IMG/VR virus record: IMGVR_UViG_3300046003_005733
Span: 5,668 to 69,667 of that record
Strand: one strand, 5' to 3'
Origin: a virus
Taxonomy: Duplodnaviria; Caudoviricetes
Length of the DNA: 64,000 nucleotides
The translations under genes and the position numbers were made by a program. This document shows positions 1 to 64,000 of the stretch, in pieces (positions within the stretch are counted from its first letter, which is position 1; the number at the start of each line of letters is the position of its first letter). The notes under the pieces were generated by a model. It was not told where the DNA came from and did no database searches. It worked only from the letters and a program-made list of their open reading frames with translations.

Positions 1-235
1 GAACTTCTGTAGGAATGCCTGTTTTAGCTAATTGCTTATGAGTTATGTAATCTTTTATTAAATCATCCTCTCTATACCTTGGATTTTTTATTACATAATC
101 TGAATTTGGTAATTTATATGTAGTTTTTAAACTACCCTTACCTAAAAAATTAGCACTTTTTTCTTCTGGAGTCATGAATTCAAATTCTTCAATCATTCTA
201 AGTATTTCTTCATCAGAAAGCCTTTTTTCAGCCAT
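1..235 (-). CDS. Protein kinase-like N-lobe; runs off the window start
   Basis: Not in ORF track. ATG at 235 gives MAEKRLSDEEILRMIEEFEFMTPEEKSANFLGKGSLKTTYKLPNSDYVIKNPRYREDDLIKDY...; LGxGxxxxxY...VIK matches a kinase Gly-loop plus catalytic Lys. Confidence 0.55.
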   Translation of the reverse strand, partial: MAEKRLSDEEILRMIEEFEFMTPEEKSANFLGKGSLKTTYKLPNSDYVIKNPRYREDDLIKDYITHKQLAKTGIPTEV

Positions 236-236
236 A

Positions 237-1163
237 CTATTTCCTTAGCATTCCTTCCAAAACATTTCTTTTAATTCCAAGTCTTTGATCTTCTAGGTCT
301 TTTTGAACTTGTTGGCGATTTTGCTCAGGTATAGCTTCTAATATCTTCTTCTCTCTATTACTTTGATCAATATCCCTTAGCATGGCAGCTTGTTCAGGGG
401 CTTCTCCGGTTGATTCTGCACCAGCGGCTTCTGATGCTAAACTAACTAGACCACCAGCACCTGCAGCAACGCCCTTTGCTAATATCGGGGCAATCCCTTT
501 AAATGTACCAGATTTAAGGTAACTCTTCAAAGCACCAAGACCATAGCTACCTTCACGTAACTTAGGAATACTAGCATGATGACCTTCGGCAGCTGCTTCA
601 TAAAAATCAGAGGGATCTAGTGATCTAGGTAGGGACTTTTTAGCAAGTGCATATGCTTTTTCTTTACTTAATTGAGATTTATTATTTATGTTCTTTAATT
701 CTTTAGGCAGTTCGTAGCCTAATTGTTCTTCATCATACTGATGCCCAAGTTCATGTAGAAGAGTAGCCACTGGATCTAAGATATCCCCAGACTGCAAAAT
801 CTTTCTATTTAAGGCTATAATAGGGCTTCCGCTTTTTAATTTCCCGTATAATCCCTTATTACCTTTTAGGTAATTTTTTTCATTTTCTTGTAATATTCTG
901 ATATTAGGATCTATTTCAGGGTATCGCTCCTTGGCTACTCTACCTAAAAATTCTTCTAACTGCTTAATACTTCCATTATCTGGAATAGATATACCTGTAT
1001 TATCTAATACTTTCTTAGCCAATGTCTTTTCAGCAACATCCCTAGCAGATAGTCCTTGATTAAATAAAGTTTTTTCTGGAGATACCATAGTAGTAGTGGA
1101 GTAGTCTCCTAATTCAACTTTTTTTGCAAAATCTTCTAAAGCTTGTTTTCTAGGATCTACCAT
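237..1163 (-). CDS. HExxH (zincin-like) protein with Gly/Ala-rich C-terminal segment, possibly virion-associated
   Basis: TLLHELGHQYD motif; C-terminal KGIAPILAKGVAAGAGGLVSLASEAA. Confidence 0.55.
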   Translation of the reverse strand: MVDPRKQALEDFAKKVELGDYSTTTMVSPEKTLFNQGLSARDVAEKTLAKKVLDNTGISIPDNGSIKQLEEFLGRVAKERYPEIDPNIRILQENEKNYLKGNKGLYGKLKSGSPIIALNRKILQSGDILDPVATLLHELGHQYDEEQLGYELPKELKNINNKSQLSKEKAYALAKKSLPRSLDPSDFYEAAAEGHHASIPKLREGSYGLGALKSYLKSGTFKGIAPILAKGVAAGAGGLVSLASEAAGAESTGEAPEQAAMLRDIDQSNREKKILEAIPEQNRQQVQKDLEDQRLGIKRNVLEGMLRK

Positions 1164-1411
1164 TTCTTACAACTCCAATAACGAGCAGATAGTTTAGTGT
1201 TTTTCTGACCACACTTATGGCGGGCGCGAAAATTTTTTCTACGTTCTGGGTTATATGACTTGTCTGGCATTTCAGGATCTCCAAATCTTACGATTTTCTC
1301 CTCTCCACCCTCACAACCCTTAACTACCCATGACTTATTTTCACCGGGAGTTCTTTTGGGACTATTGCAAGATAGCTTTTCTTTTAAACTAGACCATCTT
1401 TTCTTTTTCAT
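1157..1411 (-). CDS. Small basic conserved phage protein (DUF6321/DUF5754-like)
   Basis: KIVRFGDP...RRKNFRARHKC...SARYWSCKKW; start moved to ATG 1411, downstream of the late-promoter motif. Confidence 0.65.
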   Translation of the reverse strand: MKKKRWSSLKEKLSCNSPKRTPGENKSWVVKGCEGGEEKIVRFGDPEMPDKSYNPERRKNFRARHKCGQKNTKLSARYWSCKKW

Positions 1412-1455
1412 AATTATAATATAGCATAAAGCAAGGCATATGCTAATTCCCCGTA

Positions 1456-1468
1456 TACTATAAGGGTG
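1456..1468 (-). promoter_or_regulatory. Putative late promoter CACCCTTATAGTA
   Basis: Same 10-mer CACCCTTATA precedes minus-strand genes at 49664, 56689 and 61537. Confidence 0.6.
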
Positions 1469-1557
1469 CTTTTTTCTGCATCCTGCATCAAAATCGCACC
1501 TGAAGACAAAGCTATACAAATTATCCTATTTGTGGTATAACCCCCTTAGAAGGTAGA

Positions 1558-1773
1558 ATGAAAAAACAACAAGTTAGACGCAAAGCATTAAATAAACAAA
1601 AGAAAGTAATGATAACTCCCGGAACAGTAGTTCTAGAGCTTGCATTATGGGAGTTCTCAGGAGATGAGGCTATTATTCGTCACTATGCTAATCAACTTGC
1701 ACAGGCTATATTAACCAGCTATAATCTGAGTAATTTTGGACCAGTAAGTTTTGGCCTAAAAGATGAAGAATAG
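1558..1773 (+). CDS. Hypothetical protein
   Basis: ORF with purine-rich RBS (GAAGG) and upstream TGtGGTATAAC extended -10-like element. Confidence 0.6.
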   Translation: MKKQQVRRKALNKQKKVMITPGTVVLELALWEFSGDEAIIRHYANQLAQAILTSYNLSNFGPVSFGLKDEE

Positions 1774-1862
1774 CCAGTTATAATACGTGACGAATGATTT
1801 TATGAAGTGTAGCTAAGTTTGTGCCGCAGTGACACATCAAAGTACGCTCACAAAGGTAAAAA

Positions 1863-2099
1863 GTGACAGATATGATTAAGTTTAATAAAGATACGTTTTT
1901 AACAATATACTTTTCTGGTTTTAAAGTAGAGACCACTCCATATATTTCTTGTGATATTGCATATTTATGGACTGATGAGGTATTTGACGGTGGAGAAAAT
2001 GGATATGTTTACTTAGTAAGTCCTGAAACTAAGCATAACTATCTTAAGTTTGTTGAAAATATGAAAAAAGAAACTCCACTCCTTCTAGAGCTTACGTAA
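1863..2099 (+). CDS. Small protein with C-terminal tag variant (TPLLLELT*)
   Basis: ORF track; tag-like C-terminus. Confidence 0.6.
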   Translation: MTDMIKFNKDTFLTIYFSGFKVETTPYISCDIAYLWTDEVFDGGENGYVYLVSPETKHNYLKFVENMKKETPLLLELT

Positions 2100-2402
2100 A
2101 TGAAAGATGCCCTAAAAGCACTACGCAGGATTGCACAGATGACCGATCAAAAACATTGGAACTGTACAGAAATGCGTGAAAGAGCATTGGAAGAGTGGAT
2201 AAGTGATTGGTTTATTGAGTTGGAATACGAACAATCAGTACTAAATCAAAAATATTTAAGCTCTGACTTTGAAGATTTTCTAAAAGAACACGTAGGTAAG
2301 AAGTTAGTTGAGAAAGCAATGGAAGATGCTATTGAAATTACTAGCGATAAGAGCAAAATTAAAGGTAGTGTTGTATGTTTGAGGAGAAAGGCAAAAAATT
2401 AA
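2100..2402 (+). CDS. Hypothetical protein
   Basis: ORF abutting previous stop codon. Confidence 0.65.
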   Translation: MKDALKALRRIAQMTDQKHWNCTEMRERALEEWISDWFIELEYEQSVLNQKYLSSDFEDFLKEHVGKKLVEKAMEDAIEITSDKSKIKGSVVCLRRKAKN

Positions 2403-2584
2403 ACTTATTTGAACTAAAACATGGGCAAGTTGTATGGTCAGAACATTTTAAATGCTATGTAATATACACAGGAAAGGATTTTGACGAGGATTTTGTTTTT
2501 GAATACTTACATAAAAAGGGATATTGTATCATACATACATCAGATATATACGATCCTCCCAGCTTACTTAAAGAATTAATATAA
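2375..2584 (+). CDS. Small protein with C-terminal tag (PPSLLKELI*)
   Basis: ORF track; beta-rich body LKHGQVVW..., tag. Confidence 0.7.
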   Translation: MFEEKGKKLNLFELKHGQVVWSEHFKCYVIYTGKDFDEDFVFEYLHKKGYCIIHTSDIYDPPSLLKELI

Positions 2585-2597
2585 CCAGAGGTTACAA

Positions 2598-2954
2598 GTG
2601 ACAGTTAAACTTAAAAGAACACGGAAAAAAAAGCAAGATCTTAAAGGAACCATACATAGTGGGGTACTTTTTATCGGAGATTGTCAATTCTTTGCACAAT
2701 CCCCTGTACTAGAGCTAGACGCTTCCACGGGACAGACTAAAGACATCACTCCAGTAGACCCACTTAACCCCTTTAATACCTTAGATAGAACCTTTGACTT
2801 AGTAGGAGATGGGGAAACCAATGTAGAAGTAGCCCCATATCTTCCGGGTAGAGGGGTTCTAATCAATACCCACATGCAAGGTGGAGCTTTTGTTATAAAA
2901 AAGAGAATAAAAGATGGGAGACTTATTGGATTTACAGTAACAATAAGGGAGTAA
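2598..2954 (+). CDS. Hypothetical protein
   Basis: GTG start with GAGG RBS. Confidence 0.65.
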   Translation: MTVKLKRTRKKKQDLKGTIHSGVLFIGDCQFFAQSPVLELDASTGQTKDITPVDPLNPFNTLDRTFDLVGDGETNVEVAPYLPGRGVLINTHMQGGAFVIKKRIKDGRLIGFTVTIRE

Positions 2955-2955
2955 T

Positions 2956-3135
2956 ATGAATAATAACAAACAGATTAAATTAATTAACTATCTTATTAAT
3001 AATACTGAATGCACAGAAGAATTAGATGATCAAGTTGTTGGAATGTCAGCACAAGAAATAATAGATGTACTTGAGCAAGTATCTGGTATTAGAAAAAACT
3101 TATACTCAAGCTCTCTCGGCAGAGAATTAGGTTGA
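2956..3135 (+). CDS. 59-aa protein with C-terminal tag (SSSLGRELG*)
   Basis: Not in ORF track; AAGGGAG RBS, ATG 2956, MNNNKQIKLINYLINNTEC...LYSSSLGRELG*, stop overlaps next start. Confidence 0.7.
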   Translation: MNNNKQIKLINYLINNTECTEELDDQVVGMSAQEIIDVLEQVSGIRKNLYSSSLGRELG

Positions 3136-3377
3136 GTATAATCAATAACTGGAATACAATATCCACAGAAGAGGCTAGTTTAATCCTATTCCAACGATGT
3201 GTGGAGTTAATGCTTAATAATTCCAGTTATTTAATTACAGCAGATGCTAACATAAGAATACTTACCCAGAGATTATATGGGGATTATAGGCAAGTTGCTA
3301 AAACTCAAGAGTTTAAGAGAGCAGAGAAGCATGTATTTTTCTTTAAGAACACAGGACTTGGAAGGGAGTTATTCTGA
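3132..3377 (+). CDS. Small protein with C-terminal tag (NTGLGRELF*)
   Basis: ORF track; tag. Confidence 0.7.
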   Translation: MSIINNWNTISTEEASLILFQRCVELMLNNSSYLITADANIRILTQRLYGDYRQVAKTQEFKRAEKHVFFFKNTGLGRELF

Positions 3378-3403
3378 AATTTCAAGTAGATAGGAAATAG
3401 TAT

Positions 3404-3601
3404 ATGAAGCTTAATCGCTGGTATAAGGTATGGCACTACCATGGAGAGTACTATGTAAAGCCATATGAACGCTATGGCCCTGCGGCTTTCTTAGTATATA
3501 TCTATGATAAACAAATTTCTAAAATAACTACCACGGTCATATCTAAAGAATACTGTGATAATGTAATGGAATTAAGTAGTTTAGAGCAGGAACTACTGTG
3601 A
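3404..3601 (+). CDS. Small protein with C-terminal tag (ELSSLEQELL*)
   Basis: ORF track; AGGA RBS; tag. Confidence 0.8.
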   Translation: MKLNRWYKVWHYHGEYYVKPYERYGPAAFLVYIYDKQISKITTTVISKEYCDNVMELSSLEQELL

Positions 3602-3843
3602 CGCTAAAGCTTGGTAAGTTATATAAGTTGGGTAATTCCGTATACGACCCATGGGATGAAGTAATCTATACTATTAAAATTGTACAAGAGCCTATGATAT
3701 ACTCACATAACGAATATTACTATAAAGCCCAGATTATTAAAATGGGAGACGACCTACTAAACCAATCATATTTCATGCACTTATACCCAGATGATTGGGA
3801 AATAATAGAAGAACTTAGCAGTTTAGAAGTTGAACTACTATGA
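3598..3843 (+). CDS. Small protein with C-terminal tag (ELSSLEVELL*)
   Basis: ORF track; GTGA overlap; tag. Confidence 0.8.
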   Translation: MTLKLGKLYKLGNSVYDPWDEVIYTIKIVQEPMIYSHNEYYYKAQIIKMGDDLLNQSYFMHLYPDDWEIIEELSSLEVELL

Positions 3844-4073
3844 AAATAGATGTCTGGTATAAAGCTACTTGGTATACTGGTTCTGATAGCACAACAAGCT
3901 TTAAATCTAGTATAATTGTTAAAAGAATCTCTAGTAAGGTTAATACCTATGCCGAGTTTGGAGGATTAGTATCTTACGAAGTTGTAAGGCATCCCGGTTA
4001 TAGACTATCTGGGTTTGTGCCAGATTGCTGGACTATTACTGAACTCAGTAGCTTAGAGCAGGAGTTATTATGA
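3840..4073 (+). CDS. Small protein with C-terminal tag (ELSSLEQELL*)
   Basis: ORF track; ATGA overlap; tag. Confidence 0.8.
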   Translation: MKIDVWYKATWYTGSDSTTSFKSSIIVKRISSKVNTYAEFGGLVSYEVVRHPGYRLSGFVPDCWTITELSSLEQELL

Positions 4074-4270
4074 ATTATAAGATTAAATGGGTAACTGGAG
4101 AAGAATATGCTAAGCTATTAAAAGACTGGCATGAGCGAAGCGTTTTTCCTAGTGGTTACGACATGGACATGTCAAGAGGGTTCAAAGCTATTGTAACGTG
4201 GGATGAGCATAGCAGCCAACCAACGCTTGTGCAAGTAGCTACCTCTGCGTTGATCAAAGAATTATTGTGA
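4070..4270 (+). CDS. Small protein with C-terminal tag (TSALIKELL*)
   Basis: ORF track; ATGA overlap; tag. Confidence 0.75.
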   Translation: MNYKIKWVTGEEYAKLLKDWHERSVFPSGYDMDMSRGFKAIVTWDEHSSQPTLVQVATSALIKELL

Positions 4271-4382
4271 CAGTCTAACTATAAAGTGGGAAATATATTG
4301 TGGAGCATATTCACCTTCAACTCCACACTCTCATCCCCCTCACCCCCCCCCCCCCTAGCCGCACAGCTCAGCCGTCCGTGGC

Positions 4383-4490
4383 TTGGCATCGTTCTTGCAT
4401 GGGCCACTTGGCACCGGCCTTGCATGCACTGGCTTGGCACAGGCCTTGCAGATGCAAAGGTCATGCCTAGTCCTTGGCATGATTATTGCT
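4383..4490. promoter_or_regulatory. Array of five sigma54 (-24/-12) consensus boxes
   Basis: TTGGCATCGTTCTTGCA 4383(+), TTGGCACCGGCCTTGCA 4408(+), TTGGCACAGGCCTTGCA 4434(+), TAGGCATGACCTTTGCA 4453-4469(-), TTGGCATGATTATTGCT 4474(+); all GG-N10-GC. Confidence 0.8.
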
Positions 4491-4491
4491 A

Positions 4492-4713
4492 TTAGATTCC
4501 CATTGGTTTCTCTAGTAGAATGGTCTCGCCTTCCTTGACTCCCTTAGTAGCTCCGTTTAGTGTCTTATAAGTTTTTCGTATCATAACGCCTAGGATGGTA
4601 TTAGTCTTAGTCCAGTGATCTTGTATGACATCCAGTGACCTTGTAGCTACAATGTGATAAACTTCATTCCCTTCCTTACCTTTGTTGTCTGCCTTTGTTT
4701 TAAATCGTACCAT
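4492..4713 (-). CDS. Small basic hypothetical protein, divergent from early genes
   Basis: AAGGGG RBS before ATG; TGG-TATGAT extended -10 upstream. Confidence 0.65.
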   Translation of the reverse strand: MVRFKTKADNKGKEGNEVYHIVATRSLDVIQDHWTKTNTILGVMIRKTYKTLNGATKGVKEGETILLEKPMGI

Positions 4714-4804
4714 TGTTTTCCCCTTGTTTGTTTCTTACCCTCATCATACCATAGGTGTAACGATTCGCAGCAAAGTCAATAATGACGGGGACTTGCAGCA
4801 TAAT

Positions 4805-4881
4805 TTGACACTTTGAATCAAAAATGCTAAGATGAGGACATCAAGGGGAAAGTTGACAGAAACATCGAATGGGTGTAGTAT
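4805..4881 (+). promoter_or_regulatory. Two tandem sigma70-type promoters
   Basis: TTGACA-17-TAAGAT (4805-4833) and TTGACA-17-TAGTAT (4853-4881). Confidence 0.75.
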
Positions 4882-4919
4882 CTTAGTAAGCAAATAACAC
4901 AACGCAACAAGGGGATAAC

Positions 4920-5123
4920 ATGAAGCTTTATAATGTATGCAATGATTTAAGCCTATCACTTACTGAAGACAAGGTTCCGAGAGGGTACAGATGGATTAAG
5001 CAAGACGTGCGGATAAATGATCAGGCAGTGTCGGTCGAGCTTGGGTACTGCACTAAGCACAAAGAGCTTCACTATCTTCGGACAAGCTCTGAAACTGACA
5101 TTGAAGGAGAGAGGCTAAGATAG
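4920..5123 (+). CDS. Early hypothetical protein
   Basis: AAGGGGA RBS, downstream of strong promoters. Confidence 0.7.
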   Translation: MKLYNVCNDLSLSLTEDKVPRGYRWIKQDVRINDQAVSVELGYCTKHKELHYLRTSSETDIEGERLR

Positions 5124-5132
5124 CCTTTTATC

Positions 5133-5429
5133 TTGACACGCTATAGCATACGACAACACAACAAATGGAGCCATATGATTTACTTATTACAAATACTTAG
5201 AATGCTTAACAAGAAACAACAAAGGGAGTTCGTGGCATTGTTTTCAGACCTTGACTATGAGCTGAATGACATGGGATGGAAGGGGGACGAAACTACTCTA
5301 GTCAATGACATGCTTTTCAACCACTTCGGTCTAAGCGTTGAGGATAATGGTCAACTTCAAATGTTAACCGACTGCATTCTAAAGCCCAACATGCTTAAAG
5401 CAGCAGCCACTACAGTCAACATCTTATAA
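5133..5429 (+). CDS. Early hypothetical protein (real start may be the GGAG-preceded ATG near 5175)
   Basis: ORF track; followed by terminator. Confidence 0.6.
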   Translation: MTRYSIRQHNKWSHMIYLLQILRMLNKKQQREFVALFSDLDYELNDMGWKGDETTLVNDMLFNHFGLSVEDNGQLQMLTDCILKPNMLKAAATTVNIL

Positions 5430-5444
5430 CTCTCCAAGTCGCTA

Positions 5445-5468
5445 AGCTCCCTTCGGGGAGTTTTTTTG
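5445..5468 (+). terminator. Intrinsic terminator
   Basis: AGCTCCC-TTCG-GGGAGTT followed by T run. Confidence 0.85.
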
Positions 5469-5470
5469 GC

Positions 5471-5764
5471 TTGGCATGGGGCTTGCAGATGCAATAACTG
5501 TGCCTATTTTTTTAAGCTCGCTCCTTCCCTAATCATGATTACTATTGGGCTTATTTTTCAAGCTCGCCCTTTTGCGCTTGTCTTACCCTCATTGTAGCAA
5601 AAAAGAATTAAGCTGTATATAACGCAAAGATCATGCCAAAACATTTTCTAAGCTGGAATATACGCTGGATGTTGGCTTTGCATAAGCAAAACTCATGCCA
5701 TGTTTCTTTAGGGGGGGGGATCTTCCAATTGGCACATGCTTTGCTAGTGCAATATTGAGGCCTT
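5471..5764. promoter_or_regulatory. Second array of sigma54 consensus boxes (six)
   Basis: TTGGCATGGGGCTTGCA 5471(+), TAGGCACAGTTATTGCA 5490-5506(-), TTGGCATGATCTTTGCG 5623-5639(-), ATGGCATGAGTTTTGCT 5685-5701(-), TTGGCACATGCTTTGCT 5729(+), weaker AAGGCCTCAATATTGCA 5748-5764(-). Confidence 0.75.
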
Positions 5765-6174
5765 ACCAGTTACGAATTTATGAGTAACCGCTTGACAAAT
5801 ATTTATTTCGTTTGGCTATTGCATTATGATGCATAGTGTGAGAATATTGTTTTAAGAGGGGATTAGATGAAAACTTATATTATACTAGTGCTGACATTAA
5901 CCTTAGTAAACTTATTATCACGCTCTGATACTGTTTTAAAGGCTTTTGAGCAGTGATTTAATACACCTTATCAAGCTGACCTAGTAAGCTCAAATCAGGG
6001 CTTCAAAACGTACTGGGGAAGCTTAAACATACCATCCGAGGGGACTGGGCTTGAGCTTGGTCCTCTTTCCAATTTTCAGATACTTACAGGGAATTAATAT
6101 GCGGGCGCAATGAAACTAAGCTGTCTTTATGTGACACCTTGTTTTATGCCTTTACAGGTACTCAATTCATTCCC

Positions 6175-6191
6175 TGCAAAGTCTGTGCCAT
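6175..6191 (-). promoter_or_regulatory. Isolated sigma54 consensus box
   Basis: ATGGCACAGACTTTGCA on minus strand. Confidence 0.65.
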
Positions 6192-6426
6192 ATAGTCTCA
6201 TTTCATCAACCATGGCTAAATTGTCACTGTTTTAAGGGCGTTACGCTCGAAACATAATCCCACGTTTTCGAGTCAAGCTATTTCAGGGGCTTGCGCTGAC
6301 ATGGCTCAAACGCTTTAAAACGTTCAAGGCATGCTTTTTTTCACGTTCCCAATTAATGCCAGTGCGAGGGCTTATCCTCATAATGTAAGGGGGTTTATAT
6401 AAAAGTTAAGAGATGTCACTTTATTA

Positions 6427-6455
6427 TTGACGCATTATTTCTTTTCCTGTAGAAT
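6427..6455 (+). promoter_or_regulatory. sigma70-type early promoter containing TGACGCA
   Basis: TTGACG-17-TAGAAT; first 19 bp identical to promoter at 8110. Confidence 0.75.
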
Positions 6456-6490
6456 CTTACTAAGGAAGCAAACAACAAAGAGGGCAACAT

Positions 6491-6676
6491 ATGAAAGATT
6501 TATTAAATAAAGTTGAAATGATTGAAAAGAAAATGGATATTTATGTTGAATTTTACGGATGGTCAAGCGATGAGACTAAAGCCTTAAAAGATCAATTAGA
6601 TCAACTTAATTCAGCTATTATTGAGTTAATGTTATTAGATCAAGAAATAACTAGAATTAAATCATTTGTAGCATAA
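6491..6676 (+). CDS. Early coiled-coil hypothetical protein
   Basis: AGAGGG RBS; ORF track. Confidence 0.7.
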   Translation: MKDLLNKVEMIEKKMDIYVEFYGWSSDETKALKDQLDQLNSAIIELMLLDQEITRIKSFVA

Positions 6677-6838
6677 AAGGGGACAAAATGAGCATAAAAT
6701 TTAAAATCGGTATGGTTCAAGATGGAAAAACGGCAATTTATGAAAGATCATTCAGTAAACGAAGCCTTAAGTTATTCAATGACAAATATCATTGGGGCTT
6801 TAATACTAGAGTTTTAATTTTAATAAAAGGGGAATAAT

Positions 6839-7270
6839 ATGGGAACGAGGGCATTAATTCACGTTAAGGATGGAAGAAAGACAATTGCCACAATTTATAG
6901 GCAGTATGACGGATATCCTACTGGACTAGGCGAGGATGTTAAGAAAATTTTAAACAATGGAAATGTTATTATTTTGAATGGTTATAATGATTCATGCGCT
7001 ACGCCTTCAAAATTTAACGGCATGGGATGTTTGGCTGCTTATTTAATAGGGGAGTTAAAGCAAAAGAAAATAGGAAATGTTTATATTATGGCACCTAATA
7101 CAGAGGGCAGTGGGGAGGATTTTACTTATATTTTAAGTCAAGATGTGAATTCTGTAAAGTTAAAAGTCATTGATAGTTACACTAAAAAAGTGCTTTATAA
7201 TGGGCGTTTAAAAGATTTTTGTGGTCAAAAAGCCGAGGGCGTGACTTCACTTGAGATAGAATTAACTTAA
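6839..7270 (+). CDS. Conserved phage protein (MGTR...Y-x-Q-YDGYP family) ending in tag variant VTSLEIELT*
   Basis: MGTRALI...IYRQYDGYPTGLG motif typical of phage early proteins. Confidence 0.75.
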   Translation: MGTRALIHVKDGRKTIATIYRQYDGYPTGLGEDVKKILNNGNVIILNGYNDSCATPSKFNGMGCLAAYLIGELKQKKIGNVYIMAPNTEGSGEDFTYILSQDVNSVKLKVIDSYTKKVLYNGRLKDFCGQKAEGVTSLEIELT

Positions 7271-7274
7271 AAAC

Positions 7275-7303
7275 TTGACTTAATTTGACGCATGGAATAT
7301 AAT
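7275..7303 (+). promoter_or_regulatory. sigma70-type promoter with TGACGCA in spacer
   Basis: TTGACT-17-TATAAT. Confidence 0.8.
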
Positions 7304-7335
7304 AATCTTAGGGAATTTAACAAAAAGGAAATAAT

Positions 7336-8067
7336 ATGTCAATTTGCTTAACTCAAACGTCTCACATTGGCTCTAATAAATTCGGGTTTATCTCAAGTGA
7401 AAGTCTAGTAAAAAATCTTGAAAATAAGGGATTTAAATTGTCTGATGTTGTGGAGTCTAAAATTAGAAAGGATAAGGAAAAACGCCTAGGCTTCCAAAAA
7501 CATGTTTTGCGCTTTGATGTTGGCTATTCAAATAGTCAAGGGAAACTTCAACTATTAGCTATTAATTCTCACGAAGGTTCAAGCGCGTTGACTTTCCGAC
7601 TAGGCTTTTTTCGAATGGTTTGTTCCAATGGTTTGATAGTGGGGAGTGACTTAATTCCTAAAATTAAAGTAAGGCATACCCAAAATGGGCTTTTAAAGCT
7701 TGACGATTCAATCGAGGAAATGATGGACTATAGGACTGTAGCAATCGATGGAATTAATGCAATGAGCAATAAAATTTTGACTAGTGACGAAATTAAAGCC
7801 TTGCAAGATTCATGCCTAAAATTGAGAATGGGGGATAAATATTCTGATAAACTTATCCCTCTTTTTGAAGCGAAGCGGTGGGAAGATAAAAGAGAAGATT
7901 TATTTAGCCAATTTAATATCATTCAAGAAAATTTGATGAGAACGGGCTTTTATGTACAGGATGAGGATAAGAATAAGACTAGTAAAGTAAGAGCGATAAA
8001 AGGCGTTGACGCTAATATCCTTTTAAATACTAGTATCTACAACGAAGCTTTGAAGCTTATCGCATAA
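7336..8067 (+). CDS. DUF932/DUF945 family protein
   Basis: FQKHVLRF, INSHEGSSA, GFFRMVCSNGL, FNIIQENL motifs. Confidence 0.85.
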   Translation: MSICLTQTSHIGSNKFGFISSESLVKNLENKGFKLSDVVESKIRKDKEKRLGFQKHVLRFDVGYSNSQGKLQLLAINSHEGSSALTFRLGFFRMVCSNGLIVGSDLIPKIKVRHTQNGLLKLDDSIEEMMDYRTVAIDGINAMSNKILTSDEIKALQDSCLKLRMGDKYSDKLIPLFEAKRWEDKREDLFSQFNIIQENLMRTGFYVQDEDKNKTSKVRAIKGVDANILLNTSIYNEALKLIA

Positions 8068-8069
8068 AA

Positions 8070-8100
8070 AGGGGCGGGCTTTATGCCCGCTCATTTTTTT
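8070..8100 (+). terminator. Intrinsic terminator
   Basis: GGGCGGGC-TTTAT-GCCCGCTC followed by T run. Confidence 0.8.
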
Positions 8101-8109
8101 AAATACTAT

Positions 8110-8138
8110 TTGACGCATTATTTCTTTTTTGATAAGAT
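8110..8138 (+). promoter_or_regulatory. sigma70-type promoter containing TGACGCA
   Basis: TTGACG-17-TAAGAT. Confidence 0.75.
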
Positions 8139-8168
8139 GAATCAAGCTTTTCAACCAAAGGGGATACA

Positions 8169-8876
8169 ATGAAACATAAAAAACTATTGACTACTGCAAA
8201 CGCAAAAACTTCAAAGGGCGAGGATCTAGGATATCTCACTGGAATTCTTTATATGGCTCCGGCTAATCTTGTCGAGGGTATAAATGTTTGCAAATTTGCC
8301 TCTAAAGGATGTAAGGAAGCTTGCCTTTATAGTGCAGGTAGGGGAAAATTTAACAGCGTTAAAAAGGCGCGTATTGCAAAAACTGAATTTTTTAGAGATA
8401 ACAAAGAGGCGTTTATCACTTCCCTTGTTTGGTCAATTGAAGGCGTATTAAGGGAAGCAAAAAGAAAAAATCTTATTCCAGCGATTCGATTGAATGGAAC
8501 GAGTGATATTTCATGGGAAGAAATTGTCATAAAGGATGGAAAAAATATCTTTGAAGTTTTCTCGTATGTCCAATTTTATGATTACACTCCGAATCATACT
8601 AGAATGGATGCATTAACAGGAAAATGGAACAATTACCACCTTACGTTTAGCCGTAAAGAGTCAAGGGCGAATCATATACAGTGCGAGAAAATGTTGAGAC
8701 TAGGCGTTAACGTCGCAGCGGTTTATTCCAATGTGAGCAAAGTAGTCAATGAGCTTGGCGCAATCGATGGCGATTTACATGACCTAAGATTTTTGGATGT
8801 TAAGGGTAAAATTGTGGCACTAAAGGCAAAGGGCGAGGCAAAGAAAGATAAAACAGGCTTTGTGATTCATAACTAA
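8169..8876 (+). CDS. Gp88-like phage protein (Cys-cluster)
   Basis: VCKFASKGCKEACL..AGRG, IRLNGTSDI, FYDYT, NYHLTFS, IDGDLHDLRFLD. Confidence 0.8.
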   Translation: MKHKKLLTTANAKTSKGEDLGYLTGILYMAPANLVEGINVCKFASKGCKEACLYSAGRGKFNSVKKARIAKTEFFRDNKEAFITSLVWSIEGVLREAKRKNLIPAIRLNGTSDISWEEIVIKDGKNIFEVFSYVQFYDYTPNHTRMDALTGKWNNYHLTFSRKESRANHIQCEKMLRLGVNVAAVYSNVSKVVNELGAIDGDLHDLRFLDVKGKIVALKAKGEAKKDKTGFVIHN

Positions 8877-8890
8877 ATGGGAGGGATAAA

Positions 8891-9106
8891 GTGAAAATTT
8901 ACACATTAATTTTTGAAACATCTGGTAATGGTATTTATTCCGAAAGTTTTAAGACCAAACAAAAAGCACTGAATTATTTAAAGGATTGGGACGAAACGGA
9001 AAACATGGATGAAGTTATTTTAGATATAAATAAGCATGGATATTTTTATTGCGATGACGATAAAAATTCATGGGGGATTATTTTAGAAAAAAATGAGTTA
9101 ACATGA
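8891..9106 (+). CDS. Hypothetical protein
   Basis: GGAGGG RBS, GTG start. Confidence 0.65.
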   Translation: MKIYTLIFETSGNGIYSESFKTKQKALNYLKDWDETENMDEVILDINKHGYFYCDDDKNSWGIILEKNELT

Positions 9107-9160
9107 TTTTATTAAGTTTAGTTTTAAAAACATTTATTTTCTATCTTTTGATGAAACTAA

Positions 9161-9189
9161 TTGACTAATGACGCAACATAATATAAAAT
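9161..9189 (+). promoter_or_regulatory. sigma70-type promoter with TGACGCA in spacer
   Basis: TTGACT-17-TAAAAT. Confidence 0.7.
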
Positions 9190-9366
9190 GATTAAAGGAA
9201 AGCAACAAAGGAGACTGCATGCTGAAAACAAAAGTTCAAGAAATTCTATTTGATTTAATAGATATTCTAGAACAAAATGATTTTAAACATGTTAAAATAG
9301 AAGGTTTTCAAGAATTTGATACTTTAGAAGATTTTCTCCAAGAACAAAAAGAAAAAATCGAATCAA

Positions 9367-9576
9367 TTGAATCATCATTGTGATATAACGAAGGGGGAGC
9401 AAATGACAAAAAGAGATTTACATAAATGCCTATGTGATTGCTGCGGTTCATCTTACAGTGTTTTTTATTGTGGAGTTATGGGTGATTATATTTGTGGGGA
9501 GTGCTTAGAGAAGGAACAAGCAGAAAATCAACCTAAAACTCATTTAGATTATTTAGAAAAAATAGGGGAGGTTTAA
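9367..9576 (+). CDS. Small Cys-rich (Zn ribbon-like) protein
   Basis: CDCC...ICGEC; likely start is the ATG after GGGGGAG near 9403. Confidence 0.6.
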   Translation: MNHHCDITKGEQMTKRDLHKCLCDCCGSSYSVFYCGVMGDYICGECLEKEQAENQPKTHLDYLEKIGEV

Positions 9577-9577
9577 A

Positions 9578-9913
9578 ATGAAAAACAAGATTCCAACAAA
9601 TGTGCCCACGATTGCCTTGAAAGCGGGCCAAAAAATCAGGGCCAAAAAAGATTTATTTGGGATAAACGCCTGTTTTGAATACTCGACTCGCATATTTATT
9701 CCTAAAGGGGCGATATTAAAAATTCCGAGCATAGGTACAAAATGGGGCGATGTATTTACGGACGTAATCGAAGGCGTATGTATTCTTAAGTCTAGGGAGC
9801 ACGGGGACTTGCCTCTCAAAGCGCGAGATAGGGTAGGTCTGACAGAGGGACATGACACTTGTTGCCCTTGCGACCTCGGCAGAATTTCACTTGAACACTG
9901 GGAGATAGTTTAA
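9578..9913 (+). CDS. Hypothetical protein
   Basis: GGGGAGG RBS; ORF track. Confidence 0.65.
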   Translation: MKNKIPTNVPTIALKAGQKIRAKKDLFGINACFEYSTRIFIPKGAILKIPSIGTKWGDVFTDVIEGVCILKSREHGDLPLKARDRVGLTEGHDTCCPCDLGRISLEHWEIV

Positions 9914-10084
9914 AATGAATACTGATTTTTGGTTTAAAAAAACGGAAAGTGATATAAAAGAAGCGCAAGAATTAAAACAAAATGGCGAAACTCAAATTTG
10001 GGATTATCCTGACCATTGTTGGCAGATTGACGATTATATTAATTATAAAAAAGATTTATTAAATAGCGCAAAAGGGGAAGCAAA

Positions 10085-10366
10085 ATGAACATTCAAGAAT
10101 TTAGAAATGAGGTTAAGGGGAATTTTTTTAGAGCATGCTTCCTAAAAAAGGATGGGACCACTAGAGAAATGACTGCGCGTTTTGGAGTTAAAAAGCATTT
10201 GAAAGGTGGCGAATTAAAATATTCTCCCGAGTCATATAATTACATTGTGGTTTTTGATGTTGAAAAGGGGGCTTATAGAACTATTAACATGAATACTCTT
10301 ATTTTTCTTAGATACAATAACAAGGAAGTGCTAGGAAGTGGGGCTTTGCTTCATTACTTATCATAA
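10085..10366 (+). CDS. WYL_2 / Sm-like SH3 beta-barrel protein
   Basis: FLKKDGTTREM...VVFDVEKGAYRTI signature. Confidence 0.8.
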   Translation: MNIQEFRNEVKGNFFRACFLKKDGTTREMTARFGVKKHLKGGELKYSPESYNYIVVFDVEKGAYRTINMNTLIFLRYNNKEVLGSGALLHYLS

Positions 10367-10503
10367 GAGGGAGTTATATGCTTAAGAATATTATTATTTT
10401 AATTGCTTTCATTACTTTCCTTTCATCTCTAAAGCCTACGCCTAGCATTGGTGAATTAACTAAAGGTGTAAGTATCTATTGCAAAGATATCTGCAAATAA
10501 CGC

Positions 10504-10532
10504 TTGCAATAAATTGACGCATGTATTATAAT
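10504..10532 (+). promoter_or_regulatory. sigma70-type promoter with TGACGCA in spacer
   Basis: TTGCAA-17-TATAAT. Confidence 0.7.
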
Positions 10533-10564
10533 TGAGCAGGGAAGAAAAAACTAAAGGGGAATTT

Positions 10565-10882
10565 ATGCAAGGTAAACTTTTTAAAATTTCAATTGTTGTA
10601 GCGGGTATTAAAAAAAGATGCAGAAAAGTTGAATATCATACTTTAAGTGCGGGATATATCCCTTACAATGACGGAAAATTTAATGAGGATGAGATTTTAG
10701 AGCTTGCTCGGGGAATGATTGAAGCTAATATGAAAACGGTTTATAATACACCGGCAAAAGTAAGGCTAGACTTTGTTGAGGTGGCTTTAGAGGATGGCTT
10801 TAGAAGTGAAAAATGGACTCCCTTTAGTGATTTAAATAAAACGCTACTAGTTCAGTCTAGCTTGGAAAATGCATTAAACTAA
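10565..10882 (+). CDS. Hypothetical protein (ends QSSLENALN*, weak tag variant)
   Basis: AAGGGGA RBS before ATG 10565; the TTG start in the track overlaps the promoter. Confidence 0.65.
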   Translation: MQGKLFKISIVVAGIKKRCRKVEYHTLSAGYIPYNDGKFNEDEILELARGMIEANMKTVYNTPAKVRLDFVEVALEDGFRSEKWTPFSDLNKTLLVQSSLENALN

Positions 10883-11064
10883 TAGGAAAGTAAAATGGAA
10901 AAAGTAATAAAATTAAACAAAAAAGAGCTTGAAGTTTTGGAAAGGGCTTTAGATAATTATAAATTTTCAGTGCAAGTAAGAGTAAAGAGTGATAATATAA
11001 AACGCATAGAGATGGCTATAAATGAGTTATATAATATAGAAAGCATTGAAAAAAAGGCTAGTGA

Positions 11065-11403
11065 ATGAAAACATTTATTATTGATATCGATGGACTATCC
11101 AATAATTTAAGCAAGGAATTAATGGGGTTTGTGCTGACTATTGGCTTAAATTTTAGGAAAATAGATAACTCACTATCTGGTAGGGTATTAATCATAGAAC
11201 TATCTTCTAAGGTGGAAGAAAACGCTTTAAAACAGTTTTTAGCTGATAACAATATTAGGCAAAAGGTCACTATTGGAAACGAAAATAGGGCAATTGTGGA
11301 CGGAAAAAGAGTCGGTGTATTTACTCAAGTAAAGTCTATTGATGGCTTATCGGAGTTTTATAGTGATAAGTCTACTGGTAAAAAGTTTACAATAGTAAAA
11401 TAG
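11065..11403 (+). CDS. Hypothetical protein
   Basis: ORF track, same strand as neighbours. Confidence 0.65.
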   Translation: MKTFIIDIDGLSNNLSKELMGFVLTIGLNFRKIDNSLSGRVLIIELSSKVEENALKQFLADNNIRQKVTIGNENRAIVDGKRVGVFTQVKSIDGLSEFYSDKSTGKKFTIVK

Positions 11404-11736
11404 GGGCTTTATGACAAAACTAGAATTTTTAAGTTATCTAATGACTGGATTATTTTTTTCATACTTAACTAATTATTTAGTGAGGCTATAATGTCAAAAT
11501 TAGAATCTTTTTTGTTGCTTATCGGAGTTTTTGGGCTTATAATTGTCGCAGGTGGTCTTATTTATAACTTATTTATGGGGGAGCTTAATGATGACTAAAC
11601 TTGAAATTGAAATTGATAATACTTGTGATATTTTAGATGTTACTATTGATGAAATTGAAAGAAAAATTCTCGAAGCTAAGCTTTTTGAACTTGTAGAACA
11701 ATTAAATGGAAATACTATTTATTTGACAGTACAATA

Positions 11737-11934
11737 ATGGAGATTCAAAAGGGAGATATTTTTAAACATGGTATGATTTTGTATAAAATTATTTCAATTC
11801 CATTAGATACATGTTATATTAAATGTCGGGCTTTATTGGCAGAAAATGGTAGGGATTTAAATACTTGTATTGAACATAAAAATACGTTGCTTAAAATGCA
11901 AAAACTTTCTACTTTAGAAAAAGAACTAATATGA
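11737..11934 (+). CDS. Small protein with C-terminal tag (KLSTLEKELI*)
   Basis: IQKGDIF KOW/SH3-like start; tag. Confidence 0.8.
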   Translation: MEIQKGDIFKHGMILYKIISIPLDTCYIKCRALLAENGRDLNTCIEHKNTLLKMQKLSTLEKELI

Positions 11935-12398
11935 ATATTTTTATAACTTCAAATTGTCCTATTGAATCGGCAAATTTTTTAGATGATAAGCGAGTAAATA
12001 AAATGTGTCTAGAGACTGCTCAATTACTATCAAGTGCTTTGCGCCTATGCGGTTATACTGGTGAGGATGTTTATAAAATCACTCATAAAAACCACCCTTC
12101 TAATGTTTGGTGTAGGACTACTAGGGGCAATTATAAATGGCTTCTAGAGCATTTTAGAGCGTTATGTGATGAATATACTAGACGAGGTGGAAAGGTTCAT
12201 GCAAGCTCTAAACTTCTCCCTATTTTTGAAGTTAATATTAGGCTTATTCCAGTAGGGGAGCAAATGCCTTTTTCAAACAATGCAAGAAACTTGACGAAAG
12301 GCGTTGACTTCACGCATGAAAATGATGTAACATTGGCTTATAGACTTTACCTATCAGAACGATGGGAAAGTGATAAGAGGGAGCCAAAGTGGACGTAG
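11931..12398 (+). CDS. Pyrimidine-dimer DNA glycosylase / DenV-like protein
   Basis: MNIF...LDDKRVNKMCLETAQLLS...YKITHKNHPSNVW...NYKWL. Confidence 0.85.
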   Translation: MNIFITSNCPIESANFLDDKRVNKMCLETAQLLSSALRLCGYTGEDVYKITHKNHPSNVWCRTTRGNYKWLLEHFRALCDEYTRRGGKVHASSKLLPIFEVNIRLIPVGEQMPFSNNARNLTKGVDFTHENDVTLAYRLYLSERWESDKREPKWT

Positions 12399-12580
12399 AC
12401 TTGGGAGATTTTGTAAGTGTAACTCATATCGTTAATAACGATAAGCATACTGGCGAAATTGTGGCTTTTGATGATGATGGTTATTTTGTAATAATGGTTA
12501 ATGGTTATACGGATTATTATTTATATGGTGGGCATTATCACGTAAAAAAATTATCCAATTTGGAAATAGAACTTTTATAA
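12389..12580 (+). CDS. Small protein with C-terminal tag (KLSNLEIELL*)
   Basis: LGDFVSV...TGEIVAF SH3-like pattern; tag. Confidence 0.8.
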   Translation: MDVDLGDFVSVTHIVNNDKHTGEIVAFDDDGYFVIMVNGYTDYYLYGGHYHVKKLSNLEIELL

Positions 12581-12590
12581 GGAGAAAACA

Positions 12591-12812
12591 ATGGAAACAA
12601 TTAAGAAATTTAAAAACCGCAAGCTTTACAGTAAAACAACAAAGAGCTACGTAACGCTAAACTATTTGGTCAGTAAGCTTAGGAATAAAGAATCGTTCCA
12701 AGTTGTGGAACATGGCACCAATTTAGATATTACAAGTAAAACTCTTAAACAAGCTTTAGTTACTGTAGAACTAACAGATGATGTTGTTAAAAGAATAATT
12801 TTAGGAGAATAA
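12591..12812 (+). CDS. PhaR N-terminal (PHB_acc_N) DNA-binding domain protein
   Basis: TIKKFKNRKLYSKTTKSYVTL...FQVVEHGTNLDIT matches IKKYxNRRLYDT..S.YVTL...G.DIT. Confidence 0.85.
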   Translation: METIKKFKNRKLYSKTTKSYVTLNYLVSKLRNKESFQVVEHGTNLDITSKTLKQALVTVELTDDVVKRIILGE

Positions 12813-12815
12813 TAT

Positions 12816-13100
12816 TTGACTTGTCGCATTAAATACAATAAACTAAAAACAGGCGAACTCCAGAGTGATGAAATTATATCATCTTCTGGGGTTTCTTATT
12901 ATGCTAAAATTAACTTTGTAACTGGATATGGTAAAATATTAAACTTTAAACGTAGAAATATCATTAAAGAGTATTTTAGCACTAATAAAAACGTACTAAG
13001 GCGAATGATAAGACGGGAACTTCAAAAGCTAGGAGTTAAATTTGAAAAGGAATTCAAAAAAAGCGGCTACTCAAAAACCAAAGATAGGGGAATTTTATAA
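12816..13100 (+). CDS. Basic hypothetical protein
   Basis: ORF track, TTG start after AGGAG. Confidence 0.6.
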   Translation: MTCRIKYNKLKTGELQSDEIISSSGVSYYAKINFVTGYGKILNFKRRNIIKEYFSTNKNVLRRMIRRELQKLGVKFEKEFKKSGYSKTKDRGIL

Positions 13101-13278
13101 AATTTGGGAGAATGATGGATTAACTGTCGGTAATGTGATGAAAATCCACTATGTTGGTTATAATATCGCTTTATATACACTAGTAAATGGAGTTGTCTAT
13201 GAGCAAAGATGGGATTTTATGAAATTTCCTGAGATTTTAGATCAAAAACTTACTTCTTTAGAAATGGAGCTTATGTGA
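13042..13278 (+). CDS. Small protein with C-terminal tag (KLTSLEMELM*)
   Basis: PKIGEFYKI start of body; tag. Confidence 0.75.
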   Translation: MKRNSKKAATQKPKIGEFYKIWENDGLTVGNVMKIHYVGYNIALYTLVNGVVYEQRWDFMKFPEILDQKLTSLEMELM

Positions 13279-13423
13279 TTTTTTGGATTTTGACCATAAC
13301 TATGATTCATGGTGAGGTTAAGTATGGATACAAATTCATAAATAAATCTAATTGTGAAAAGATTGGAAAGTATTATAGTAATACTATTAAATATTCTACA
13401 TATAAATGCTCCGAATTAAAAAA

Positions 13424-13452
13424 TTGACACTTGCATTAAATAGCTGTATGAT
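13424..13452 (+). promoter_or_regulatory. sigma70-type promoter
   Basis: TTGACA-17-TATGAT. Confidence 0.75.
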
Positions 13453-13470
13453 AGGTGTAAGGGGGAAGCA

Positions 13471-13791
13471 ATGACAACAAAACAAACAGGCAAGCAGAGA
13501 AGAAATAAAAGATATTACTTAAAAAAGAAAAGAGAATTAAAAGATATTTCTGGAAGTGAGACTAATTTAAGTTTTCCAGATTATTATAAAAAACTTACCT
13601 TATCTGAATTTATGATCTTTATAGCGGTCAGGGATACTAAACAAATTCATTCGCTCACTACTTTGTTAAATAACACTTGCTTATCATTTAGAACTATCAG
13701 AAGCGGTGCCAACAATTTAGAAAAATTAGGGTATATCACTCAGAGAAAATATGGTAAAAATAAAATACTAACCTTGAAGGAGTTACAATGA
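13471..13791 (+). CDS. Winged-helix DNA-binding protein
   Basis: LSFRTIRSGANNLEKLGYITQR wHTH pattern. Confidence 0.65.
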   Translation: MTTKQTGKQRRNKRYYLKKKRELKDISGSETNLSFPDYYKKLTLSEFMIFIAVRDTKQIHSLTTLLNNTCLSFRTIRSGANNLEKLGYITQRKYGKNKILTLKELQ

Positions 13792-14180
13792 GTCTTATAG
13801 AGATTTTTGAGAATATGCCTAAACAAGATGTTAAAACTTTTAATAAAGTTTTTAAGTCTACTCCGATTGAAGATAGTAATAATTTAGATGTGCAGATATT
13901 AGATTTATTAAGTGCAGATGAAAGAAAAATAAAAGTGGGAAATGAATTTATTAGATTGTGTTTAAAGCAAAAAAAAGATACTAGGCGCATGGTTAAAGAT
14001 TACAAGATAGTAAATTTTAGAGAAAAGGTATGTACTAAATGTCGTAAAAATAAACCGTTTATTTCTTTTTCACCCCATAAAACATCAAAGGGAGGGGTGA
14101 GGGCGGCATGTAAAGAATGCTGTATTGGTGAAGTAATTAGAAGTAAGAATAAAAATAAATTGACACAAAATGTAAAATAA
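13788..14180 (+). CDS. Protein with C-terminal CxxC...CxxC Zn finger
   Basis: KVCTKCRKNKP...F...ACKECC. Confidence 0.65.
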   Translation: MSLIEIFENMPKQDVKTFNKVFKSTPIEDSNNLDVQILDLLSADERKIKVGNEFIRLCLKQKKDTRRMVKDYKIVNFREKVCTKCRKNKPFISFSPHKTSKGGVRAACKECCIGEVIRSKNKNKLTQNVK

Positions 14181-14188
14181 ATTATAAT
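14160..14188 (+). promoter_or_regulatory. Consensus sigma70 promoter
   Basis: TTGACA-17-TATAAT, perfect match. Confidence 0.85.
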
Positions 14189-14223
14189 AATTAAAGGCTA
14201 CTTAACTGATAACAGGAGAAATT

Positions 14224-15411
14224 ATGAATATCACACAACTTAAACAATCACTTCCATTCATTATTGAGTCTGGGCTTGTGCCTAATATTATTGGTAAACA
14301 TGGAATTGGGAAGTCTTCAGTAGTAGCTCAGTACGCTAAGGAAAATGGATATACGTTCCACCCATTCTTTCTTGGTCAAATGTCCGACAATGGGGACTTG
14401 TTAGGTCTCCCAGAATTTAATAGGGATAGTTCTGGTAAAGCTTTATCAGTTAGCTTTGTCCATCCTGAAAAATTGCCTAAAAATCCTAAGTCAATTCTTT
14501 TCTTTGATGAGCTTAACAGGGCATCAAAAGAACTACTCCAAGCTATCTTTCAATTGGCTCTAGAAGGAACCTTACATGATTATACGTTACCAAAAGATTC
14601 TGCCATTATCATGGCAATGAATCCGGCTACCGATGACTATTCTGTACTTGACTTTGCAGACAAGGCTTTTGCAGATCGTTTTGTTCATATTAATCTAGAT
14701 CCTACTCATGAAGAATTTCATGAATATATGACTGGTCGGTATACTAATAGTCCAGTAAGTGATTTCTTACGTCAACAGACAAAACTTTTAGAAGAAACTG
14801 ATCTTAAAGCTGTTACCTTAGATTTTGTTAAACCTTCACGAAGATCATGGGATAGACTTCAAAAATTAGAATTAACCAGTATGCCTGAAAATCTTTTTAG
14901 AGAAGCAGGTATGGGCATTGTAGGAACTACTAGTATGATTGCCTATAGTTCATGGAAGGAAAACCAAGTAAAAATTGTTGATGCAAAGGATATTCTAGAT
15001 AATTATGAAAAGAGCAGAACTAGTTTTATTAAGAATTTTAAAAACCCAGTTACTCTAGAAGATATTGAAGCACCTAGAGCCGATATCATAGCTACAGTTT
15101 GCTCTAATGTTTCTGAGGAGCTAGTAATTAGACTTAAAGCAACTACACTAACTGACAATAATGCTAAAAATCTAGTGGCATTTCTTTTAGACTGCCCTGT
15201 AGAAAATTTGTATGCTTTTTTGCTACCCTTAAGAGAGGTTGCTCAATTTTCGACAGATGTTAACATGAAGGCTTATGTACTAGAGAATAAACAATTAGTA
15301 GAAAAGACAAGAGAAGCTAGGCTTGCAAAAGATGCATATAAAACGGCTAAAGAAGAGAGGGAAGCTAAAGCTAAAGCTAAAGCATTTGAAAACTCTGATA
15401 TACCTTTTTAA
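14224..15411 (+). CDS. MoxR-type AAA+ ATPase
   Basis: Walker A GKHGIGKS, Walker B ILFFDELNRA, AMNP, DRF. Confidence 0.9.
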   Translation: MNITQLKQSLPFIIESGLVPNIIGKHGIGKSSVVAQYAKENGYTFHPFFLGQMSDNGDLLGLPEFNRDSSGKALSVSFVHPEKLPKNPKSILFFDELNRASKELLQAIFQLALEGTLHDYTLPKDSAIIMAMNPATDDYSVLDFADKAFADRFVHINLDPTHEEFHEYMTGRYTNSPVSDFLRQQTKLLEETDLKAVTLDFVKPSRRSWDRLQKLELTSMPENLFREAGMGIVGTTSMIAYSSWKENQVKIVDAKDILDNYEKSRTSFIKNFKNPVTLEDIEAPRADIIATVCSNVSEELVIRLKATTLTDNNAKNLVAFLLDCPVENLYAFLLPLREVAQFSTDVNMKAYVLENKQLVEKTREARLAKDAYKTAKEEREAKAKAKAFENSDIPF

Positions 15412-15412
15412 C

Positions 15413-15441
15413 TTGACGCAATAATTTAACTCCTGTATTAT
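15413..15441 (+). promoter_or_regulatory. sigma70-type promoter containing TGACGCA
   Basis: TTGACG-17-TATTAT with TG extension. Confidence 0.65.
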
Positions 15442-15459
15442 TGTATAAGACTAAGCTAA

Positions 15460-15492
15460 GGGCAAGGCTATAAATACCTTGCCCATTTTTTT
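15460..15492 (+). terminator. Terminator-like hairpin in leader of the VWA gene
   Basis: GGGCAAGG-9nt-CCTTGCCC-ATTTTTTT. Confidence 0.75.
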
Positions 15493-15504
15493 ACTAGGAG
15501 ATAT

Positions 15505-16698
15505 ATGAATAAGTTCCAACAAGCAATAACAGCTCTCATTTTTTCTGAACCATTTTATGGGCATTTGATCTCTAAAATGAAAATTAATAAGACTGATAAG
15601 ATTCCTACTGCCGGAGTTTTTATTACAGATAAAATAAATCTAATTTATAACGAGGATTGGATTGAAAGTTTAGATCTAATCGATGTTGTTAAGGTATTAA
15701 AACATGAGTGCGCTCACATTCTACAAGAGCATATTATTCGCGCAAAACAGATTGGAGTAGTTAATGCAGAACTACATAAAAGATTTAATATTGCAACAGA
15801 TGCAACTATTAATACACATGATTTAGTTGCTACAGTTGAAAAAATAGGTGGAGTTACTATTAAGTCAATTAATGAAATGATGAAGGGAATGATAGAGAAG
15901 GCTAATGCCAAAGACAATGCAAAAAGGGCTTTTACTCCCATGATAGAAGGTCAAATGGCTGAGTATTATTACAATAGAATAAATCAATTTGCAGAAGAAA
16001 ACTCGGATATACTCCCAGAGGGGGATGGCTTAGGGGATACTATCGATGACCATTCTGTTTGGGATAAGTCCGAAGGAAATGCAGAGATGCAGAAGGAAGT
16101 AGCCAAGCAAGCGGTCAATGACTCAGTTAAATCAATTGGGGGAATTGGTAATCTACCTAGTGAGTTAGTTAGCTTAGTAAGTGACATGAATAAAAGTCAA
16201 GTTAATTGGAAACAACAATTAAGACAATTTTATGTTAATACTTTAAAGAGTAGCAGGATTCCCACTAGGAAAAAAAGAAATAGAAGATATGGAATTTTGC
16301 AGCCGGGTAGTAAGAAGAAGCCAGAACTTCATTTGGGTTTATGTGTGGATACTTCTGGATCGGTAAGCGATGAGGAATTGTCAATGTTTTGGGCAGAAAT
16401 GCAATCTATTGGGGCATGTGGAGTTAAAATTACAGTTATCGAAGCAGATTGTATTGTACAAAATGTATATGAATTTGAAGCAGGTAAGACCCCCAATTTT
16501 AAAGGTAGGGGAGGGACTGCCTACAATCCGGCTATTAAAAAAGCTGTAGAATTAAAGGTCGATGGCATTCTATACTGTGGTGATTTTGATACTGCAGACA
16601 CTCCAGAAAATCCTAATAAGCCTTTTCTATGGGTAGGAGTAAGAAAATCTCCAGCCCCTGCAGAATTTGGAAAGGTAATCTATCTGGAAAAAGAATAA
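15505..16698 (+). CDS. DUF2201 metallopeptidase-like + VWA domain protein
   Basis: LKHECAH, FNIATDATIN, CVDTSGSV (MIDAS), GRGGT. Confidence 0.9.
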   Translation: MNKFQQAITALIFSEPFYGHLISKMKINKTDKIPTAGVFITDKINLIYNEDWIESLDLIDVVKVLKHECAHILQEHIIRAKQIGVVNAELHKRFNIATDATINTHDLVATVEKIGGVTIKSINEMMKGMIEKANAKDNAKRAFTPMIEGQMAEYYYNRINQFAEENSDILPEGDGLGDTIDDHSVWDKSEGNAEMQKEVAKQAVNDSVKSIGGIGNLPSELVSLVSDMNKSQVNWKQQLRQFYVNTLKSSRIPTRKKRNRRYGILQPGSKKKPELHLGLCVDTSGSVSDEELSMFWAEMQSIGACGVKITVIEADCIVQNVYEFEAGKTPNFKGRGGTAYNPAIKKAVELKVDGILYCGDFDTADTPENPNKPFLWVGVRKSPAPAEFGKVIYLEKE

Positions 16699-16827
16699 TG
16701 AAGCTAGAAAATATACAAGATACTATTTTTAGACTATTGTTTATACTAATTCTTATAAAAGTAGTATTATTTTTTATAGCAAAGGGATTTATAGTAGTTC
16801 TATTAAATATTTTATTGGATAAACTAA

Positions 16828-17070
16828 ATGAATATAAATATGGATAATCTTTTTGTAGGTATGAAATTTAAACCCACTAGGGAAGATCCTAACGTATATG
16901 GCTTATGTAGTGATCTTACAAAAGATAAATTTACTTTTATCTGGATAGATTCCTCAGAAGATGCAGTTACTAATGAGTTTCATCATATAATTAAAGTTAA
17001 AACAGCGTTAGAATGCTTTAATCTTTATGGATGGAGAATATTGTCAGGATTAGAATCGGAGTTGCTATGA
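16828..17070 (+). CDS. Small protein with C-terminal tag (ILSGLESELL*)
   Basis: LFVGMKF start; tag. Confidence 0.75.
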   Translation: MNINMDNLFVGMKFKPTREDPNVYGLCSDLTKDKFTFIWIDSSEDAVTNEFHHIIKVKTALECFNLYGWRILSGLESELL

Positions 17071-17429
17071 GTATGTACTCATGCGTACTATTCTATTCCC
17101 TCATGCATGGATTAAATCCAGTCCTAACAAATGCAATTATACAAGTTGAAAGTAGAGAAAATCCATTTTCTATAGGGAGCCATGGGGATTCTGGATTAAT
17201 GCAAATTAGACATCAATTTGTTCCAGAGACCCAACTACAATTACTAAACAGTTGTACCAATATTGAAAGAGGTGTTCAGTTATTAAAAAAAGCTAAACAG
17301 GACTGTATTCATAAAGCTAATAACACTTGGGTTATATGTTATAATCTTGGAATTAAAGGTGCTAGGAAAATTAAATATCCAAGTAGTTTTATTTACTATA
17401 AAAAAGTGATGAATGCCATGAGAAAATGA
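17067..17429 (+). CDS. Lytic transglycosylase (SLT domain)
   Basis: AIIQVES, GLMQI, YNLG motifs. Confidence 0.9.
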   Translation: MSMYSCVLFYSLMHGLNPVLTNAIIQVESRENPFSIGSHGDSGLMQIRHQFVPETQLQLLNSCTNIERGVQLLKKAKQDCIHKANNTWVICYNLGIKGARKIKYPSSFIYYKKVMNAMRK

Positions 17430-17490
17430 TTTAAAAATTTAAAAGAAAGTGCTATAATGGTTTTGTCGAAAACAACAGATAGGAGAAATA

Positions 17491-19347
17491 ATGGACAAAA
17501 GTGTTAAGATTATGTCAGATATTACAGTATTTTCTAAGTATGCTAAATTTGATAAAAGCAAAAACAGAAGAGAGACTTGGGAAGAAATTTGTCTAAGAAA
17601 TAGAGACATGCATTTAAAAAAATATCCTCAACTAGATTCTGAAATTATTAATTTATATAATGACTTTGTAATTCCTAAAAAGATCCTACCATCTATGCGC
17701 TCTATGCAGTTTGCAGGAAAGCCTATTGAAGTTAGTCCTAATAGAATATTTAACTGTGCTTATGCCCCTGCAGATAACTATAAGATCTTTTCTGAAGCCA
17801 TGTTTCTTTTACTAGGAGGTACTGGCTTAGGTTATTCTGTTCAAAAGCATCATGTAGATCATATAGGTGAAGTATTAAAGCCGGGAAGAGCAAGAAGATT
17901 TTTAATTGAAGATTCCATTCAAGGATGGGCTAATGCAATTAAAAAACTCATGGAAGCTTATTTTCATGGGAAATCATTTCCTTTATTTGATTTTTCTGAT
18001 ATTCGTGCAAAAGGAGAGGAACTCGTAACTAGTGGAGGCAAAGCCCCCGGAGCTGAACCATTAAAGACTTGCCTATTTAATCTGCAAAGAATATTGGATA
18101 GAAAAAGTATTGGGGATAAGCTATCTACATTAGAAGTACATGACATGCTATGCTTCATTGCAGATGCAGTACTTTCTGGTGGAATTAGACGAGCCGCTTT
18201 GATATGCCTATTTGATATTGATGACAATGAAATGCTAACATGTAAATTTGGTAACTGGTGGGAATTAAATCCTCAGAGAGGACGAGCAAATAACTCGGCT
18301 GTAGTAATTAGACATAAGGTTACTAAAGATAAATTTATGGAATTATGGTCTAAAATTAAAGCCTCTGGATCTGGTGAGCCGGGATTATACTTTAGCAATA
18401 ATGCAGATTGGGGAACTAATCCATGCTGTGAAATTGCATTAAGACCATTCCAATTTTGTAACTTGACGGAAATTAATGGAAGTGATATAGTGAGTCAAGG
18501 GGATTTAGAAGATAGATCTAGAGCCGCAGCATTTCTCGGCACTCTCCAAGCGGGATATACAGATTTTCACTATCTTAGAGATATTTGGAAAAAGACAACA
18601 GAAAAAGACTCGCTAATAGGAGTTGGAATTACAGGAATTGCTTCAGGTAATATCCTAAATCTTAATTTAGAATCTGCTTCTAATATTGTAAAACAGGAGA
18701 ATGAACGTGTTGCTACCATTATTGGGATTAACGTGGCTGCTAGGACAACTTGTATTAAACCATCAGGGACCACTTCCTTGGTTGTTGGGTCTAGTTCTGG
18801 TATTCATGCTTGGCATAGTGAGTATTATATTCGTAATATACGATTTGGTAAAAACGAAACAATCTACAAATTCCTAGCTAAAAATCATCCTGAGATTGTT
18901 CAAGATGAATTCTTTAAACCTATGGAGCAAGCTGTTATAGGGATTCCTGTTAAAGCTCCTCAAACTGCTATTTTTAGAACTGAGAGTGCAATTCAGCTAT
19001 TGGAGAGAATTAAAAAGTTCTCGTCAGAGTGGGTTAAAGTTGGGCATAGAAAAGGTGATAATACTCACAATGTTTCGGCTACTATATCTGTAGGTGATAC
19101 TGAATGGGATAATGTGGCAGAATGGATGTGGGACAATAGGGATTGTTATAATGGACTTTCTGTGCTTCCTAGAAATGATCATTCGTATCAGCAACCACCG
19201 TTTGAGGAGTGTTCAAAGGAAAGATTTGATAGTTTATACGCTACATTAAAAAATATTGATTTGACAAAAGTAATTGAACAAGAAGATAATACAGATCTAA
19301 GTGCTGAAGCTGCTTGTGCAGGCGGGGCTTGTGAAGTAAATTTTTAA
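17491..19347 (+). CDS. nrdJ: Class II (B12-dependent) ribonucleotide reductase
   Basis: FNC, GTNPCCEI, FCNLTE, TTCIKPSGT, C-terminal ACAGGACEV; no beta-subunit gene nearby. Confidence 0.85.
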   Translation: MDKSVKIMSDITVFSKYAKFDKSKNRRETWEEICLRNRDMHLKKYPQLDSEIINLYNDFVIPKKILPSMRSMQFAGKPIEVSPNRIFNCAYAPADNYKIFSEAMFLLLGGTGLGYSVQKHHVDHIGEVLKPGRARRFLIEDSIQGWANAIKKLMEAYFHGKSFPLFDFSDIRAKGEELVTSGGKAPGAEPLKTCLFNLQRILDRKSIGDKLSTLEVHDMLCFIADAVLSGGIRRAALICLFDIDDNEMLTCKFGNWWELNPQRGRANNSAVVIRHKVTKDKFMELWSKIKASGSGEPGLYFSNNADWGTNPCCEIALRPFQFCNLTEINGSDIVSQGDLEDRSRAAAFLGTLQAGYTDFHYLRDIWKKTTEKDSLIGVGITGIASGNILNLNLESASNIVKQENERVATIIGINVAARTTCIKPSGTTSLVVGSSSGIHAWHSEYYIRNIRFGKNETIYKFLAKNHPEIVQDEFFKPMEQAVIGIPVKAPQTAIFRTESAIQLLERIKKFSSEWVKVGHRKGDNTHNVSATISVGDTEWDNVAEWMWDNRDCYNGLSVLPRNDHSYQQPPFEECSKERFDSLYATLKNIDLTKVIEQEDNTDLSAEAACAGGACEVNF

Positions 19348-19361
19348 TCAGTAGAGGATAA

Positions 19362-19484
19362 ATGAAAACTTTTATATTATTATTTTTGCTTGGATTTTTT
19401 ATTTCTTGTGCTTCTAACCAAAGTGGGGTATTAGATCCTAAAGAATCCGTAGTTAATCCAGATCAGTCTGGTAGACTTAGATGA
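19362..19484 (+). CDS. 40-aa putative lipoprotein
   Basis: Not in track; GAGG RBS; MKTFILLFLLGFFIS-CASNQ lipobox-like signal. Confidence 0.6.
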   Translation: MKTFILLFLLGFFISCASNQSGVLDPKESVVNPDQSGRLR

Positions 19485-19654
19485 AGCTAATTTCAATGTT
19501 CCTCATAGATCCATACTTAGAGAGATGTCCAGTTGGCATGTATCAAGTAATCGCTGATGAACATGGCTTTACTATTTACATAGATGGTAGATTCTTCCAT
19601 CATCAAGCTAGTAGATTTGTAAGACCCTCTAGCCTACTATTGGAGTTATTTTGA
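19481..19654 (+). CDS. 57-aa protein with C-terminal tag (RPSSLLLELF*)
   Basis: Not in track; MKLISMFLIDPYLERCPVG...VRPSSLLLELF*; 4-nt overlaps on both sides. Confidence 0.7.
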   Translation: MKLISMFLIDPYLERCPVGMYQVIADEHGFTIYIDGRFFHHQASRFVRPSSLLLELF

Positions 19655-20643
19655 GTATTAATGTTTCATTTTCTGCTTTAGACTGTTTTGAGCAATGCTC
19701 TGAGAAGTATAGACTTAGGTATAGAGAAAAGTTAGCCTCTGAAAAAATACCCAGCTCTCTATTTTTTGGTTCAGCTATTGATGCTGCTATGGAACTGCTT
19801 CTTTTAAAGAAAAAGCAATATTTAACTGATGTAGAATTAGATTTACTTTTAAATGAAGATGCTTACTCTGTATTCGACAAGTGGATGATAGAGCAAAATG
19901 GTCAATTATTGGAAAGGAATCCTTTGTGTGAGTATTTTTTTTCTGATTGTGATTTGAATATACTGCAAGCTCAAGATATTGTCATGCTTAATACTAGGTA
20001 TCCGTCTATAGTAGATTTTGAAGAGTTTATAGTCTATTGCAAGAAAAAAATAAAATCCGATGGAGAACTATCAAAGGGATCTAAGATAGCATTAAATAAT
20101 CTTTGTTGGATTAGTTTATATCGTAAAGGTAGACTATTAATAGAAGCATATGAGAAAGATGTATTGCCTCATATAGAAGAAGTATTTGAAATTCAAAAGG
20201 AAATATCCCTTGAAAATGAATCCGGAGATAAGCTTAGAGGCAAGATTGACTTTATTGCAAGTTTTAAAGATGATCCTACTGTAAGACATATCTGTGATAA
20301 TAAAACATCCTCAGAGCCTTATAAAGAGGATTCTGTAGCAAATAGTGTACAACTTGCTATTTACTGTGAGGCTGAAAATTGTGCCGAAGCTTCTTACGTT
20401 GTATTACAAAAAAAGATTAGGGTCAAAGATCCAAAGGTAAGAACTCAAATAATAAGGGATACAATTTCTGATGAGCATAAGCAAAAAACATTTGACATTG
20501 TAGAGCAGAAACTTAATAATATAGCTTGTGCTAGTTTTTCAAAAAAGAATTCACCTAAAGAGTGTCATTTTTATGGAAAGCCTTGCGAGTTCTTTAACTT
20601 ATGTTGGCATGGGAGGATGGATGGACTCAAAAAACGAAGTTAG
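19651..20643 (+). CDS. PD-(D/E)XK Cas4/RecB-like exonuclease
   Basis: SFSALDCFEQC, LRGKIDF, DNKT, QLAIY, C-terminal Cys cluster. Confidence 0.85.
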   Translation: MSINVSFSALDCFEQCSEKYRLRYREKLASEKIPSSLFFGSAIDAAMELLLLKKKQYLTDVELDLLLNEDAYSVFDKWMIEQNGQLLERNPLCEYFFSDCDLNILQAQDIVMLNTRYPSIVDFEEFIVYCKKKIKSDGELSKGSKIALNNLCWISLYRKGRLLIEAYEKDVLPHIEEVFEIQKEISLENESGDKLRGKIDFIASFKDDPTVRHICDNKTSSEPYKEDSVANSVQLAIYCEAENCAEASYVVLQKKIRVKDPKVRTQIIRDTISDEHKQKTFDIVEQKLNNIACASFSKKNSPKECHFYGKPCEFFNLCWHGRMDGLKKRS

Positions 20644-20827
20644 GGTTGGAGATTACGTAATGTATAGGGGAGAGGGGTCTATTGTAACTGGACAAAATGG
20701 AAATCCATTAAGAGTAGCTACAATTAATTTAACTGCACATATTCCGGCTGTAACATATGATAATGGGGAGTTTGATTGGCTAGAAACCATAGAGAGAGCA
20801 CCTGCATTATTGTTGGAGCTAATATGA
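20621..20827 (+). CDS. Small protein with C-terminal tag (APALLLELI*)
   Basis: GGAGG RBS; VRVGDYVMY body; tag. Confidence 0.7.
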   Translation: MDSKNEVRVGDYVMYRGEGSIVTGQNGNPLRVATINLTAHIPAVTYDNGEFDWLETIERAPALLLELI

Positions 20828-21063
20828 ACTATAAAGTTGGTGATAGAGTTCTCTGTATAAAAGAAAGTGATGTTCCTGCTTTTATAGGTAAAATATATGT
20901 AGTAGCAGAAATTGTATACGGTTATAACAATAATGTTAGATTAATTAATGTATTTGTTAATCAGGATGATAGGTACGGGGATAAGTATAATGCATTAAAT
21001 ATATTCCCATTTTTTTTAGATGAGATTGTCCCAGAATCTTCTCTTATAAAGGAGTTAATGTGA
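20824..21063 (+). CDS. Small protein with C-terminal tag (ESSLIKELM*)
   Basis: YKVGDRVLC...IGKIYVV KOW/SH3-like; tag. Confidence 0.8.
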   Translation: MNYKVGDRVLCIKESDVPAFIGKIYVVAEIVYGYNNNVRLINVFVNQDDRYGDKYNALNIFPFFLDEIVPESSLIKELM

Positions 21064-21227
21064 GATATAGTAAAGGTGATCTAATTATTGACAAATATAC
21101 TAGTAAGGTTTATACTGTAAAATATATGTTGGGATTTTGTGTAGTTGTAAACTCAGGTACATTTGATTTTCCCATAGATTGTGCAGCAGTGATGTTATAC
21201 TCATCTCTTATAAAGGAATTAACGTGA
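21060..21227 (+). CDS. 55-aa protein with C-terminal tag (YSSLIKELT*)
   Basis: Not in track; GTG 21060, MRYSKGDLIIDKYTSKVYTV...YSSLIKELT*; GTGA overlaps on both sides. Confidence 0.75.
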   Translation: MRYSKGDLIIDKYTSKVYTVKYMLGFCVVVNSGTFDFPIDCAAVMLYSSLIKELT

Positions 21228-21562
21228 CAGATTTAGAAAAAAAATCTAAAAAAGAACTTTTAGATATCATTGATCAGTTAAGGTCAAAACTTTCAGAAAT
21301 GCAAGGAGTTGAAGCAAAGCATGAAGCTTTGGAAACTAGTTTGGATGGTAAAGGATTCTCTATTATCCAAGACGAGAATGATAAGTTTCAACTAGTACAT
21401 TTATCATTTGACACGACTACAAAAGCTGGTAGAATAGAGAAGCTTGAGGAGATTCATCCAAGTAATTATGAATTTGCTATGTTTCAAGCTAAAAAATATC
21501 TTATAGACGCTGTAATGACAAAAGAGAACTTAAACCATTTAAAGGAGAAAAAAAATGGATAA
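21224..21562 (+). CDS. Hypothetical coiled-coil protein
   Basis: GTG start overlapping previous stop, AAGGA RBS. Confidence 0.7.
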   Translation: MTDLEKKSKKELLDIIDQLRSKLSEMQGVEAKHEALETSLDGKGFSIIQDENDKFQLVHLSFDTTTKAGRIEKLEEIHPSNYEFAMFQAKKYLIDAVMTKENLNHLKEKKNG

Positions 21563-21809
21563 AGAATTTTCAAAACGATTAAAAAAGTTAGTTCCAGAAG
21601 ATGGAGGATTTGATTTGAGTTTTAATCTATCTAATTCTGGTCAAGCCGGAAAGGTAGCTTCGACTCTAAATTTAACCATTTACGCTGCTGGAAAAGAAGG
21701 TAAGAATCCAATTATTACTAAGAAGGTATCCATCCCTGCGATTGAAGCAACTGTTGAAGAAGCTAACCGTTCAGCACTAGAAAGTACTCTTACACTTTTG
21801 GGGGTGTAG
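21555..21809 (+). CDS. Hypothetical protein
   Basis: AGGAG RBS. Confidence 0.7.
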   Translation: MDKEFSKRLKKLVPEDGGFDLSFNLSNSGQAGKVASTLNLTIYAAGKEGKNPIITKKVSIPAIEATVEEANRSALESTLTLLGV

Positions 21810-21962
21810 TTTGAAAACGTACAGTAGTTTTACAATTCAGAAAGCTGAAAATGGATTTATTGTGTCAGCATTTTCTCCAATTTTAAGACAAGATAGTAAT
21901 AGTTTTATTTTTAACACTTTAGACGAGGCTTTGTTTAAAATTAAAGAACTGGAAGGTGTATA

Positions 21963-22514
21963 ATGAATAAGTCAGAGTCAATCGTTAAAATTGCACCTGC
22001 TCTAGTTAAAGCTCAATCTGCTATGGGAAATGCTATTAAAGATGCTAAAAATCCATTCTTTAAAAGTCGCTATGCAGATCTTAATGCGGTACGTGAAGCA
22101 GTGCTACCTGTTATGAATGCCAATGGTATCTCTGTTCTACAGCCAACTGTTCATATTGATGGAAAGTCGTTTGTAGAAACTATTCTTCTGCATGAATCTG
22201 GTGAGTTTATTTCAAGTCTCACAGAGATTATTGTAAATAAATTGAATGATGCCCAACAACAAGGATCGGGAATTTCCTATGCTCGTCGTTATGGCTTACA
22301 GTCTCTAGCTAATATTGGTGCCGATGATGACGATGGAGAACAAGCCGTTGGTCGTGGAAATTCCAAAACACAAGTAGTAGCAACTTTACAAACTACAAAT
22401 TTTGACAAATTAGAGGAAGTAGTAGTAGACTCTACTCCTGCTGCTAGTCGTGGTTCTTTTAGAAAGAATGCTACTAAAGCAACTACTTCATCAATTCCAT
22501 CAGGAGATCTATAG
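21963..22514 (+). CDS. erf: ERF family ssDNA-annealing recombinase
   Basis: KDAKNPFFKSRYADL, LLHESGE, QQQGSGISYARRYGL, DDDG. Confidence 0.92.
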   Translation: MNKSESIVKIAPALVKAQSAMGNAIKDAKNPFFKSRYADLNAVREAVLPVMNANGISVLQPTVHIDGKSFVETILLHESGEFISSLTEIIVNKLNDAQQQGSGISYARRYGLQSLANIGADDDDGEQAVGRGNSKTQVVATLQTTNFDKLEEVVVDSTPAASRGSFRKNATKATTSSIPSGDL

Positions 22515-22876
22515 TGGAAAATTTACCGAACACGCCAAGAGTTATTTCTAAAACAGAAGTAACTGAAACTTTAGTTAGAGGTCTTCTTGGAGATCAAGAA
22601 GAATTTAAAAATGCTAGATCAATTCTAAAACATGGTCAAAAAGATAGGCTTATGGAAGCTATGGCTACCTACCCTCTAATTGATTCTCAATTTGAGGAGT
22701 CAGAACCTGAACTTAGAATTGCTCTATCGACTTGGAAGAGAATTTGTGATAGCTTAGTAGCGTTGGGAACGGAAGCAGCTATCGAAGGTATTTTAAATGG
22801 ATTTGTCCAAAATCAACAGACTAATGAAGCCGAAGGCTTAACACAAGGAGCACAAAATGTCGAAACAGAAGGGTAA
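22514..22876 (+). CDS. Hypothetical protein
   Basis: AGGAG RBS; ORF track. Confidence 0.7.
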   Translation: MENLPNTPRVISKTEVTETLVRGLLGDQEEFKNARSILKHGQKDRLMEAMATYPLIDSQFEESEPELRIALSTWKRICDSLVALGTEAAIEGILNGFVQNQQTNEAEGLTQGAQNVETEG

Positions 22877-23195
22877 GTATGCTACAGTTGGAAGTTTGAT
22901 CTTTCAATCTCAGTTTGATGATGAAGGCAATCGACTAGAAGGCGAATATAAGACTGATGATAAGGGTCGTAAACTATACGCTCTTAAGCTAGATAAGAAT
23001 ACAGAAGTTGTTATCAATGGGGTTAATATGAGTGGTAAAACACTATACGTATCTCGTCCTGATACTAAATTTGCAAGACTTCTCGATAAAGGTGTTATTG
23101 ATAAAAAAGAATTTGAAAAAAAAGTAGCAGATTATGGATCAGGTGGTAGGTTGGAATTTGTGCAAATGGAAATTGTAGCTGATTTAGAGAAATAA
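22857..23195 (+). CDS. Hypothetical protein (position suggests ssDNA-binding role)
   Basis: AAGGAG RBS, between ERF and helicase, followed by terminator; function inferred only. Confidence 0.6.
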   Translation: MSKQKGKYATVGSLIFQSQFDDEGNRLEGEYKTDDKGRKLYALKLDKNTEVVINGVNMSGKTLYVSRPDTKFARLLDKGVIDKKEFEKKVADYGSGGRLEFVQMEIVADLEK

Positions 23196-23196
23196 C

Positions 23197-23222
23197 AAAG
23201 GAGCCGAAAGGCTCCTTTTTTT
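23197..23222 (+). terminator. Intrinsic terminator
   Basis: AAAGGAGCC-GAAA-GGCTCCTTTTTTT. Confidence 0.9.
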
Positions 23223-23230
23223 AGGAATAA

Positions 23231-23455
23231 ATGATATTTAAAATTGGTGAATTTAGAAACGCACATGAAAAACTAGTACATGATACGTATGAAGAGAAAG
23301 GTATTGATTCTATATCTTTATATTGTGCATGTAACTTATGCCCTGTTGTAGCTGCTTATTGGTTTTGTAGAGAGAAAGATCCTTCTAATACGGAATTGAC
23401 AAGGAGAATTGAGAGTGTTAAGGTATTTTATGGAATAGTTGATATTATAGAGTAG
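23231..23455 (+). CDS. Hypothetical protein
   Basis: AGGA RBS; ORF track. Confidence 0.6.
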   Translation: MIFKIGEFRNAHEKLVHDTYEEKGIDSISLYCACNLCPVVAAYWFCREKDPSNTELTRRIESVKVFYGIVDIIE

Positions 23456-23474
23456 TGAAAAATAAGGAGATTAC

Positions 23475-24482
23475 ATGATGACTAGTTTTAATGATAAAAG
23501 AAAGCAGCAAATGGGAGTAAGGAGCTTAGCAGATCTAAAAAGATCCGGTAAGGTTTCTGGTGGATTAAATACAAAGCTTTTTATTAATGGACCTAAAGAA
23601 TTTGATTGCTTAATAAATCAATGGAGTAGACAAGAGTTACTTGGAGTAATTGGAGATTCTGGCGTAGGAAAGTCTGAGGTAGTATTATATTTTTTTAAAG
23701 AGATTCTGAAGAACAATCCAAATTCTTGTGCCGTATACGTTTCACTTGAAATGACCGACGAAAAGATCTCTCAACGATGGTTTAAGCTTACTGAGGATTG
23801 TCCAGAGGTATCTGAAAGATTATACGTAATCTCCAGATATGATGAGACTGGAAAATCTCGTGAGGTTAGCATGGGATGGATTAAGAAAGAACTTGTTAAG
23901 TATCGTGAAGTCATTGGAGATGTTGCAGCTTTTGCAATTGACCATATTCATTGTCTAGGCGAGAACGATCCGTCTACTCTTAATTCTATTATGATTACAT
24001 TAAAAGAAATGGCTGTAGAATTAAATGCTTTTGGAGTCCCTATGGCTCAAGTAAATAAAGGTGCTGGTCAGAAGGGAGAGGTTCCTCTTGATGCAGATGC
24101 AGTATTGGGCTGTAGTCAGTTTAAGTACATTTGCTCTGATATTATGCAGATTCATCGCCCAGTTTTAAGACTTGAAGAAGAGGCTAAGATAAGCGTAATG
24201 GGATGGGGGTATTGCAAGATTAGAGAAGCTCACAAAGAGGATAAGATTAAGCGTGGTCAAAATAAGCTACTGGCTTATGATGTGGAGACTAGAGGGTTTA
24301 AGAAAATGTCTATTAATGAGTACTCTACCTTTAAGTTATACTATAATGAACTTCTAGCAATGAAGTCTGCAGAAGAGAAGCATAAGAGTTTTACTTATGA
24401 TTTAATTAAAGAAGTAGTGAGTCCTAGTGGTAAAGTAGTTACTATCGTAGAGAAGTTTAGCGGAGATAGCGGAGATCTGTGA
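23475..24482 (+). CDS. DnaB-like SF4 replicative helicase
   Basis: GDSGVGKS, YVSLEM, AIDHIH, LKEMAVEL...AQVN. Confidence 0.9.
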   Translation: MMTSFNDKRKQQMGVRSLADLKRSGKVSGGLNTKLFINGPKEFDCLINQWSRQELLGVIGDSGVGKSEVVLYFFKEILKNNPNSCAVYVSLEMTDEKISQRWFKLTEDCPEVSERLYVISRYDETGKSREVSMGWIKKELVKYREVIGDVAAFAIDHIHCLGENDPSTLNSIMITLKEMAVELNAFGVPMAQVNKGAGQKGEVPLDADAVLGCSQFKYICSDIMQIHRPVLRLEEEAKISVMGWGYCKIREAHKEDKIKRGQNKLLAYDVETRGFKKMSINEYSTFKLYYNELLAMKSAEEKHKSFTYDLIKEVVSPSGKVVTIVEKFSGDSGDL

Positions 24483-24667
24483 AAAAAGGGGATATATACA
24501 GAAATGATTATTGGGCTATATTTGAAATAACTGAAGTTACTGATCAATTAGTTTTTGTTGTAATAAAATATAATTCATCTATCTTTAGAGAAACTTCGTG
24601 GTATTATAAGTCTAATTTTGAAATGGGATTAGTAAAACTATCATCATTGGAAATACAATTATTATGA
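24479..24667 (+). CDS. Small protein with C-terminal tag (KLSSLEIQLL*)
   Basis: KKGDIY body; between helicase and primase with 4-nt overlaps. Confidence 0.8.
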   Translation: MKKGDIYRNDYWAIFEITEVTDQLVFVVIKYNSSIFRETSWYYKSNFEMGLVKLSSLEIQLL

Positions 24668-25518
24668 GACTATCAATATATCCCTTAGCTAATTTCTTAC
24701 CTAAGAATAAACAAGATAAAATACAGCAAGCATTCCTTGCCTCTACTCCTAATTTGCCTAAAGTAGTTGATATTATAAATGAAGAAGATCTAATATCTTA
24801 TATATCATCTTATGCTTGGAGTCCCAGTATTTTTTCTGGAACTAGGCTTGATGAGCATTTTATATCTACCGATTTTATGACTTTAGATGTAGACAGTGGT
24901 TTAACTATTCCACAAGCTGAGCATAGAATACAGCAAATTGGATTATCCTGCCTATGTCTGCCAAGTCCTAGTCATACTAATGAGTTACATAAGTTCAGGC
25001 TAGTATTTCCATTAGCTAAGACTATTTTAAATTCAAAGGATTTTGATGAGACTTGGAACTGGCTATCTGAAAAATTCCCAGAACTTGATAGGCAATGTTC
25101 CGATACTGCTAGGTATTACTGCCCTTCTAAGATAGATGATGGATTTTGGCAGGATGGTGAGTTTCTAATTCCTAAAAAAGCTAAAGATTTTATAGAAGCT
25201 AAGTACAATTTAAATGAAGCACAAGTCATTGTACCCGAGGAGCTTTCCGAAATAGTTAAATTATTATATGGCAAGGAAAGGGATACTATACCTGAAGCGG
25301 TTGAATTCTTCTTGACCAATGCGCATACTGGATTATCGGGATTATGGATTAATTCATTAAATGCGTGTGTCTTTTCACTTGCCCTTTCTGGTGTTGATGC
25401 TACAATAATAGAGGAGGTTATGTCTAAAATTTCTCCTCAAGATTTAGATAAAAAAGATATGTATCAAATTAAAAGATCTATAAAAGATGGTACTATTGCA
25501 AAAGACAAAAACAAATAA
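24664..25518 (+). CDS. Primase (AEP/PrimPol-like)
   Basis: TLDVD, SPSH...KFRLVFPL, D.QC.D.ARYY; located between helicase and PolA. Confidence 0.75.
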   Translation: MRLSIYPLANFLPKNKQDKIQQAFLASTPNLPKVVDIINEEDLISYISSYAWSPSIFSGTRLDEHFISTDFMTLDVDSGLTIPQAEHRIQQIGLSCLCLPSPSHTNELHKFRLVFPLAKTILNSKDFDETWNWLSEKFPELDRQCSDTARYYCPSKIDDGFWQDGEFLIPKKAKDFIEAKYNLNEAQVIVPEELSEIVKLLYGKERDTIPEAVEFFLTNAHTGLSGLWINSLNACVFSLALSGVDATIIEEVMSKISPQDLDKKDMYQIKRSIKDGTIAKDKNK

Positions 25519-25714
25519 TTTGATAATTAATGAGAGGTATTCTTTAAATGAAGATGCCGGTGATAGTACATTTTGGTTTATTGTATTAGAAGAAGTAGAT
25601 GACTTTAAAGTAAGAATACGATACTATGATAACACAATAGGAATTTTATATACGCATTTTACAGACGATGTGTTCATTCTTCCACTTTCATCATTGGAGA
25701 AACAATTATTATGA
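25487..25714 (+). CDS. Small protein with C-terminal tag (PLSSLEKQLL*)
   Basis: ORF track; tag. Confidence 0.75.
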   Translation: MVLLQKTKTNNLIINERYSLNEDAGDSTFWFIVLEEVDDFKVRIRYYDNTIGILYTHFTDDVFILPLSSLEKQLL

Positions 25715-25962
25715 AACAAACTTTAGTAGACTATAATGATATATGTTTTGAGAGTGATACTCTTTATATGGAATTAGATAGCTTAAGTGATGACGCTTTG
25801 CTAGATGAGTGTAATAATATTCTAGCAGGATTTCATAATATGGATGACATAGAGGATATAATAGTTAATTATTTTAAAACTGGTAAAATAAGCAAACTTG
25901 AAAGACTTAAAGCCGAATCCATTTATTTATTAGCTTATGGGGATTTTGGATGGGAAGTATAA
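25711..25962 (+). CDS. Acidic hypothetical protein
   Basis: ATGA overlap. Confidence 0.65.
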   Translation: MKQTLVDYNDICFESDTLYMELDSLSDDALLDECNNILAGFHNMDDIEDIIVNYFKTGKISKLERLKAESIYLLAYGDFGWEV

Positions 25963-26168
25963 AGAATTTAAATATAAATGATATAATAGTAGTTACTAAC
26001 ATACTAACCCTATGCCCAACTAAAGCTGCTAATATAATCGGAACGATTCACCCAATTGAAGCAATAGATCCGTTTGGATTACGTTTTGTATACTTAATAA
26101 ACATAGATGGTATAAAATATTGGGTAGACGGGAAATATCACAGCTCACTAATGATGGAGTTATTATGA
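25950..26168 (+). CDS. Small protein with C-terminal tag (HSSLMMELL*)
   Basis: ORF track; stop overlaps PolA ATG. Confidence 0.75.
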   Translation: MGSIKNLNINDIIVVTNILTLCPTKAANIIGTIHPIEAIDPFGLRFVYLINIDGIKYWVDGKYHSSLMMELL

Positions 26169-28453
26169 AAAACTACAATCTAATAATTAAAGAAAATATT
26201 AATCTATTCTTAAATGAGCTTTCTGAGCATGAGATAGTTTCCTATGATACTGAGACTACTGGGTTAAACGTAAGAAAAGATAAAGTCATTGGCTTTTCAG
26301 TATCTTGTATTGAAGGCAGTGGGTGGTATTTACCTTTATATATTTGGGATAAAGAACGGCAGCTACTCATTCCTCAAGAATGGGAGCTATCAGTAGCTAT
26401 GGATATTCTTAGAGAACTTACTACTAAAAAACTTATAATGCATAATGCTAGTTTTGATATTCGTGTAACAATGAGTAATTTCTCGGTAAGTTTAATATCA
26501 GCATTATACGCAGATACTCAGCTTATGAAGCATACTCTATGCGAGGAAGGTCCATTTGCTCTTAAGGATAATGCTGTTATATATGCTAAAGAAATTGGTT
26601 TAGATAATCAGGATGCAGCCAATCAGGAGCAGCTTGAGCTTGAGCTTAATGTCAAAGCTAATGGTGGAAGCTGGACAAGAGAGAATAAGCAGATGTTCAA
26701 AGGCGACTTGCCAATCTTGGCTAAGTATGCAATTGCCGATACTGACATAACATTGCGACTATTCAACTACTTTGATGAGCAATTAGAATTGCAAGGATTG
26801 TGTGACTTATTCTATACTGATGAAGTTATGCCCCTTTATAAGCTAGTAACAATTAAAATGGAGCATAGAGGGGTTTATCTCGATATGCCAAAGCTTGAAA
26901 AGTACCTTGGTGAAATCAAGTTAGAATTAGCTAAAACAGAGAAATCAGTAGTTGAGGCTATCATGGAGATAACAGAAGCAAAAGAGTTTGTGGACGATTT
27001 ACTGAATGAACAGTACCCAATAACTGGCGGCAAGCTGAAGCAATACTTTTGTGAGCTTTGTGGTTTGGGAAGATTCCTGCCAGTGCTAAAAAGTGGTAAG
27101 TTTCAGCTTACAAAAAAGAGCATTGAGGTTTTAAAAGACACGCACCCAGAGCATTACGATTTTCTTGCAAATGGAACTATACTTCCTAATTTCGACTGGA
27201 AGGGCATACAGATGGAGCTATTGCTCCAAGATCAGCAGTACCCAATTAATCTTGCTTCTAAAGATCAGCTTGGTAAGATAGTATTTGAAAGAATAGGGAT
27301 TGATCCACTATCAAAAACGAAAGGTGGGAAGGGTCAATTCAATGAAGATTTTGTTGAACACTTGGCAGAAGAGTATGGCTTTCCTTGGGCTTTAGAGCTT
27401 AGAGTCTTTAATAAGATGAATAAGATTAAAAGTAGTTACTTCGATAGGTTTATGGAGATGCAGGAAGATGGTATCTATTATCCTACGTTCAAGCAGCATG
27501 CCACTACAAGTGCTCGATATGGGAGTGATTTCCAGCAATTACCTCGTCCTAAAGAAGAGGATGAGGAGTCCCCAGAAGATGAAAGAATTATGTATTTCAC
27601 AAATATCGTAAGAGAACTTGTTATTCCTAAAACTGGATATGCTTTTATTGATGACGACTATGAATCTCTTGAGCCTCGAGTTTTTGCTGACGATGCAGGA
27701 GATCAGCCACTCATTGACATTTTCTTGAATGGAGAGGACTTCTACTCTAAAGTTGCTATTGGAGCTGAGAAGCTGACTGGAGTTTCTGCTGACAAGAAAG
27801 CCCCTAACTTCCTGAAGAAAGTAAATCCAAAGGCAAGACAAGATGGTAAGGCTTATGCTCTGGGAATTCGCTACGGAATGAAGAATGTAAAATTAAGCTA
27901 TACTCTGAACATTGGTAAAGATGAAGCTCAGACAATTATTGATAACTACTTTAGCTCTTTCCCCGGACTGAAAGCCTCTATGGATAAGTACTTGAATCAA
28001 GCTAAAAAGTTAGGAACTGTTACTTCTAAGTTTGGAAGAGTTCGCCACCTTTCAAGAGCCAAAGAAATTCACAGAAAGTTTGGTGACAACGTATTGGACT
28101 TTAGAGCTTTGGGAAGACTTGCTTATAAGCATAACTTAAGCATGGAGGAGCTAAAGACTATTCGTAAAGAATATAATAATTTATTAAATAATGCTCTAAA
28201 CTTCCCAATCCAGTCGGCAAGTGCCAGTTTAGTTAACCGTGCCGCAATATCTATGACGAGATCATTCCTAGAGGAAGGATTGGATGCTTGGGTAAGTCTT
28301 CAAATTCACGATCAATTAGTTATCTCTTGTAATAAGAATTGTATTGACAGAGTTAAAGAAGTTGTACAAGATGCTATGGAGAACACTAATAAACTGGCAA
28401 TGCCTTTAATTGCAAAGCCTGAAGTTGCTATGAATTTAAAAGAGGGACATTAA
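26165..28453 (+). CDS. polA: Family A DNA polymerase with 3'-5' exonuclease
   Basis: Exo YDTETTG, HNASFD, YAIAD; motif A DDDYESLEPR; motif B RQDGKAYALGIRYG; motif C QIHDQL. Confidence 0.95.
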   Translation: MKNYNLIIKENINLFLNELSEHEIVSYDTETTGLNVRKDKVIGFSVSCIEGSGWYLPLYIWDKERQLLIPQEWELSVAMDILRELTTKKLIMHNASFDIRVTMSNFSVSLISALYADTQLMKHTLCEEGPFALKDNAVIYAKEIGLDNQDAANQEQLELELNVKANGGSWTRENKQMFKGDLPILAKYAIADTDITLRLFNYFDEQLELQGLCDLFYTDEVMPLYKLVTIKMEHRGVYLDMPKLEKYLGEIKLELAKTEKSVVEAIMEITEAKEFVDDLLNEQYPITGGKLKQYFCELCGLGRFLPVLKSGKFQLTKKSIEVLKDTHPEHYDFLANGTILPNFDWKGIQMELLLQDQQYPINLASKDQLGKIVFERIGIDPLSKTKGGKGQFNEDFVEHLAEEYGFPWALELRVFNKMNKIKSSYFDRFMEMQEDGIYYPTFKQHATTSARYGSDFQQLPRPKEEDEESPEDERIMYFTNIVRELVIPKTGYAFIDDDYESLEPRVFADDAGDQPLIDIFLNGEDFYSKVAIGAEKLTGVSADKKAPNFLKKVNPKARQDGKAYALGIRYGMKNVKLSYTLNIGKDEAQTIIDNYFSSFPGLKASMDKYLNQAKKLGTVTSKFGRVRHLSRAKEIHRKFGDNVLDFRALGRLAYKHNLSMEELKTIRKEYNNLLNNALNFPIQSASASLVNRAAISMTRSFLEEGLDAWVSLQIHDQLVISCNKNCIDRVKEVVQDAMENTNKLAMPLIAKPEVAMNLKEGH

Positions 28454-29052
28454 TGAGTAAGGAATCCTTTAAGTTAGGCTTAGTAACAAAACAACAAGCT
28501 GCCGATATTCTCTTAAAGTTCCATTATTTAAAAGATATTTCTAAAGGATTTAAGAGTGGATTTAATGTTGGACTATTTGATAACGAGGAGTTAGTTGGAG
28601 TTTGTATATTCACAGGATTTCCTGTTCCAGAATTAGTTACAGGAATGTTCGGACTTCCAAGAGAAAATCAGGATGGATTTTTTGAGCTTAGTAGACTATG
28701 CTTAACTCCAGAAATACAAAAACAAGAGCATAATTTAGCTTCTTGGTTTGTATCTCGGTCTATTAGATTTTTAAGAAAGGAGAAATCTGTAAGAGCTATT
28801 TTATCCTATGCAGATTCTACATTCCACTCTGGCACTGTTTACAAAGCTTGTAACTTCAAGTACTATGGACTAACTGAGGCTAAGAAGGATTTCTTCATAA
28901 AGCAGCCAGATGGATCATTCATTAAGCACAGTAGAGGTAAGGTTAAAGGAATAGAGGGAGAGTGGAGAGATAGAAGCGTTAAGCACAGGTATGTTCTGGT
29001 GTATGATACGAACTTAGACATAAAATGGAAGGACACTAATGTTAGTCTTTAA
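28453..29052 (+). CDS. Mom-like (GNAT-fold) DNA modification protein
   Basis: FHYL, LVGVCIF, ELSRLCL, SWFVSRS, ILSYAD..FHSGTVYKACNF. Confidence 0.75.
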   Translation: MSKESFKLGLVTKQQAADILLKFHYLKDISKGFKSGFNVGLFDNEELVGVCIFTGFPVPELVTGMFGLPRENQDGFFELSRLCLTPEIQKQEHNLASWFVSRSIRFLRKEKSVRAILSYADSTFHSGTVYKACNFKYYGLTEAKKDFFIKQPDGSFIKHSRGKVKGIEGEWRDRSVKHRYVLVYDTNLDIKWKDTNVSL

Positions 29053-29233
29053 AAAAATACGTGATGAGTCCAATGAATTCGACTCCACTGCTATCTCATT
29101 TGAATCCCATTCCATAACTACTTCCGAGATTCTGGAAGACTTCAAGTGCTTTCTAATGGCGTGTGGCTATCCTATTGACTTTGGTGATGAATTGGCTATA
29201 ATAAAAGAAGAAGAGGTGGAAGATGAAAAATAA
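29039..29233 (+). CDS. Hypothetical protein
   Basis: EILEDFKCFLMACGY pattern common in phages. Confidence 0.65.
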   Translation: MLVFKKIRDESNEFDSTAISFESHSITTSEILEDFKCFLMACGYPIDFGDELAIIKEEEVEDEK

Positions 29234-29350
29234 GTTCATTTGCTTTACTTACTCCATCAATAATGCGAATGGCAATCCTAAAGGCTTTGTATGGCTAACT
29301 GCCTGTTTCACTAATAGGAATTACAGGCTATTTCCAATGGGGTATAGAAG

Positions 29351-29548
29351 ATGAGAATAACTTATGACTCCAGAGCAGGAGCTACTTACGTAACGCTACG
29401 AGAACTAAAGCCCGGAGAGTATGTTGACAAAACATTGCAATCTGGTGCATACTATATTGACTACGATAAGGATGGGCAAATCCTTGGAATTGAATACTTA
29501 AATACTCCAACTATAGAAGTTGATGGAACTGAGGTTAAGCTAAGATGA
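29351..29548 (+). CDS. DUF2283 family protein
   Basis: MRITYD....YVTL...IDYDKDGQILGIEYL. Confidence 0.8.
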   Translation: MRITYDSRAGATYVTLRELKPGEYVDKTLQSGAYYIDYDKDGQILGIEYLNTPTIEVDGTEVKLR

Positions 29549-29847
29549 AAAAAGGCACACTTGTTAAGATGACTAGTAGAGGATTTAATTTTTATCATAA
29601 TATTGATGACGCATTTGATGGTTGGCAACTTCGTGGAGGAGTGAATGCTTCTTCTTTTGAGCAAATGCTATGTGAATCTTTAGCTATACTTGGAACTGGT
29701 AAAGTTATTATAGTTGAGCCTGATCAGGTAAAAGTGTGTTGGAAATTCAATAATGCTGGCATGTATTTCTATTATACCATGTGGTACTGTATTGAGGATG
29801 TACGTAAGCTATCCCTGCTTGAGCGTATTAAAGAATTCTTATGCTAA
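29545..29847 (+). CDS. Hypothetical protein (KKGTLVK start; tag-like KLSLLERIKEFLC*)
   Basis: ORF track. Confidence 0.65.
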   Translation: MKKGTLVKMTSRGFNFYHNIDDAFDGWQLRGGVNASSFEQMLCESLAILGTGKVIIVEPDQVKVCWKFNNAGMYFYYTMWYCIEDVRKLSLLERIKEFLC

Positions 29848-30020
29848 GATTATTATAAGGAGATATATGATTTATTTTTTTAAACTTGGATTAGGATTTA
29901 TCGTAGGTCAAACTATGGGTGCAGTGTATAAAGCTGGTCATTTGGGAATTGGCGCAAGTTTACTAACAGCCATGGGATTAACCGTCATTTTATGTATGCT
30001 ACTAGACTTAACTTTTTCAA

Positions 30021-30215
30021 ATGGTAACAAAGATGACAACAAAAAAGACTAAGATAGAATTAGAGGAATTATACCCTAAGCTAACTACGTATAAAGTAGG
30101 GATAGATGGGTACTGGGGTTATCTAAAAGACTACTCTATATTAAGCGAATTTACGGATGAAGAATTAGGTCAGGAGTTACTACGAAGAACTTCTTTAGGA
30201 AAAGAACTTGAATAA
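30021..30215 (+). CDS. Small protein with C-terminal tag (RRTSLGKELE*)
   Basis: ORF track; tag. Confidence 0.7.
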   Translation: MVTKMTTKKTKIELEELYPKLTTYKVGIDGYWGYLKDYSILSEFTDEELGQELLRRTSLGKELE

Positions 30216-30230
30216 CGATTATTTAAATTA

Positions 30231-30680
30231 TTGGAATTTTTAATGAAAAATATTAGTCAGTATAAAAATTTACTTATAGTGGGATTAATTTCACTTTTAG
30301 TTGGTAGATTTGTGATACAGCCAAAACAAGAAGTTAAAGAAGTTATTAAATATGTACAAGCTGAAGTTAAGAAAGAAAAAAAGAAAAAAGTAACTACTAC
30401 TAAGGAAACTACGAATGCTGATGGAAGCTCAACTGTAGATACTACAATAGAAGAAGACAGTTCTTCTGATTCACAATCAAGTATTTCTTATTCAGATGAG
30501 ACTAAATTTAAAAAAGCTAATATTACAATTGGAGTATTAGCATTAAAGGATCTTGGCAAATTTTCAGAAAAGACTAATTTTGGAGTAGTGGCAGTATCCC
30601 CTCTGCTTGGTAATTTATCCATTGTTGGAACATTGGACACTACTAAAAGAATCGGTTTAGGTATAGCACTGGAGTTTTAA
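30231..30680 (+). CDS. Membrane-anchored protein with C-terminal beta strands ending in Phe
   Basis: N-terminal TM LLIVGLISLLVG; C-terminal IGLGIALEF. Confidence 0.6.
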   Translation: MEFLMKNISQYKNLLIVGLISLLVGRFVIQPKQEVKEVIKYVQAEVKKEKKKKVTTTKETTNADGSSTVDTTIEEDSSSDSQSSISYSDETKFKKANITIGVLALKDLGKFSEKTNFGVVAVSPLLGNLSIVGTLDTTKRIGLGIALEF

Positions 30681-30874
30681 TGTGGTACATGGATAATGAT
30701 GACGATGACTACCCACCTCCTCCTCCTGTTCCAGAAAAACACTCAGACTGGTCGCAGAAGTATTGTAGCCATAATTGGAAAAAAACAGTACTTATAATAT
30801 CTACTGTAGAAGATTGTACTAAGTGTGGAGTTAAAAAAGAAATTTATGAAAAATGGGGAAAAGAAGAATTTTGA
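30680..30874 (+). CDS. Small Zn-finger-like protein
   Basis: CSHNW...CTKCG. Confidence 0.6.
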   Translation: MWYMDNDDDDYPPPPPVPEKHSDWSQKYCSHNWKKTVLIISTVEDCTKCGVKKEIYEKWGKEEF

Positions 30875-31058
30875 AGTTGGGGATATATGGTTTGACGATA
30901 GTGCTGATGCGCATTATTTAATATTAGACTATAGGGATGGCATTATTAGTATTAAATGGTTGGATCTGGAAGCTAACGAGATGCCAGTGAATGAGTGCTA
31001 CTGCTATGAGGATGAATTTATAAGAAAAATATCAAGCTTAGAAAAAGAGCTTTTATAA
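30825..31058 (+). CDS. Small protein with C-terminal tag (KISSLEKELL*)
   Basis: FEVGDIW body; tag. Confidence 0.8.
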   Translation: MELKKKFMKNGEKKNFEVGDIWFDDSADAHYLILDYRDGIISIKWLDLEANEMPVNECYCYEDEFIRKISSLEKELL

Positions 31059-31201
31059 TTGACTCAAATAGTGTACTATTGGTAAGATAATTAACAAGAG
31101 GATTGTGGGATGAATGTTGAAGCTCAACTAATATTAATTATATGTATTACATCAATAATTATTGCACGTATTATAAATAAGTAAATAAATATAGGAGTAT
31201 T

Positions 31202-31687
31202 ATGCCACACCATTATTGGGGAGATGAGGATTTCGATTGGGATTCCCTACATAAAGCTATAAACGAAGCTCATATTATAATGAGAAAGTACGGACGCATA
31301 GGTGTTCATAGTAAAGAGAAGTATGGAACAGCTCGCTGGAGTCTTTACTTATGTAGCGGGAGTCTACACTCGTTCACACATCCCGGATTCATGTACTCTC
31401 AGTACCCTAAATGGCTTTGGTCATTCGACGTAATGAATAAACCACTCAAGCACATTGCTCCTATAATTAGATTCTGGCAGAAGCTGGTCATACAATATGC
31501 CTTCACTGTAGTATGCGCTAAGTATCCGCACATACGTAAAGAAATTATTAGTGACGCTCCGAGAGAGCTATTACCTTGCGAACTTGCTATCGAGTGTGCT
31601 AAAATGTGGAGCAATAGCTGTGACCATTGCGGAAAAATGTCTACAGTAGATAATTATAAATGTCCTCATTGTGGAGAAGTGAAATGA
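31202..31687 (+). CDS. Conserved phage protein (KEKYG motif, C-terminal Zn ribbon)
   Basis: SKEKYGTARW; CDHCG...CPHCG. Confidence 0.7.
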   Translation: MPHHYWGDEDFDWDSLHKAINEAHIIMRKYGRIGVHSKEKYGTARWSLYLCSGSLHSFTHPGFMYSQYPKWLWSFDVMNKPLKHIAPIIRFWQKLVIQYAFTVVCAKYPHIRKEIISDAPRELLPCELAIECAKMWSNSCDHCGKMSTVDNYKCPHCGEVK

Positions 31688-32103
31688 AAGAGAAAAAACT
31701 AGTATTGTCAGCACCAGTTAAACGAGACTTACGGATTAATCGTGTATCCAAAACAAAAAAACAAATCCTAGAAGCTATTAGTAGGGCAGTTGAAGATGCT
31801 GTGGAACATTTTAATCGTGAGGATGGAGGTTGGAAGCTATACAAGGACTTTGTCCAATCAGAAGTCTTGCGTGATATATTTGGATTTTGTATCGAGGATG
31901 AAATTAGTCAGGCTTTTATGAATCAAGGTTTAAGTATTGAATACTCTGGTGGTAGGTCTTTTATAAGAACTAAAGAAGAGTATCAACCTATCTATATGAA
32001 TGAAAGAACAGGCAAGATACATTTGGTAGAGAACTCTGATGACAAGACTTATATCCATAGATTTAGTAGTCGTAATGGATACGTTGAGATAGGAAGATTA
32101 TAA
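31660..32103 (+). CDS. Hypothetical protein
   Basis: ORF track. Confidence 0.6.
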   Translation: MSSLWRSEMKEKKLVLSAPVKRDLRINRVSKTKKQILEAISRAVEDAVEHFNREDGGWKLYKDFVQSEVLRDIFGFCIEDEISQAFMNQGLSIEYSGGRSFIRTKEEYQPIYMNERTGKIHLVENSDDKTYIHRFSSRNGYVEIGRL

Positions 32104-32272
32104 TATTAGAATATAACGAGCAAACCTGCGAACTGTTGGCAGGGGATCGAATGACTCAGAACTCTTGTAATGAAACCTCGATTGGTGGACGCAAGTTAAG
32201 GGCTGACGAGACAGTGTAGTGGGGCGGGAGTTTGTTAGTTTGATAACCGCAGCGAACAACTTAAGAGGATAG

Positions 32273-32470
32273 ATGATGAAGAGAAGTGAAGCGGTTAAAT
32301 TAATACACAACATCATCAGTGACGAATTACTTACTACAGAAGAATTTAACTTAAATGACTGTAGTGAACTTCTTAAAGCTCTAGAAGAAGAAGGTATGTT
32401 CTACTGCCCTGTTGAGGACTTGGGTGAGTTTCAATTAAGAACACCTAAAGGATGGGAGGATGAAAAATGA
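32273..32470 (+). CDS. MKRSEA... small protein (paralog 1)
   Basis: Similar to ORF 32651-32908: MKRSEA...LL..LEE.G...P...WE. Confidence 0.7.
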   Translation: MMKRSEAVKLIHNIISDELLTTEEFNLNDCSELLKALEEEGMFYCPVEDLGEFQLRTPKGWEDEK

Positions 32471-32700
32471 ATAAATATAAAATAGCCGAAATAGCCATAG
32501 AGTTTAAAGAAGATGGCACTCCTATGTATTGGATTTACAATGCGGGATATCATGCTGGTCAGGGCGGTATGGAGTTTGTATACGGTAACTTTGGGACTCC
32601 TAGCTTAGAACAATCCATAGAGATGCTTAAGACTAAGTTAATAAGAGATATTGATCTTATCGTCGAGAGAGTTAGGGAAAAAGAAAATGAAAAGAAGTGA
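32467..32700 (+). CDS. Hypothetical protein
   Basis: GGAGG RBS, ATGA overlap. Confidence 0.65.
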   Translation: MNKYKIAEIAIEFKEDGTPMYWIYNAGYHAGQGGMEFVYGNFGTPSLEQSIEMLKTKLIRDIDLIVERVREKENEKK

Positions 32701-32908
32701 AGCCATCGAACATGTAGTTAATGTCTTACGACTTACTGGAAATCATTATCCAGAGGACTATGATAAGGAAGGTATGGATGCTGAAAGAATACTAGATAAG
32801 CTTGAAGAATTAGGCGTACTTCCTCCATTTAATGAATGGTCTTTTATGATGGATGGAGATCATGCTGATCAAGATGATGTTAGATACTATACTTGGGAGA
32901 TAGAGTGA
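32651..32908 (+). CDS. MKRSEA... small protein (paralog 2)
   Basis: MKRSEAI...ILDKLEELGVLPP...WE; likely start at the internal Met. Confidence 0.7.
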   Translation: MILSSRELGKKKMKRSEAIEHVVNVLRLTGNHYPEDYDKEGMDAERILDKLEELGVLPPFNEWSFMMDGDHADQDDVRYYTWEIE

Positions 32909-33315
32909 TTAATTTAAAGGATGCCGTTACTTCTTCCGGATCTTACCCAGATAGGGAGGTTCATCCAGAACTCACTCCTGATGTAATATCTAATCTGGAA
33001 ACTCTTTTAATTCATGTAAATGCTCTATTAAGTGGATTGGAGATATCTAAGGCTAAGGTATCTTCTGGGTTTCGTCCAAGTGAAGTAAATGCTGCTACTA
33101 AGGGTGCTGCTAAAAAATCTAATCACATGCTTGGAAATGCTATTGATATTCTAGATGATAAAAAACAATCTTTGGCTAATAAGCTAACTCCTGAAATTCT
33201 TGCTAAATATAACTTGTATATGGAAGATAAGTCTGCTACAGTTGGGAAGATGACAAATTGGGTACACTTACAGATTGTCCCACCTAAATCTAAAAAGAGA
33301 ATATTTTTTCCATGA
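32905..33315 (+). CDS. Peptidase M15A family (endolysin-type)
   Basis: VSSGFR...N...GAAKKSNHMLGNAIDI...WVHLQ. Confidence 0.88.
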   Translation: MINLKDAVTSSGSYPDREVHPELTPDVISNLETLLIHVNALLSGLEISKAKVSSGFRPSEVNAATKGAAKKSNHMLGNAIDILDDKKQSLANKLTPEILAKYNLYMEDKSATVGKMTNWVHLQIVPPKSKKRIFFP

Positions 33316-33442
33316 ACCAAGATAATTATCACCAAGAACGAATTAAGCTCCAAAGATTACAATCTAAGTTGCAATTTGCTCAAATACTAATTCAAGCAAT
33401 TACCCTACTAGCAACTTTAATATTATTAGGAAATAAGTTGTA

Positions 33443-33742
33443 ATGGTGACTATTACTATACTGTCTATACTGCTTACACTAAATATGATACTTATGCATG
33501 GGCATACGTTTGTCCAATTTTATTATTGGATGTATAAGAAAGCTAAGAAGCCTAAATTTAAGATAAATGAATACGTTATGATAAATGATACAGAATTTGA
33601 AATTATTATGATAACCAATAATGCTAAGCCTTATACATATTTTTGTTTACCAGTTAAGGCAACTGGTGTTAGAATGATAGAAGCTTATTACCACGAGTCT
33701 AGAATTAAAAAAAAGACTGGATTATTAAAGGAACTAGAATGA
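33443..33742 (+). CDS. TM-anchored small protein with C-terminal tag (KTGLLKELE*)
   Basis: N-terminal hydrophobic helix; PKFKINEYV body; tag. Confidence 0.7.
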   Translation: MVTITILSILLTLNMILMHGHTFVQFYYWMYKKAKKPKFKINEYVMINDTEFEIIMITNNAKPYTYFCLPVKATGVRMIEAYYHESRIKKKTGLLKELE

Positions 33743-34524
33743 TTAAAAAACCTTGGCTTCCAAAAGAAATTACTTTTGTTTTAAACTTTCATAAGAAAGG
33801 ATTTTCTAGAAAAGATATTGCTAGGAAGTTTAATGATAAATATCCCACTAGGCCAAGAACTCAGGATTCTGTAAAGCATTGTATAGAAGTATATGGATCT
33901 TCTATTGAAAAATTACCTAGAAAAGTGTTAATTCTAGATATTGAAACTAAACCCATGATTGCTAAGGTTTGGGGATTATTTGATCAAAACATATCCCTTA
34001 ATCAGATAGTAGATGAAGGTGGGGTATTCTCTTGGAGTGCTAAGTGGATTGATTCTGATGAGGTTCTTTATAAAGATGTCAAAGGCATTAAGTCAAAAGA
34101 AAAGGAACTATTAAAGCCTATTTGGAAGTTAATGGATGAGGCTGATATCATCATAGGTCAAAATTCTGATAGTTTTGATATTAAAAAGCTAAACGCTAAG
34201 TTCTTAGAATATAAATTAGGAAGCCCTAGTGATTATAAAAAAATAGATACTTTAAAATTAGCTAAGAAGCATTTTAAATTTGTTAGCAATAAGCTTGAGT
34301 GGATGTCTAAGAAGTTCTGTAAGCTTAAGAAGTTAGCACATAGTAAGTTTCCGGGATTCATGCTGTGGGACGAGTGTGGCAAAGGTAATGTTGCCGCATG
34401 GAAAGAAATGGAGCTATACAACAAAATGGATGTACTTGCTACGGAAGAGTTATTTATAGTTCTATCTGAGTTCGATAAGACTGAAGTTGTACAGGATGCA
34501 TTAAAAGCTTATAGGAGTAAATAA
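33739..34524 (+). CDS. RNase H-like 3'-5' exonuclease with N-terminal HTH/Myb-like domain
   Basis: PWLPKEI; LILDIET, GQNSDSFD, IDTLK, YNKMDV. Confidence 0.85.
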   Translation: MIKKPWLPKEITFVLNFHKKGFSRKDIARKFNDKYPTRPRTQDSVKHCIEVYGSSIEKLPRKVLILDIETKPMIAKVWGLFDQNISLNQIVDEGGVFSWSAKWIDSDEVLYKDVKGIKSKEKELLKPIWKLMDEADIIIGQNSDSFDIKKLNAKFLEYKLGSPSDYKKIDTLKLAKKHFKFVSNKLEWMSKKFCKLKKLAHSKFPGFMLWDECGKGNVAAWKEMELYNKMDVLATEELFIVLSEFDKTEVVQDALKAYRSK

Positions 34525-34722
34525 AATGAAGTATACAGTTTTGTACGTAGACGACTGCACTCCTAAACAAAAAACTTTTAATAGCAAAAAGAAAGCTTTA
34601 GAATTTGTAGCTCCAATTGTAAAATCAAACTCGGATATACTTTGGATTGACGGATTAGTTATTGGGGAGTATATTAGAGGTGAGTTAGATGGAGAGTCAG
34701 AAGAACTTATTAAAAGGCTAAA

Positions 34723-34974
34723 GTGAGCTACAACATAGATGGAAAGATTGTAAACCAGCCAATAAGAAGAAGATTAGATGGTATGGTATTATGCTCCTGC
34801 TGTTCTAGAAGCATTAAAGCACCATCTAGAGTTGTTATGCCTATATCAGCTAAAACTGCTATTATGGTATTTCATTATGTAAATTCTAATTATTATATAC
34901 ATGAAACTAAAAAAGGATATGCCGTAATGTACTGCTCTTCTTACTGTAGAAGAAAACATAACCATAGATATTAG
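34723..34974 (+). CDS. Small Cys-rich protein
   Basis: LCSCC...YCSSYC. Confidence 0.55.
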   Translation: MSYNIDGKIVNQPIRRRLDGMVLCSCCSRSIKAPSRVVMPISAKTAIMVFHYVNSNYYIHETKKGYAVMYCSSYCRRKHNHRY

Positions 34975-35012
34975 TATATGTTTTAATTTAAAAATGATCG
35001 TGGAGATCTATA

Positions 35013-35342
35013 ATGACTAGGCCTAAATTTTTTACAGCTAAGATAAAAGGTATAGAATGGAAATTCTATGCTCAGGCTAGTTCTACTTATAATAGAAAGC
35101 ATGGTACAGATAGTCACGCAATTACTTATACCAAAGATCACGAAATATACTTTAAGCTATCTGAATTATCTCCTGACTACATTAGACACGAACTTATGCA
35201 TGCTTATGTAATGTGCTGCAGTATTAATTCTTCTAGCTTAACCGCAGATCAAATGGAGGAAGTTTGTGCTGAAATATTTGGAGAACATGGAGCAGAAATG
35301 TATTTAATGGTAGATCAAATACTTAATTTCTTTTTAAGATAA
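35013..35342 (+). CDS. Small HExxH metallopeptidase-like protein
   Basis: IRHELMHA...EEVC. Confidence 0.75.
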   Translation: MTRPKFFTAKIKGIEWKFYAQASSTYNRKHGTDSHAITYTKDHEIYFKLSELSPDYIRHELMHAYVMCCSINSSSLTADQMEEVCAEIFGEHGAEMYLMVDQILNFFLR

Positions 35343-35586
35343 TGAAAACAATAGCTAAAATTATATTTAAAATTCATAGAATTATTTACAAATATCCCAC
35401 CGTATCTGAGATTAGACTAACAGTAGATACCAATTATTTTATAGAATCTAACTGGTATGTATGCATGTTGTATATTAGTGGGGAATCTGTATCAGACATT
35501 GCTGATCTGCTACACATATCTGAAGATATGGTTAAACAAAGATTGAATGAATCCGCTTCAACACTTAACTTATAGGGAGTGTACTA

Positions 35587-35847
35587 ATGTCAAAAGAATC
35601 AGAAACAACTGCCAGACCGTCAAGATACAATAATGGGACTATCGAAGTTTGGGATGCTATAACTGGCATGGGATTTGATTATATGCAGGGAGCAGTTGTT
35701 AAGTATATTGCCAGATACAGGCACAAGAATGGGGAGCAGGATTTAAAAAAAGCTATAAATTATCTTATTAAAATGCTTGCGCAGCAAACTAATCAGGATT
35801 ACTATGAACTTAGGAAAAAAACTATTGATGAGGTAACTAGTGAATAG
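35587..35847 (+). CDS. DUF3310 (SaV / T7 gp1.7-like) protein
   Basis: PSRY..GTIEVWDAI...GAVVKYIARYRHKNGEQDLKKAINYL. Confidence 0.88.
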   Translation: MSKESETTARPSRYNNGTIEVWDAITGMGFDYMQGAVVKYIARYRHKNGEQDLKKAINYLIKMLAQQTNQDYYELRKKTIDEVTSE

Positions 35848-36204
35848 ATTAATTAAATGTACGAATAGTTTTCTAATAGGCATGTATCTTGCATTTGTAA
35901 TTATGATGGGTATTACCGGATGGGTAATAACTAAGGAATTTGTATCTAAAACTAGCCTTAAAACAAATATAGTGTATATTGATGGGGTAGTGTACGAAGT
36001 TAAAGAGAAGCGAAATTAAAGGAAGATTAGTGTTAATAATTGTGCTCGTACTATCTATTATATCCATGTCATATGTTTTTATTAAACAATCTATTATTAA
36101 TAAAAGAATTTTAGCTAAATATAAAAAAAGGATAAAAGATTTAGAAAAAGAACTATCAGATCTGAAGTATAAATAAATCAAGTTTACTTTCTAAGGAGAG
36201 TAGT

Positions 36205-36486
36205 ATGGGACGAAAAAGAAAGCCTAATTTAGAAATTGAATATGAACTTGAAAGAGAGATAGAAGATTTAAAAAAACAAATAGATAAACTAAAAAAGTTG
36301 TTGCAAGATAAAAATAAAGATGTTAAGGTGTTTAAAGTAGAGAAATCTGTTGAAAAGATTAAAAAATATACGTGTAATGAATGTCCTAAATGTGGAGCCG
36401 AAGTTTCTATAACTGAACTACCCATGGGATTTTTAGAATTATGTAAATCTGCTTGTGGATTTAGAGCAGTTAAAAAGAAGGGATAG
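36205..36486 (+). CDS. Coiled-coil + Zn ribbon protein
   Basis: CPKCG...CKSACG. Confidence 0.65.
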   Translation: MGRKRKPNLEIEYELEREIEDLKKQIDKLKKLLQDKNKDVKVFKVEKSVEKIKKYTCNECPKCGAEVSITELPMGFLELCKSACGFRAVKKKG

Positions 36487-36509
36487 ATATTTTTAAAAAA
36501 ACTAAGTTC

Positions 36510-36665
36510 ATGTGTTTAAAATGTTCAGATTTAGTTTACTCATCGTATCCCGGACAATTTGTAAGTTGTAGTTGTGGAAAGCTTTCTGTTGATGAGACAG
36601 AGCATTATATTAGAATTTTGGCAAATAACGAAGATTATATAGAGGTAAACGATGAATGTAGTTAG
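36510..36665 (+). CDS. Small Zn-ribbon protein
   Basis: Not in track; MCLKCSDLVYS...FVSCSCGKLSVD...YIRI. Confidence 0.6.
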   Translation: MCLKCSDLVYSSYPGQFVSCSCGKLSVDETEHYIRILANNEDYIEVNDECS

Positions 36666-37098
36666 AACAATGAAAGTAACTTTAGATCAAGTAGTAAATA
36701 GTGATTCGCTAAATGCTGCAGCTAGGCATTGGGTAGTTCCTAAGAAAGCAACTATCCTGTCTCATAGTTCAGGTACATTGATTGAAGCTGATGATGGACA
36801 GTTATATTTAGCGACAGTGGGTGATTGGTTTAGAAGCCCATTCGTTTCTAAAAGTTTTCCACAAGTTGATCAATTCAATCAACTGCAAGACTACGGACTA
36901 ACTGAGATTAAAGATAAACTTGTTAGACATAGTGAGAAGAAGATTGAATTAAAGGTCGAAGAAAAAATTAGACCAAGACTTGAAGTAAAGAAACTGGAGA
37001 AACTGGATGGACAAACGATTCCAAGCAAAAATAATGTCAGCGTTGAGAAAGTTAACAAAGCAGTGGAGTCCGATATTAAAAGCGAAAAAAAAGACTAA
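36652..37098 (+). CDS. Hypothetical protein
   Basis: GAGG RBS; ORF track. Confidence 0.65.
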   Translation: MNVVRTMKVTLDQVVNSDSLNAAARHWVVPKKATILSHSSGTLIEADDGQLYLATVGDWFRSPFVSKSFPQVDQFNQLQDYGLTEIKDKLVRHSEKKIELKVEEKIRPRLEVKKLEKLDGQTIPSKNNVSVEKVNKAVESDIKSEKKD

Positions 37099-37399
37099 GA
37101 TAGGTCCAGAACTGCACCAGTGTCCCTTGTGTGAGCAAATAATCTATACTGGTAAAAGATCTATAGAGTATATCCAAATTGAGCATCCTTCTGCAATTGC
37201 TGGTAAAATGGATGTTGACCATATCGATCCAGTTGTACCAGTAGAGGATTCTGGGAAAGATAAGGATTGGAATAAAGTTATAAGTAGGCTATTCTGTGAT
37301 GAGGATAATGTTCAGTCTATATGCTGGCTATGTCATAAATCTAAAAGTCTATCCGAAAGCGGTGATAGGGCTTTAGCAAGAAGAGAGAATAAGAAATGA
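37007..37399 (+). CDS. HNH endonuclease
   Basis: CPLC...VDHIDP...NVQSICWLCHKSKS. Confidence 0.85.
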   Translation: MDKRFQAKIMSALRKLTKQWSPILKAKKKTKIGPELHQCPLCEQIIYTGKRSIEYIQIEHPSAIAGKMDVDHIDPVVPVEDSGKDKDWNKVISRLFCDEDNVQSICWLCHKSKSLSESGDRALARRENKK

Positions 37400-37539
37400 A
37401 TACTGCTTCTGACATTAAATTGTTGATGATTTTACTAGAATCTAATTGTTTATCTGTAGAAGAAGCTATGGAGATCCTCCATATTCGTGAATTAGAGCTA
37501 GAATTAAAAAAAACATCCCTTGGAAAAGAGTTATTTTAA
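37396..37539 (+). CDS. 47-aa protein with C-terminal tag (KKTSLGKELF*)
   Basis: Not in track; MNTASDIKLLMILLES...ELKKTSLGKELF*; overlaps both neighbours. Confidence 0.7.
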   Translation: MNTASDIKLLMILLESNCLSVEEAMEILHIRELELELKKTSLGKELF

Positions 37540-37844
37540 TGGAAAAGTTGGTAAGAGATAGAATTGTAGAATTTGTATTTAAGGAAAGAGGGGATACTTT
37601 AGTCACTAGAATAGCTTCCGAAGATGAAGTACTTTTATTGTTAAAGAATAAATTAGTAGAAGAAGCTAATGAGGTTTTAAATGCTACCAGTAATGAAAAT
37701 CTGATAGAAGAGTTAGCTGATGTTTTAGAAGTTTTAAAAGCTTTAATAGTTAAGCAAAATATTGTAGAAGAAGTATTTAAAAAAAGAGAAGATAAGTGCT
37801 TGGAAAGAGGCGGTTTTGATAATGGAGTTATTTTAATAAAATAA
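37539..37844 (+). CDS. MazG-like / phosphoribosyl-ATP pyrophosphohydrolase family NTP pyrophosphatase
   Basis: KLVRDRI, KLVEEANE, EELADVLE, RGGF. Confidence 0.88.
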   Translation: MEKLVRDRIVEFVFKERGDTLVTRIASEDEVLLLLKNKLVEEANEVLNATSNENLIEELADVLEVLKALIVKQNIVEEVFKKREDKCLERGGFDNGVILIK

Positions 37845-37919
37845 TCCTTGTTATTTGTTTACTAATTTAGTATATTTTATTTACAAACGATTTTGTTTGT
37901 TTCATTTTACGGAGTATTC

Positions 37920-38684
37920 ATGCTTAAACTTTTACTAAGTCTAACCCTATTATCAACTATAGCGCATGCTAAAAATATTGAGCTAAACGAAAAGAATTGT
38001 GTAGTATTTAATAAAGCAGTTTCTGATGGATATATTGCTAAGAAAACTGTAGAAATTATTCAAAAATCATTTACTGAAAATGAACTGTATCTAGTTATGG
38101 ATACTCCGGGCGGTTCTGTAACTGCTGGATTACAATTTATTGATATCATTAAAGCTCTTAATATTAAAATACACACAGTTACTGTTTTTGCAGCATCTAT
38201 GGGGTATCAGATTGTTCAAGAACTTGGCACAAGGTATATTACACCATCTGGAACTCTTATGAGTCATAGAGGATCTGTTTCAGGTATCTCCGGTCAAGTT
38301 CCCGGAGAGTTAAACTCAAGACTTACTCATATTCAAGCACTGCTATCTAGGATGTCATCCGCATCATCAAAAAGGTCTGGAATGACGAAATCCGCTTATG
38401 ATGCAGCCATCATTAATGAACTGTGGTTGTTTGGAGATAATGCTGTAAAAGCTGGCCATGCTGATGAGGTTGCTAATGTTACATGTAGTAAGAAGCTATT
38501 TAGACAGACATACTCTGAATCAATTACAAGTATATTTGGAAATGCTACTGTTAAATACTCCAAGTGTCCTTTAATTTCAGCACCTTTAAGTATCGATTTT
38601 GAAAAAAATGTAAAACGTGAAAACATGTCTAAAATTAAAAAGCAACTAGAATCTATGAGTAGAAAAATGAACTTAACATTTTAA
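37920..38684 (+). CDS. ClpP-like serine protease with N-terminal signal peptide
   Basis: MLKLLLSLTLLSTIAHA-K; DTPGGSV, AASMG, LMSH. Confidence 0.8.
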   Translation: MLKLLLSLTLLSTIAHAKNIELNEKNCVVFNKAVSDGYIAKKTVEIIQKSFTENELYLVMDTPGGSVTAGLQFIDIIKALNIKIHTVTVFAASMGYQIVQELGTRYITPSGTLMSHRGSVSGISGQVPGELNSRLTHIQALLSRMSSASSKRSGMTKSAYDAAIINELWLFGDNAVKAGHADEVANVTCSKKLFRQTYSESITSIFGNATVKYSKCPLISAPLSIDFEKNVKRENMSKIKKQLESMSRKMNLTF

Positions 38685-38691
38685 GGGTTAT

Positions 38692-39078
38692 ATGGGAAAA
38701 TCAATAGAAGAGTTACTTAAACTCATAGAAGAAAAGCCTAAGTCAGGAAAGAAGCCAAGACAAGATAGTAGAGATGTTCTTGATTTTATTAATGATCTTA
38801 GAATTGAATCTGGTGTTGAAGCTGTACCCAACTATTTGATTTTCTTTATTTATAGATCTATCTGGAAACCTGACCAGTCTAAAAAGAAAGCTAAGAAAAT
38901 AACTTTCTTTCAGACTTTTGGAAAGCACTTTCCAGATTACAGAAAGAATAGTCAGCGATACTATATGTTAAAAGAGGGGATATTTAATGTTAATGAGGAT
39001 ATGCTAAAGGCTGCTAAACAATATGATAAACAACACTGGCAAAGTAAAAAAGCACAAAAAAAGTTTCCAGTACCTTAA
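38692..39078 (+). CDS. Basic hypothetical protein
   Basis: ORF track. Confidence 0.65.
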   Translation: MGKSIEELLKLIEEKPKSGKKPRQDSRDVLDFINDLRIESGVEAVPNYLIFFIYRSIWKPDQSKKKAKKITFFQTFGKHFPDYRKNSQRYYMLKEGIFNVNEDMLKAAKQYDKQHWQSKKAQKKFPVP

Positions 39079-39577
39079 TAAAAAAGGTTCTAGGGCGCAA
39101 AGGCAAGAATTTATTGAAACTCCGTATCTTTCTGGAATTATAAATGAAAGTGGCGAGAAGGTAATGAGATCTTTAGATGATTCTGAAAAAGAGTGGCTAA
39201 ATAACTTTTATAAAGAATATGTGCATGGAACTTTTAACACTGATCAAGAGTCTACTCGATTGTTTAAAAAAGCCAAGAAGCTATCTAAGAAAAAAGAACA
39301 TGTCAAGTTCTTTGAGCAGAATGGATTTTACCCAACTGAGGTTACTGCCGCTGTTGAAGAGTTTAATAAGAAAAGTAAATCCCTTGGTAACTTAGCTTAC
39401 AATTTTTGGGACCAAAGAGAGATCAACTCAGACGACTATAAGAGACGATATGATATTCAAAATAATTCTGCTAAAGGATTACAACTTGAATCTTTTGAAG
39501 ATGTGCAATATAGTGCTAATGTAGAAGAACTAGATAATACTACTATTGAGGATTTAATAACAGAAAGCGAGAAGTAA
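39023..39577 (+). CDS. Hypothetical protein
   Basis: EKEWLNNFYKEY motif; ORF track. Confidence 0.65.
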   Translation: MINNTGKVKKHKKSFQYLNKKGSRAQRQEFIETPYLSGIINESGEKVMRSLDDSEKEWLNNFYKEYVHGTFNTDQESTRLFKKAKKLSKKKEHVKFFEQNGFYPTEVTAAVEEFNKKSKSLGNLAYNFWDQREINSDDYKRRYDIQNNSAKGLQLESFEDVQYSANVEELDNTTIEDLITESEK

Positions 39578-39768
39578 TGACAAATAGGATTGAGATTAAA
39601 AAAGATGAAGATTCTGGAGAGCATTATATTGACGTTTATGATTTAGCTGACTTGTTTGAAGATGTAGACTTAGTTGAATCTTATAAGCTTGAATGGAAAG
39701 ATGATGGCTCTTTTTCAATGGAATTTTTTGATAAAGATGATAACAGAGTATTTCCAAAGAAAGCATAA
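39577..39768 (+). CDS. Small acidic protein, AbrB-like pattern
   Basis: IKKDEDSGEHYID...LEWKDDGSF. Confidence 0.55.
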   Translation: MTNRIEIKKDEDSGEHYIDVYDLADLFEDVDLVESYKLEWKDDGSFSMEFFDKDDNRVFPKKA

Positions 39769-40694
39769 TGAAAACCCCAGAGCAAATTAAAAAAGAATTA
39801 GATGAGTACGTGATTGGTCATGAAAAGACTAAAAGATCTTTATCAGTTGCTGCATATAATCATTTTAAAAGAATGAATGGTAGTACAATAAAAAAATCTA
39901 ACGTGCTTCTAATTGGACCTACTGGATGTGGTAAAACATATCTAGTTTCTATCTTATCTAGAATTCTTGGAGTGAGTTTCTTGACAAGTGACGCAACTCA
40001 GTTTACCTCTTCTGGATATCAAGGTAGGAGTGTAGAAGAACTTATTACCGATCTACTAGGCATTTGTGAGGGAGATGAAAAGAAAGCTTCTAAATCAATT
40101 ATCTACATTGATGAAATCGATAAAATTAAAAAGAAGACTAGTCAAGATGGAGGGGCTGATGTTAATGGACTTGGCGTACAGCAATCTCTTTTAAAATTAT
40201 TAGAAGGTAGTGAAGTTCCGTATATTTCTAGACATTCTCAAAATGGGGAGTACGATAAGAAAATGAACACTAAGGATATTATGTTTATATGCTCTGGAGC
40301 TTTTGTAGGTCTAGAATCTGCTTCAGTTCCTGCTCTTATGGATTTTGGAATGATCCCAGAATTCTTGGGAAGGTTTCCAGTTATCACACAGCTTCAGGAG
40401 CTTAAATTTGATGATTATAGGAAGATCCTACGTGACTCTAAGGGGTCTATCTTGAACTCGTTTAAAGAGTGGTTTTTGAGCGAAGGTATTGAGCTTGTGG
40501 TAGAGGATAGTGCTATAAATATGATTGCACAAAAAGCTATTGAAAAAGGCTTAGGAGCAAGAGGCTTGCACAGTGTACTAGATGAGGCATTACTAAATGC
40601 CCAATTTGAAGCCCCTAGTTTGACAATAAAACCAAAGCAGTTTATATTGAATTCCGGTGTTGTTCTTAATGGCAAACCTAAGTGGGTTTTATGA
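39768..40694 (+). CDS. clpX: ClpX-like AAA+ unfoldase lacking ZBD and IGF loop
   Basis: LDEYVIG, LSVAAYNHFKR, KSNVLLIGPTGCGKT, IYIDEIDKI, GVQQSLLKLLEG, IPEFLGRFP, LGARGL. Confidence 0.92.
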   Translation: MKTPEQIKKELDEYVIGHEKTKRSLSVAAYNHFKRMNGSTIKKSNVLLIGPTGCGKTYLVSILSRILGVSFLTSDATQFTSSGYQGRSVEELITDLLGICEGDEKKASKSIIYIDEIDKIKKKTSQDGGADVNGLGVQQSLLKLLEGSEVPYISRHSQNGEYDKKMNTKDIMFICSGAFVGLESASVPALMDFGMIPEFLGRFPVITQLQELKFDDYRKILRDSKGSILNSFKEWFLSEGIELVVEDSAINMIAQKAIEKGLGARGLHSVLDEALLNAQFEAPSLTIKPKQFILNSGVVLNGKPKWVL

Positions 40695-41245
40695 ATAATG
40701 ATAACTTGCCTCCAATTTATGTCTATGTCTGGGACTACTTTTTATTTGACTGCGATAGCTCAAAAGAAGGTAAGACTGGTGGTCATTTAGTTTCTGTAAG
40801 AGCAAGATCAAATCAAGCCCTCCAGTTTACTGTCCTATTAGACAATGGTGCGCTTTTTACCGGGCTTCCTGCCCACGCCATTACGTTTAGAGAAGATCTT
40901 TTTAATGGTAAGCTACAGCTCTCTGATGCTCAGATGTGGGACTGCATTAGTGACGATATTAATGTGTTTTGCATGGAAAGTCTGAGATATGCCGAATGTG
41001 TAGTAATGCCTAATATGATTGAATCAAAAGCAGGTATTTACCTATTTACAGTAGATTTTGTTGGTGAAGGGTATTCTAGACATCCCACTCATTGGAAGCA
41101 GCTGCATGCGGTGCAAACCAGAGATGGATATTTTATGCTTTATCCACAGTACAAGATTAGATTTATAGATAGTGCTTTATTTGAAGATACAAGTGCGCCT
41201 CCCAAATATAAGGCAAACACAAAACATTGGATCGTTGGATCATGA
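40682..41245 (+). CDS. Conserved phage protein
   Basis: NLPPIY...GALFTGLPAHA...QMWDC...YLFTVD. Confidence 0.7.
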   Translation: MGFMNNDNLPPIYVYVWDYFLFDCDSSKEGKTGGHLVSVRARSNQALQFTVLLDNGALFTGLPAHAITFREDLFNGKLQLSDAQMWDCISDDINVFCMESLRYAECVVMPNMIESKAGIYLFTVDFVGEGYSRHPTHWKQLHAVQTRDGYFMLYPQYKIRFIDSALFEDTSAPPKYKANTKHWIVGS

Positions 41246-41362
41246 AAGATATGACTTGGGGAACCTTTATAGCTTGTATGTTCTGCGCCTTTATGATAGG
41301 ATTTTTAGCGTGTCACAAACTATACAGTGGCTTGAATAGATTTTATCCAGATGAGGTCATAA

Positions 41363-41767
41363 ATGATATCTCTAATCTACGGAGGAATAACCCATCACTA
41401 CATGGCCCCTAAATTAAATTACTGTAATACAATAAACAATGTTGGAACAATCCACAACGAATATATTATAGCTATGGCTGGAAGTGAGGAGGCTAAGATA
41501 GGTATTCTTAAGGGTAAAGATTCAGCCTGCGGAAATGTTGTTGGACCAATATCCAGCTTTAAGCTATCAGAGTATACAGATTTTATGTTGGGTGGATATA
41601 ATACTAATTTTAATACTTTTCAAAAGCGAGGAATTGTACCTCCTTCAATTTTCGGATTTACTCCCGTTATCGGATTAAACTTTAAAATACCTATTACAGA
41701 TACTATTAAAATTAATAACTTAGTATCTTTTGGAATAATAACTCATGCTTTAAGTTTGGAGTTTTAA
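41363..41767 (+). CDS. Beta-rich protein ending in Phe (outer-membrane beta-barrel-like)
   Basis: YGGITHH...GKDS...GGY...PVIGLNF...HALSLEF. Confidence 0.5.
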   Translation: MISLIYGGITHHYMAPKLNYCNTINNVGTIHNEYIIAMAGSEEAKIGILKGKDSACGNVVGPISSFKLSEYTDFMLGGYNTNFNTFQKRGIVPPSIFGFTPVIGLNFKIPITDTIKINNLVSFGIITHALSLEF

Positions 41768-41893
41768 CTATGGATTATGTTAGATTAATTTCAATTGTAG
41801 TAATACTTATAAATTCTTTTAAGCTATTTTTAAGTAATGATCCTGTAGAGTCATCTATAGGTCTTCTACTGATGCCAATATTTGTTGTATATC

Positions 41894-42163
41894 TCAGAGC
41901 AATAGTTTGTAAATTGCGGCAATAAAAGTCACTATAGATGCTATAGCTCCCATTATTCTAAGCGAAGCATCTACTAATGCCACATGCTTTTTAATTGGAA
42001 GAATCTCTTCTTTAACTAATTTTATCTGTTCTTCTGCAAGATCTGTGCGGTAGATATGATGTTCTAAATCTTTAGCTTGTTTAGCAAGAGTTATATCAAT
42101 ATTAGATATTTTATCTTCAATACGATCTAGTTTTTCGTCCATTTTATCTAAGTGATCTTGCAT
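41894..42163 (-). CDS. Holin/XhlA-like coiled-coil + C-terminal TM protein
   Basis: LDRIEDKISNIDITL...; C-terminal hydrophobic helix. Confidence 0.6.
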   Translation of the reverse strand: MQDHLDKMDEKLDRIEDKISNIDITLAKQAKDLEHHIYRTDLAEEQIKLVKEEILPIKKHVALVDASLRIMGAIASIVTFIAAIYKLLL

Positions 42164-42166
42164 AAA

Positions 42167-44365
42167 CTATCCTTTATTCTTAATATTCCTAATAAGTTCT
42201 CTAAAAGCTGGTTGTTGATTTAACCCAAATAGCGTAGCTTGCTTTTGTGATTCTGGAGCATCTATTATCTTAGATAAAACATTGCCATATTCTTGAGAAA
42301 CTTTATCTTGACCGGATTGTAGCGTATTCAAAATATTCTGTAACTCATTAGAATCTGTAGTGTCCAGCTTCTCTACGTAGTTTGGTTTAAGTTTTTTTGC
42401 TTTCTCAGCTTCTAAAACTCTTTCTTTATAAGCTTTAATTTCTGGCTTTTCATAAGCAGATGGCATTTTGTCATAGGCTCCTTGACTAGGAAGACCTTGT
42501 TTAAAACTAGCCAATCTAGCTCTTTGCACTTGCTCTTCGGGATTACGAACACCTTTTTCTAGCCAGTATTCTGGCATTTCTGGATTTGCTCCTGAAGGTT
42601 CTGGACTAAATGCTTCTTCTGCGGCTTGAGCAGCTACTGCTCCAATACCCGCTCCTGCTAATGGTAATGCCTTTAATGCTCCCTTAGTAACTTTACTAAC
42701 TATCTTACTTGTCGTAGGATAATTAGCCGCCATGTCTCCTAATCTAGGAACCAATGTTGCTAATTTATATGCCCCTTCGGGAGTTTTAGCATACTTCATC
42801 CCCTCGTACACGCTAATTGGAAGAAATGACGAAGCTCCTGTAGCAAAGCTTAATCTTAATGCATCAAATGGTCCGAATTTAAATGCCTTTTTTTCATCTA
42901 GTAAATTTGCTTTAATTGCAGCTTGTTTTATCTCATCTACTAAATCAGGATTTTCAACAAGTCTATCTAATGCTATTTTTGCTTCTTTTATAGCAGGATC
43001 TTTTAAATCTGCCTGACTAGGATTTAAAACTTTATTTATTGTTTTTCTATTATTTAAATCTATACTAACTGACTCTGGATCAAATTTACCTATAATTTCA
43101 TCATCAACTACATCACCCATATTTCTTGTTATGAATTTATTTTGCTTTGCTTCTTCTAATTGATTTAGTAATGAACTAACTCTTTTATATTCAATATCAG
43201 ATTTGCTCCCACTTGGGGCCACTAAAGATCTAAGCTCACCTGCATACTCTTTACTTAATTCGCTAGATACTTCAGGAACGCCACCGGCTCCTTTTTTCCA
43301 ACCTAATTCTCTAGAGGCTCTTAAGTAGTCTGCTGCATCTTTTTGTTCAAGACTAGAAACATCTGATAATTTACCTTCTATTTTTCTAACTTGAGGCATA
43401 AATTCTTCAGAAGGATCTTCATATCCATATAAGGATGGGTAGTCTTTTGCTAATTTAGTAGTTTTTGATTTTATAAGATCTTCTCTTACAGAAGGTTCTA
43501 CATTAGATTGGATATAATTTTCATTTTTTAAATCTTGCATTTCATTTTGTATATTAATGATATCTTTACTAATAGATGCCTTGGCTTTATTCTCTTCTGG
43601 AGAATACTGTTCTATTGTTTTATCGAAAGCTTCATTGTATATTGCTTTTAAATCTGGAGCTGCTTCTTTTACAAGTCCAACAGATTTTTTTGGAATAGCC
43701 TTTTCTACAGCATTTTTTGCAGCTTCTTCTGCTTTGGTTTGTGCTATATCACTTGACGATATTAACATTTGTTTTTTTTGTTCTAATAGATTAGTAAGTC
43801 TATTTAAATCAGCGTCTACTTTAGAGGTTATGTTCTCTTGTAGTTTTCCTTTAAATGCTTCACTTTCAGTGGGTACTTTATTTAAAACTTTAGGTAACGC
43901 AGCTTCCATAGCTTGCTTAGATAATTTTTGAGTAACTGGAACATCTAGTGCGGATTCTGCAGCTTGTCTTGCCCTATTAGCCTCTATATTTTTTAGTTTA
44001 AAGTTACTTTCTAATTTAGAATATGCTTCGTCAATAGCTTCTTGAGAAATACCTTTATTAGCTTCTATGTCTGTATAATTTTGTTTATAGTAATCTACTT
44101 GCTCTGGAGTAAGTCCTCCAATTTTCATAGCTATTTTTTCAGGAGCTTCTAATATTGCTTTGCCTGTTTTTTCAATTCCAGTTTGAGCTGCTTTTCCTAT
44201 TCCATATCCTACCATTGGGGTTGTTATTTGTTCTGTAATTGGAGTTAAAGGGATCTCTTCTTGCTGCTCCATTTGAATTGCAGGTTCATTTGCAATATCT
44301 TCTGGATCAAAATCCGATATAAGGGGTGGCTCATTAATAATATCCTCTGGATCAAAATCTGACAT
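42167..44365 (-). CDS. Large helical virion (ejection/internal core) protein
   Basis: 732 aa, helical, acidic N-terminal repeat DFDPEDI, last of the ejection-like cluster. Confidence 0.65.
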   Translation of the reverse strand: MSDFDPEDIINEPPLISDFDPEDIANEPAIQMEQQEEIPLTPITEQITTPMVGYGIGKAAQTGIEKTGKAILEAPEKIAMKIGGLTPEQVDYYKQNYTDIEANKGISQEAIDEAYSKLESNFKLKNIEANRARQAAESALDVPVTQKLSKQAMEAALPKVLNKVPTESEAFKGKLQENITSKVDADLNRLTNLLEQKKQMLISSSDIAQTKAEEAAKNAVEKAIPKKSVGLVKEAAPDLKAIYNEAFDKTIEQYSPEENKAKASISKDIINIQNEMQDLKNENYIQSNVEPSVREDLIKSKTTKLAKDYPSLYGYEDPSEEFMPQVRKIEGKLSDVSSLEQKDAADYLRASRELGWKKGAGGVPEVSSELSKEYAGELRSLVAPSGSKSDIEYKRVSSLLNQLEEAKQNKFITRNMGDVVDDEIIGKFDPESVSIDLNNRKTINKVLNPSQADLKDPAIKEAKIALDRLVENPDLVDEIKQAAIKANLLDEKKAFKFGPFDALRLSFATGASSFLPISVYEGMKYAKTPEGAYKLATLVPRLGDMAANYPTTSKIVSKVTKGALKALPLAGAGIGAVAAQAAEEAFSPEPSGANPEMPEYWLEKGVRNPEEQVQRARLASFKQGLPSQGAYDKMPSAYEKPEIKAYKERVLEAEKAKKLKPNYVEKLDTTDSNELQNILNTLQSGQDKVSQEYGNVLSKIIDAPESQKQATLFGLNQQPAFRELIRNIKNKG

Positions 44366-44366
44366 A

Positions 44367-45779
44367 TTATTTTATCCTTGTATAACCCGGCTTACTTAAG
44401 TATTTTTGAGCTTTTTCTTCTGTCATATTAACTTCTTGGCCGCTTGGACCTTTTATTCTCACTAAATTACTTGGCTGTTCTTGTGTTTTTTCTGATTCTT
44501 CTTTGAATGCTCCAACATTTTTTCCTTGTTTTTCAAATGCTGACAACTTTTCTTTTTGTTTTCTTTCGATAATACCTCTAACTGTTTTTAATTTAGTCAT
44601 AAAAGTATTATCATCATCCTCTACATTAGGCATATTACTTTTTAATTGATCTAATTCTTTTACAGAATAGGATACTCCAGATTGAGCTTTTACATAATCA
44701 AATAATTGAGTTCCAGAGAGTTGTTTAAGCGCAACAAAATCTTTATCGGATTCTGCAAATGGTAAAATATCCATTCCTGATTGATACATAGATGCGTATC
44801 TTCCAGTGTTTACTCCCGTTTTAGCAGCTTCAACTTCATCTAAACCTTTAAGTGCGTTATTAATACCTTCAATTTCTGTAGTTTGTTTATCCGAAAGTTT
44901 TGACTCTTTTTTCTCAGCCTTGTTCACCATATATTGTTGATAAGGAGTAAACTCTCCTTTTCCAGAGGCTTTAATTCCAGCCGCTTTTAAATTACCTTCA
45001 ATTTGCATTTTAGCTAATTCTCTAGCTCTTAAATCTGTATCTTTAGCTAATTCTCTAGCTCTTAAATCTGTATCTTTAGCTCTTAATTCTTCGGAAGTGA
45101 GTCTAGTTTGCGCTCTCTCACCCTTAGCTAGTTCTGCATATTGCTTCATCATGGATTCTCTTCTTTGAGCTAAGTCACTTTGAATCTCTGGGGCTGTAGC
45201 AAACATATCAGCTATCTTACCTAATCCAGCACCTTGTTGAACTTGAACTCCCGGAGCTTTAACATTCATTTGAGATCTTGCATTTAAATATGTAGCAAGA
45301 GCATCTCCAATAGATCCTCCTATTTTTAACATTCTATCACGCTTTCTAGCGTCTGCAAGATCTGTTTCACCTTTTCCAAGTAGTTTATTATACTCGGATA
45401 TTAGAGCCTCTGATTTTGACATTTGAGGTTCTTTAGAATTATCTAAGACAGAACTATCTTCTTTTGGAAGTTTAGCCATAGCTGCATCAAAATTTACGTT
45501 TTCCATAAATGGATTGCCAGAAATTTCTTCTTTTTTTGGAGAAGCTTGTTTTGCAACTGCTCTAACGGGAGCTTGAATTTCAGGCTCAGGAGTTTGCTGT
45601 TGTTCCACAATAGAAGCTAATTGCTCAGGAGTTGGATTAATTGGCGTACTTAGTTGATCCAAAGTTGGATTAATTGGCGTACTTAGTTGATCCAAAGTTG
45701 GATTAATTGGAGAAAATAATTGTTCTTCTTTTTTTGGATTAAGAAGGTCTATTAAAGATTGATAATTATTATTTGCCAT
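44367..45779 (-). CDS. Internal virion/ejection protein
   Basis: Low-complexity helical protein, GVSYSVKE motif, internal repeats. Confidence 0.65.
   Translation of the reverse strand: MANNNYQSLIDLLNPKKEEQLFSPINPTLDQLSTPINPTLDQLSTPINPTPEQLASIVEQQQTPEPEIQAPVRAVAKQASPKKEEISGNPFMENVNFDAAMAKLPKEDSSVLDNSKEPQMSKSEALISEYNKLLGKGETDLADARKRDRMLKIGGSIGDALATYLNARSQMNVKAPGVQVQQGAGLGKIADMFATAPEIQSDLAQRRESMMKQYAELAKGERAQTRLTSEELRAKDTDLRARELAKDTDLRARELAKMQIEGNLKAAGIKASGKGEFTPYQQYMVNKAEKKESKLSDKQTTEIEGINNALKGLDEVEAAKTGVNTGRYASMYQSGMDILPFAESDKDFVALKQLSGTQLFDYVKAQSGVSYSVKELDQLKSNMPNVEDDDNTFMTKLKTVRGIIERKQKEKLSAFEKQGKNVGAFKEESEKTQEQPSNLVRIKGPSGQEVNMTEEKAQKYLSKPGYTRIK
45620..45710. repeat. 33-bp in-frame tandem repeat (PINPTLDQLST, about 3 copies)
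   Basis: gttggattaattggcgtacttagttgatccaaa repeated. Confidence 0.85.
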
Positions 45780-45790
45780 GTACTATATCC

Positions 45791-46696
45791 TTATGCCTTT
45801 TTTACTTTTTCAGCTTGAACATCTCCATAAGCTCCAATTCCAGCTCCCGCAACAGTTCCAGCTAGGTTAATCATTGCACTTGTTTGAGCTTGTTGGGCTT
45901 GTTGAGCAGCCCCGCCTTGCGCAGTATATTGATTAGCTAAATTAGTTTGCGCACCAGAAACTCCAGTAGCCTTAGCCATCTTATTTTGGAATTCTTGCTG
46001 AAAAAGTCCTTTATTATAAATCTCTTGTTGGTTTCTATTCGCTGCTTGTTGATTAGCAATACTCTGTCTTGATGCTAAATTTTGAGCGTTAACACCTTGT
46101 CTGCCTTGTGTATTAAACTGATTAATTACATCAGCTGCTGAAGCTTTTTGTCCAGCTAAAGCTAATTGTTGTTGAGACATTTGAGTTGCCATGCTACCCT
46201 GTTGCCCTAAAGCAGCCATACGAGCTTGTTGTGCTTGAGCTGCAGTTTGTAAAGCTATATCTTTTTGAGATTGACCGGCTCCTTGTATAGCCTGAATTTG
46301 TAACGCTAATTTTTGACCTTGACCAAGAGTTGGATCTTCTCTAAGAGTCTGCAATCTTGCTTGTTCAGCACCTGCTACTCGTCCTAGTCCTTGCTCTAAA
46401 TTAAGTCTAGCAGTAGCATCTAGTCCTCCAGATTTAGCAATATTTGAAATATCCTCTAAAGCTGACATTTGTGCTGCTTTTAGTCTAGGATCTTCCTGAA
46501 CTCCTTCCATGGCAGATGGACCTAAAACTTCTGCTTCTAATTGTCCCACAAGTTCTGGAGTCTGCAAAGCAATTTTTTGAGCTTCCATTGATGGAATACC
46601 GATTGCTTCTAAGCGTGCAATATTATCTTGCATAAGCCTATTGGCTTTCTCCATTTCGCTTTTACCAGCATCTCCACCGCCAAATATCCCTGCCAT
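45791..46696 (-). CDS. DNA pilot/ejection-like protein (Q/A-rich)
   Basis: MAGIFGGG start, Gln/Ala-rich, C-terminal glycine zipper. Confidence 0.65.
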   Translation of the reverse strand: MAGIFGGGDAGKSEMEKANRLMQDNIARLEAIGIPSMEAQKIALQTPELVGQLEAEVLGPSAMEGVQEDPRLKAAQMSALEDISNIAKSGGLDATARLNLEQGLGRVAGAEQARLQTLREDPTLGQGQKLALQIQAIQGAGQSQKDIALQTAAQAQQARMAALGQQGSMATQMSQQQLALAGQKASAADVINQFNTQGRQGVNAQNLASRQSIANQQAANRNQQEIYNKGLFQQEFQNKMAKATGVSGAQTNLANQYTAQGGAAQQAQQAQTSAMINLAGTVAGAGIGAYGDVQAEKVKKA

Positions 46697-47043
46697 TATA
46701 TGCTCCTACTAAAAATTATAATTTGAGAATCTTCATACGTATTTTTCATCCCATATAGTCTACATATATGGGTAGTTCTCTGTTGAATAAACTCACTAGT
46801 TGCTTTGTTAATCTGAGCAGATAGACAAGAACAATTTTTGCTATGTGCTATATCTTTCATTTTATCAAGCAAATCTATTGACTTATTCTTTCCTCTAGAT
46901 TTTTTATCAATATACATATTTACTACTTTTAAACATACTACGTGTCCTGCTTTTTGAATTTCATATGTAACAAAGCTATCTTCATCTTCCAATGTTTTTA
47001 GGTCTAGTATTTCTTCTACAAACTGAGCATATAAGCTAGACAT
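46696..47043 (-). CDS. GNAT-like protein in virion module
   Basis: NMYIDKKSRGKN...YG; position typical of podovirus acetyltransferase-like genes. Confidence 0.6.
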   Translation of the reverse strand: MSSLYAQFVEEILDLKTLEDEDSFVTYEIQKAGHVVCLKVVNMYIDKKSRGKNKSIDLLDKMKDIAHSKNCSCLSAQINKATSEFIQQRTTHICRLYGMKNTYEDSQIIIFSRSI

Positions 47044-47045
47044 AT

Positions 47046-49664
47046 TTATCCTTGCCTACGCAATAAATCCCGCAAAGCTGCAGTTCTGGTAGATGTAACC
47101 CCAGTATCTACAATATTAGAACGATTCTCAAAGCCTTGACCTTGGAGATATGCTTCATATTTTCTTTCTAAATCTTGAATAGCTAATTCTTTTGCAGTGC
47201 CTCTTCCTACTGCTGACATGGCAGAGTCGCTCATCCGCCCTCCTCCAAAATTACCCACTACGTTAGATAGTGATGAATTTGGTCCTATCACTGATCCAAC
47301 AATAGCACCTATTCCTGCTCCGGCTGCTGCTACTGGGGCAAGTCCTGTCATAGCTCCTATACTAGCTCCTGTAGCGGCTCCAGCAGCTGTTCGTTCTGCT
47401 CCTGCTCTCCACATGTCACCTGCTCCACCTTCTCTACTAGTATTAGTCGCTCCTATATAGTTAGCTAGTGCGTCTTTATTTGATAGTAGAGAGGTATCTG
47501 CTGCGGTTCCCTCAGCTCCCACATCATAACCAGCTTGCCTAAGCATATCTGCTACATTTCCTGCTTGATCTGCATAATAATGTTGCGTTCTAGTTCCTGA
47601 CCAATTTCCTCTAGAAACTTTCTTATGTCCAAGACCGACTAAATTAGCACCTTCTGCGCTTTCCTTAAATCCTTGCTGAGCCTGATTCAAAGCATCTCTT
47701 ACAGCTTTAGTGTTCAAAGAACTCTTCAATGTTTGAGTTCCTGCTTTTTCAGCATCCGTGTATTGTAAATCTTTTTGTAAAGCTTTTGAAGTATCAAGTC
47801 CTGCTAATCTAGCGAGTGCTTGTTGTCTAGCAAATTGATCTTTTGTTACTAACCTTTCTCTTTCTGCATTAACATCTTGAATTAAGTTTTGACCTTCATT
47901 GTATAAGCCTTCTCCAGAACTGATTCCTAATACTGCGGCTTCCTCTGGAGATAAACTCAATTGATTCATATTCATTTGGGCAGCAGCTGTCTTCTGTTGA
48001 GTGTACTGTTGGTATTCTGGACTCTGTTGAATTGCAGCAGCTTGAGCTTTTTGAGCATCCGATTGTTGTCTTAATTGTTGAAGTCTGCCAAGCTGAACTT
48101 GGATTTGCCCAGCTGCTTGAGTTTTATTACCATATCTCTCTAGTTGCTTAATTTGATACCCTGCGTTTCTAATAGCAGCGTCAGTTTCTGCTATTTGATT
48201 ATTAACATTAGTAAGCTGTTGCACTTGTGGTTCATACGCAGTTAAAGCAGCCAACCTTTCTTTTTGTATATCTTTATTTGTAGCTTCTTTATTGCGTATA
48301 GCTTCTCTATAATATTCTGGCAGTTGGTCCCATTTAGTTTGATAAACTGGATCACCCTTTGCATCTACCATAGGTTTTCCAGTAGAATCTAGCTTGGGAA
48401 TTTTATTTCCCGAAGCATCTAAAGCAGGATCTTTTATTAAAGCATCTATGCCTTTTTCTGTTGTTGTCTCTTCTTCAGTTCTTCCTTCTAGAAATGATTT
48501 TCTAGCTTGTTGCTGAATATTAGAAATTTCACTAGCTCTGCCAGTTGCTGTATTAGCAGATTCTGTTTGAGCCTGTTGAAGTTTTTGTTGTAAATCTCCC
48601 GCTTGCTGCGCTTGTTGCTGAAGTTGTCCAAGGCCTTGTTGGGAAGTATTCAAAAGTAATGCATCAAGTTTAGACTGACCCCTAGAATAATCTCTACCTT
48701 GGCTAAAAATATTTCTAAGAAGTTGCTCTCTTCCAGCTGCTGTCTGAGTTTGTTTAACAGCTTCCTGAGCTGTTCTTGCTTTTTCTGCAGCTCTATTGTA
48801 CAAGCCCGCTTCTTGAATAGATCCCGGACCTGCATATCTAGCATTAATGATCTCTTGAAATCTCTGTGCTTGTTCTGGAGTTACTCCGGATTGGGGAGTT
48901 TCTACTGGAGCCGGTACAACAGTAGTTGCTGGTTCAGCAGGTTTTTCTGTAGCATATTGCCAAATTTTATTTTTGTCAACTCCATATTTAGAGTATAGAG
49001 TTTGTATATCGTCATTTTGACGTTTTAATGATGCTTCATTAGAAGATCCCGGGCCATAATCCATTGGGTGTACTCTGCGCTGAATGGCGTTAAGTTCTTC
49101 TTGAAATGCAGTATGTTTATCACCTAGAGAATCTTTAAAGTATTGATCTGTATTTCTAACTGAGTTCGCTGCATTTTCGAGACGGGTTGTAGGCTGCGCA
49201 ACTGGAGCTGGCTCTATTGGAGCTTGGTAAACTGTTCCTCTAGCAGCATCTATTGCAGCTTGAACATCTCCACCAGCAGCTCCTCTATCAGCTAAAGTTC
49301 CAGCTTCTACCTGTTTTCCAAAAGTTTTTTGTGACTGAGAAATTTCTTTTTGAGCACCTGATGCTACGTTTTGAACTTTCTGAGTTGCAGCTTGTGCAAT
49401 TTTTTGCTGTCCTCCACCTTGAGCAGCTTGTATGTAACTTTTAAGATTAGAAAATGTCCCTGTTCCAGCAGCTTGTTGTTTCGGAGCTGCTTTAGGTGCT
49501 GTAGTTGGTGCTACGCCTACTTGAGAAGATGACGATTTTAATTGGGGAATCTGAGGCTCTTGTGGAGATTCTTGTTCCTTCTTTTTCTTTTCTTCATCAG
49601 ATAAAGTAGTACTCATCCCTTGTCCGGGTGCTTGATTTCCTGCCTGATTAAGTCTCATTCCCAT
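47046..49664 (-). CDS. Large Q/A-rich virion (ejection) protein
   Basis: GTGTFSNLKSYIQA, SKLDALLL, glycine zipper GAATGASIG...GAGIGAIVG. Confidence 0.65.
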   Translation of the reverse strand: MGMRLNQAGNQAPGQGMSTTLSDEEKKKKEQESPQEPQIPQLKSSSSQVGVAPTTAPKAAPKQQAAGTGTFSNLKSYIQAAQGGGQQKIAQAATQKVQNVASGAQKEISQSQKTFGKQVEAGTLADRGAAGGDVQAAIDAARGTVYQAPIEPAPVAQPTTRLENAANSVRNTDQYFKDSLGDKHTAFQEELNAIQRRVHPMDYGPGSSNEASLKRQNDDIQTLYSKYGVDKNKIWQYATEKPAEPATTVVPAPVETPQSGVTPEQAQRFQEIINARYAGPGSIQEAGLYNRAAEKARTAQEAVKQTQTAAGREQLLRNIFSQGRDYSRGQSKLDALLLNTSQQGLGQLQQQAQQAGDLQQKLQQAQTESANTATGRASEISNIQQQARKSFLEGRTEEETTTEKGIDALIKDPALDASGNKIPKLDSTGKPMVDAKGDPVYQTKWDQLPEYYREAIRNKEATNKDIQKERLAALTAYEPQVQQLTNVNNQIAETDAAIRNAGYQIKQLERYGNKTQAAGQIQVQLGRLQQLRQQSDAQKAQAAAIQQSPEYQQYTQQKTAAAQMNMNQLSLSPEEAAVLGISSGEGLYNEGQNLIQDVNAERERLVTKDQFARQQALARLAGLDTSKALQKDLQYTDAEKAGTQTLKSSLNTKAVRDALNQAQQGFKESAEGANLVGLGHKKVSRGNWSGTRTQHYYADQAGNVADMLRQAGYDVGAEGTAADTSLLSNKDALANYIGATNTSREGGAGDMWRAGAERTAAGAATGASIGAMTGLAPVAAAGAGIGAIVGSVIGPNSSLSNVVGNFGGGRMSDSAMSAVGRGTAKELAIQDLERKYEAYLQGQGFENRSNIVDTGVTSTRTAALRDLLRRQG

Positions 49665-49676
49665 AGAGTTCTCCTG

Positions 49677-49689
49677 TAATATAAGGGTG
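49677..49689 (-). promoter_or_regulatory. Putative late promoter CACCCTTATATTA
   Basis: Directly upstream of AGGAG RBS and ATG 49664. Confidence 0.65.
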
Positions 49690-49774
49690 TTAAATAGTAC
49701 TTTTCATTCCTATAAAAAATCAACACCTTATACCTAGTTGTGAATATAGCAAAGTTATGTTATATTATCAAGGA

Positions 49775-50045
49775 AGATTAATTTCTTCTCTTTTTGCTCT
49801 TTTGGACCGTGAAATAGAGGACTTACAAGCGAGTCCGATATACGAGCCGGTGTAGGAAACGAAATACTCGACTAGGTGTCGCAAAACCACTAAGTACCTA
49901 GCGGAAAGCCAGAGAGTTAAGCAAAGTTATTGGAAGTTTGGAACTTTGTAGAAAAGAGACATTCAGGTTAAAAGCCCACACCCTTTCCCCAAATAGCTAA
50001 AAGCACATTAAGGATCTGGTTTTACCAAATTGAGATCTATGCTCT
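49775..50045 (+). ncRNA. Candidate structured non-coding RNA
   Basis: 400-bp intergenic gap, series of hairpins, upstream TTGTGA-17-TATATT promoter-like element (49738-49766). Confidence 0.4.
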
Positions 50046-50066
50046 ATATAAGTAAAACTATGCAAA

Positions 50067-50477
50067 CTATTTGATTATTTCCAAAGTAAGTCTGTATTTA
50101 ACGCCTACTGTAAATCCAATCCCATATGAAATCTTTATAGATCCATTTCCAATATGAACCCAGTCTATAAAAGGAATTTGGGCAAGCCTAGCAGATGCAT
50201 TGGTAATATTTTGAACTTTTCCCAAGTGAACCATGGACACATAGGATAGCTTTGTAACAATAGTGGAATTTCCAACTATATTTCCTGTTGCATCAAATAC
50301 TACTTCTATAGTACCTAATGCCCTAGCCAGATTATCGAAGTCTAACCCACCGTTAACTACTTGATAAATCTCATCAGCAAACTCATTGTAAGATCCAGCA
50401 ATCATGCCAGCTGATTCTTGAAAATCATCTGGATAATCTTCTGGAATAATACGTCGGATATCTGATAATTTAGGCAT
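50067..50477 (-). CDS. Virion/tail-associated protein
   Basis: VNGGLDFDNL motif; directly follows tail tubular B-like gene. Confidence 0.6.
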   Translation of the reverse strand: MPKLSDIRRIIPEDYPDDFQESAGMIAGSYNEFADEIYQVVNGGLDFDNLARALGTIEVVFDATGNIVGNSTIVTKLSYVSMVHLGKVQNITNASARLAQIPFIDWVHIGNGSIKISYGIGFTVGVKYRLTLEIIK

Positions 50478-53400
50478 TATCTATATCCTCTAGTAGATAC
50501 TTCTCTAGGCTCTAAAGATACTCCAATTAGTTTCCATTGCTCTCTTGCATTAATATGTGTAAATTGAACATGAAGGTATCTGCATCTAGCTTTATCAGAT
50601 GGAACAAAGGTTCTAAAAGGAACTTCATTGCCCTCTCCTCCAAAAGTAGCGTTAGCCCAATTATATCCATCCCAATATCCCGGACCTCTTCCTTGAACAT
50701 CTATACTCTTAAAGTCATATGATCTATCTGAAGAGTATGCAATAGATCCACCCCAGAAGTTATTTTGATCAAATATAAAAGTACCTTCTGATATTTGCTT
50801 AGTTGCTTCTGGTTTCCCGAAGTGTTGTGGAGCATATTGAACAACACATTTAATCCCTTTAAATATAGAAACACTACCTAATACAAACTTATTTTCTGAT
50901 TTTACTGTAATAGTATTCATTATAGTATTAGCACCTGTAATAAGTACTTCATAAATTAAAGGATCTGACACTGATTTATAATCTTTGAAATTAGTTAAAG
51001 TTGTAACCAGATTAAGGATCGAGACTATTGCGTTAAAGTTAGTTGCAATATCTATTGCGATATCTGATCCAGAGCTAGGTGGTATTATAATTCCATCAGA
51101 TAATAGCTTTACCTCGACTTCTTGTAATTTTGCTCCAAGACTGTCTCCGGCAGATGCTTTTAATGTTATGTATTTCTCCTCAGTATGAGAAGAGAATCCA
51201 TCTCTATCTAATTTTTTAAGAAATCTATTAAACTTATTTATATCAAGATACTGTATTTGAGTTAGTACATCCCCAGCTGCTAATTCTGTAGACAGAGAGA
51301 GGGAGTAAGTCGTTCCACTTGTCGAATTTGCTATAATACTTCTAATTATTTCTCTGTCAGAATGATCTTGTCTTTCAAAGTTCTTTCTTTCTTGCAATAC
51401 GTAAGGTCTTCCAGATGAATCTCCTAGATACATTTTATCATCTAGGGGATTAACTACTCCGCAGTTTGCAGGTTTAGTCCACCTAGTCCAAGCTCTTGTA
51501 AAGGTATTGTATCTAAAAGCTTGTGTAGCATAACCATCAGTGGTCTTTTCAGGAAGCCAAAGTAGATAACATCTATCTGATTCAGAGGACATTCCCCAAC
51601 TCATAAGCTTGTAATCAAATCTAGAGTTGGTAACTTCTTGAATTTTATTTTCAATATTTCTAGACATTACTTGAACGCCAGTCTCGGATACTGTAACAAC
51701 CCCTTGACTTGTCAATACATACACTAGATTATTTAAGTTAACAGCAGTATCTGGAGCAAGGGTTAAGGCAGATGAATCACAGAGACGAACAGAGAAGTTA
51801 GGAGCAGATTGTCCAGATATAATGTAAACACCCTCTTCTTTGAGTACTGCAAGACTATCTCTTAATGCAATGATTCTTTGTATTTTCTTGTCTCTTGGCC
51901 CAATATCGATATAGTTAACTAGTGGAACTGCCTCTGGTTGGTATATCTTAGAGAAATAAACTCTATTTGGATTTACCGAATTATCGGAAACTACATCAGC
52001 TGGAAATACAATAGCTGTATCAAAAGAAGAGTATGAGCTAGACGATACCCCAGATAATTTAAATGACGTAGTAGACGATACGTTAGATATAAATTTTTTG
52101 CCTACAATAGTAGGAGAAATTAAAAGCGGATCAATATAAGTGTATAACTCTTGACCTTGTGTAAATCCATGTAAAGTAGGAGATGTGTAGAATACTGCTT
52201 CTGGACTAGATGATACCACACTGGTTATTGTTTTTGCCACTGGAATATTAGGCTCGAATACAGCTATTGGATTTCCAAACCCATCTGAGAACTGCTCACT
52301 AAATCCAACATAGAAAGGATCATCTATTAGAGATCTAGATTCTAAAAGTAAAATACCCTGCAAGTCGTTAAGACCTGAAATGTAATACGCATTAACGGGA
52401 GAGTTAGGATCTTTATTTATAACTCTCTCCAATGATCTGGCAGTATCTTCTATAGATAAAGATTGGGAAGATAACCCAGATAGCAATACTTGATTTAAAG
52501 AAGCATCTTCTCCATCACCTTGTTGTAACACTACAGGATCTGACCATCCTGTAACAGAGGATGATTGAACTACCGAGGATACGTCGCCATTATCAGTATA
52601 AACTAATTTTACAATAGAACTAGGTGCTACAAAGGTTACTTTTCCTGCTCCAGACTTGGGAGTTATGTTTACGGAAGGTCCACCTATGGAGGTCGATATT
52701 CCAAAGCTATTGTTAGTTTTGTTTGTAACATAATAGGGAGTATCTATGAGAATTCCATCCGGACAATTTTGAGAAAAAGTTACTTGATCATTATTAAAAA
52801 ATGAATGATTTTTTATGTTTATAGTTTCAGTAGATCCATTAATATCATAAAATGAATCAAATAAGTGATAGATATTATCGTTTATATTAAAATCATTTAT
52901 GTCAAAAAATGCATCAGCAAATGCGTCTACGGACCCCTCCACTGTATCTTCATAAATGGGAAGTAATAGAGGTATTTTTAGTAGTAGACAATTGTCTACA
53001 CTAGGAGCCTTAGATATGTGGGAAATGGATGCAGAACCAGAAGATGAATCTAAGTTTATTGCAGATCCGTTTATAGAATCGGATAATTTAATAGTGTTAG
53101 AGCTTACTCTTATAGCATAATATGATTTTTTTAATAATCCACCCGGTAAAGTTGTTCCATCTATCGTCACAAGATCATTAGTAGCAAATCCATGATTAGA
53201 TAGAGTTATTTCCTCAGTAGTACTATTTATAGCAGTTTGATCAAAATTAAAAACTATAGATCCTTTATCAAACCATGTCCTGTATTTAATTTTATTTTGG
53301 GCATTATATATGTCAAAATAAGATCCTCCCACTGTTTCTGATTTCTTCTTTGCTGTAAACTGAATTATTTCATTCTGACCTATAAATGTATATGTACTCA

Positions 53401-55069
53401 TTTTTGTAGAATTTCCCACATGCAACTTAGATGATCCTGAATTATAGGGGAATACTGAAAGCATGCTAAATTGAAGTCTATGAACTTCCTTAGTATTAGC
53501 ATAAAAAGCAGATCCTTTAAAAATAGCAACATCATGAGCTATTGGAGGAGCTTCATTAGCTTGAAGAGCACTTTCTCCTGTTACAGGATTTATATACAGA
53601 TATACTCCACCTTCTCTAAAAGTTTCAGGAATATAATCATCGAAAGTAACTTCTAATGGAATAACATTTGTTAAACTTACAGGGGATTCATATATTTTTT
53701 GAAATTCTTCTCCCGGATCTATATCATTAAGAGTTAGTCCAGTAGACACAGTTATTACTGCAGTTCTATAAACTTCATAAAAGAAGTCCTTACTATTTAT
53801 CCCACTTGGGACAGTAGTGATGACTTGAGTATTAGAAGGAATTCCAATAGATGTTTGACCGTCATACGCAGTAGATATTGTCCCATAGGTAATATCTAAA
53901 CTACCCTGACTAGCATCCAGCACATCTCCACCATCTATATTAGTAATCGTCACTACCTCGGAAGCCACCTCTACTTGTATATCCGATATAGAGAATAACA
54001 CCTCCGCTATTTTTGACGCATAATTTATTTTATTTTTTAATGCTATATTATATATAGGAACTTCTATTAACTGCCTTCCTAATAGTAAACTGCTAGTCGG
54101 AGAAGGATCACTTCCGGATACGTTAAACCATGTAGCAAATTTGTTAGTTGGGCTATCGAATAAAAAGAAGTCATTATTAGAAATACCACTATAAATATTA
54201 CCAGTTCCAACAGCATCTGTTAAACTAATAGCCGTCCCACCTGAAGTAAGGGATACTCCAAAAACATCAGTGGTAGTTACATTTACAACATAATAAGTAA
54301 CTGAACTGTCTAATTCTTTGGGAATTATTCCGTAGAATCTGACCTTCGTTCCAGCGGTGAAACCGTGACTTGTTATAGTTATAATTGCTGCATTTACAGA
54401 AGTAGTTGAATCAAAAGATTTATGAATACCAGCTCCAGCATCTAATATAGTGGCTGTAAAACTCTCACCCACATTTATATCTTGGGATATATTTGTTATA
54501 ACATGTCTAGAGCTAGGTACTCCCCGTATAATATTACCGTTTACATCTTTTTTAGCCCACAGTACTTTATAAGCCACCTTAGATTGTGCAGGAAGAAATC
54601 CTGAAGCGGATGGTACTAAGTTTAACTCTAAACCAGTGGCTTTAACTCCACCAGCCTTTGTTATATATTCCGCAGAATTAGAAAAATCATCTGCAGATTT
54701 TGCAGAAATCTTCTTGATCCCTTCACTAGTAGTAAAGTATAAATTTGAATTAAGTTCAAAATATCTAATTCTAAGCCTAGACACCAGTTCGCTATAAGTT
54801 CCAGAGAAATTTAAAAAAGATCCATTACCAGTTGAGTCAAAACTTAGTTTATTTGCAAAATGTCGTAATACTCTACCTTTATATGTTAACAATTGCTTAA
54901 CAACAGATTCATCATCTGTAGCATTTCCAAATTCCGCAAAACCTCTCCTAGGTTCTACAACATTGTCGGAATCAATTACACAATTATCCAATACATCAGC
55001 GGCACCATCAGGCCTTGCCAATTCATTTGGAGAGGTTACTAGCCCGCGATTTATAGTTAATATAGGCAC
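50477..55069 (-). CDS. Tail tubular protein B / nozzle-like protein with inserted HG-containing beta repeats
   Basis: RGLVTSPN..RPDGA...DNCVI...PRRGF start; NRVYFSK..PEAVP; C-terminal RCRYLHVQF; ITSHGFTAG/LSNHGFATND repeats. Confidence 0.7.
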   Translation of the reverse strand: MPILTINRGLVTSPNELARPDGAADVLDNCVIDSDNVVEPRRGFAEFGNATDDESVVKQLLTYKGRVLRHFANKLSFDSTGNGSFLNFSGTYSELVSRLRIRYFELNSNLYFTTSEGIKKISAKSADDFSNSAEYITKAGGVKATGLELNLVPSASGFLPAQSKVAYKVLWAKKDVNGNIIRGVPSSRHVITNISQDINVGESFTATILDAGAGIHKSFDSTTSVNAAIITITSHGFTAGTKVRFYGIIPKELDSSVTYYVVNVTTTDVFGVSLTSGGTAISLTDAVGTGNIYSGISNNDFFLFDSPTNKFATWFNVSGSDPSPTSSLLLGRQLIEVPIYNIALKNKINYASKIAEVLFSISDIQVEVASEVVTITNIDGGDVLDASQGSLDITYGTISTAYDGQTSIGIPSNTQVITTVPSGINSKDFFYEVYRTAVITVSTGLTLNDIDPGEEFQKIYESPVSLTNVIPLEVTFDDYIPETFREGGVYLYINPVTGESALQANEAPPIAHDVAIFKGSAFYANTKEVHRLQFSMLSVFPYNSGSSKLHVGNSTKMSTYTFIGQNEIIQFTAKKKSETVGGSYFDIYNAQNKIKYRTWFDKGSIVFNFDQTAINSTTEEITLSNHGFATNDLVTIDGTTLPGGLLKKSYYAIRVSSNTIKLSDSINGSAINLDSSSGSASISHISKAPSVDNCLLLKIPLLLPIYEDTVEGSVDAFADAFFDINDFNINDNIYHLFDSFYDINGSTETINIKNHSFFNNDQVTFSQNCPDGILIDTPYYVTNKTNNSFGISTSIGGPSVNITPKSGAGKVTFVAPSSIVKLVYTDNGDVSSVVQSSSVTGWSDPVVLQQGDGEDASLNQVLLSGLSSQSLSIEDTARSLERVINKDPNSPVNAYYISGLNDLQGILLLESRSLIDDPFYVGFSEQFSDGFGNPIAVFEPNIPVAKTITSVVSSSPEAVFYTSPTLHGFTQGQELYTYIDPLLISPTIVGKKFISNVSSTTSFKLSGVSSSSYSSFDTAIVFPADVVSDNSVNPNRVYFSKIYQPEAVPLVNYIDIGPRDKKIQRIIALRDSLAVLKEEGVYIISGQSAPNFSVRLCDSSALTLAPDTAVNLNNLVYVLTSQGVVTVSETGVQVMSRNIENKIQEVTNSRFDYKLMSWGMSSESDRCYLLWLPEKTTDGYATQAFRYNTFTRAWTRWTKPANCGVVNPLDDKMYLGDSSGRPYVLQERKNFERQDHSDREIIRSIIANSTSGTTYSLSLSTELAAGDVLTQIQYLDINKFNRFLKKLDRDGFSSHTEEKYITLKASAGDSLGAKLQEVEVKLLSDGIIIPPSSGSDIAIDIATNFNAIVSILNLVTTLTNFKDYKSVSDPLIYEVLITGANTIMNTITVKSENKFVLGSVSIFKGIKCVVQYAPQHFGKPEATKQISEGTFIFDQNNFWGGSIAYSSDRSYDFKSIDVQGRGPGYWDGYNWANATFGGEGNEVPFRTFVPSDKARCRYLHVQFTHINAREQWKLIGVSLEPREVSTRGYR

Positions 55070-55072
55070 TGA

Positions 55073-56278
55073 TTACCACCTTCTATTTCGTCTTCCTAGC
55101 GTATTTAATGTATTTACTAAAGGAGAGTGTCTTGATTTAATTTTTACCTGTGCGCCTTCAACCCTATTATCTAGAAAAGTTCCTGCGTCCTTTTCCATAG
55201 CCGCTAGTTTTCTTTCAGCCGATTGCTTATTTTGCTCATCTCCCATAGCTTCTAAACAGGCAATAGCAACTCTTTGTGCTAATATTGGATGTAGCTCTGA
55301 TGGGATATTGGGTACAATTGTCTCTTCCGCAGCAGTAGTATAATCCCCTATTTGAATATCAGGGATACTAGAAGCAGGAAAGCTCATAGTATTTAGCGAT
55401 GGACTTATGTCATTTTTGATAATATCATAATATAGAATTTTATTTGGGGAGACATGCTGAACAAAATCAAATAATTCATCTGCTATCATGTGACTTGGTA
55501 ATGTTTTAAATTTAATACTTTTTACATCAAGCATCAATGAAGCACTACCGCCAGTTCCAGATAAAGAAATAGAAGATGTAATACCAAAACTATTTGGATT
55601 AATAACATAAATTTCATAAATACCACTAAAAATACTTAGGTCAGATAACGTAATTCCAGACAAGGATACTTTTTTTCCATTACTTATTCCATGATCTGGA
55701 CATGTGATAATAGCTTTAGATCCACTTGGAGTAAGAGAAGTTATACTTTTAGTTATAGGAGTAATTTTATCTACTTCTACCAAATCGGTTATAGTTTCAA
55801 TTACTGCACCATTAGATTCTAATATTAAAGAATTTGGGCGCATATGAAAATACATACGTAAATTCTGACCTATATTTGTTTGAAAATTTGTTAGAATAAC
55901 ATCATTATTTTCTAAGTAGAAACCACGAGCATTAATGTATGCTGTAGTATTGGAAAAATCAGATAATTCATTTAATGAGTACCTGTGCATTTCAAAAACA
56001 TTTTCGTTTTCATCAATTAAAGCAACATCTCTTAATTTGTTACCATGTGCTCTAGAGGGAATGGGATATCTTTTTTTACCTAGTTCGAGTTTAACATCAA
56101 TATAATGCACTAAATGTTCTTCATGCATTCTTTGAATTAGAGGAACTAAACCTAAGTTAACTTCTTCTGTAGCCATTTCTAATAAGTCAGTGTCTGTGAA
56201 TGTTTCTTGACTTGTAGGTATCATAGCTCTACGCTTGATACTTCGTATCAAATCTGCAGTCTTTAAAATACTACTCAT
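55073..56278 (-). CDS. Tail tubular protein A / head-tail adaptor-like protein
   Basis: LIRSIKRRA...FTDTDLL...RYPIPSRA...VPNIPSELHPILAQ; upstream of nozzle-like gene. Confidence 0.65.
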   Translation of the reverse strand: MSSILKTADLIRSIKRRAMIPTSQETFTDTDLLEMATEEVNLGLVPLIQRMHEEHLVHYIDVKLELGKKRYPIPSRAHGNKLRDVALIDENENVFEMHRYSLNELSDFSNTTAYINARGFYLENNDVILTNFQTNIGQNLRMYFHMRPNSLILESNGAVIETITDLVEVDKITPITKSITSLTPSGSKAIITCPDHGISNGKKVSLSGITLSDLSIFSGIYEIYVINPNSFGITSSISLSGTGGSASLMLDVKSIKFKTLPSHMIADELFDFVQHVSPNKILYYDIIKNDISPSLNTMSFPASSIPDIQIGDYTTAAEETIVPNIPSELHPILAQRVAIACLEAMGDEQNKQSAERKLAAMEKDAGTFLDNRVEGAQVKIKSRHSPLVNTLNTLGRRNRRW

Positions 56279-56290
56279 TTTAAACCTTAA

Positions 56291-56689
56291 TTATTTGCCG
56301 AGTTTTTTCTTAAGCATCTCATAGGCAGCTTCCATTTCTGAAGGAGACATTTCTGGAAGTTCGGAGGAAGCACTTTCTTCAGATTCGTCTGAAGAGCTTT
56401 CTTCTCCATCTTCACACATGTCACAACCCTCTCCTTTACAACTGGAGCAAGATTGTTCTTCGGATTCTGTTTCTTCATCTTCTGAAGGAGATTGATCTTT
56501 TTTAAGTTTCATAAGCTTTTCAGCCATTGATAAACCTTTTTTAAGACCTTCAGGAGAATCAGACATAACGGATACTTTCTTAAGACCTTTTTTGCCAATC
56601 ATATCCTTCATTGGAGAATACATATCGTCAGACATCTCCTTTGAAAGTTCTTTTAGCATTGCAGACTTAGCTTTTGCTTTCTTTTCCAT
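56291..56689 (-). CDS. Small charged low-complexity protein
   Basis: AAGGAG RBS, late-promoter motif upstream. Confidence 0.7.
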   Translation of the reverse strand: MEKKAKAKSAMLKELSKEMSDDMYSPMKDMIGKKGLKKVSVMSDSPEGLKKGLSMAEKLMKLKKDQSPSEDEETESEEQSCSSCKGEGCDMCEDGEESSSDESEESASSELPEMSPSEMEAAYEMLKKKLGK

Positions 56690-56713
56690 AGTTTACAGCT
56701 CCTTATTGCTACA

Positions 56714-56726
56714 TATTATAAGGGTG
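56714..56726 (-). promoter_or_regulatory. Putative late promoter CACCCTTATAATA
   Basis: Repeat of the motif, just downstream of a terminator. Confidence 0.65.
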
Positions 56727-56785
56727 TTATAGCCAAAGAATGTAATTTAGACTTTAATACAATAAAATTAAGTAGTTATAAGATA

Positions 56786-56813
56786 TAAAAAGGGGTGGAT
56801 AAACCACCCCTTC
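56786..56813 (-). terminator. Intrinsic terminator
   Basis: AAGGGGTGG-TTTAT-CCACCCCTTTTT on minus strand. Confidence 0.8.
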
Positions 56814-56870
56814 ATTAGGTAAGATACTAAAATTAGTAGTCCATATTTCTAGTTCAATATCTTGCCTTGA

Positions 56871-58499
56871 TTACTTTAAAGAGAAGTCATTATCAGAAGC
56901 TTCAGCGATATCGGCTCGACTAAGCACTAGCAAGGCTCTGTCCGATTTAGAGATAATAATTTTATGTAATTGAAAATTATCACCCCCAACCATACCAGCT
57001 TTTAGCTTGCCAAGTTTTTGGGCAGAAAAATCTCTGAACGACATAACGATTCTTTGAGAACCGCCAGCTTTTTTGAAAATACAAGAAACTAGTTCCCAAC
57101 TTGTATCATCAGCAAAGGCAGCAGAACTAGATAATTTAGGCACAAGTTTTAATTGAGCTTTGTCTAAGTTTGTAGCAATTGGTTGCCCAGCAGATGGTTG
57201 AGATGTAGAGACAAGGCCCGCAGTTACAGTGATGTTTGTTCCTGAATTTGCTTGATAGTTTGCTTTTCCATTTGCAATCAATAAAGCAGGAATGTCCCCT
57301 GTTAACTCATTCCAATGAGATGACGCAAGAGCACCTGTGACCGGATGCTTATCTGCAGCGTAAAGATGTGCTTGCGTACATTTAAAGTAACGATTAGAGA
57401 CAGTAACAACTTCGTTTACTGGTATTGTTTTACCAGCAAGATTTGTGTAACTTGGCAGAATTAAATAACCATAAGTAACTAGACCGCCCAGTCCTTTAAT
57501 GACGTTATTGCTAACAGTAGCATTTCCTCCTCTCATTCTTAAGGAAAGACCAGTCATGTTGAAATATGCCCCAGAAGGATTAACAGCTTTACCTTTAAAT
57601 TCGTTGCCTGTTACGATTGACCCATAAGCATCAATTGTTGCAATTTGGTTTCCAGAGTAAACGCCACCTGTTGTCATCCCACCGCAGATCACATCCAATT
57701 TGTTGCCAGTAAAAGTGATAGGCAAGTTTGCACTTTGGAAAACTACACCTTGACGAACAGCACCAGCAACGGGGTTTACACCTGAAAAAGTTTTTCCAGA
57801 AAATAAACAATTTGTTACGGAGCCATTACCGACCGCGGCGTTCGGGTCTGCGTGCATAGCGTAGTCGCCAGCGGCAACAAATTCACAGTCTGAAATGCTA
57901 AAGCCAGTAGACGATGTGCCAGTGACTTTACTTGCACCCTGATTCGCTAATGAGGCACCGATATAAATCGCAGAAGCGTTACCATCGGCTTGAGAGCTAG
58001 AATCGTCTATTACTTTAATCTTCGACATTGTAAAGCCAGAAGCCCGTAATTCAATAGCCCCAACTTTCCCCCAATGTTTTATAATTTTATTGGAAAGAGT
58101 TGTTGTGAAATTTTTATTAATATAAATTTTTCGATTGGCAACATCTATTGATGTAATCTGTGCAGCCGATGGAGTGTTAGCTCCTGTTGTACTATCACTG
58201 ACAGACATACCTACTGTGAAAGCAGGCAAGGCTGCGACTCCACCTACAGTGAAATAGTTGTCACCAGAAGTCCAAGAGCAGACTGAAACTGTTTGGACAG
58301 CAGCAAAAGGTATGCCCTGAATGATTGTGGTTTCTTTACTTGCACCAACAAAGGTTAGATTGTTTTTAAAAACTTCGATTGATTCAGTAAAAGTTCCTTC
58401 TCCAATGTCGATTGTATCACCAGAAGAAGCTGCCATATAGGCACTTGCAATGTCAGTGTGCGTACCTGACCCGTTTTTCCGCACATTAAATATAGCCAT
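56871..58499 (-). CDS. Right-handed beta-helix (pectin lyase-like) tailspike/receptor-binding protein
   Basis: VRKNGSGTHTDIASA...SGDTIDIGEGTFTE pectinesterase-like N-terminus; xTGNxF repeats; YFKCTQAH...W carbohydrate-binding-like insert. Confidence 0.75.
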   Translation of the reverse strand: MAIFNVRKNGSGTHTDIASAYMAASSGDTIDIGEGTFTESIEVFKNNLTFVGASKETTIIQGIPFAAVQTVSVCSWTSGDNYFTVGGVAALPAFTVGMSVSDSTTGANTPSAAQITSIDVANRKIYINKNFTTTLSNKIIKHWGKVGAIELRASGFTMSKIKVIDDSSSQADGNASAIYIGASLANQGASKVTGTSSTGFSISDCEFVAAGDYAMHADPNAAVGNGSVTNCLFSGKTFSGVNPVAGAVRQGVVFQSANLPITFTGNKLDVICGGMTTGGVYSGNQIATIDAYGSIVTGNEFKGKAVNPSGAYFNMTGLSLRMRGGNATVSNNVIKGLGGLVTYGYLILPSYTNLAGKTIPVNEVVTVSNRYFKCTQAHLYAADKHPVTGALASSHWNELTGDIPALLIANGKANYQANSGTNITVTAGLVSTSQPSAGQPIATNLDKAQLKLVPKLSSSAAFADDTSWELVSCIFKKAGGSQRIVMSFRDFSAQKLGKLKAGMVGGDNFQLHKIIISKSDRALLVLSRADIAEASDNDFSLK

Positions 58500-58559
58500 T
58501 ATTACTCCTATAAAAGAAGGATTAATTTCCTTCTTAAATTAAATTAGTCAACATAATAA

Positions 58560-58583
58560 CGGCACCGAGTAAAATCGGTGCCG
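58560..58583 (-). terminator. Intergenic hairpin (terminator or processing site)
   Basis: CGGCACCGA-6nt-TCGGTGCCG. Confidence 0.6.
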
Positions 58584-58590
58584 CTCTTAA

Positions 58591-60111
58591 TTAATAAGCG
58601 TAGACAACAAAAACGTTCATTCCTGCTTCGATGGCTTCTTCACCAGATGGAGATAGGAGAGACCCTTTCCAAACTATGCGAGACTTACCGTTTACAACAG
58701 TAACATCAAAATCCTCACCTTCATGAACAGCAAGACGACCTACTGCACACGACATGATTTTCATAGCTGTGATAGCTAACTCAACGAAATCAAGCTGCTC
58801 TGCAACAACAGTCAATTTTTCATTACTGAATGTTCGTGCTTCAAGAGCATCGAGTCTTGAGTCAAAGCCTTGCTCAACTGTAGCAACACGAGACATCTCT
58901 GAATCAAGATCAGAACGAATGTCTTGAGCATAACCATCAAGATCATCAACATCAGATCTAATATCTTGAGCATAACCATCGAGGTCGTCAATGTCAGAAG
59001 CAAGATCAACATCCGCAGCAGCACGAGCAGAAGCTTCAGAAGCCAAAGCTGTGTTATTAGAAGTAACGTAGCCGGCAAAAGCTGAATCATTTCCAACATC
59101 AACAGAGTTAATCAATTGAACGATTTCTGCAAACGAATCTTTATCCGCATCAGAAGCAGAAAGAATTGCGTCAATTCGAGATTTTTCAGTATCAACTTGA
59201 GACTGGAGATTTGCGTCAGCAAGAGCAAATTCTCCACGAATGGTGATATCTGCAGCTTGACTTACAGCCCAACGATCTTGACTTACAGCCCAGCGATCAT
59301 TCCCCATCCTATTTACGTAATCAATTTCTCCTAGAAGTTCGGCATCGGCTAAAATACGAGCAGCTTGCTCAATAGAATCAGCAGATTGTCTAGTAGAAGC
59401 TTCAGTAGAAACTGCAGCAGCTCTATCGTCAATTTCTTTATCTAAATCAGATCCTACAGTTAAGAGACTAGCTTGAGCCTCAGACATATCTGATTCAAGA
59501 CTTGTGATGTTGCTTTCAGCTGTAGAAAGACCAGATTCAAGACTTGTGACTTTTGGCTCAAGAATGTCGAGGCGACCATCAAGCCCTGCTACTGCTGCAT
59601 CATTAGAAGTAACGTAGCCGGCAAAAGCTTGGTCGTTCGTCGTATCAACAGAGTTAATCAATTGAACAATTTCAGCAAATGAATCTTTATCAGCATCAGA
59701 AGCGGAAAGGATAGCGTCAATGCGACCTTTTTCAGTATTAACTTGAGACTGAAGATTTGCGTCAGCAAGAGCAAATTCTCCACGAATATCAGAAGATTCT
59801 TCGTTTATAAGATCAGTTAATGACTGAACTTCTTCATCAATAATAGTACTAAGATTTTGATCTTCTCGCTGACGAGAAGTCTCTTCAGTCTCAAGTTTAC
59901 CTTGAAGATCTGAAACCTGAGCGTCTACAACTTCTTTAAAAGCAAGCTCTTGTCCACCAGATACTAGCTTATCGCTACCATCCATTTTTAATAATTCGAC
60001 TTCTGATCCATCCTGTTTCTGACCACGAATTGATTGGTCTTTTTGAAGTTTAAGTTTTTGTCCATCGACTGCGTCGTTTTGGATAAACTTCTTTTTAATT
60101 TGCTGGGCCAT
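58591..60111 (-). CDS. Coiled-coil fibre protein with internal duplications
   Basis: Heptad pattern; two copies of IRGEFALADANLQSQV.TEK.RIDAILSASDADKDSFAEIVQLINSVD...FAGYVTSN. Confidence 0.75.
   Translation of the reverse strand: MAQQIKKKFIQNDAVDGQKLKLQKDQSIRGQKQDGSEVELLKMDGSDKLVSGGQELAFKEVVDAQVSDLQGKLETEETSRQREDQNLSTIIDEEVQSLTDLINEESSDIRGEFALADANLQSQVNTEKGRIDAILSASDADKDSFAEIVQLINSVDTTNDQAFAGYVTSNDAAVAGLDGRLDILEPKVTSLESGLSTAESNITSLESDMSEAQASLLTVGSDLDKEIDDRAAAVSTEASTRQSADSIEQAARILADAELLGEIDYVNRMGNDRWAVSQDRWAVSQAADITIRGEFALADANLQSQVDTEKSRIDAILSASDADKDSFAEIVQLINSVDVGNDSAFAGYVTSNNTALASEASARAAADVDLASDIDDLDGYAQDIRSDVDDLDGYAQDIRSDLDSEMSRVATVEQGFDSRLDALEARTFSNEKLTVVAEQLDFVELAITAMKIMSCAVGRLAVHEGEDFDVTVVNGKSRIVWKGSLLSPSGEEAIEAGMNVFVVYAY
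59056..59787. repeat. About 190-bp intragenic direct repeat (59056-59241 and 59602-59787)
   Basis: Near-identical DNA blocks 546 bp apart. Confidence 0.85.
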
Positions 60112-60141
60112 GATTTCTCCTTGTTTTTGTTATGGCGGGGG

Positions 60142-60519
60142 TCAGTACTGAATTATCAGTACATCTGTACTATCTAAAAAATCATCTAATCCTAAATTTT
60201 CCCATGATAATTTACTACCGATAATACTATAATCAACTCCATTAACTTGAGATATTCCACCCTCTGGAGTAACAATTACAGCACTAGGAATTAAGGGTGT
60301 TTGCGCAAGCGTCACAAACTTATCATTTATATTTTGTTGCGTTAATTCAATTGTTTCAACAATAAAGCCGGAGGTAGCACCAACTAAAAAGCCACCAGAT
60401 ACAGAGCCATCTCCACCGTAAAATGCTTTTTGATCTAAGTCATATACAAGTTCACTAACCTCTAGAACGAGGTTATTTCTTTGAGCACTGGTTAATTTGG
60501 GAGCTTTAAAAATTGCCAT
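60142..60519 (-). CDS. Fibre-associated protein (hyaluronidase/major-tropism N-terminal-like motif)
   Basis: LTSAQRNNL....ELVYDLDQKAFYGGDGS. Confidence 0.6.
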   Translation of the reverse strand: MAIFKAPKLTSAQRNNLVLEVSELVYDLDQKAFYGGDGSVSGGFLVGATSGFIVETIELTQQNINDKFVTLAQTPLIPSAVIVTPEGGISQVNGVDYSIIGSKLSWENLGLDDFLDSTDVLIIQY

Positions 60520-60691
60520 CGTATACTCTTAATCCTTGATCAATGCCAGAAGGACTATCCTCTCTAGAACCCATATCAATCATGAGATCGCTATCCATCG
60601 TACCCAAATCAATATCGCCCACATCTTCCACGATAGGAATTGGAGCTACCCAGATTAGATTCATAATGAATGGGTCAAATTTCCAAGACAT
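60506..60691 (-). CDS. Small virion-associated hypothetical protein
   Basis: WKFDPF start; in operon. Confidence 0.55.
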   Translation of the reverse strand: MSWKFDPFIMNLIWVAPIPIVEDVGDIDLGTMDSDLMIDMGSREDSPSGIDQGLRVYDGNF

Positions 60692-61537
60692 TTAATACCT
60701 TGTCTTTTGAATAGACACTATTGCTTTTTTTGTCGCATCAATATAGGTTACTAGCATTTCTTGAACTAAATTAGAATTATATTTATAAGAATACAGCTCT
60801 TGATTTTCAAGTGGAAATGTTGTTGCAATTTCATCCCAGACTACTTCTTGAATGGTTGTTGGAAGTTCTTCTTTAATTTCAAATTGTCCAGAGAACACAT
60901 TAAATATGTAATTCTTTAAAACTTGTCCTTTATATACAGGATGCAGATCCTGATACCCTATTTGAATATAACTAGCTAATTCTTGCTCTCCTCTAGAGTT
61001 TACTAACGCAAACCCAGTTCCTTCCTCTGATGAATCAAGTATCTCACCCATTCCAACAGCTGTAATCTCAACGACCGAATTAGATCTAGATACTGAAAAA
61101 TCAGATTTAAACAAAGAGTTTATAATCAAACCCACAGCCATAGATATAACAGAAGATCCTTCATTTTTATTTATAGGAATCTCAATCGGTGTAGATCCGG
61201 GAATTGTTGGAGGAACTCCTAGATTATCTACATTAAACCAAATATGGAATGGGGTATTATCTGGACAAGAGTATATTTTAATATATGAATTTTGGAGGGA
61301 GGCTTCAACATCGGCAACACAGCCTATTATAGTTGTATGAGATCTTGTTCCTCTAAAATAAGAAACTTCTGATGGTAAATTTAGCTCAGTGTATAAAACT
61401 CTAAAGTGAGTATAAAACTTATCTACTACGGACCTAGTATCGGATACCCTAATAGACTTAGCATGTAAGTCATGGATTTCCTTGACAATTAAGCCCGGAT
61501 CATAGAATGAATTTGGATTAGGCTTTACCTGTGCCAT
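60692..61537 (-). CDS. Virion structural protein
   Basis: FHIWFNVD motif shared with nozzle inserts (FATWFNVS, YRTWFDKG). Confidence 0.6.
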   Translation of the reverse strand: MAQVKPNPNSFYDPGLIVKEIHDLHAKSIRVSDTRSVVDKFYTHFRVLYTELNLPSEVSYFRGTRSHTTIIGCVADVEASLQNSYIKIYSCPDNTPFHIWFNVDNLGVPPTIPGSTPIEIPINKNEGSSVISMAVGLIINSLFKSDFSVSRSNSVVEITAVGMGEILDSSEEGTGFALVNSRGEQELASYIQIGYQDLHPVYKGQVLKNYIFNVFSGQFEIKEELPTTIQEVVWDEIATTFPLENQELYSYKYNSNLVQEMLVTYIDATKKAIVSIQKTRY

Positions 61538-61547
61538 GTTACCTCTG

Positions 61548-61560
61548 TATTATAAGGGTG
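61548..61560 (-). promoter_or_regulatory. Putative late promoter CACCCTTATAATA
   Basis: Directly upstream of AGAGG RBS and ATG 61537. Confidence 0.65.
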
Positions 61561-61594
61561 CTTTCTATGCCGTATTTAAATAGCCGAAATTACA

Positions 61595-64000
61595 TTATAC
61601 TGAGGTTGTAATTGCCCTAAATTTAAGGATTCCAGAAACAAAACCAGCCACGTTATCCGACGTATACTGGATTTGACCAGAAGTAGTAATACTAAAGGCC
61701 ACACCACTAATATCTCCACTAGAAATAAGAGTGATATCCCAGTCAGATCCTTTCTGAATTCCTGAAATCTTAACAGTCTCATACAATGAAGCGGTCGCCT
61801 CTATTTCAATAGATACAAGTGCTTCAAATGCTCTTACAATTGAATTTGAAAATACAAAATTATGGACATTGTCTGGAAGTGCCTGTGAATTTGAAATGCT
61901 AAACAACTTCTCATCAATGTCTCCCGTAGATGTTATTCCAGTTATTAGGGTATCTACCTGAGCTTTTGTATAGTATCTGATATCTCCTCTAGCATCAGTA
62001 TGGTATTGGATATGATCATCGTTACTTAATCCTGACAAAAGACTATGAGTAGTCGCTTCTCCAGCTGGAGTATAAAGCTGAGTTCCTCTAAAATCAATGT
62101 AAGTAGCTCCATTTACACTCACAACCCTAGCATCTGGAGTATTAGCATAAGTATTAGTTTGGAACAAAACTGTACCAATTGCTACAAATTCTGCAAAAGG
62201 AAGTCCAGATAGACTAGTAATTTCAGTACTTGCCGCAGCTTTTGCTTGGGGAGCATTATTATATTGAGCAATACCTTGAATACCAACAATAGGATTTTCT
62301 TTATCGTTTGTTGCAAAAAAATGTACTAATACATAATTTGCACTACTTACTTGTGTTAACTGCCAAGATCCGCCAGCAAATTCATTGAATGGTATTCTTC
62401 CATTGACTCCTGTATATCCAGCTGTACCGCTATAGATTAAAGGAAATGCATCCGCTGCTTTTTTTCTCCATAACTGACCCTGTCTGAAAAGAATAGGAAT
62501 CTGAGCCTGAGCTGCACTTGATAAAAGTATATCTTCATCTCTAATAGAGCCTTCATCAGCGGTAAACTGAGCATGTGCGTCAAGACTACCATTGCCATCA
62601 GGCGTAAAACCTTGTAAGGCTAATCCTGATAAGTACCTTGCTCCAAAAGTAGTATGTAGGTATATGTGAGTTGCCCCATCCATCGTTATACCATGTCTCT
62701 CTTCTGCAAAATACGTGTGGGTATTTAAATCTGTGTTCCAATAAATAACTGAAACAAAAGCATTCTGCTCAATAATATCACTACTAAATATTTGGGTAGA
62801 TTCTAAAACTCCAGAAGTATTAAAGTAAATATAATGATTTCCAGCAAGGTTAGGAATCGTAATTTGTTGAGAAGTTGTTTTTGTAAACTTGGTGCCTTTA
62901 ATATAAAAGCTAAAAGAAGCACTAACCGGAGCTATTGCAAAAAGTCTAGATCCATCAATGAAACTTGTTGTTGAATCTGTTCTATTAATAAACCCAGTAG
63001 GCTCTTTTGTATCTTGATAAATAGCCGTTCCCGTGGCTGCAGCTTGTATTTCAACAATAGCATCTTGCACATTATCTGATGAAATAGTTAATGTAGGAGA
63101 AAATGGAACATCTATTGCGTTTAGAGTAACTGCATTAGTTTTTCCATTAACTGAAGTAACAGGTGCCGTAGATAACTCAGTATAAACTGTTGTGCTCCAT
63201 CTGTATATTTTATTAGTATCTAACGCTACGTATACAATTCCTGCCACTCCGGGTATAGGAAATGCTGCTAAATTAGCAAACTCTAATACATCAGCTGAAA
63301 ATGTAGATGCAGGAAGCTGAGAAAGAGGAACTTTACCAGTTTCATCAAGAGAAGCAACTCCATTTATTGCAGCTTTTTCAGTTATAGCAATTTTGTTAGC
63401 AGCTAAACTATCTAAAGCAGCTTTAACTTCCGTTGGAGCCGGAGCTGCCCAATTTCCTGAAATAATTGGAGTATAGCGAATTGCTTGTGCAACAGAAGTT
63501 TGAACAAGCTGAGCTGGATTTGTGCCAGTTAAAGTTACAGTTCCAAGTGGATACGAAGTTGCGTCATAATTAAAATAACACGGGTATGAAGAAGCGTTAC
63601 TTGCAATTGTTAAATTTCCTGCAATAATGGTTCCCCAAGCATCTGTATAAATATCATGAGTTGTAGCAGATATAGAAATTACACCGATGTAGTTTGAACG
63701 AAGACTTGCTGTAATAGCAGATCCAAAGGAATCTGGTACAAGACATCCAACGTCATTCATTACTAAAGTGCCAATTCCTGTAGAGTCAAATATAGTAGTG
63801 GCTGCTGAGCGAATAGTACAAGATCCAGTAATTCTTGTGTCGTTTCTTAGTTGGATAAAATCCCGCCCGCCCCCTCTCCCATTAAAGAGAATAGAAGGAG
63901 CATCGACATTATCTAAATCCAAAACAATTCCAGAAGTTCCTGTCGGATTATCATTGAGGATTTCAAGTCCAGAAGTAAATCCAATATCTTTAATAAACCT
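61595..64000 (-). CDS. Tail fibre protein, 5' end beyond the window
   Basis: Frame stays open from 63922 to 64000; NGVASLDETGKVPLSQLP, VTSVNGKTNAVTL, HSLLSGLSNDDHIQY fibre motifs. Confidence 0.8.
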   Translation of the reverse strand, partial: RFIKDIGFTSGLEILNDNPTGTSGIVLDLDNVDAPSILFNGRGGGRDFIQLRNDTRITGSCTIRSAATTIFDSTGIGTLVMNDVGCLVPDSFGSAITASLRSNYIGVISISATTHDIYTDAWGTIIAGNLTIASNASSYPCYFNYDATSYPLGTVTLTGTNPAQLVQTSVAQAIRYTPIISGNWAAPAPTEVKAALDSLAANKIAITEKAAINGVASLDETGKVPLSQLPASTFSADVLEFANLAAFPIPGVAGIVYVALDTNKIYRWSTTVYTELSTAPVTSVNGKTNAVTLNAIDVPFSPTLTISSDNVQDAIVEIQAAATGTAIYQDTKEPTGFINRTDSTTSFIDGSRLFAIAPVSASFSFYIKGTKFTKTTSQQITIPNLAGNHYIYFNTSGVLESTQIFSSDIIEQNAFVSVIYWNTDLNTHTYFAEERHGITMDGATHIYLHTTFGARYLSGLALQGFTPDGNGSLDAHAQFTADEGSIRDEDILLSSAAQAQIPILFRQGQLWRKKAADAFPLIYSGTAGYTGVNGRIPFNEFAGGSWQLTQVSSANYVLVHFFATNDKENPIVGIQGIAQYNNAPQAKAAASTEITSLSGLPFAEFVAIGTVLFQTNTYANTPDARVVSVNGATYIDFRGTQLYTPAGEATTHSLLSGLSNDDHIQYHTDARGDIRYYTKAQVDTLITGITSTGDIDEKLFSISNSQALPDNVHNFVFSNSIVRAFEALVSIEIEATASLYETVKISGIQKGSDWDITLISSGDISGVAFSITTSGQIQYTSDNVAGFVSGILKFRAITTSV

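Follow-up and report, generated by a model that had tools for sequence, protein, structure and literature searches.

Sigma-54 (RpoN) differs from all other bacterial sigma factors in that it binds DNA and then waits for an ATP-driven activator; its extended consensus is YTGGCACGr-N3-TTGCW. Several phage and bacterial elements are built from repeated binding sites. At the leading end of the T7 genome, the early promoters A1, A2, and A3 stand in tandem with a spacing of about 100 bp; they are strong sigma-70 promoters and fire by themselves. The terminase recognition sites lambda cosB and SPP1 pac contain repeated elements, and G/C-rich tracts occur at many cos sites. Other elements work by titration: the datA locus is a titration array for DnaA, and 6S RNA is a decoy made of RNA that traps sigma-70 holoenzyme. 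We know of no natural decoy for a sigma factor that is made of DNA.

In the literature that we found, phage use of sigma-54 is documented for a single Pseudomonas phage group. Pseudomonas phage YuA is said to carry a few single sigma-54 promoters, before its late genes. PMC10914365 describes this phage as dependent on sigma-70 and sigma-54, and credits Ceyssens et al. 2008 (cited in PMC10914365) with having shown the dependence on rpoN. For E. coli and Salmonella, PMC4591121 and PMC3844500 describe holoenzyme that occupies -24/-12 sites in a silent state. Many of these sites are remote from genes or antisense to them, leaders can be long, and overlapping sigma-70 promoters can face competition. 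The E. coli examples include sigma-54 promoters with leaders of 360 to 760 nt and in antisense orientation (PMC4591121). According to PMC3844500, any closed complex can be a target for activators without a DNA-binding domain, and an activator working from solution is about 10-fold less effective.

Here we describe a lake-water phage (IMG/VR record IMGVR_UViG_3300046003_005733, 69,667 bases) that carries sigma-54-type boxes at the start of its early genes. Positions refer to a window of 64,000 nucleotides of this record. A first-pass annotation of the window, made by eye, had marked twelve -24/-12 sites; all twelve are present, and its coordinates begin one base earlier because it counted the T before TGG. 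The boxes form two clusters and are tiled 18 to 26 bp apart. Cluster A opens with box 1 (4384..4399, plus strand; TGGCATCGTTCTTGCA, exact and identical in the relative G001), followed 25 bp later by box 2 (4409..4424, plus, exact), and then by box 3 (4435..4450, plus, exact), which is the plus half of a palindromic unit (4435-4468). The minus half is box 4 (4453..4468, minus; AGGCAT...TTGCA, one mismatch), and box 5 (4475..4490, plus, exact) abuts the stop of the minus strand gene 4492-4713. Cluster B is spread over 0.7 kb. Box 6 (5472..5487, plus, exact), 9 bases past an intrinsic terminator (5444..5463, plus) that follows the gene 5175-5429, and box 7 (5490..5505, minus; AGGCAC...TTGCA, one mismatch) are the plus and minus halves of a second palindromic unit (5472-5505). 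A gap of 4 bp separates the end of box 8 (5623..5638, minus; TGGCAT...TTGCG, one mismatch) from the -35 hexamer of a minus strand sigma-70-like promoter (5619-5591) downstream of it. Box 9 (5685..5700, minus) is exact, as is box 10 (5730..5745, plus), about 120 nt upstream of a 29-codon frame at ~5865. Box 11 (5748..5763, minus; AGGCCT...TTGCA, two mismatches) is the weakest, and box 12 (6175..6190, minus, exact) has no downstream gene on its strand.

The GG-N10-GC spacing reported in the first pass holds in 12/12 boxes (eight exact; three with one mismatch, namely AGGCAY at 4453 and 5490 and TTGCG at 5623; one with two mismatches), and the spacers differ between boxes, as it had said. All eight exact matches to TGGCAY-N5-TTGCW in the whole 69.7-kb record fall at 4384-6190, within 1.8 kb; given one such site, the probability that seven further sites share the same 1807 of 69,667 bases is ~8e-12 by arithmetic. 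With at most one mismatch allowed, 20 matches are found in the window, 11 of them at 4384-6190; 100 dinucleotide shuffles gave 3.82 +/- 2.19 (largest 10). The proposed clustering is borne out by these counts. The remark that no such sites were noticed elsewhere agrees with the exact matches in the entire record, but weaker ones do occur: nine one-mismatch sites lie in the window outside the array, e.g. at 7802-7817 (minus). T precedes the box in 9/12 cases and G or A follows TGGCAY in 9/12, positions that belong to the extended consensus.

Relatives of the phage retain the boxes, a check that the first pass had proposed. They are kept in G001 (96% identical) and in the more distant G002, with changes in the N5 spacers. 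Between G000 and G001, 0/121 specified positions vary as opposed to 5/55 spacer positions (Fisher p 0.0026). The box 4 spacer, GACCT, becomes GTCTC in G001, and run X24 changes it at 4458, 4459, and 4461, with the specified positions kept; the box 7 spacer goes from AGTTA to AGCTC in G001, and X24 changes it at 5495 and 5497. In G002, where the flanks no longer align, four exact boxes still follow the C-rich tract at the corresponding position; by eye, the apparent counterpart of the box at 6175..6190 reads TTGAA for TTGCA. Our count of population variants covers 40, with 62 more outside it; five of the 40 are inside boxes, and all five fall in the N5 spacer. In one natural variant, found in run X24, 5745-5789 is swapped for 12 letters, so that box 11 is lost and box 10 kept. 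In a second array family (the L145 group, five loci), 7/99 specified positions vary compared with 37/113 others (p 2.8e-6).

Arrays of this type extend well beyond these relatives, with tandem boxes in at least 120 viral contigs. Among 516 distinct clustered boxes, drawn from 120 listed viral loci (GC 0.31-0.64), T stands before TGG in 66%, G (72%) or A (26%) follows TGGCAY, and a purine comes next in 75%. These flanking positions were not fixed by the search pattern and fit the extended consensus, with which the sigma-54 site lists of Salmonella and E. coli also agree (PMC3844500 and PMC4591121). At the nucleotide level, the viral loci that share the motif and its flanks fall into at least 88 clusters. 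That phages so varied share a single motif points to a host factor that is universal. Together with the conservation of specified positions while spacers change, these data uphold the identification as sigma-54 -24/-12 elements: judged by sequence, the twelve boxes are very probably real docking sites for the host sigma-54 RNA polymerase holoenzyme.

A functionless repeat family that happens to match the motif would be the simplest alternative, given that any short unit can spread by tandem duplication. We find it hardly credible. Spacers and flanks are not alike among the twelve boxes, so these are not copies of one repeat, and specified positions are conserved relative to spacers. In addition, the control pattern, read backwards, has 0 matches in the whole 69,667-base record and 12 tandem stretches in the viral collection, against the at least 120 for the true motif. 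The tandem pattern also occurs at 120 or more loci in bacterial genomes; since 63 of the first 80 hold just two boxes, and the taxa include phyla that we take to lack sigma-54, most of the bacterial loci are likely chance matches in a much larger collection. Among isolated phages, there was no DNA match to the array region or to another array. The nearest isolated-phage terminase (29%) is in a Silvanigrella aquatica phage record with one exact box and no array, and 0-1 exact box is present in each of five HMO-2011-type records, with portals 21-26% identical to those of the related terminase clade. The literature that we covered, outside subscription journals and supplements, holds no description of sigma-54 box arrays in phages.

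The region around the boxes is compact. The first pass had called it non-coding. This is right insofar as the boxes sit between genes, but the stretch does hold small genes at 4492-4713 (minus), 4920-5123 (plus), and 5175-5429 (plus), and the 29-codon frame at ~5865-5954 (plus). The gene at 4492-4713 encodes 73 aa, is convergent with cluster A, and has a strong Shine-Dalgarno site and no family; it is deleted in G001, and G002 has a different 36-codon frame instead. A C-rich tract (C5 TCA C13; 4335..4355, plus) lies just upstream of cluster A and varies in length among relatives and runs. G+C is 0.418 in the array region versus 0.30-0.40 in the rest of the window. Sigma-70-like promoters beside genes, also noted earlier, are found at 4805-4833 (TTGACA-17-TAAGAT) and 4853-4881 (TTGACA-17-TAGTAT), both plus and before the gene 4920-5123, and at 6427-6455 (plus); the minus strand promoter at 5619-5591 (TATACA-17-TACAAT with TG) has no protein gene downstream. 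An Rfam search of 3800-6800 returned no known RNA family, the single match being BjrC68, sub-threshold at 17.7 bits versus 39. A look-up for 3500-9500 listed no RNA run that contains the phage; the runs compared for variants consist of DNA contigs. Separately, and by eye, back-to-back boxes in a few arrays could make hairpins that mimic CsrA-binding loops.

Our best guess, with a probability of roughly 0.45, is that the boxes mainly serve as activator-gated promoters without an enhancer of their own, several of them as compact bidirectional units. What follows on binding by sigma-54, on firing, on where the activator comes from, and on what the transcripts do is inferred. Selection would keep the boxes at the head of the early region. 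A single holoenzyme would dock at each box and form a closed complex there, with no transcription before remodeling by an AAA+ enhancer-binding activator. The phage itself offers no obvious candidate. As the first pass had stated, no enhancer-binding activator is visible: no Sigma54_activat domain is over cut-off in the record (best 11.2 bits, in a ClpX/AAA_2-like protein) or in five other array-bearing records. The window encodes two AAA+ proteins, one MoxR/AAA_5-like and one ClpX/AAA_2-like, and no enhancer-like element was recognized for the boxes. Consequently, firing would depend on a host activator; any active one able to act from solution might suffice. Near-consensus boxes, in tandem 25-26 bp apart or in compact palindromes, would have higher occupancy and better odds under such inefficient activation. 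The outcome would be conditional transcription in both directions: rightward transcripts with long leaders would run with the small early genes, and leftward transcripts would be antisense to neighbors. Silent complexes that abut a sigma-70 promoter (the box at 5623-5638 beside the -35 at 5619) would compete with that promoter. As for phage-encoded transcription factors, Sigma54_DBD was not detected in five phage records, nor Sigma70_r2 in a 97%-complete relative; a search for T7-type polymerase (RNA_pol, PF00940) gave no match, a weak blank since the control matched nowhere either.

The geometry of the palindromes is compatible with promoters. The three head-to-head pairs of the first pass are present (TTGCAGATGCAA at 4446 and 5483, TTGCTAGTGCAA at 5741), but its argument that such pairs cannot be promoters fails on geometry, because the predicted starts, ~12 nt past the GC, diverge. 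The plus box at 4435 would start at ~4461 rightward and the minus box at 4453 at ~4442 leftward, so that one compact palindrome is predicted to give diverging, non-overlapping transcripts. The promoter reading is further favored by the match to the strict pattern, 8/12 boxes versus 10/29 intergenic sigma-54 sites of Salmonella in our own count of those listed in PMC3844500, and by the orientation of arrays. In a related terminase clade, 15/15 displayed loci have the boxes closest to the packaging operon directed toward the early genes and away from that operon. Among arrays in which one orientation dominates (first 80 loci), 25 are followed by a gene of matching direction and 11 by a gene of opposite direction, a count that rests on crude gene calls and on loci that are related and not independent, with 23 arrays spanned by a long frame set aside. 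This phage, its relative, and some other examples have a sigma-70-like promoter beyond the array that shares its direction, but this is true of only 9/75 loci, and we dropped it as a general rule.

Other features weigh against promoters. Half of the boxes (6/12) face left, where no gene with a ribosome-binding site is seen, and every plus strand gene of the region already has its own sigma-70-like promoter. Tiling at 25-29 bp would permit at most one open complex at once. Arrays with ~28 boxes in 800 bp (L179), or with four identical 28-bp repeats (L118), look more like binding-site dosage than promoters.

The first pass had put forward a decoy that titrates the host sigma-54 polymerase. In such a silent sink, sigma-54 or its holoenzyme would be bound in closed complexes without ever firing, until the replicating sites outnumber scarce sigma-54 and shut the host sigma-54 regulon or shift sigma-factor competition. 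We regard this as a serious but less probable rival. It accords with near-perfect boxes, with a phage in which no activator was detected, and with the half of the boxes in the window that have no visible gene to serve. It also accords with the densest possible tiling: 116 of 228 distinct same-strand neighbor pairs are spaced 25-29 bp and 9 are spaced 30-34 bp. The main spacing is ~2.5 helical turns (mean phase 0.56 turn), which would place neighbors on opposite faces; pairs outside this peak have the same mean phase, not significantly so (n = 70, p = 0.1). Copy number ranges from 2 to ~28 boxes per array, with recent tandem duplication in L118, L114, and L179. In E. coli, most sigma-54 sites are bound yet inactive (PMC4591121). 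Yet orientation should be irrelevant to a sink, and it is strongly ordered (tandem or strictly alternating, and uniform in the 15/15 displayed loci), although shared ancestry could explain this. A sink does not require a fixed place at the head of the early region; holoenzyme held on sites also withdraws the core polymerase that the sigma-70 promoters of the phage need; and 26-29 bp spacing is equally expected from head-to-tail copies of a whole -26..+1 promoter unit. Tentative to the same degree is the wider claim that tiled consensus sigma-54 arrays are a widespread, undescribed phage cis-element (at least 88 clusters, from uncultivated phages of aquatic and other origin), typically at the junction of packaging operon and early genes, and serve as a DNA trap for sigma-54 holoenzyme rather than as ordinary promoters.

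The position of arrays in the related clade raises another alternative: that the boxes are sites of a phage protein, such as a small terminase at pac or cos, a replication initiator, or a partition protein, and merely resemble sigma-54 boxes. Arrays of that clade lie directly upstream of a gene for a 128-aa basic protein with RGRP motifs, probably the small terminase by its position; next come genes for an M15-type peptidase, the large terminase, and the portal. A G/C-rich tract sits between this gene and the array, C- or G-rich tracts flank arrays in L114, L122, L153, L140/L145, and L184 as well, and many contigs break at or inside arrays. However, the array of the present phage is neither in nor next to a small-terminase gene. 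Its large terminase (L229:2905-4389) is at least 5.7 kb away (~5.7-7.5 kb), and the intervening DNA holds 11 small plus strand genes and the beginning of the late operon. Boxes are dispersed over the 0.7 kb of cluster B and over several kb in L178 and L186, and 63 of the 88 viral-locus clusters that share motif and flanks have no terminase-family match inside the locus; phage DNA-binding proteins would rarely keep one site over such a range. Assembly can be expected to break contigs artificially at repeats and homopolymers, and arrays are internal in long contigs. We consider sites of a phage protein unlikely. An iteron-type origin, with direct repeats beside an A+T-rich stretch and an initiator gene, does not fit: the region is G+C-richer, the repeats stand in both orientations, and the helicase, primase, and polymerase genes are 17-20 kb distant.

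The same contigs bear on the suggestion that the array anchors the first-injected genome end. The G001 contig does end at the poly-C tract, but its ends overlap by ~112 bases: it is a circular assembly broken at a homopolymer. In other runs, too, contigs break at 4351-4355, which a homopolymer would readily cause, and contigs cannot show the ends of molecules. The anchor idea was dropped for lack of support.

Convergent transcription around cluster A, between the plus strand operon that ends at 4270 and the minus strand gene 4713-4492, brings in a roadblock or insulator, whereby stacked closed complexes would stop read-through between packed, oppositely oriented early units. The unit at 5472-5505 likewise follows a terminator at a convergent junction, and in L178, by eye, tandem boxes stand between the terminator of a minus strand unit and the apparent -35 of the next, facing incoming polymerase. 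Bound intragenic sigma-54 sites of E. coli are, however, without effect on the overlapping genes, and the authors take this to exclude repression by roadblock (PMC4591121). Arrays of the terminase clade lie in divergent regions with no incoming transcription, and ordinary terminators are available and used nearby. These points make a roadblock improbable.

The host can be approached through the genes of the phage. Its ribonucleotide reductase matches Cytophagales at 56-60% (80/80 kept loci, among the matches listed), and reductase and DNA polymerase are nearest to those of Bacteroidota and a Flavobacterium phage. Its genes have strong Shine-Dalgarno sites and TTGACA/TATAAT promoters. Such features are unusual for Bacteroidota, so Cytophagales is no more than a candidate host. 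Assignments by way of phage contigs binned into MAGs (L266, Sphingobacteriales; L341, Anaerolinea; L323, Bathyarchaeota) were discarded as unreliable calls.

The consequences differ with the reading. If the arrays fire, many uncultivated phages tie part of their program to the physiological state of the host through whichever activator is on, by means of an enhancer-less, tiled, and palindromic promoter architecture of which we found no description. If the arrays never fire, they would be a natural DNA sink for a sigma factor. As a trap, closed complexes would be stacked on alternate helix faces, and genome replication would switch off the host sigma-54 regulon (nitrogen, motility, pili, envelope stress, RNA repair) or reserve polymerase beside early promoters; it would be the first case in nature of DNA acting as a decoy for a sigma factor. 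A short and portable element, the array is within reach of standard sigma-54 biochemistry. In unknown phage genomes, the array offers a sequence signature for the boundary of the early region and for inferring that the host has rpoN.

Among the closest described systems is phage YuA (Ceyssens et al. 2008, cited in PMC10914365), which, like the proposed state of this phage, is virulent, has no RNA polymerase of its own, and uses host sigma-54 sites besides sigma-70 promoters. Unlike YuA, the present phage has twelve predicted boxes, known from sequence alone, in two early-region clusters and both orientations, several as palindromes and half without a gene. In the chromosomes of E. coli and Salmonella, the sites occur singly at scattered places and often depart from the consensus, whereas the phage boxes are tiled and 8/12 are exact. 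The resemblance to decoy transcription-factor sites (PMC8599769 and 10.1101/2020.05.05.079665) is that clustered high-affinity sites could lower the pool of free factor. With lambda cosB and SPP1 pac, the arrays share short repeats beside a G/C-rich tract and, in the related clade, a place beside the probable small-terminase gene; they differ in carrying the universal sigma-54 consensus instead of a phage-specific motif and, in this phage, in standing kilobases away from the terminase genes and being dispersed as well. Finally, as in T7 A1-A3, several sites of host-polymerase promoter type point in one direction at the head of the early region; here they are sigma-54 boxes, 25-26 bp apart, that would need an activator.

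All twelve sigma-54 (RpoN) -24/-12 boxes reported by the first-pass annotation are present between 4384 and 6190: eight match TGGCAY-N5-TTGCW exactly, three carry one mismatch, and one carries two, and the GG-N10-GC spacing is kept by 12 of 12. The full viral record contains no other exact site and no match to the reversed pattern, and the window holds 20 sites at no more than one mismatch against 3.82 +/- 2.19 in shuffled sequence. The earlier impression that such sites are missing elsewhere is correct for exact boxes and fails at the one-mismatch level, where 11 of the 20 window sites fall in 4384-6190. A one-mismatch box on the minus strand, AGGCATGAATCTTGCA (7802-7817), lies antisense within a DUF932 gene (7336-8067), recurs in the close relative G001 (L010:3681), and may be a chance match kept through coding constraint.

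The boxes form cluster A (4384-4490, five boxes) and a looser cluster B (5472-6190, seven boxes). A C-rich tract, C5 TCA C13 (4335-4355), directly precedes cluster A, which is flanked by two 3' ends: those of a plus-strand operon (ending at 4270) and of a 73-codon minus-strand gene. Between the late operon and the tract with cluster A lie eleven small plus-strand genes (1558-4270). The stretch, first described as non-coding, contains four small genes; as had been proposed, each plus-strand gene has its own sigma-70-like promoter, together with a strong ribosome-binding site. A minus-strand sigma-70-like promoter has its -35 hexamer 4 bp from the end of the box at 5623-5638, and competition between sigma-54 and sigma-70 holoenzymes is plausible there whichever model holds. 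Two minus-strand -10-like hexamers, TATGAT and TACAAT (4735-4750 and 5578-5592), share, by eye, the GAGGGTAAGA start region that comes after them; no protein gene lies downstream of the one at 5578-5592, which may promote a roughly 100-nt small RNA with its end near 5480. The roughly 460 bases at 5960-6420 hold no convincing gene and no Rfam family above threshold, contain the minus-strand box at 6175, and are conserved in G001 and partly in the more distant relative G002.

The boxes are conserved in relatives. G001 (81,765 bases, 97% complete, 96% identical to the phage under study) keeps all of them and has an extra one at L010:629, inside a gene absent from our phage. In G002 (75% identity in a neighbouring protein) a C-rich tract is likewise followed, at the corresponding place, by four exact boxes, two of them a head-to-head pair whose gap differs, in flanking DNA that is beyond alignment. 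Of 121 specified box positions, 0 differ between our phage and G001; of 55 spacer positions, 5 do (p 0.0026). Two minus-strand boxes have rewritten spacers in G001 (GACCT to GTCTC, AGTTA to AGCTC) and retain both half-sites, and the same spacer variants occur in contigs of an independent run. Among 40 variant places listed (62 further ones lie outside the listing), the five inside boxes are all in spacers; one natural variant deletes the weakest box, with two mismatches, and retains its exact neighbour. No exact box occurs in the fetched loci of twelve remoter relatives (32-47% in the neighbouring protein).

The non-coding DNA at 4258-4338, from the stop of gene 4070-4270 to the C-tract, shares 83% identity with G002 over 81 bases; given the divergence of nearby non-coding sequence, this points to a signal conserved in its own right. 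In the segment from cluster A to a conserved gene at 5175-5429, gene content is swapped in our phage relative to the 96%-identical G001: at 4492-5130 our phage has a 73-aa minus-strand gene and a 67-aa plus-strand gene, and G001 (L010:170-1010) lacks the 73-aa gene and has two others, one with a HELCH (HExxH-like) motif, seen by eye, and, inside it, the extra perfect box L010:629. The C13 (4343-4355) and G9 (5711-5719) runs differ in length among relatives and runs: the former is C14 and C19 at the two contig ends of G001 (the C19 partly behind a further C-rich stretch) and C9 in G002, and the latter is G5 in G001 and 3-4 G short in the independent run X24. The C run is a break point in assemblies of several runs; since the contig ends of G001 overlap by about 112 bases just past the poly-C tract, its assembly is circular, broken at the homopolymer. 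Similar C- or G-rich tracts lie beside sigma-54 arrays in further viral loci (L114, L122, L153, L140/L145, L184), and a rut-like or cos-like role may be considered.

Such arrays occur in many other viruses. A search of a viral collection for pairs of exact boxes separated by 5-30 bases, with the matches met first as the sample, yields at least 120 stretches, against 12 for a reversed, slightly looser pattern, none of whose 12 loci contains boxes. The 120 listed loci span G+C of 0.31-0.64 and 88 clusters at 80% nucleotide identity; 78 have three or more exact boxes within 300 bp, 39 have four or more, and the maximum is nine. A far larger collection of bacterial genomes also gives at least 120 loci, and of the first 80 listed, 63 have two boxes only and 6 have four or more. 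Across the 516 distinct clustered viral boxes, free positions favor T before TGG (66%), G (72%) or A (26%) after TGGCAY, and then a purine (75%). These preferences are those of the extended sigma-54 consensus. Site lists in two published studies agree with it (PMC3844500, PMC4591121). Of 228 distinct same-strand neighbor pairs in the 120 loci, 116 have a spacing of 25-29 bp and 9 one of 30-34 bp; in the first 80 loci, offsets are 17-21 bp for head-to-head and 21-26 bp for back-to-back pairs. Many of these loci are related, which makes their counts of orientation and spacing interdependent. Within long viral contigs the arrays are internal. Gene calls in these other loci are crude. The densest array examined, in opposed blocks, has about 28 exact or one-mismatch boxes in 800 bases (L179:5660-6450, in a contig of 147,530 bases). 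Another locus (L178:1990-5640) repeats five modules, each an A-rich stretch, two tandem boxes, a conserved segment that bears a pair of CTGCCATTTTGGCAG palindromes, and then an apparent terminator of the preceding minus-strand unit; this may be an enhancer-like or leader element tied to the boxes.

We consider host sigma-54 the probable reader of the boxes (roughly 0.8). The grounds are that the -24/-12 geometry is exact, the flanks show base preferences, contact positions are under selection, and a single motif recurs in phages that differ widely in composition, something a phage-specific protein would hardly retain. Its main competitor, the small terminase, draws on gene neighborhood in a related clade. 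The large terminase of 48 of the 120 listed viral loci belongs to the family of our phage or of L114, and all 15 clade loci drawn, from the first 80, have the order portal, terminase, M15-type peptidase, and a basic protein of 128 aa that carries RGRP motifs and is probably the small terminase, after which boxes follow on the other strand, facing away to small early genes. Clade arrays inspected at sequence level have a G/C-rich tract at the box edge, and comparisons of DNA, terminase, and portal with isolated phages revealed no cultured relative bearing an array. Against terminase binding, kilobases separate array and terminase genes in our phage, cluster B is dispersed, and other phages repeat box pairs across several kilobases (L178, L186).

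The record, from lake-water metagenomes, has 69,667 bases (estimated completeness 83%), of which the window is bases 5668-69667; window G+C is about 0.30-0.40, rising to 0.418 at 4001-6000. Rightward genes (1558 to about 41,800) include an ATPase, ribonucleotide reductase, exonuclease, helicase, primase, and family A DNA polymerase; leftward genes occupy 64,000 to 41,900 and a second stretch that begins at 1519 and continues into the record's first 5.7 kb, which holds the large terminase (L229:2905-4389) and portal (L229:681-2840). Eight of ten late large proteins lack a PHROGs family and seven lack a Pfam family, the three Pfam matches being weak or unrelated. In the minus-strand virion module (42167-64000), two features hint at a podovirus-like particle: an internal-virion-protein segment in a protein of 1530 aa, and an SU10-adaptor match that at 20.2 bits is weak and under cut-off. 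Domain searches found no Sigma70_r2 in G001 and no Sigma54_DBD among five phage records; a search for T7-type polymerase also found no match, a weak blank in that the control itself matched nowhere. As far as is detectable, the phage depends on host polymerase. Host signals are in conflict: the reductase (17491-19347) is 56-60% identical to enzymes of Cytophagales and other Bacteroidota and the closest DNA polymerase is that of a Flavobacterium phage (44%), whereas nearly all window genes have a strong Shine-Dalgarno and early promoters are TTGACA/TATAAT-like.

For function, activator-gated promoters on near-perfect, multiplied sites are the best single model, held tentatively and at slightly under even odds. 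The first-pass annotation held that head-to-head pairs cannot act as promoters; the geometry permits it. With starts taken about 12 nt past GC, the first pair would start at about 4461 rightward and 4442 leftward, and because such transcripts diverge without overlap, each palindrome could be a compact bidirectional promoter, on which two complexes probably exclude each other. Rightward boxes would send transcripts along early genes with leaders of roughly 110-450 nt, and E. coli is described as having sigma-54 promoters whose leaders reach 360-760 nt (PMC4591121); leftward boxes would yield antisense or non-coding RNAs. A profile search for Sigma54_activat, in the record and five other array-bearing records, found no domain above the cut-off, and the phage has no recognizable activator, as first noted. 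Every closed complex is a substrate for activators that lack a DNA-binding domain, and activators working from solution are about one tenth as efficient (PMC3844500); many near-perfect sites could offset that low efficiency. Against promoters count six boxes without a target gene and the sigma-70 promoters already at every gene, and a binding array fits the tiling and copy-number expansions at least as well. A silent trap for sigma-54, which would account for both, is nevertheless unlikely, leaving ordered orientation and fixed position unexplained. That bound complexes block transcription would fit the convergent junctions of our phage, but bound sigma-54 sites in E. coli do not impede transcription (PMC4591121), and we regard a roadblock as very improbable.

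Full-text literature searches, with subscription journals and supplementary files outside their scope, turned up no account of phage sigma-54 sites in clusters or tiled rows, and none of a sigma-factor decoy made of DNA. Phage sigma-54 sites are already known; we found neither the array architecture nor its breadth in print. Dependence on sigma-54 promoters is documented for phage YuA (PMC10914365); the phage described here has probable sites of this kind too, and their clustered, tiled architecture distinguishes it.
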